This document shows, piece after piece, positions 1 through 14,443 of a DNA stretch of 14,443 nt (positions within the stretch are counted from its first letter, which is position 1; each line of letters starts with the position of its first letter). Origin of the DNA: Pseudobacteriovorax sp. (GTDB lineage: Bacteria; Bdellovibrionota_B; Oligoflexia; Oligoflexales; Oligoflexaceae); assembly GCA_050293845.1 (NCBI GenBank), contig JBNKNM010000139.1, positions 1 to 14,443 of the forward strand. The letters run 5' to 3'. The notes beneath the pieces are model-generated. The model made no database searches. It was given only the letters and a program-made list of their open reading frames with translations, and was not told where the DNA came from. Position numbers and translations under genes: made by a program.

Positions 1-21
1 GATTCGATGCTCGCCGCAGGG

Positions 22-76
22 CTTCTCCATTCCTCCCGGCCCTAAAGAGACCGGGGTTCCTGGAGAAGTTTGATGA
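22..76. mobile_element. Putative IS200/IS605-family element terminus (subterminal hairpin); any element would extend left of the window
   Basis: Nested inverted repeats: CTTCTCCA (22-29) / TGGAGAAG (61-68) enclose CCCGG (35-39) / CCGGG (51-55) around CCCTAAAGAGA, followed by TTTG-ATGA (ATGA at 73-76). From memory this resembles TTCCTCCC..CCTAAAG..GGGGTTTCC-type ends of IS200/IS605 elements. No transposase is visible in the window. Confidence 0.4.
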
Positions 77-466
77 AGGTTATTAAAGATTGATGTGTTG
101 CCCCCAAACCACTAGACCTAATGCCATTAAGAGCTTTTTTGGTTCTGTTGCAGCTACCAGGTCTGATTTTAAAATAACCTAACACTCGGGATAATCAAGA
201 AGCTATTCCATAGAAAATTTCTACCAAGGTATTACCCTCGGCATCAAGCTATCTTTTTCCAACCATCCTTATCGACTCAAACCCTGCAATGGATATCGTA
301 GCCAACCTAAAAAATTGGCAGCAAGGCAATAATCATCTTGGCTCGCTTGATTTACCATACTTGGCGAACCCGAAATCGATACGCTTTTTCGACAGTGAAT
401 GATGAATACAAGTGGTCAGCCCGCACTGTGTCTTAGCCTGCCCCATAACAAGCACCTATCCTTCTA

Positions 467-1585
467 CTAGTACACTTTAAGGCGTCGTTTCACCTGTACA
501 TATTTGGATTTAGGAACCCAAAAGCTGTAGTTCTTTGGTAGAGGCTTATGGTATCCCTTATTAAAAAGGCTTTTATTCATGCAGCGATTGAGGTTCTGTA
601 GCTCATGGCGCGTTAAGGAGGTTGACTTAATCAATTTAGCTGGAGAGATTGGCTTTTTTAGGGTTATCTTTGCTAGCTTATGGTGGGCCTTTGAGACTTT
701 ATTTCTCTTATATTTTTTAGCAAAAGCTCTACGAGCTGCTAAGAACTCCGCATAAAAGTTTCGACTGGCAAAGCCGAAACTGGTACCACGATAGTTCTTA
801 ATAAGATGACTTAAGTACTTACTATTCTCGGACTGTACGGCGCGCTTCATACCATATAAACCATGATTATAAGCGGTAATCGCTAAAGGCCAATTACCAA
901 GTTCTCGATAATTTCTTTTTAGCAATTGAGCAGCAGCTGCCGTGGCCTTGAAAGGTGAGTTTCTTTCGTCAATATAGTGAGTTACAGTCAAGTAACGGCG
1001 GGCGGTTGCTGGCATAAACTGCCAGATCCCTGATGCTCCTACTTTGGAGCGGGCTTCAACATTGAACATGGACTCAACAAATGGTAACCGAGTTAGCTCC
1101 TTAGGAAGACCAAAGGAAGCAAATATTCTTTCCATTTCCGGCAAATATGCAGCGGCACGTACCACAGCTTTTGCAAAAATATCTTTTAGACCCCGCTGCC
1201 CCCTTAACTTAGCTTTACCGGCTAAAAGCAGACTTCGATTTTCGCGATAAACTGAAAACAATCGCCGCTCAATAGAACCTAAGTAATAGGCTCTTTCGCC
1301 ATATTTTTGAAACTTTTCCACTCCAGCCATATAGCGTTCGAGCAGGTTTTCAATCCACTTCTCCTCGTCATCTTCATCGCTAAAACCCAGCTTTGGCAAG
1401 TCCACTACGTCGACAATGATTTCTGGATATTCACTATCGTGGATGATGATCTGTTCATTATGATAAGTAAGAAAAACCTGCTCCCAAAACCACACCTGGC
1501 GATCGATTATTGGAGCTGACGGGAAAGCAAACATGCCAGTACTTACCGTCATAGTGGTAATTATAGATATTATCCATGCTTTCAT
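467..1585 (-). CDS. Lytic murein transglycosylase, SLT domain (MltD-like), with N-terminal signal peptide and a degenerate LysM-like C-terminus
   Basis: 372 aa. SLT motifs LPFVESMFN (catalytic Glu), SKVGASGIWQFMPATARRY, and LAITAYNHG. Hydrophobic N-terminus. C-terminal ELQNLN...LPKNYSFWVPK resembles LysM. Confidence 0.92.
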   Translation of the reverse strand: MKAWIISIITTMTVSTGMFAFPSAPIIDRQVWFWEQVFLTYHNEQIIIHDSEYPEIIVDVVDLPKLGFSDEDDEEKWIENLLERYMAGVEKFQKYGERAYYLGSIERRLFSVYRENRSLLLAGKAKLRGQRGLKDIFAKAVVRAAAYLPEMERIFASFGLPKELTRLPFVESMFNVEARSKVGASGIWQFMPATARRYLTVTHYIDERNSPFKATAAAAQLLKRNYRELGNWPLAITAYNHGLYGMKRAVQSENSKYLSHLIKNYRGTSFGFASRNFYAEFLAARRAFAKKYKRNKVSKAHHKLAKITLKKPISPAKLIKSTSLTRHELQNLNRCMNKSLFNKGYHKPLPKNYSFWVPKSKYVQVKRRLKVY

Positions 1586-1588
1586 ACC

Positions 1589-2158
1589 CTAACCCTGACT
1601 AGAATATTTCCGAGGTAATGTCGGACTGGCTGGGCATCGGTCTGAAACTAGCTCTACATGCCGATTTTCCAGCAAATCCAACATTTTTCTTAAACGCGCA
1701 TTTGTGTTACTGGGCAAACCTCCATGGGACTGCGCATTCATGAAAGCTTCTTTAATGGACTCCAAATTTGCTCTGATGGCTATCAATTCCTTTTCAACAC
1801 TATGACCCGCTGTCCTAACTTCCTCAGGATTCCGACCCATCGCACTGCGAATTTCCTTACGCAGTTCATGCCCTAGATGCTGTACACATTGACCGGTATA
1901 ATGTTCACGCAGCACTGGGTTATTATATTGCGCATGCTCCCGTCCAAAAGAATCACCAAAGTAGAATCCCATAAAACCGCAGATAGTAGTGACAAAAAAA
2001 GCGAAAAGAAAAAAAAGTGTAATAGAAAATGCACCAGATCTTGGTTTTATTAATATCTGTGAACTATGGGATTCAGAAGTCACATTTGATTTGCTTTGCG
2101 CAACATTGCTTTTGGGTGGTGGGATGGGCTCATCCAATCCTACCGATGGTTCTCGCAT
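1589..2158 (-). CDS. Hypothetical single-pass membrane protein with helical/coiled-coil C-terminal domain
   Basis: The ORF track starts at 2179, but the ATG at 2158 is preceded by GGAGGGAG (good RBS), giving 189 aa. One TM segment (AFSITLFFLFAFFVTTICGFMGFYFG). Ends 3 bp before the transglycosylase start. Confidence 0.75.
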   Translation of the reverse strand: MREPSVGLDEPIPPPKSNVAQSKSNVTSESHSSQILIKPRSGAFSITLFFLFAFFVTTICGFMGFYFGDSFGREHAQYNNPVLREHYTGQCVQHLGHELRKEIRSAMGRNPEEVRTAGHSVEKELIAIRANLESIKEAFMNAQSHGGLPSNTNARLRKMLDLLENRHVELVSDRCPASPTLPRKYSSQG

Positions 2159-2327
2159 GTTTCTCCCTCCCTGGAACATCCTAGCGAGGACTTAAAATAT
2201 CAGAAATAGATCAATGATAAACCTAAAAAATAGACGTGACCTTCTTACACTGCATAACAGGAAACTATTGACACCATCCTCTCCCTGATACTCTCTTGCT
2301 TGAATCTCTGCAGAAGGGGACTTACAA

Positions 2328-2882
2328 TCAAACCGGATAACAAGGTCTTAGTGAGATTTCATCGCAAATCCAGCCCACTCTTAAGTCATGGGATTCACGA
2401 GGCAGGAGGGGAATTAGCTGCTGGGAAAATATAGCCCCCACCAAACGAAGACCCGATACTCCTTGAAAATAACGATCGTAGAATCCCCCACCATATCCTA
2501 AACGGATACCAGAATGATCTACCCCTACACATGGGATAATAACCATATCTTTTTGACTTGGAAAAACCTTTGCACCTGTAACGGGCTCATCAATTCCCCA
2601 GCGATTTTTTTGCAGAGGAACTCCTGGCTCCCATAAGTGGTAATGCATCACACCCTTAGCTACTACTTTTGGTATAGCCCATTTTTGTTGTTTGGGGCAA
2701 CATTGCAACAAGGATTGCAGGTCCAGTTCTGTACCAAATGCCATATAGGTAAAAATAGTATTCGGCTTCCACTTTTTTATCCAAGGTAGAAAGTTGTCGG
2801 CAACCCTTTGAGATAGCTCAGATCGATTTGAAATCGATTTTCGTTTGTGAAGCAATTGTTTGCGCAGTAGTTCTTTATTCAT
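2328..2882 (-). CDS. ygfA: 5-formyltetrahydrofolate cyclo-ligase (YgfA/Fau family)
   Basis: 184 aa. N-terminal KELLRKQL, NRWGIDEP, IIPCVGVDHSGIRLGYGGGFYDRYF signature, and C-terminal LPRESHDLRV. GGAG upstream of the start. Confidence 0.95.
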   Translation of the reverse strand: MNKELLRKQLLHKRKSISNRSELSQRVADNFLPWIKKWKPNTIFTYMAFGTELDLQSLLQCCPKQQKWAIPKVVAKGVMHYHLWEPGVPLQKNRWGIDEPVTGAKVFPSQKDMVIIPCVGVDHSGIRLGYGGGFYDRYFQGVSGLRLVGAIFSQQLIPLLPRESHDLRVGWICDEISLRPCYPV

Positions 2883-3109
2883 AATTGTTAACTCCGGTGT
2901 TTTACTTTTTTATACTTCATAGTTAAGTGTATGTTCCGCCTCTATTCGCACTCATGGATACCAGGAATGATTTTTTAACTAGATATTTCAGATCCTGGTA
3001 TTATTTATGAAATCAGAAAGATGAATCCAGCTAAGCAAATTTTGCCTTTTTTATTTGACGTTATGTCCCGATGAGATAGTAGTCAAAAAGGAAGCAACAA
3101 GATGGTACT

Positions 3110-5380
3110 ATGGAACCCAAAATCATATATATACATTCTCAGTTCCGGGTGAGATGCGAAATTTCGAAAGAGTTCTGCGATCAGAATCCATCACCCCCTA
3201 AGAAGCTTCTCCAAAGGGCTATTCGTAAGCTCGCTTTTGAGATGGCGACGGGGAATATTGATTCCTATGATTTTTATAACGAACGCCTCCACGAAGTATG
3301 GGATCTCTACCGCAATTCGTCTGCTCCCAAAACTGATGTTATAGCGATAACTCTAGCCACTGGCTGTCCTCAATTAAATGGCATCATCATAAGATCCCAA
3401 AGAAATGATTCCCAAATTGCTGCCAATGTCACAATAACAGCAGGAACAGATGAGGTCATCTCATGGCGGCCTGAACTACTAAAATATTACATTACCACAA
3501 AAATTAGAGCCTTTGCCCCAGATAGACTTATCAATACGGCAGAACTTTACGGATTATGGTATCTGGCGAGCCAGGGGGAAGAGATAAAAGATGTACCGAT
3601 TCATTTTTTAGAACCCGCCCATAAACCGACTACAGCAGCGACCTTAAAAGTACTACCATCTCTAGGGGGCATAATCGCATTGTATTGCTATAAGGTTACT
3701 AGCCTACAAGACAAATTGCCTCAGCAAAAGATTCTCCAAGCCTGTGCAAAGCTAGCAAAGAAAGAGTTTGGCTCCAAAAATTTTATCATTTTAAAAAATG
3801 ATATTATTAGCAAACTACAATCTGCAGTACGGGGAGTTGAGCGTTTTAATTTGGACCTTCCTATCGTTATGGTTGCAGCTATTCGACAACCCAAAAGTAA
3901 GAAAATTACAAAGATCTTACGGCAGAAAGCTAAAGAAGAGACGATAAGTACCTACGAGGCATTTAAGGAAAGATTTTCAAACTACTTAAGTATCAATGCA
4001 AGTTTTGATCTTATGACAGCTAGACTAAGCCTCGACCGTAAAGCATATCTTGACTTTCCTGAAATCGAAAGTAGTTGGATCAAAAACATTGTAGAAAAGC
4101 TCGGCTATCGAACTACTTCTGAGTCATTTGATAAAATGGAAAGTTTCCTTAAAAATCATATTCCTTTAGAGGATTTTGAATTCGCTTTTGGACGCAATCC
4201 TCAAGATGCGGACCAACCCTATATTCATCCCCTATATCAGGACGAAGAACTGCCAGGAGAGCATGAAACGGTTGACTTTCGTAAGATGAGCCGGCATGAA
4301 ATCGTAAAGCAGAGGGAACCCATCGCTGAAATCCGCTACATGATACAGGGGCAAGACGGCTATAATGTAAAAGGCGAGACAATCCCTTCTAAAGCTTTAA
4401 GCCATCTAGAGTACACCTACGACGAAGAAGGAATTAGAGTAAATGACAAAAATCAATTTATCGCACTGTTCGATGGCATTCCCAAAATCGAAAAGAATCA
4501 CATATCATTGAGTAAAATCTTGATACACAAAGGCAATGTAAACTTTACCTCTGGTGATATTGATTTTTCTGGAACGGTCGTTGTAAAAGGTGATATTGAG
4601 CAAGGAGCTACGCTTCGTGTCAAAGGAGACACTCATATTCATGGAAGTGTCTATGGTGGTAATCTGTTTATTGATGGCAACGTAGAAATTAACAATGGCA
4701 TCCGTTCTGGAGCTCCAGGTAGTATTAAGATATCAGGGGACATGGCAGTTGATTTTATTGAAAACTCTCATGTTGAAGTCAGGGGTACTATTACCACTAA
4801 AAAAGGAATTATTGGTGGCCTCACCTTGGTAGGCAGAGATTTGGAAGTGATTTCGAGAGTCGGTAAGATCTATGCCTGTAGACTTTACGTTTCAAATGAG
4901 GTGAGATGCCAAGATTTAGGTAAAAGCAGTGCTAAACGAACAGATGTCTACTTGGGAGTAGACTTCAACCTTTCCCAAAGGGCTACAAAAACTCAAAGAA
5001 GACTCGATTTTTTTGAAGAGCTACTTGAGGAAACACAACTATCTTTTCAAAATTTACAACAAAAAAAAATTCTCCCTGGAAAACAGGAAAAGCGCCGGCT
5101 AGAGCTGGAAGCCATGACCAATCGGCTGAACAAACTGAAAAGAATTGCAAAACACTTGAAGGCTCGTTTTTACTTTTTCACAAGAGGAACAGATCTGAAC
5201 GATCATTCTCGCTGTATGGTAAATGGAATCCTTTCTACCAATTGCTACTTCCATTTTGGCAAAAAGGTGATTAAAGCCCCCACCGAGATAGCCAGTATTA
5301 TGGCTCGCCATAATACCCATGGAAAGTCGCCTAAGGATTATTTTTTTCCTATTAAAAATGACGATTCATCAGCTTCTTAG
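3110..5380 (+). CDS. FapA / DUF342 family protein (flagellar assembly protein A-like) with long N-terminal extension
   Basis: 756 aa. VDFRKM..IVKQREPIAE, GQDGYNVKGETIP, then the beta-helix GNVNFTSGDIDFSGTVVVKGDIEQGATLRVKGDTHIHGSV, FIENSHVEVRG, LGKSSAKRTDVYLGVD and a C-terminal coiled coil. All are typical of DUF342. Confidence 0.85.
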   Translation: MEPKIIYIHSQFRVRCEISKEFCDQNPSPPKKLLQRAIRKLAFEMATGNIDSYDFYNERLHEVWDLYRNSSAPKTDVIAITLATGCPQLNGIIIRSQRNDSQIAANVTITAGTDEVISWRPELLKYYITTKIRAFAPDRLINTAELYGLWYLASQGEEIKDVPIHFLEPAHKPTTAATLKVLPSLGGIIALYCYKVTSLQDKLPQQKILQACAKLAKKEFGSKNFIILKNDIISKLQSAVRGVERFNLDLPIVMVAAIRQPKSKKITKILRQKAKEETISTYEAFKERFSNYLSINASFDLMTARLSLDRKAYLDFPEIESSWIKNIVEKLGYRTTSESFDKMESFLKNHIPLEDFEFAFGRNPQDADQPYIHPLYQDEELPGEHETVDFRKMSRHEIVKQREPIAEIRYMIQGQDGYNVKGETIPSKALSHLEYTYDEEGIRVNDKNQFIALFDGIPKIEKNHISLSKILIHKGNVNFTSGDIDFSGTVVVKGDIEQGATLRVKGDTHIHGSVYGGNLFIDGNVEINNGIRSGAPGSIKISGDMAVDFIENSHVEVRGTITTKKGIIGGLTLVGRDLEVISRVGKIYACRLYVSNEVRCQDLGKSSAKRTDVYLGVDFNLSQRATKTQRRLDFFEELLEETQLSFQNLQQKKILPGKQEKRRLELEAMTNRLNKLKRIAKHLKARFYFFTRGTDLNDHSRCMVNGILSTNCYFHFGKKVIKAPTEIASIMARHNTHGKSPKDYFFPIKNDDSSAS

Positions 5381-5766
5381 CTGTTTACTAGAAATGGCGA
5401 ATATTTATTGTCAACCTGTTTGATATGACCTACCAACCAAGCTTCTAGAAATATTACAATGTGCTCTCGCAGGTCAGGGGAGTCATCTTTTTGTATCTCG
5501 CGTGCAAAATACTGTAGCTTCTTCATGAGATTTCTGTGGATACGCTGGTGGTCTTCTAAATCTGAATATGCGATCGACTCCATGATTTCTTCTTCATAAA
5601 AAAAATGCTCCTGAGTAAGCTGTATTAATTCCAACAAGATCATACGTAAGCTTTCAGTATCAGCTTCTTTATGCTCCTCAAATTTAGCCATTTGCTTTAG
5701 GAGACCTTGATGCTGATTATCAATCTGCAAATCTTTGACTGCTAAATCATTTGTCCACTCAAACAT
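5377..5766 (-). CDS. Single-domain bacteriohemerythrin (non-heme di-iron O2-binding protein)
   Basis: Likely start is the ATG at 5766 (MFEWTNDL, GGGGA upstream), 129 aa. Complete ligand set: IDNQH, HFFYEE, HQRIH, WLVGHIKQVD. Confidence 0.93.
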   Translation of the reverse strand: MFEWTNDLAVKDLQIDNQHQGLLKQMAKFEEHKEADTESLRMILLELIQLTQEHFFYEEEIMESIAYSDLEDHQRIHRNLMKKLQYFAREIQKDDSPDLREHIVIFLEAWLVGHIKQVDNKYSPFLVNS

Positions 5767-5836
5767 CCGATATTTCCCCAAAGCAAAAAAGGTACTCCCC
5801 TTAAAGAGAAGCACCTCAAAATGTCATTTTTAAGGA

Positions 5837-6847
5837 TTATTGCACCGTAACATTTTTGATATACTGCCACTCCCAACGACCTGATACTTCAGAAAAGGCA
5901 CCAACACGAATATCGTATGTTCCGGGGCTAACACCCTGTAAAGCTATACTTGTTCCAGAAGTGCCAAACCTGTATTGCGGCTGAACCCAGCTACCCCCGG
6001 CACCCACAACCTCTACGGAATAACGGGCAATTCTTTCACCTGCCTGCCATGAAACAACACCACCGTTCCCTGATACCTGCCCACCACTTTGCGGCTGAGA
6101 AATGGGAAAACTGCGACGCTCAGGTGCTGTAATACGGAACATTCTGACTTCGCTAGCACCCTCCGCATTTACAACCTGCCAATACCAAGTTCCAGGGTAG
6201 GGATTATCAAAGGCGTAAAAGGTAGCACCATTAAGAGGTACTGACTTTGCGAGTGGTTGCATGCTAGGACTACGAGAAAAATTGATACGATCAGCAGCTC
6301 CTTCCCAGGTAAACTCTGCCGCTGCAGCTGTTTCATCATAGCCTCGACGGGCACCATCTGGTGGGCTGGTTATTTGGAAGGTTCCCGTATTTTGCATGGG
6401 CATGGTCTCTTCCATCATGGCGCCTTCTTCCATTTGAGTCTCTTCAGCAAGACTCTCAGTACCATCTGGAACATCAGCTAAGTCATCACCCTCAGCAAGA
6501 TCGGCAAGTTCATCCTCACCAATGCCCTCGGCATCTTCTGGAATATCGTCTGCAACCTCATCAGCAAACTCATCAGCAAATGGGTCATCTGGAGACGATG
6601 TCATGAAAAAGGCCACAGCTCCCAAAGCAAGCAGTACTATAGCACCAATAATAATGTATTTGGTACGATTTTCAGAACTAAAGCTACCACTTTTAAAGAT
6701 CTGCGAAACAGCATTAGTATTAGTGCCAAAGTCGCTTGAAAATTCTCCTTTTAAATCCCCAGTGAAGGGATTATTACCAGCCTGAGTGTCAGAACTAGTG
6801 TTGGTGTTAAAAGCAACATTTGACTGCGGATCATTATTATCGTTCAT
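5837..6847 (-). CDS. Hypothetical bitopic membrane protein: polar N-tail, one TM helix, D/E-rich linker, two Ig/FN3-like beta domains
   Basis: 336 aa. TM YIIIGAIVLLALGAVAFFM, acidic stretch (DDPFADEFADEVADDIPEDAEGIGEDE...), and tandem beta-rich units (SPPDG..FTWEG..PGTWYWQV; PQSG..VSWQ..PGTYDIRV). GGAG/GGGG upstream of the ATG. Confidence 0.8.
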   Translation of the reverse strand: MNDNNDPQSNVAFNTNTSSDTQAGNNPFTGDLKGEFSSDFGTNTNAVSQIFKSGSFSSENRTKYIIIGAIVLLALGAVAFFMTSSPDDPFADEFADEVADDIPEDAEGIGEDELADLAEGDDLADVPDGTESLAEETQMEEGAMMEETMPMQNTGTFQITSPPDGARRGYDETAAAAEFTWEGAADRINFSRSPSMQPLAKSVPLNGATFYAFDNPYPGTWYWQVVNAEGASEVRMFRITAPERRSFPISQPQSGGQVSGNGGVVSWQAGERIARYSVEVVGAGGSWVQPQYRFGTSGTSIALQGVSPGTYDIRVGAFSEVSGRWEWQYIKNVTVQ

Positions 6848-6927
6848 CCCCTACTCCATCCAGAGAGACAAAAGATTCACTAAACTATTTGCAGATTGAG
6901 CAAACTATCAACGGTGTCTCTATATTA

Positions 6928-6956
6928 AGTTTAATCAAGCCATGATGACAATTCAA
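6928..6956 (-). promoter_or_regulatory. Putative sigma70-type promoter for the 336-aa membrane protein gene
   Basis: Minus strand TTGAAT (6956-6951), 17-bp spacer, TAAACT (6933-6928). Confidence 0.35.
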
Positions 6957-6986
6957 CTCAGCACACAAAATTTGCGTTTTTTTTTA

Positions 6987-8804
6987 TTAATAATCTGAGG
7001 AAGCTTTTATGAAGTTGCTATACCTTTGGGATGATAATAATTGATTATGACTACCAATTAATTTGACTTTACCATTTTCAACAAACCATATTTCATCAAA
7101 ATTATGCAGCCACTGTAATCGATGGGTCACAAACAAAAGTCCCACCCTCTGCCCTGAAACCTCCTTAAGTAAATGATGGGTAATGAGTTTTTCATTCTCC
7201 ATATCAATAGCTGATGTAGCTTCATCAAGAACTAGGAAAGGTTTTCCTCGTAACAGAGACCTGGCTATAACCAGCCTCTGAATCTGTCCACCCGAAAAAT
7301 TAGAGCGAACCGCTGCAATCTTACTTTCAAGCCCCTCAGGCAATACCTGAATATGATCTGCAATTCCTACTTTTTCCAACGATTTCCAAATATCTTCTTC
7401 GGAAACTTTTTGCACAAGACCGTAAATAAGGTTGTTACGTATACTATCCTCGAACATGAAAGGCTTCTGGCTCACAAAAGAAGTAGACTGGGTAAATTTT
7501 TTCCAATCAATATCAGCATCCCACCGAATCGGCGGCAATAAACCCACCAAAGTCCTCACGATAGTAGACTTTCCAGCGCCACTAGGTCCTACAATAGCAA
7601 TGCTTTTACCAGGCTCTAGCACAAATTTTGAGCCTATGAACCGCACTTTATCATTATAACCAGCCGCAATGTATTTTATCTTTATGAGGTTTGTTTTTAT
7701 GGGGGCTTGTGTCGACTTTTCTGGGAAAGAGGAAGAAAACTCATGATCAAAGATTTTATAACCTTCTTGTAAAGCTCCTTTTGTTTCCTGCAGCCTTGCT
7801 ACTTGTTCTCCTAAAGATTTCAAAGGCCTCAGTAAAACCCCCAGTGCTGCTAGAAACTGAATTAACTCCTCGGGACCAAACTCTTGTCCAAATAACCGCT
7901 TCGACAACAGTAGTAAAACTCCGGAAAACCCCAAGAAACCAAACATCTCTAGACCTGGGGAAAACGTAGACCTTAAAAAAATAGATTTTTTAATGGTGTG
8001 ATAATACTTGTCATTCAGCCTTTCAAACAGCTTGATTTCATAGCTTTGTGATTGCTGGGCTTGAATAAAAGGGTAACGTTTTCTTAGTGATAAGATAAAT
8101 CCAGACATTTTACCTAGGTCTTTTTGCCATCCTTCGGCAAAATGTGATATCCGCCGCGAAATTTGCCCCAATATCACAAATAGAAAAGGAGAGCCTATCA
8201 ATAAGACCATAGCTGTTTGCCAATGAATAATAAACATGGCTGCCAAAGCCGAAATGATAAGCACCGAGTCTTTAATGAAACTAGCCATAAAGTCTGAATA
8301 ACGCGACTGTAGATAGAGGACATCATTCATAAGAACAGACATCCACTCACCGGGAGTACGTTTATTGATTTCATGATAGGAACGATTAAGGATTGCCCCA
8401 AATAATCGATCTCGATAACGCTTAGCTACATGAAAGGATAAAGCCTGCTGATTGTACTGAAAGAAATAACCAGCGACCCCTTTGGCAAATACAGCAATTA
8501 GCAGCCCCCCCGGAATGAGCCATATAATATTCTGTTTAGAGAGCTGGACATCTGCCAAATTAGGGAAGTAGTCGGTAATTTTGCTGCTGAAAAGCTCCGT
8601 TATAGGAATCGTTTCTAGCTGTCCTAAGGTAAAAAGACTTTTAAAAAATGGACCTAGCAACAATAAAAACAGTGATTGTGATATTGAGAGTACAATTAAT
8701 GCGAGAATAATGACCCCCAGCCTTTGGGGAAAATCCAGCATAGGAGAAAGGAACAAAGAGGTAAACTTTTGCCGAGGGTTAGAAGGGATTTGAAGGTTGA
8801 TCAT
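6987..8804 (-). CDS. msbA: Lipid A export ABC transporter MsbA-like (TMD + NBD half transporter)
   Basis: 605 aa, about 6 TM segments. LLRPLKSL matches E. coli MsbA TM6 (LMRPLKSL). Walker A GPSGAGKST, Q-loop FVSQ, signature FSGGQ, Walker B LVLDEATSAID, H-loop VTHRL. ATGA overlap with the lpxB-like stop codon. Confidence 0.8.
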   Translation of the reverse strand: MINLQIPSNPRQKFTSLFLSPMLDFPQRLGVIILALIVLSISQSLFLLLLGPFFKSLFTLGQLETIPITELFSSKITDYFPNLADVQLSKQNIIWLIPGGLLIAVFAKGVAGYFFQYNQQALSFHVAKRYRDRLFGAILNRSYHEINKRTPGEWMSVLMNDVLYLQSRYSDFMASFIKDSVLIISALAAMFIIHWQTAMVLLIGSPFLFVILGQISRRISHFAEGWQKDLGKMSGFILSLRKRYPFIQAQQSQSYEIKLFERLNDKYYHTIKKSIFLRSTFSPGLEMFGFLGFSGVLLLLSKRLFGQEFGPEELIQFLAALGVLLRPLKSLGEQVARLQETKGALQEGYKIFDHEFSSSFPEKSTQAPIKTNLIKIKYIAAGYNDKVRFIGSKFVLEPGKSIAIVGPSGAGKSTIVRTLVGLLPPIRWDADIDWKKFTQSTSFVSQKPFMFEDSIRNNLIYGLVQKVSEEDIWKSLEKVGIADHIQVLPEGLESKIAAVRSNFSGGQIQRLVIARSLLRGKPFLVLDEATSAIDMENEKLITHHLLKEVSGQRVGLLFVTHRLQWLHNFDEIWFVENGKVKLIGSHNQLLSSQRYSNFIKASSDY

Positions 8805-9964
8805 GCAGGTTGTGAGCCTTTTGTTTTCTTTTTAAAACTCCAAGTGGCAATTTCTCTGCCAATGAGTTCTGCCGCATTATCGGCAGTAAAACCCGTCAGC
8901 ACACTACGTAGCTGCGCTATATCTTTTATCAAGTTCTCCCGTTTATCGCCATCTTTAAAAAGTAGTTCTAATTCATCTGCAATTAACTCTACAGAGTCAC
9001 TAAGCTTGTATTCAGGGTGAATCATGCGTTCTGCTATTTGATTAGCTAGGGACTTTATTTGACCGAGAGAAATGACTGGTGTCTTTAAAAGACACGCTTC
9101 GACAGTACTTGAACCACAGCTAGTAAGCAGTACTCTAGCTAGAGCTATAGTCTCCAAGCCCATGCCTTGTTGAATTTTAATACGATCCCCCGCGAGATAT
9201 TCAAGCGTGTTTCCTTCCTCAACTGATTTTAAGCCGGAGATAAGCGTTCGGATCTCATCTTTTAATTCCTGATAAACTTCCAGTGGTAAAGAGTAAATAA
9301 TATGGGCTGCTTCTTGTCGGTTTAGAAACTCTTTCGCAATAGCCACCATTGAAGGCAAGTTTCCACGAGCCTCTCTTACCGTATTTCCCGGAAAAACAGC
9401 CAAAAAATGCTCATCATCGTCTAAACCTAACGCTAGTGGCGAAACTTTCACCCTATCGATACGATCCCTTGTTGGGGAACCCAAGAATTCGTAAGGAGTT
9501 TCAACTTTCTGGAGAATCCCGTAGGGCTTGGGAAAAAAACCAATCACTACAGTAAGATATGTTTGAATCTCTTTAATATCAATGCCCTCCCAAACGGAAG
9601 GCGGAGTCAGACCGTAAAGCACCACTGGGATACCACGGCCAAAGAAATACTTAGCCAAAATATGATGCAAACGAGAATAACCGACTAAAATGGCAACTTG
9701 AGGATTTAGTTGAGAAAGCTCGGATACAATATCTTGAAAAAAGTCCTGGGCAGCTGGCGTTGCTATTCCTTTATCATGCAGCTGCATACTATCAATTTGA
9801 CTTAGCTCTTTGATGACAGGAATTCTTGTGCGAAGAGTAGCATTGCCCGCAAGGCTGTAGCCCTCCACCTTCGAATATTGCTCCCGTATTGCTAAGACAA
9901 GTTCAGCCCCCCAAATATCCGCCGACTGTGATCGACTAGATATAAAATAGGTCGGTCGTTTCAA
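8801..9964 (-). CDS. lpxB: Divergent lipid-A-disaccharide synthase (LpxB/GT19)-like protein with catalytic motifs degenerate
   Basis: Colinear with LpxB over its full length (SADIWGAELV, LNPQVAILV, GIPVVLY, FLGSP, LAVFPG, SCGSSTVEACLLKTP, SLANQIA) and located between lpxA and msbA. Likely start is TTG at 9964 (AGGAG 7 nt upstream, TTGA overlap with the lpxA stop) rather than GTG at 9970. Confidence 0.75.
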   Translation of the reverse strand: MKRPTYFISSRSQSADIWGAELVLAIREQYSKVEGYSLAGNATLRTRIPVIKELSQIDSMQLHDKGIATPAAQDFFQDIVSELSQLNPQVAILVGYSRLHHILAKYFFGRGIPVVLYGLTPPSVWEGIDIKEIQTYLTVVIGFFPKPYGILQKVETPYEFLGSPTRDRIDRVKVSPLALGLDDDEHFLAVFPGNTVREARGNLPSMVAIAKEFLNRQEAAHIIYSLPLEVYQELKDEIRTLISGLKSVEEGNTLEYLAGDRIKIQQGMGLETIALARVLLTSCGSSTVEACLLKTPVISLGQIKSLANQIAERMIHPEYKLSDSVELIADELELLFKDGDKRENLIKDIAQLRSVLTGFTADNAAELIGREIATWSFKKKTKGSQPA

Positions 9965-10782
9965 CGACACACTCCTCGTTCGCTACTTTGCAAAAAGTCT
10001 AGAAACAGCTGCCGTGACTCGGAAACATTAACTTCTTGCTCAATCCTTACAATGGCATCCTCTAACCTTAGATTCTCATTATAAAGTATTTTGAACATAT
10101 TTTTAATGTCAAATAATTGCTTGCGGTCTAAGCCTGAGCGGCGTAACCCTACCAAGTTTAACCCATTTATACGAGCGCGATCTCCTTGTACCAAACAAAA
10201 AGGAGGGACATCTTGCACCACAATGGCACCAGCCGCCACCATAGCTCGGCTACCAAAACGGCAAAACTGGTGGGCTCCTGACATACCTCCAAACACCACA
10301 GCATCACCTATAATGACATGTCCTGCGAGTTGCACGCTATTTGCAAATATACAATTATTGCCAATATGACAATCATGGGCGATATGGGTGTAAACCATGA
10401 TGAGGTTATCATCACCGATAGAGGTTTCGCCTCCTCCACCCACTGTGCCAAGAGAAATATTTACATATTCACGTATTTTATTACGTTTACCTATTGTTAA
10501 CCTTGTCGGTTCATTGGCAAACTTCAGGTCTTGGGGATCTGAGCCCACAGTAGCCATAGGATAGATTTTAGTATCCTCATCGATAAAGGTATGCCCAGAA
10601 ACAATCGCTCCTGCCCCTATCTGCACCCCTTTTGCCAGTTTTACATGCGGACCCACTATCGCGTTGGGGCCAACGACTACCTCAAGATCTAACTCCGCTC
10701 CCTTAGAAACTAATGCAGATGGGTGGATGTTACTGTTATTAGGGATGTTCTTATGAAGCTCAAAGTTAGAGTAGTCAAACAT
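9961..10782 (-). CDS. lpxA: Acyl-ACP--UDP-N-acetylglucosamine O-acyltransferase
   Basis: 273 aa. Hexapeptide repeats, PQDLKF, HIAHDC (catalytic His), LAGHV, HQFC, QDVPPF, GLNLVGLRR, and C-terminal SERG. Confidence 0.97.
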   Translation of the reverse strand: MFDYSNFELHKNIPNNSNIHPSALVSKGAELDLEVVVGPNAIVGPHVKLAKGVQIGAGAIVSGHTFIDEDTKIYPMATVGSDPQDLKFANEPTRLTIGKRNKIREYVNISLGTVGGGGETSIGDDNLIMVYTHIAHDCHIGNNCIFANSVQLAGHVIIGDAVVFGGMSGAHQFCRFGSRAMVAAGAIVVQDVPPFCLVQGDRARINGLNLVGLRRSGLDRKQLFDIKNMFKILYNENLRLEDAIVRIEQEVNVSESRQLFLDFLQSSERGVCR

Positions 10783-10823
10783 CTTGGTCGTCCTTACATG
10801 ATCCTCTTTTCACAAAGGTCAAG

Positions 10824-10852
10824 ATAATACAAGGCGCACAGCCAATATACAA
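10824..10852 (-). promoter_or_regulatory. Putative internal sigma70-type promoter upstream of lpxA
   Basis: In the 134-bp fabZ-lpxA gap: minus strand TTGTAT (10852-10847), 17-bp spacer, TATTAT (10829-10824). Confidence 0.35.
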
Positions 10853-10916
10853 TACTATTTAGACAGATAATCTGCTTATAATGAGGTAAAACCGATACTA
10901 ATGTAATAATGCCAAG

Positions 10917-11369
10917 TTACGCTAGTTTGGCTGTAAATTTTGCCTGAGCAGCCGTTTCCCCATTCACTGTCCCCTCCCCTTCAAACCAGAAAAAATCTTT
11001 CCTCGCCTTTACGAGACTGACTTTTAGTTTTAGCAGATCACCTGGTACTACAGGCCTACGAAATCGACTTTCACTGATTTCCGTTAACAAGCAAGTTTGG
11101 CAATCTTGTCCCTTACTTATCCGTCCCAAAATAGCTGATGCCTGCGCTAAGGCCTCTACCATCAAGACCCCTGGCATCACAGGATTATCCGGGAAATGTC
11201 CCTGCAAGTAGGGGTCGAGAGCTGAAACTGCCTTGACACCTTCAATGTATTCCATAGGAGAAAAGTCGACCACTCTATCAATGAGTAAGAAGGGATAGCG
11301 ATGGGGAATCAGCTTTTGAATTTCCGTAACATTCAATAACTTATTAGCTTTACCAAGTAGATCATCCAT
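10917..11369 (-). CDS. fabZ: 3-hydroxyacyl-ACP dehydratase
   Basis: IPHRYPFLLIDRV, GHFPDNPVMPGVLMVEALAQ, FRRPVVPGD. Start placed at ATG 11369 (GGAGG 5 nt upstream), 150 aa. Confidence 0.97.
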   Translation of the reverse strand: MDDLLGKANKLLNVTEIQKLIPHRYPFLLIDRVVDFSPMEYIEGVKAVSALDPYLQGHFPDNPVMPGVLMVEALAQASAILGRISKGQDCQTCLLTEISESRFRRPVVPGDLLKLKVSLVKARKDFFWFEGEGTVNGETAAQAKFTAKLA

Positions 11370-11392
11370 CTCTACCTCCAATCCACTTACTT

Positions 11393-11956
11393 TTATTTTT
11401 TGGCTGACCTTTTATTGCCTTTTGACCCAAAAGAATCAATAACTTCTTTGGTTAAGTCAACAGGATCTTTCAAAAAGAGTAAACCAGCACTGTTAGTTTC
11501 AAAAACCATCTCAAATCCACGCTTTTTGGCTAAGTCATTTACAAACTTACTAACGCTGACCGCAATTTTTTGGGTAGCTAGCTGCTCTTTCCTTTTTATC
11601 TCCTGCTGAAAAGCCATTTCTGAATTTCGCAACGCCATAAATTTTTGCTGAAATTCCTGCTGCTTTTTCAAGCGGGCATCCTCGCTTAACAATGCAGCTT
11701 GCTCTTTCCAGTCATTATTCAGCTTATCGAGTTCTTTCTTTTGATTCAGCAGCTCAGCCTCCTTTGCCTTGATCTCCTTTTCTAGAGCTTCCCGGGCTTT
11801 CTTTCCCTCGTCTACATTGAGAATCACAGCTTGCATATCAACCACAGCATAGCGAGCTTTAGCTGCCGCAATGCTTTGACTGGCAGCAAGAACCGCCATG
11901 GCGACTAAAAGAATTTTAACAGAGCGTCCCAAAGAGAAATTGTTACCGATTTTCAT
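11393..11956 (-). CDS. skp: Periplasmic chaperone Skp/OmpH
   Basis: 187 aa. Signal peptide, YAVVDMQAVI, long coiled coil, AKKRGFEMVF, DLTKEVI. Directly downstream of bamA with an AAGGA RBS. Confidence 0.93.
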   Translation of the reverse strand: MKIGNNFSLGRSVKILLVAMAVLAASQSIAAAKARYAVVDMQAVILNVDEGKKAREALEKEIKAKEAELLNQKKELDKLNNDWKEQAALLSEDARLKKQQEFQQKFMALRNSEMAFQQEIKRKEQLATQKIAVSVSKFVNDLAKKRGFEMVFETNSAGLLFLKDPVDLTKEVIDSFGSKGNKRSAKK

Positions 11957-11971
11957 GGGGTGAGTCCTTTC

Positions 11972-14272
11972 CTAATACCCTAAGTAGAAAATAAATTCTA
12001 AGTCACCTAATTGTCCGTCCTCTACCGGATAGGCCCATTCAAACCGAAATGGAGCTACAGGCGTAATCCAACGGAATCCAAATCCGACGTCACTAACAAA
12101 GTCTTTATATACAAAAGCTTCGCTTTCAGTGTATACACGACCCGTATCATAGAAAAATAATCCTTTAATATTCGCGTCTTTAATGACGGGAAAGAAGTAC
12201 TCCAGCTGTAACAAAGCTTGCTTGTTTCCACCACCATTAATTTCACTAGGGAAACCGCTCGGTGCTCGCAAAATATTAAACTTTGGCCCAACACTTCGGA
12301 ACTCATAACCTCTTAAATTTTCAGGTCCCCCGAGAGTATAGCGAGTCAATAGTGGAATCTCTTCATCGCCCATAGGCCACAATAAGCCAAAAAGACCATG
12401 CACTCGGAAATAAGTTCGATAAGTATCCGAAAAATCTATAGGATAATAGTATGACGCGTCCAAAGTAGTTTCCAAATAGGATCTATCGCCGCCAAATACT
12501 CCTCCAGTAATTTCTTGGCTAAGTCGCACATTAGAGCCATCCGAAGGGTCAATATAATTATTTGTATTATTTCGTGAAAGTGACAAAATCAACGAATGAG
12601 CCTGGCCTACAGACAAAAAGGCAGGAGGCGTATAAGTATCAGAGTCCTGGGTAATTTTCGAGAATCGGAATCCAATAGAAGCCCGAATCAGCTCGATGAT
12701 GCGTTTGCCTATGGAAAAGCTAATACCATGTCGTGCTTCTTGGATTTGCACATCTGTAGTGAGCCTTCTCACTTCATTACGGGTTGTAGCATTTACCCCA
12801 AAAGACCAGTAACTGTCATTGACCCTAGGATTGCGAAACCCTAGCTCCAGGCTATAATTCTTACCGCCATTCCACTTACCAGTGAAGCTAGTTTGCCATC
12901 CAAGCCCACTTTGATTCTCTTCTGAATAACGCCCTTGTCCAAAAAACTTGTTTTCATCGCTGTCAGAACTGGGGCTGAAACCTAGGGCAGCCTGTAACTG
13001 GCCAGTGGCTTTTTCCTTAACCTTAAACTTATAATTCAGGACATTAGGTCTCTTTTCATCTCTTCGCTTTATGGTCTGAACTTCTTCGAAAAAACCCAAC
13101 CTTTCAATATTGCGTTTTGACAAAGATAAGCGGGTACCACTGTAAAGTTCACCATCCGCTACCTCTAGCTCACGCCGGATGACATTATCACGGGTTTTGG
13201 TGTTACCGACGAATTTAAACTCACCAAAATAAACCTTTTCACCCTTGGTGATGTCATAATTGAGATGAACCAATTTTTTCTCGCGATCGAAACGATGTCG
13301 AGGATTCACATCCGCAAAAGCGAAACCTTTATCGCCATACTTATCTATCAGTCTTTCAATGTCTTTACGGAAAAGAGTAAAGCGAAATAGTTCATTATCC
13401 TTAAGATTCATCCACTCCCGCATTTCCTCTTCAGGATATAGGATATCCCCTGAAAACTTGATCGAGCCGATACTGTATTGTATCCCCTCCTCAATTTCCA
13501 TCGTGATCCGCACAAATTTACGATCAGCATCCATGACTGTTATCGGCTTACTAACCTGTACCTCAGCAAATCCCTGATCTTTGTATAAGTAAGCAATAAC
13601 CTCGGCATCTCGTTTGATAAACTCATCGTTATAGACAGAGCCAGGACCTGAAAACGTGGAACTTCTCGTTAGTGGTTTAGAAAAAAACTTATCGATAAGA
13701 TCAGCGTCGCTAAAATACTCGTTGCCCAGGACGTGAACATCCCCGACTAAAACCTTTCCTCCCTCATCGATGATAAACTGTAAATCAACCTGATTGGGGT
13801 TGTCGGGGAGTGGAACCAGCTTATAACTTGCTTTAGCAAGATAAAACCCTTTTTCAAGGTACATTTTCTCGATCATACGCACATCATTGGTCACCGCACC
13901 TTCATCGAGAATGGAAAACAATTCCGTCTCTAACTTGTCTTTGAAGTCACCGTCACTCAACTCATCCAAGCCAATAAAGGATATGGATACGACAGAAGGT
14001 TTTTCTTTGACGTCAATAATGAGACGCACTCCACCAGAGACGCTTTCTTTGTAAACGCGAATATCTGAAAAGTAACCCAAATCGTGGAGATCAAGAATAT
14101 CTTCGCGAATTTTATCTTTAGAAAGTTTATGTCCAGCCTTACTTCGTAGAATCGTTGTTATGGCATTGGCTTCAACTTTGGCGTTACCTCGCACCTTAAC
14201 TGACTTAATGACTTCAGCAAAAACAGTTGAGCTGAATACAACTCCCATTAGTAAACTTAAAAATAGCTTCAC
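11972..14272 (-). CDS. bamA: Outer membrane protein assembly factor BamA
   Basis: POTRA repeats (VKVRGN, GYFSDI, GNTKTRDNVIRRE, LGFFEEV, VKEKATG), barrel with LRGY (VRGF-type) motif, GFGFRWITPVAPFRFEWAYP, terminal FIFYLGY. Start placed at GTG 14272 (GGAGG 6 nt upstream; signal peptide MKLFLSLLMGVVFSSTVFA). The ORF is open up to 14389. Confidence 0.96.
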   Translation of the reverse strand: MKLFLSLLMGVVFSSTVFAEVIKSVKVRGNAKVEANAITTILRSKAGHKLSKDKIREDILDLHDLGYFSDIRVYKESVSGGVRLIIDVKEKPSVVSISFIGLDELSDGDFKDKLETELFSILDEGAVTNDVRMIEKMYLEKGFYLAKASYKLVPLPDNPNQVDLQFIIDEGGKVLVGDVHVLGNEYFSDADLIDKFFSKPLTRSSTFSGPGSVYNDEFIKRDAEVIAYLYKDQGFAEVQVSKPITVMDADRKFVRITMEIEEGIQYSIGSIKFSGDILYPEEEMREWMNLKDNELFRFTLFRKDIERLIDKYGDKGFAFADVNPRHRFDREKKLVHLNYDITKGEKVYFGEFKFVGNTKTRDNVIRRELEVADGELYSGTRLSLSKRNIERLGFFEEVQTIKRRDEKRPNVLNYKFKVKEKATGQLQAALGFSPSSDSDENKFFGQGRYSEENQSGLGWQTSFTGKWNGGKNYSLELGFRNPRVNDSYWSFGVNATTRNEVRRLTTDVQIQEARHGISFSIGKRIIELIRASIGFRFSKITQDSDTYTPPAFLSVGQAHSLILSLSRNNTNNYIDPSDGSNVRLSQEITGGVFGGDRSYLETTLDASYYYPIDFSDTYRTYFRVHGLFGLLWPMGDEEIPLLTRYTLGGPENLRGYEFRSVGPKFNILRAPSGFPSEINGGGNKQALLQLEYFFPVIKDANIKGLFFYDTGRVYTESEAFVYKDFVSDVGFGFRWITPVAPFRFEWAYPVEDGQLGDLEFIFYLGY

Positions 14273-14443
14273 CAATCGCCTCCAAGATCGACGACTTTTC
14301 CATCTTCCATCACTACTTGGCTTGGCAAACGTTGCCCCAGTTGCAAATCGTGCGTGACGAGTAGCATGGTAACACCATTCTTTCGACATAATTCCAACAA
14401 CAACCCCTCTACAATTTCGCTACTTTTTTTATCTAAATTTCCT

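Follow-up and report, generated by a model that had tools for sequence, protein, structure and literature searches.

In the genome of Pseudobacteriovorax sp., the gene at the lpxB position of the lipid A operon raises a simple question: does it encode the lipid A disaccharide synthase and, if not, what has become of it? The window, which is the whole stretch of DNA that we analyzed, comprises 14,443 nucleotides, and the gene, a degenerate lpxB paralogue that we call D, occupies positions 8801..9970 of the minus strand, as defined by the ORF list and its translation, a PF02684 match, an AF2 model and a Foldseek search. An initial annotation of the sequence had described the gene as full length and unbroken, and the ORF list and translation bear this out: the frame is open for 389 amino acids from a GTG at 9970 or for 387 from a TTG at 9964. 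The TTG is the more likely start; it shares the tetranucleotide TTGA with the stop codon of lpxA and has a GGAG about 8 nt upstream. At the other end, the stop codon of D (TGA, 8803-8801) and the ATG start of the ABC gene that follows are merged in an ATGA. The 4-nt overlaps with both neighbors that had been described are therefore real provided that TTG 9964 is taken as the start. An Rfam scan of the window gave no match at gathering score, and a search of sequencing runs listed four DNA data sets from two studies and no RNA data set.

The genes around D are all encoded on the minus strand and follow an order that is conserved among relatives. Upstream lie bamA (11972-14389), ompH/skp (11393-11956) and fabZ (10917..11381; 163 bits, cut-off 113), all three recognized by Pfam and NCBIfam matches and forming by synteny one upstream block (10917..14389), followed by lpxA (9961..10782; NF003657, 341 bits, cut-off 226), whose stop codon overlaps the start of D. 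Because LpxA and FabZ are both canonical, the erosion is confined to D and is gene-specific, as had been supposed. Downstream, an ABC exporter gene (6987..8804; PF00664 and PF00005) had been named msbA, a name that is too strong. The product is only MsbA-like, with 264.5 bits on TIGR02203 against a cut-off of 602; its orthologues in the same slot score 209-253 bits in the five of five tested, and a better MsbA candidate of the same genome (487 bits) lies on contig C264. The suggestion that D could be an adaptor to MsbA loses ground accordingly, as this ABC gene is outscored by another MsbA candidate and persists without D in two genomes. It is followed by a conserved hypothetical protein of 336 amino acids (5837..6847), placed by synteny across the order, which gave no Pfam or NCBIfam match and whose closest cluster in the Atlas is a hypothetical protein of Bdellovibrionota. 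The order bamA-ompH-fabZ-lpxA-[D]-ABC was found in all ten D loci with wide flanks; in sister families the slot of D is occupied by their single, canonical LpxB at 9 of the 11 loci. The 4-nt overlaps are ancestral, being common to the canonical LpxB of these sister families. D would thus descend from an ancestral, operon-resident lpxB.

The alignments to family models that the initial annotation had proposed place D within the LpxB family and far from its enzymatic core. D scores 77.5 bits on PF02684 (gathering cut-off 22.6), with residues 9-324 covered, and passes as a family member; on the LpxB equivalog TIGR00215 it reaches 65.1 bits, well below the cut-off of 190.25. Its HMMER score against E. 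coli LpxB (5W8S) is 39.8 bits, compared with 179 bits for the other LpxB of the genome. A tree built by a quick method, which does not resolve the deep forks and so favors neither duplication within the family nor transfer for the canonical copy, also puts D inside the LpxB family. We also considered TIGR03492, an LpxB-related family of unknown function named "lipid-A-disaccharide synthase-related protein", and rejected it, since D scores 15.3 bits where 219.2 are required.

Catalytic and binding residues were compared in a site table with 75 rows of aligned LpxB-family sequences, 49 canonical and 26 from the D clade. The motif changes that had been read by eye were all reproduced when D was aligned by HMMER to E. 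coli LpxB (5W8S/5W8N): G-E-T-S-G-D has become R-S-Q-S-A-D, P-F-E has become P-K-P, P-G-S-R has become P-G-N-T, and S-G-T has become C-G-S. In the N-terminal G-loop, the codons for Arg13-Ser14 (9929..9934, minus strand) align with E. coli G14-E15. Canonical rows have Gly in 48 of 49 and Glu in 47 of 49 (Asp in the other two) at these positions, while the core D clade has Arg in 20/20 and Ser in 19/20, and none of the 25 covered D-clade rows has an acidic residue at the E15 position. The Gly97 codon (9680..9682, minus strand) corresponds to E. coli D98, a column that is Asp in every canonical row and Gly in 25 of the 26 D-clade rows. The Thr197 codon (9380..9382, minus strand) corresponds to R201, a contact to the diphosphate in the leaving group UDP; this column is Arg in 49/49 canonical rows and more variable in the D clade (Arg in 13, Tyr in 7, others in 6; n=26). 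An Arg two residues past Thr197 seems a poor substitute for R201, as the D clade does not conserve it. Both D98 and R201 had been held to be required in E. coli. For R201 this stands, the R201A mutant having 0.005% of wild-type activity (Bohl et al. 2018, PMC5785501, Table 2); D98 is named in that paper as the "predicted" catalytic base.

Over the wider set of sites, D98, W126, W128, F149, E150, G199, S200, R201, S275-G276-T277 and N316 are each present in 49/49 canonical rows. The window protein has no E15, D98, W126, E150, S200 or R201, all of them invariant or nearly so in the canonical LpxBs. W126 is retained in none of the 26 D-clade rows (the window protein has Ser, and has a Trp in the W128 column), and E150, S200 and T277 are kept in 4, 7 and 4 of them, respectively; at the diphosphate contacts S200, R201 and T277 the window protein has Asn, Thr and Ser. 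Gone from D, then, are E15, D98 and E150 (acceptor side and base), W126 of the lipid groove and, among the diphosphate contacts, S200 and R201. What remains is a part of the nucleotide pocket. The window protein retains S17, D19, P198-G199 (as Pro194-Gly195), G276, E281 and N316; in the D clade P198-G199 and N316 are kept in 26/26 rows, G276 in 25-26/26 and E281 in 25/26. E281, encoded here by the Glu291 codon (9098..9100, minus strand), is the ribose-binding Glu of E. coli LpxB (PMC5785501). The D clade also has conserved residues of its own, including R5, R13, K34, R47 and R49; about 25 such clade-specific residues are held among D sequences that are only 27-43% identical.

The initial annotation had guessed that an intact paralogue might exist elsewhere in the genome, and we found one. 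A second LpxB of 391 amino acids lies on another contig (G000:C123), beside a GnnA-like dehydrogenase (UDP-GlcNAc 3-dehydrogenase-like). It scores 291 bits on PF02684, 234.8 bits on TIGR00215 (cut-off 190.25) and 179 bits against 5W8N, all the listed catalytic residues are intact, and D is 23% identical to it, with the same family and fold. This copy most likely carries out the disaccharide synthase reaction now. The canonical copy adjoins the GnnA-like gene in 10 of 14 fetched loci, and a GnnA-like gene is present in 21/21 other family genomes compared with 1/19 sister-family genomes searched. The Raetz pathway is otherwise represented in the genome by an LpxC fragment, LpxD, LpxK (whose presence the initial annotation had proposed to check) and WaaA. 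LpxI (PF06230) was not found in this 96%-complete genome, and the only LpxH-like phosphoesterase is a weak match (TIGR01854, 40 bits; PRK05340, 52 bits), which falls below both cut-offs and so leaves the UDP-diacylglucosamine hydrolase step with no clear candidate there.

Among the genomes examined, D-type genes form one clade and occur only in the family of Pseudobacteriovorax within the Oligoflexales; five D-like proteins (P0012, P0013, P0015, P0028 and P0070) come from metagenomes. The gene has been cleanly deleted in two of 21 family genomes, where lpxA abuts the ABC gene with a gap of 64 bp (G001, of the same genus as the window's genome) or 22 bp (G004). A search with the D query gave no second D-type match elsewhere in these two genomes, and canonical LpxB persists in both. 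In a third genome (G007) D is shortened to 316 amino acids. D-type matches were found in 18 other family genomes, 17 of which also have a canonical match; the remaining one (G014, 82% complete) gave none with the query used.

The AF2 model of D (pLDDT 92.8) has a GT-B two-Rossmann fold that superposes on solved LpxB structures. Its best Foldseek matches are LpxB entries 5w8x, 5w8n and 5w8s (E from 1.7e-17, for 5w8x, to 3.6e-16), and VIA-align matched 275 residues (model 4-305, chain 5-295) with Z 22.1 and rmsd 3.1. UDP-GlcNAc 2-epimerases give a fold Z of about 25, owing to the non-swapped GT-B architecture common to both; an epimerase function for D was rejected on 11-15% identity and on the nesting of its sequence in the LpxB family. 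Two parts of LpxB are gone from D. The hydrophobic membrane-association loop (E. coli V66-L76) is polar, with a clade median KD of -0.29 versus +0.65 to +0.79 in canonical groups. The segment from E281 to N316 is shortened in every D row (9041..9097, minus strand, from spacing and models): it spans 18-32 residues in the D clade, the window protein having the shortest at 18, versus 34-36 in the 49 canonical rows, and the crossover helix 14 that makes the dimer swap is missing. In the D model, strand 299-302 leads on to helix 308-313 with no helix in between, while the model of the canonical paralogue has a helix (305-314) at the helix-14 site. D ends in a conserved basic tail (8804..8851, minus strand, from net charge and alignment), the last 20 residues having a median net charge of +3.5 to +4 versus -0.5 to +1 in canonical groups, and its pI is about 7.0 versus 8.5-8.8.

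These losses bear on two explanations. One is that D is still a weak or specialized lipid A disaccharide synthase, for which the LpxB fold, the operon slot and the retained S17, D19, E281 and N316 could be cited. We regard it as very improbable: of the five residues lost, E15 is Glu or Asp and D98, E150, W126 and R201 are invariant in all 49 canonical rows, mutation of the membrane loop abolishes E. coli LpxB activity (PMC5785501, Table 2), the equivalog score is 65 bits against a cut-off of 190, and an intact LpxB exists elsewhere in the genome. The other, raised with the initial annotation, is that D is a non-catalytic subunit that activates or regulates canonical LpxB in a "prozyme"-style heterodimer. 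E. coli LpxB forms an obligate dimer with swapped C-terminal parts, and two differently crippled mutants regain some activity when mixed (PMC5785501); the presence of both genes in 17/18 genomes also fits. The deletion of the crossover helix in every D row, most extreme in the window protein, nevertheless disfavors a canonical swapped heterodimer, D and the canonical copy are unlinked, and the latter stays where D has been deleted, so that we give this explanation little credence. Complex prediction of canonical LpxB with D from alignments gave an ipSAE of 0.00 in two runs made without controls, which is evidence neither way.

Selection on D was estimated as dN/dS by NG86, using close pairs from a sister genus rather than from the window's own lineage. 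Three close pairs gave 0.094-0.109 for D, where the canonical copy has 0.062-0.064 and lpxA 0.042-0.092; across four genomes, compared in six pairs, D again has about 0.10. For the window's own gene the constraint is only bounded, because it has no close relative and dS is saturated: against the nearest relative (43% identical) dN is 0.59, well under the saturated dS. No stop codons were found inside the D-type matches of the genome search. The initial annotation had reasoned that a ratio near 1 would indicate simple decay; with sister-genus ratios of about 0.1, D is under purifying selection and is not simply decaying. By domain, the values are 0.049-0.085 for the N-domain and 0.11-0.15 for the C-domain. 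The N-domain, which has lost catalytic residues, is thus the most constrained part, an observation that indicates a function there and not its kind.

A gene on its way out could still be kept open if its frame served mainly to couple translation between lpxA and the ABC gene, its protein having no function. The 4-nt overlaps at both ends, the clean losses in G001 and G004 and the short form in G007 would suit such a relic, as would a protein that evolves 1.1-2x faster than the canonical one and is, in the window, among the most eroded of its clade. We find it improbable all the same: a dN/dS of about 0.1 over 389 codons, lower still in the N-domain, is unlike a spacer ORF, the clade-specific residues are held across wide divergence, the AF2 model is confident, and the overlaps were already there in front of and behind a canonical LpxB.

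The explanation that we favor, with moderate confidence, is that D is a pseudo-LpxB derived from the ancestral operon lpxB, whose synthase role passed to the second, canonical lpxB, and that it has been kept in a non-catalytic capacity. The family would have gained the GnnA-linked copy, after which D would have ceased to act as a lipid A disaccharide synthase. The GT-B fold is intact in D, and parts of the nucleotide pocket survive (P198-G199, G276 and the Glu that binds ribose); with required residues gone, an intact paralogue present and purifying selection acting, its sequence would qualify it as a pseudoenzyme. It would now be soluble and probably non-swapped, binding a ligand or partner without catalysis; the newly conserved Arg13, Arg47 and Arg49 and the basic tail suggest that this ligand or partner is anionic or nucleotide-like. 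Its role may be accessory or regulatory, tied to the lpxA-ABC operon and dispensable. This reading as a whole draws on sequence comparisons and predicted models.

A rather unlikely alternative, though one with evidence of its own, is that D is a neofunctionalized GT19 enzyme that transfers a nucleotide sugar to another, probably non-lipid or differently presented acceptor. The base of such an enzyme would be another residue, perhaps one of the conserved pair His102/His103 or else Asp18, which is retained (equivalent to E. coli D19). R201 is present in half of the clade and the Glu and PG loop in nearly all of it, which would fit a working nucleotide-sugar enzyme as well; the strongly constrained N-domain, the confidently modeled fold and the new invariant motifs around the old active-site loops agree with it too. 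Against it, S200, R201 and T277 vary in a manner unusual for an active GT-B enzyme, the cleft has no conserved new acidic residue, the gene is deleted in two genomes that gave no second D-type match with the D query, and it is not linked to genes for any candidate product or pathway.

To our knowledge, LpxB is the single known activity of GT19. Going further than the pseudo-LpxB reading, we tentatively propose, as something that is doubtful on present evidence, that D-type proteins are the first functional branch of GT19 other than LpxB, soluble and non-swapped, whose N-domain cleft, remodeled and Arg-rich, would together with the retained nucleotide pocket bind a lipid A precursor in UDP-linked or phosphorylated form and in this way sense or gate the flux between LpxA and the ABC exporter. 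If so, D would regulate the Raetz pathway from within as a dedicated pseudo-glycosyltransferase. It would have arisen when catalysis passed to the lpxB module linked to GnnA, an event that may have coincided with a change of the lipid A backbone to 2,3-diamino-glucose. Antibiotics can target LpxB, and the D clade offers a natural experiment that separates the parts of LpxB needed for catalysis from those serving other roles, and it may represent a new component, accessory or regulatory, of lipid A assembly. It also carries a warning for annotation: in the family of Pseudobacteriovorax the gene in the "lpxB slot" is probably not the enzyme, so that pathways reconstructed from MAGs would misname it. 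The paralogue take-over, linked to the GnnA-like gene, would date to the base of one Oligoflexales family. Pseudobacteriovorax antillogorgiicola carries both D-type and canonical copies and is cultured, so that bench work on the role of D should be feasible.

Our literature searches on an LpxB pseudoenzyme, an LpxB paralogue and LpxB in Oligoflexia found no such report, and the nearest parallels come from other systems. Streptococcal GtfB is a non-catalytic GT-B partner of GtfA, and as in that pair D appears to be a dead duplicate kept under selection. The trypanosome AdoMetDC prozyme (PMC5201418) is likewise a dead paralogue under selection; D, by comparison, shows no sign of binding its active paralogue. 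Leptospira has two lpxB genes per genome, lpxB1 and lpxB2, the second of them patchy in distribution, and the passage drawn on (PMC4758666) does not state a loss of catalytic residues. The closest comparison is E. coli LpxB itself (GT19; 5W8S/5W8N/5W8X; Bohl et al. 2018, PMC5785501), to which D is homologous over residues 10-322. Like it, D has the GT-B fold up to the swap point and sits downstream of fabZ-lpxA; unlike it, D has a polar loop, a deleted helix 14, a lower pI, new Arg residues and a basic tail.

The gene encoding D, a degenerate paralogue of LpxB, is an unbroken ORF with a Pfam LpxB match at 8801-9970 on the minus strand of the window, which is contig C139 of a 6.68-Mb genome (G000; 741 contigs, 96% complete). 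It is preceded on the same strand by bamA (11972-14389) and ompH (11393-11956), both identified by Pfam/NCBIfam matches, and by fabZ (10917-11381) and lpxA (9961-10782), whose products score above their NCBIfam equivalog cut-offs, in agreement with the initial annotation, which had called both well conserved. Downstream, again on the minus strand, are the gene of an MsbA-like ABC exporter (6987-8804; 264 bits on TIGR02203 vs a cut-off of 602) and that of a conserved hypothetical protein of 336 aa (5837-6847) without a Pfam or NCBIfam match. D most likely starts at a TTG at 9964, where the overlap with the stop codon of lpxA reads TTGA and a GGAG precedes the start by about 8 nt, or alternatively at GTG 9970; at the other end, the TGA stop overlaps the start of the ABC gene as ATGA. 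The lpxD gene is absent between ompH and fabZ (window 10783-11972), unlike in E. coli, where it lies between them. The 336-aa protein has a Bdellovibrionota hypothetical protein as its nearest Atlas cluster, and its gene is kept 3' of the ABC gene across Oligoflexales, where it adjoins a 5-formyltetrahydrofolate cyclo-ligase (MTHFS) gene. In a FapA-domain protein of 756 aa (3110-5380, plus strand), no Pfam model matches the first ~290 residues; its gene converges on a hemerythrin-domain gene (5377-5814, minus strand), and the two 3' ends overlap by 4 nt.

D scored 77.5 bits on PF02684, the Pfam LpxB model, 65.1 bits on the LpxB equivalog TIGR00215, under the cut-off of 190.25, and 39.8 bits against the solved E. 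coli LpxB. The HMMER alignment to the E. coli protein recovered every one of the motif changes initially noted. The E. coli work of Bohl et al. 2018 (PMC5785501) gives E15, S17, D98, P198, G199, S200, R201, T277 and E281 as functional residues, with E281 as a ribose residue; the initial statement that D98 and R201 are both required for activity holds for R201 (R201A has 0.005% activity), but D98 appears there as a predicted base only. The window D carries E15 to Ser, D98 to Gly, S200 to Asn, R201 to Thr and T277 to Ser substitutions and retains S17, P198-G199 and E281, as well as D19 and N316, which are other conserved LpxB residues.

The window D protein was used to search 40 relatives, comprising 21 other genomes of the family that holds Pseudobacteriovorax and 19 that belong to other Oligoflexales families. 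All 21 family genomes gave a match, and 18 contain a D-type gene with 31-43% identity to the window D; 15 of these were verified from fetched sequence, two (G009 and G014) by score and position directly after lpxA, and G016 by score alone. Twenty of the 21 also gave a canonical LpxB; G014 (82% complete) gave none with the window D query. In the sister families, 16 genomes gave one match, three gave none and none gave two. The order bamA-ompH-fabZ-lpxA-D-ABC-(hypothetical)-MTHFS was present in all ten widely flanked D loci, and the single canonical LpxB of the sister families occupies the D slot in 9 of 11 loci, the remaining two showing LpxB-ABC only. Because the same slot holds canonical LpxB in the sister families, D descends, by position, from the ancestral lpxB. 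In G007 the slot holds a D-type gene shortened to 316 aa (L045, 5873-6823) that keeps its 4-nt overlap with both neighbors. D is cleanly absent from G001, which belongs to the window's own genus, and from G004, leaving lpxA-ABC gaps of 64 bp (L051, 2322-2387) and 22 bp (L054, 2280-2303), respectively.

A profile built from 15 D sequences and run against 1.84 billion representative proteins gave 9,029 matches at E <= 0.001; nine scored 339-607 bits, the next 278 and 276, and below these the scores grade continuously into those of ordinary LpxBs. In a 75-row quick IQ-TREE tree (LG+G4; the poor rows C_L043, O_L049 and D_L006 were removed beforehand), the D-type rows and five metagenomic proteins formed a 26-row clade (SH-aLRT 99), and the canonical copies of the family a separate one (SH-aLRT 98); both fall among the LpxBs of the order, with the deep forks of this quick tree unresolved. 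The site table compares these 26 rows with 49 canonical rows. D98, present in 49/49 canonical rows, is Gly in 25/26 D-clade rows and Asp in P0015, while position 15, Glu or Asp in 49/49, is acidic in none of the 25 covered D-clade rows. W126, W128, F149, E150, S200, R201 and T277 are likewise each found in 49/49 canonical rows; in the D clade, W126 is present in 0/26, W128 in 10/26, Phe at 149 only in P0070, E150 in 4/26, S200 in 7/26, R201 in 13/26 (Tyr in 7, other residues in 6) and T277 in 4/26. Retained positions are P198 (canonical 48/49, D clade 26/26), G199 (49/49, 26/26), G276 (49/49, 25/26), E281 (48/49, 25/26) and N316 (49/49, 26/26). Early-branching members have more canonical residues left than the core clade, and the window D is among the most eroded. 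Four metagenomic proteins, P0015, P0070, P0028 and P0013, are outliers inside the clade: P0015 has D98, R201 and T277, lacks W126/W128 and is short in the helix-14 region, while in P0070 even the ribose-binding Glu is gone. The best-supported reading is that D would be a pseudo-LpxB. D may alternatively be a re-tooled glycosyltransferase, since the role of D98 as base is a prediction and R201 is present in half of the clade.

The losses extend to structural features. The E281-N316 spacing, which holds the dimer crossover helix 14, is 34-36 residues in canonical LpxBs (n=49), 18-32 in D-type proteins and 18 in the window D. In AF2 models of D and the canonical copy built identically (pLDDT 92.8 and 90.2), the canonical copy has a helix at 305-314 and the equivalent position in D is without one; D superposes on 5W8X only as far as chain residue 295, the swap point (VIA-align, Z 22.1). 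D had initially been proposed as the heterodimer partner of an active paralogue, and such a swapped heterodimer is disfavoured by the deletion of helix 14. According to Bohl et al., a hydrophobic loop/helix is required for membrane association (PMC5785501); this region is polar in D (median Kyte-Doolittle -0.29 vs +0.65 to +0.79 in the canonical groups). D is less basic overall (pI ~7.0 vs 8.5-8.8 in canonical LpxB); its C-terminal tail is basic, and R5, R13, K34, R47 and R49 are among the residues conserved specifically in the D clade.

In three close genome pairs, dN/dS (NG86) was 0.094-0.109 for D, 0.062-0.064 for the canonical copy, 0.042-0.092 for lpxA and 0.057-0.072 for the ABC gene, so that D is far from the value near 1 that would indicate simple decay. 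Six pairs drawn from four genomes gave 0.049-0.085 for the N-domain of D and 0.11-0.15 for the C-domain. For the window's own D, whose nearest orthologue is 43% identical, dS is saturated and dN (0.59) is well below it. Because of these low ratios, D is predicted to be a functional protein and not a decaying gene, yet one that can be lost, as its family distribution shows. The nucleotide-pocket residues that remain, together with an N-domain cleft that is constrained and more basic, suggest that its ligand could be nucleotide-like or phosphorylated.

A second, intact lpxB, which the initial annotation had proposed to look for, was found by a whole-genome search with PF02684 (291 bits) on contig C123 (locus L001, 1369-2544, minus strand). 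This canonical copy has all LpxB motifs intact, scores 234.8 bits on TIGR00215, above the cut-off, and 179 bits against 5W8N. In the family it lies outside the D slot and, in 10 of 14 fetched loci, adjoins a GnnA-like gene encoding a Gfo/Idh/MocA protein, which in G000 is directly upstream (2545-3591, minus strand) and has UDP-GlcNAc 3-dehydrogenase as its best NCBIfam match (172 bits, below cut-off). The GnnA-like gene is present in 21/21 other family genomes vs 1/19 genomes of the other families, a distribution that may point to a family-specific lipid A with a 2,3-diamino-glucose backbone. G000 otherwise has the Raetz pathway: LpxK and WaaA were found, LpxC is a fragment at a contig end, and LpxD has a sole match above cut-off (C51:5234-6157); LpxI gave no match in this 96%-complete genome, and LpxH only a weak LpxH-like phosphoesterase on C21 (40-52 bits, below cut-offs), so that neither search gave a UDP-2,3-diacylglucosamine hydrolase above cut-off. 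Under the pseudo-LpxB reading, once a canonical lpxB linked to the GnnA-like gene was available, the copy in the operon could have shed its disaccharide synthase machinery and then been kept for another role, most simply non-catalytic binding or regulation.

The further proposal that D is an adaptor to MsbA is unsupported. The ABC neighbor is MsbA-like at an equal modest level in the sister families (209-264 bits; their slot orthologues score 209-253 bits on TIGR02203), and it stays where D is deleted. It ranks sixth among the ABC exporters of G000 on TIGR02203, and a better MsbA-like gene (C264:897-2603) reaches 487 bits, under the cut-off of 602.

We rate the D clade as a putative pseudoenzyme branch of GT19. 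One family genome, G002, encodes P0003, named at NCBI as a protein of Pseudobacteriovorax antillogorgiicola (Oligoflexales, Pseudobacteriovoracaceae), a species that has both D and the canonical copy; if it is cultured, the question of what D does should be testable at the bench. Our search of the full-text literature on LpxB pseudoenzymes and paralogues, on lpxB1/lpxB2 and on LpxB/GT19 in Oligoflexia or Bdellovibrionota did not turn up any catalytically degenerate LpxB. An account of Leptospira, which makes no claim of catalytic degeneracy, describes two lpxB genes (PMC4758666).
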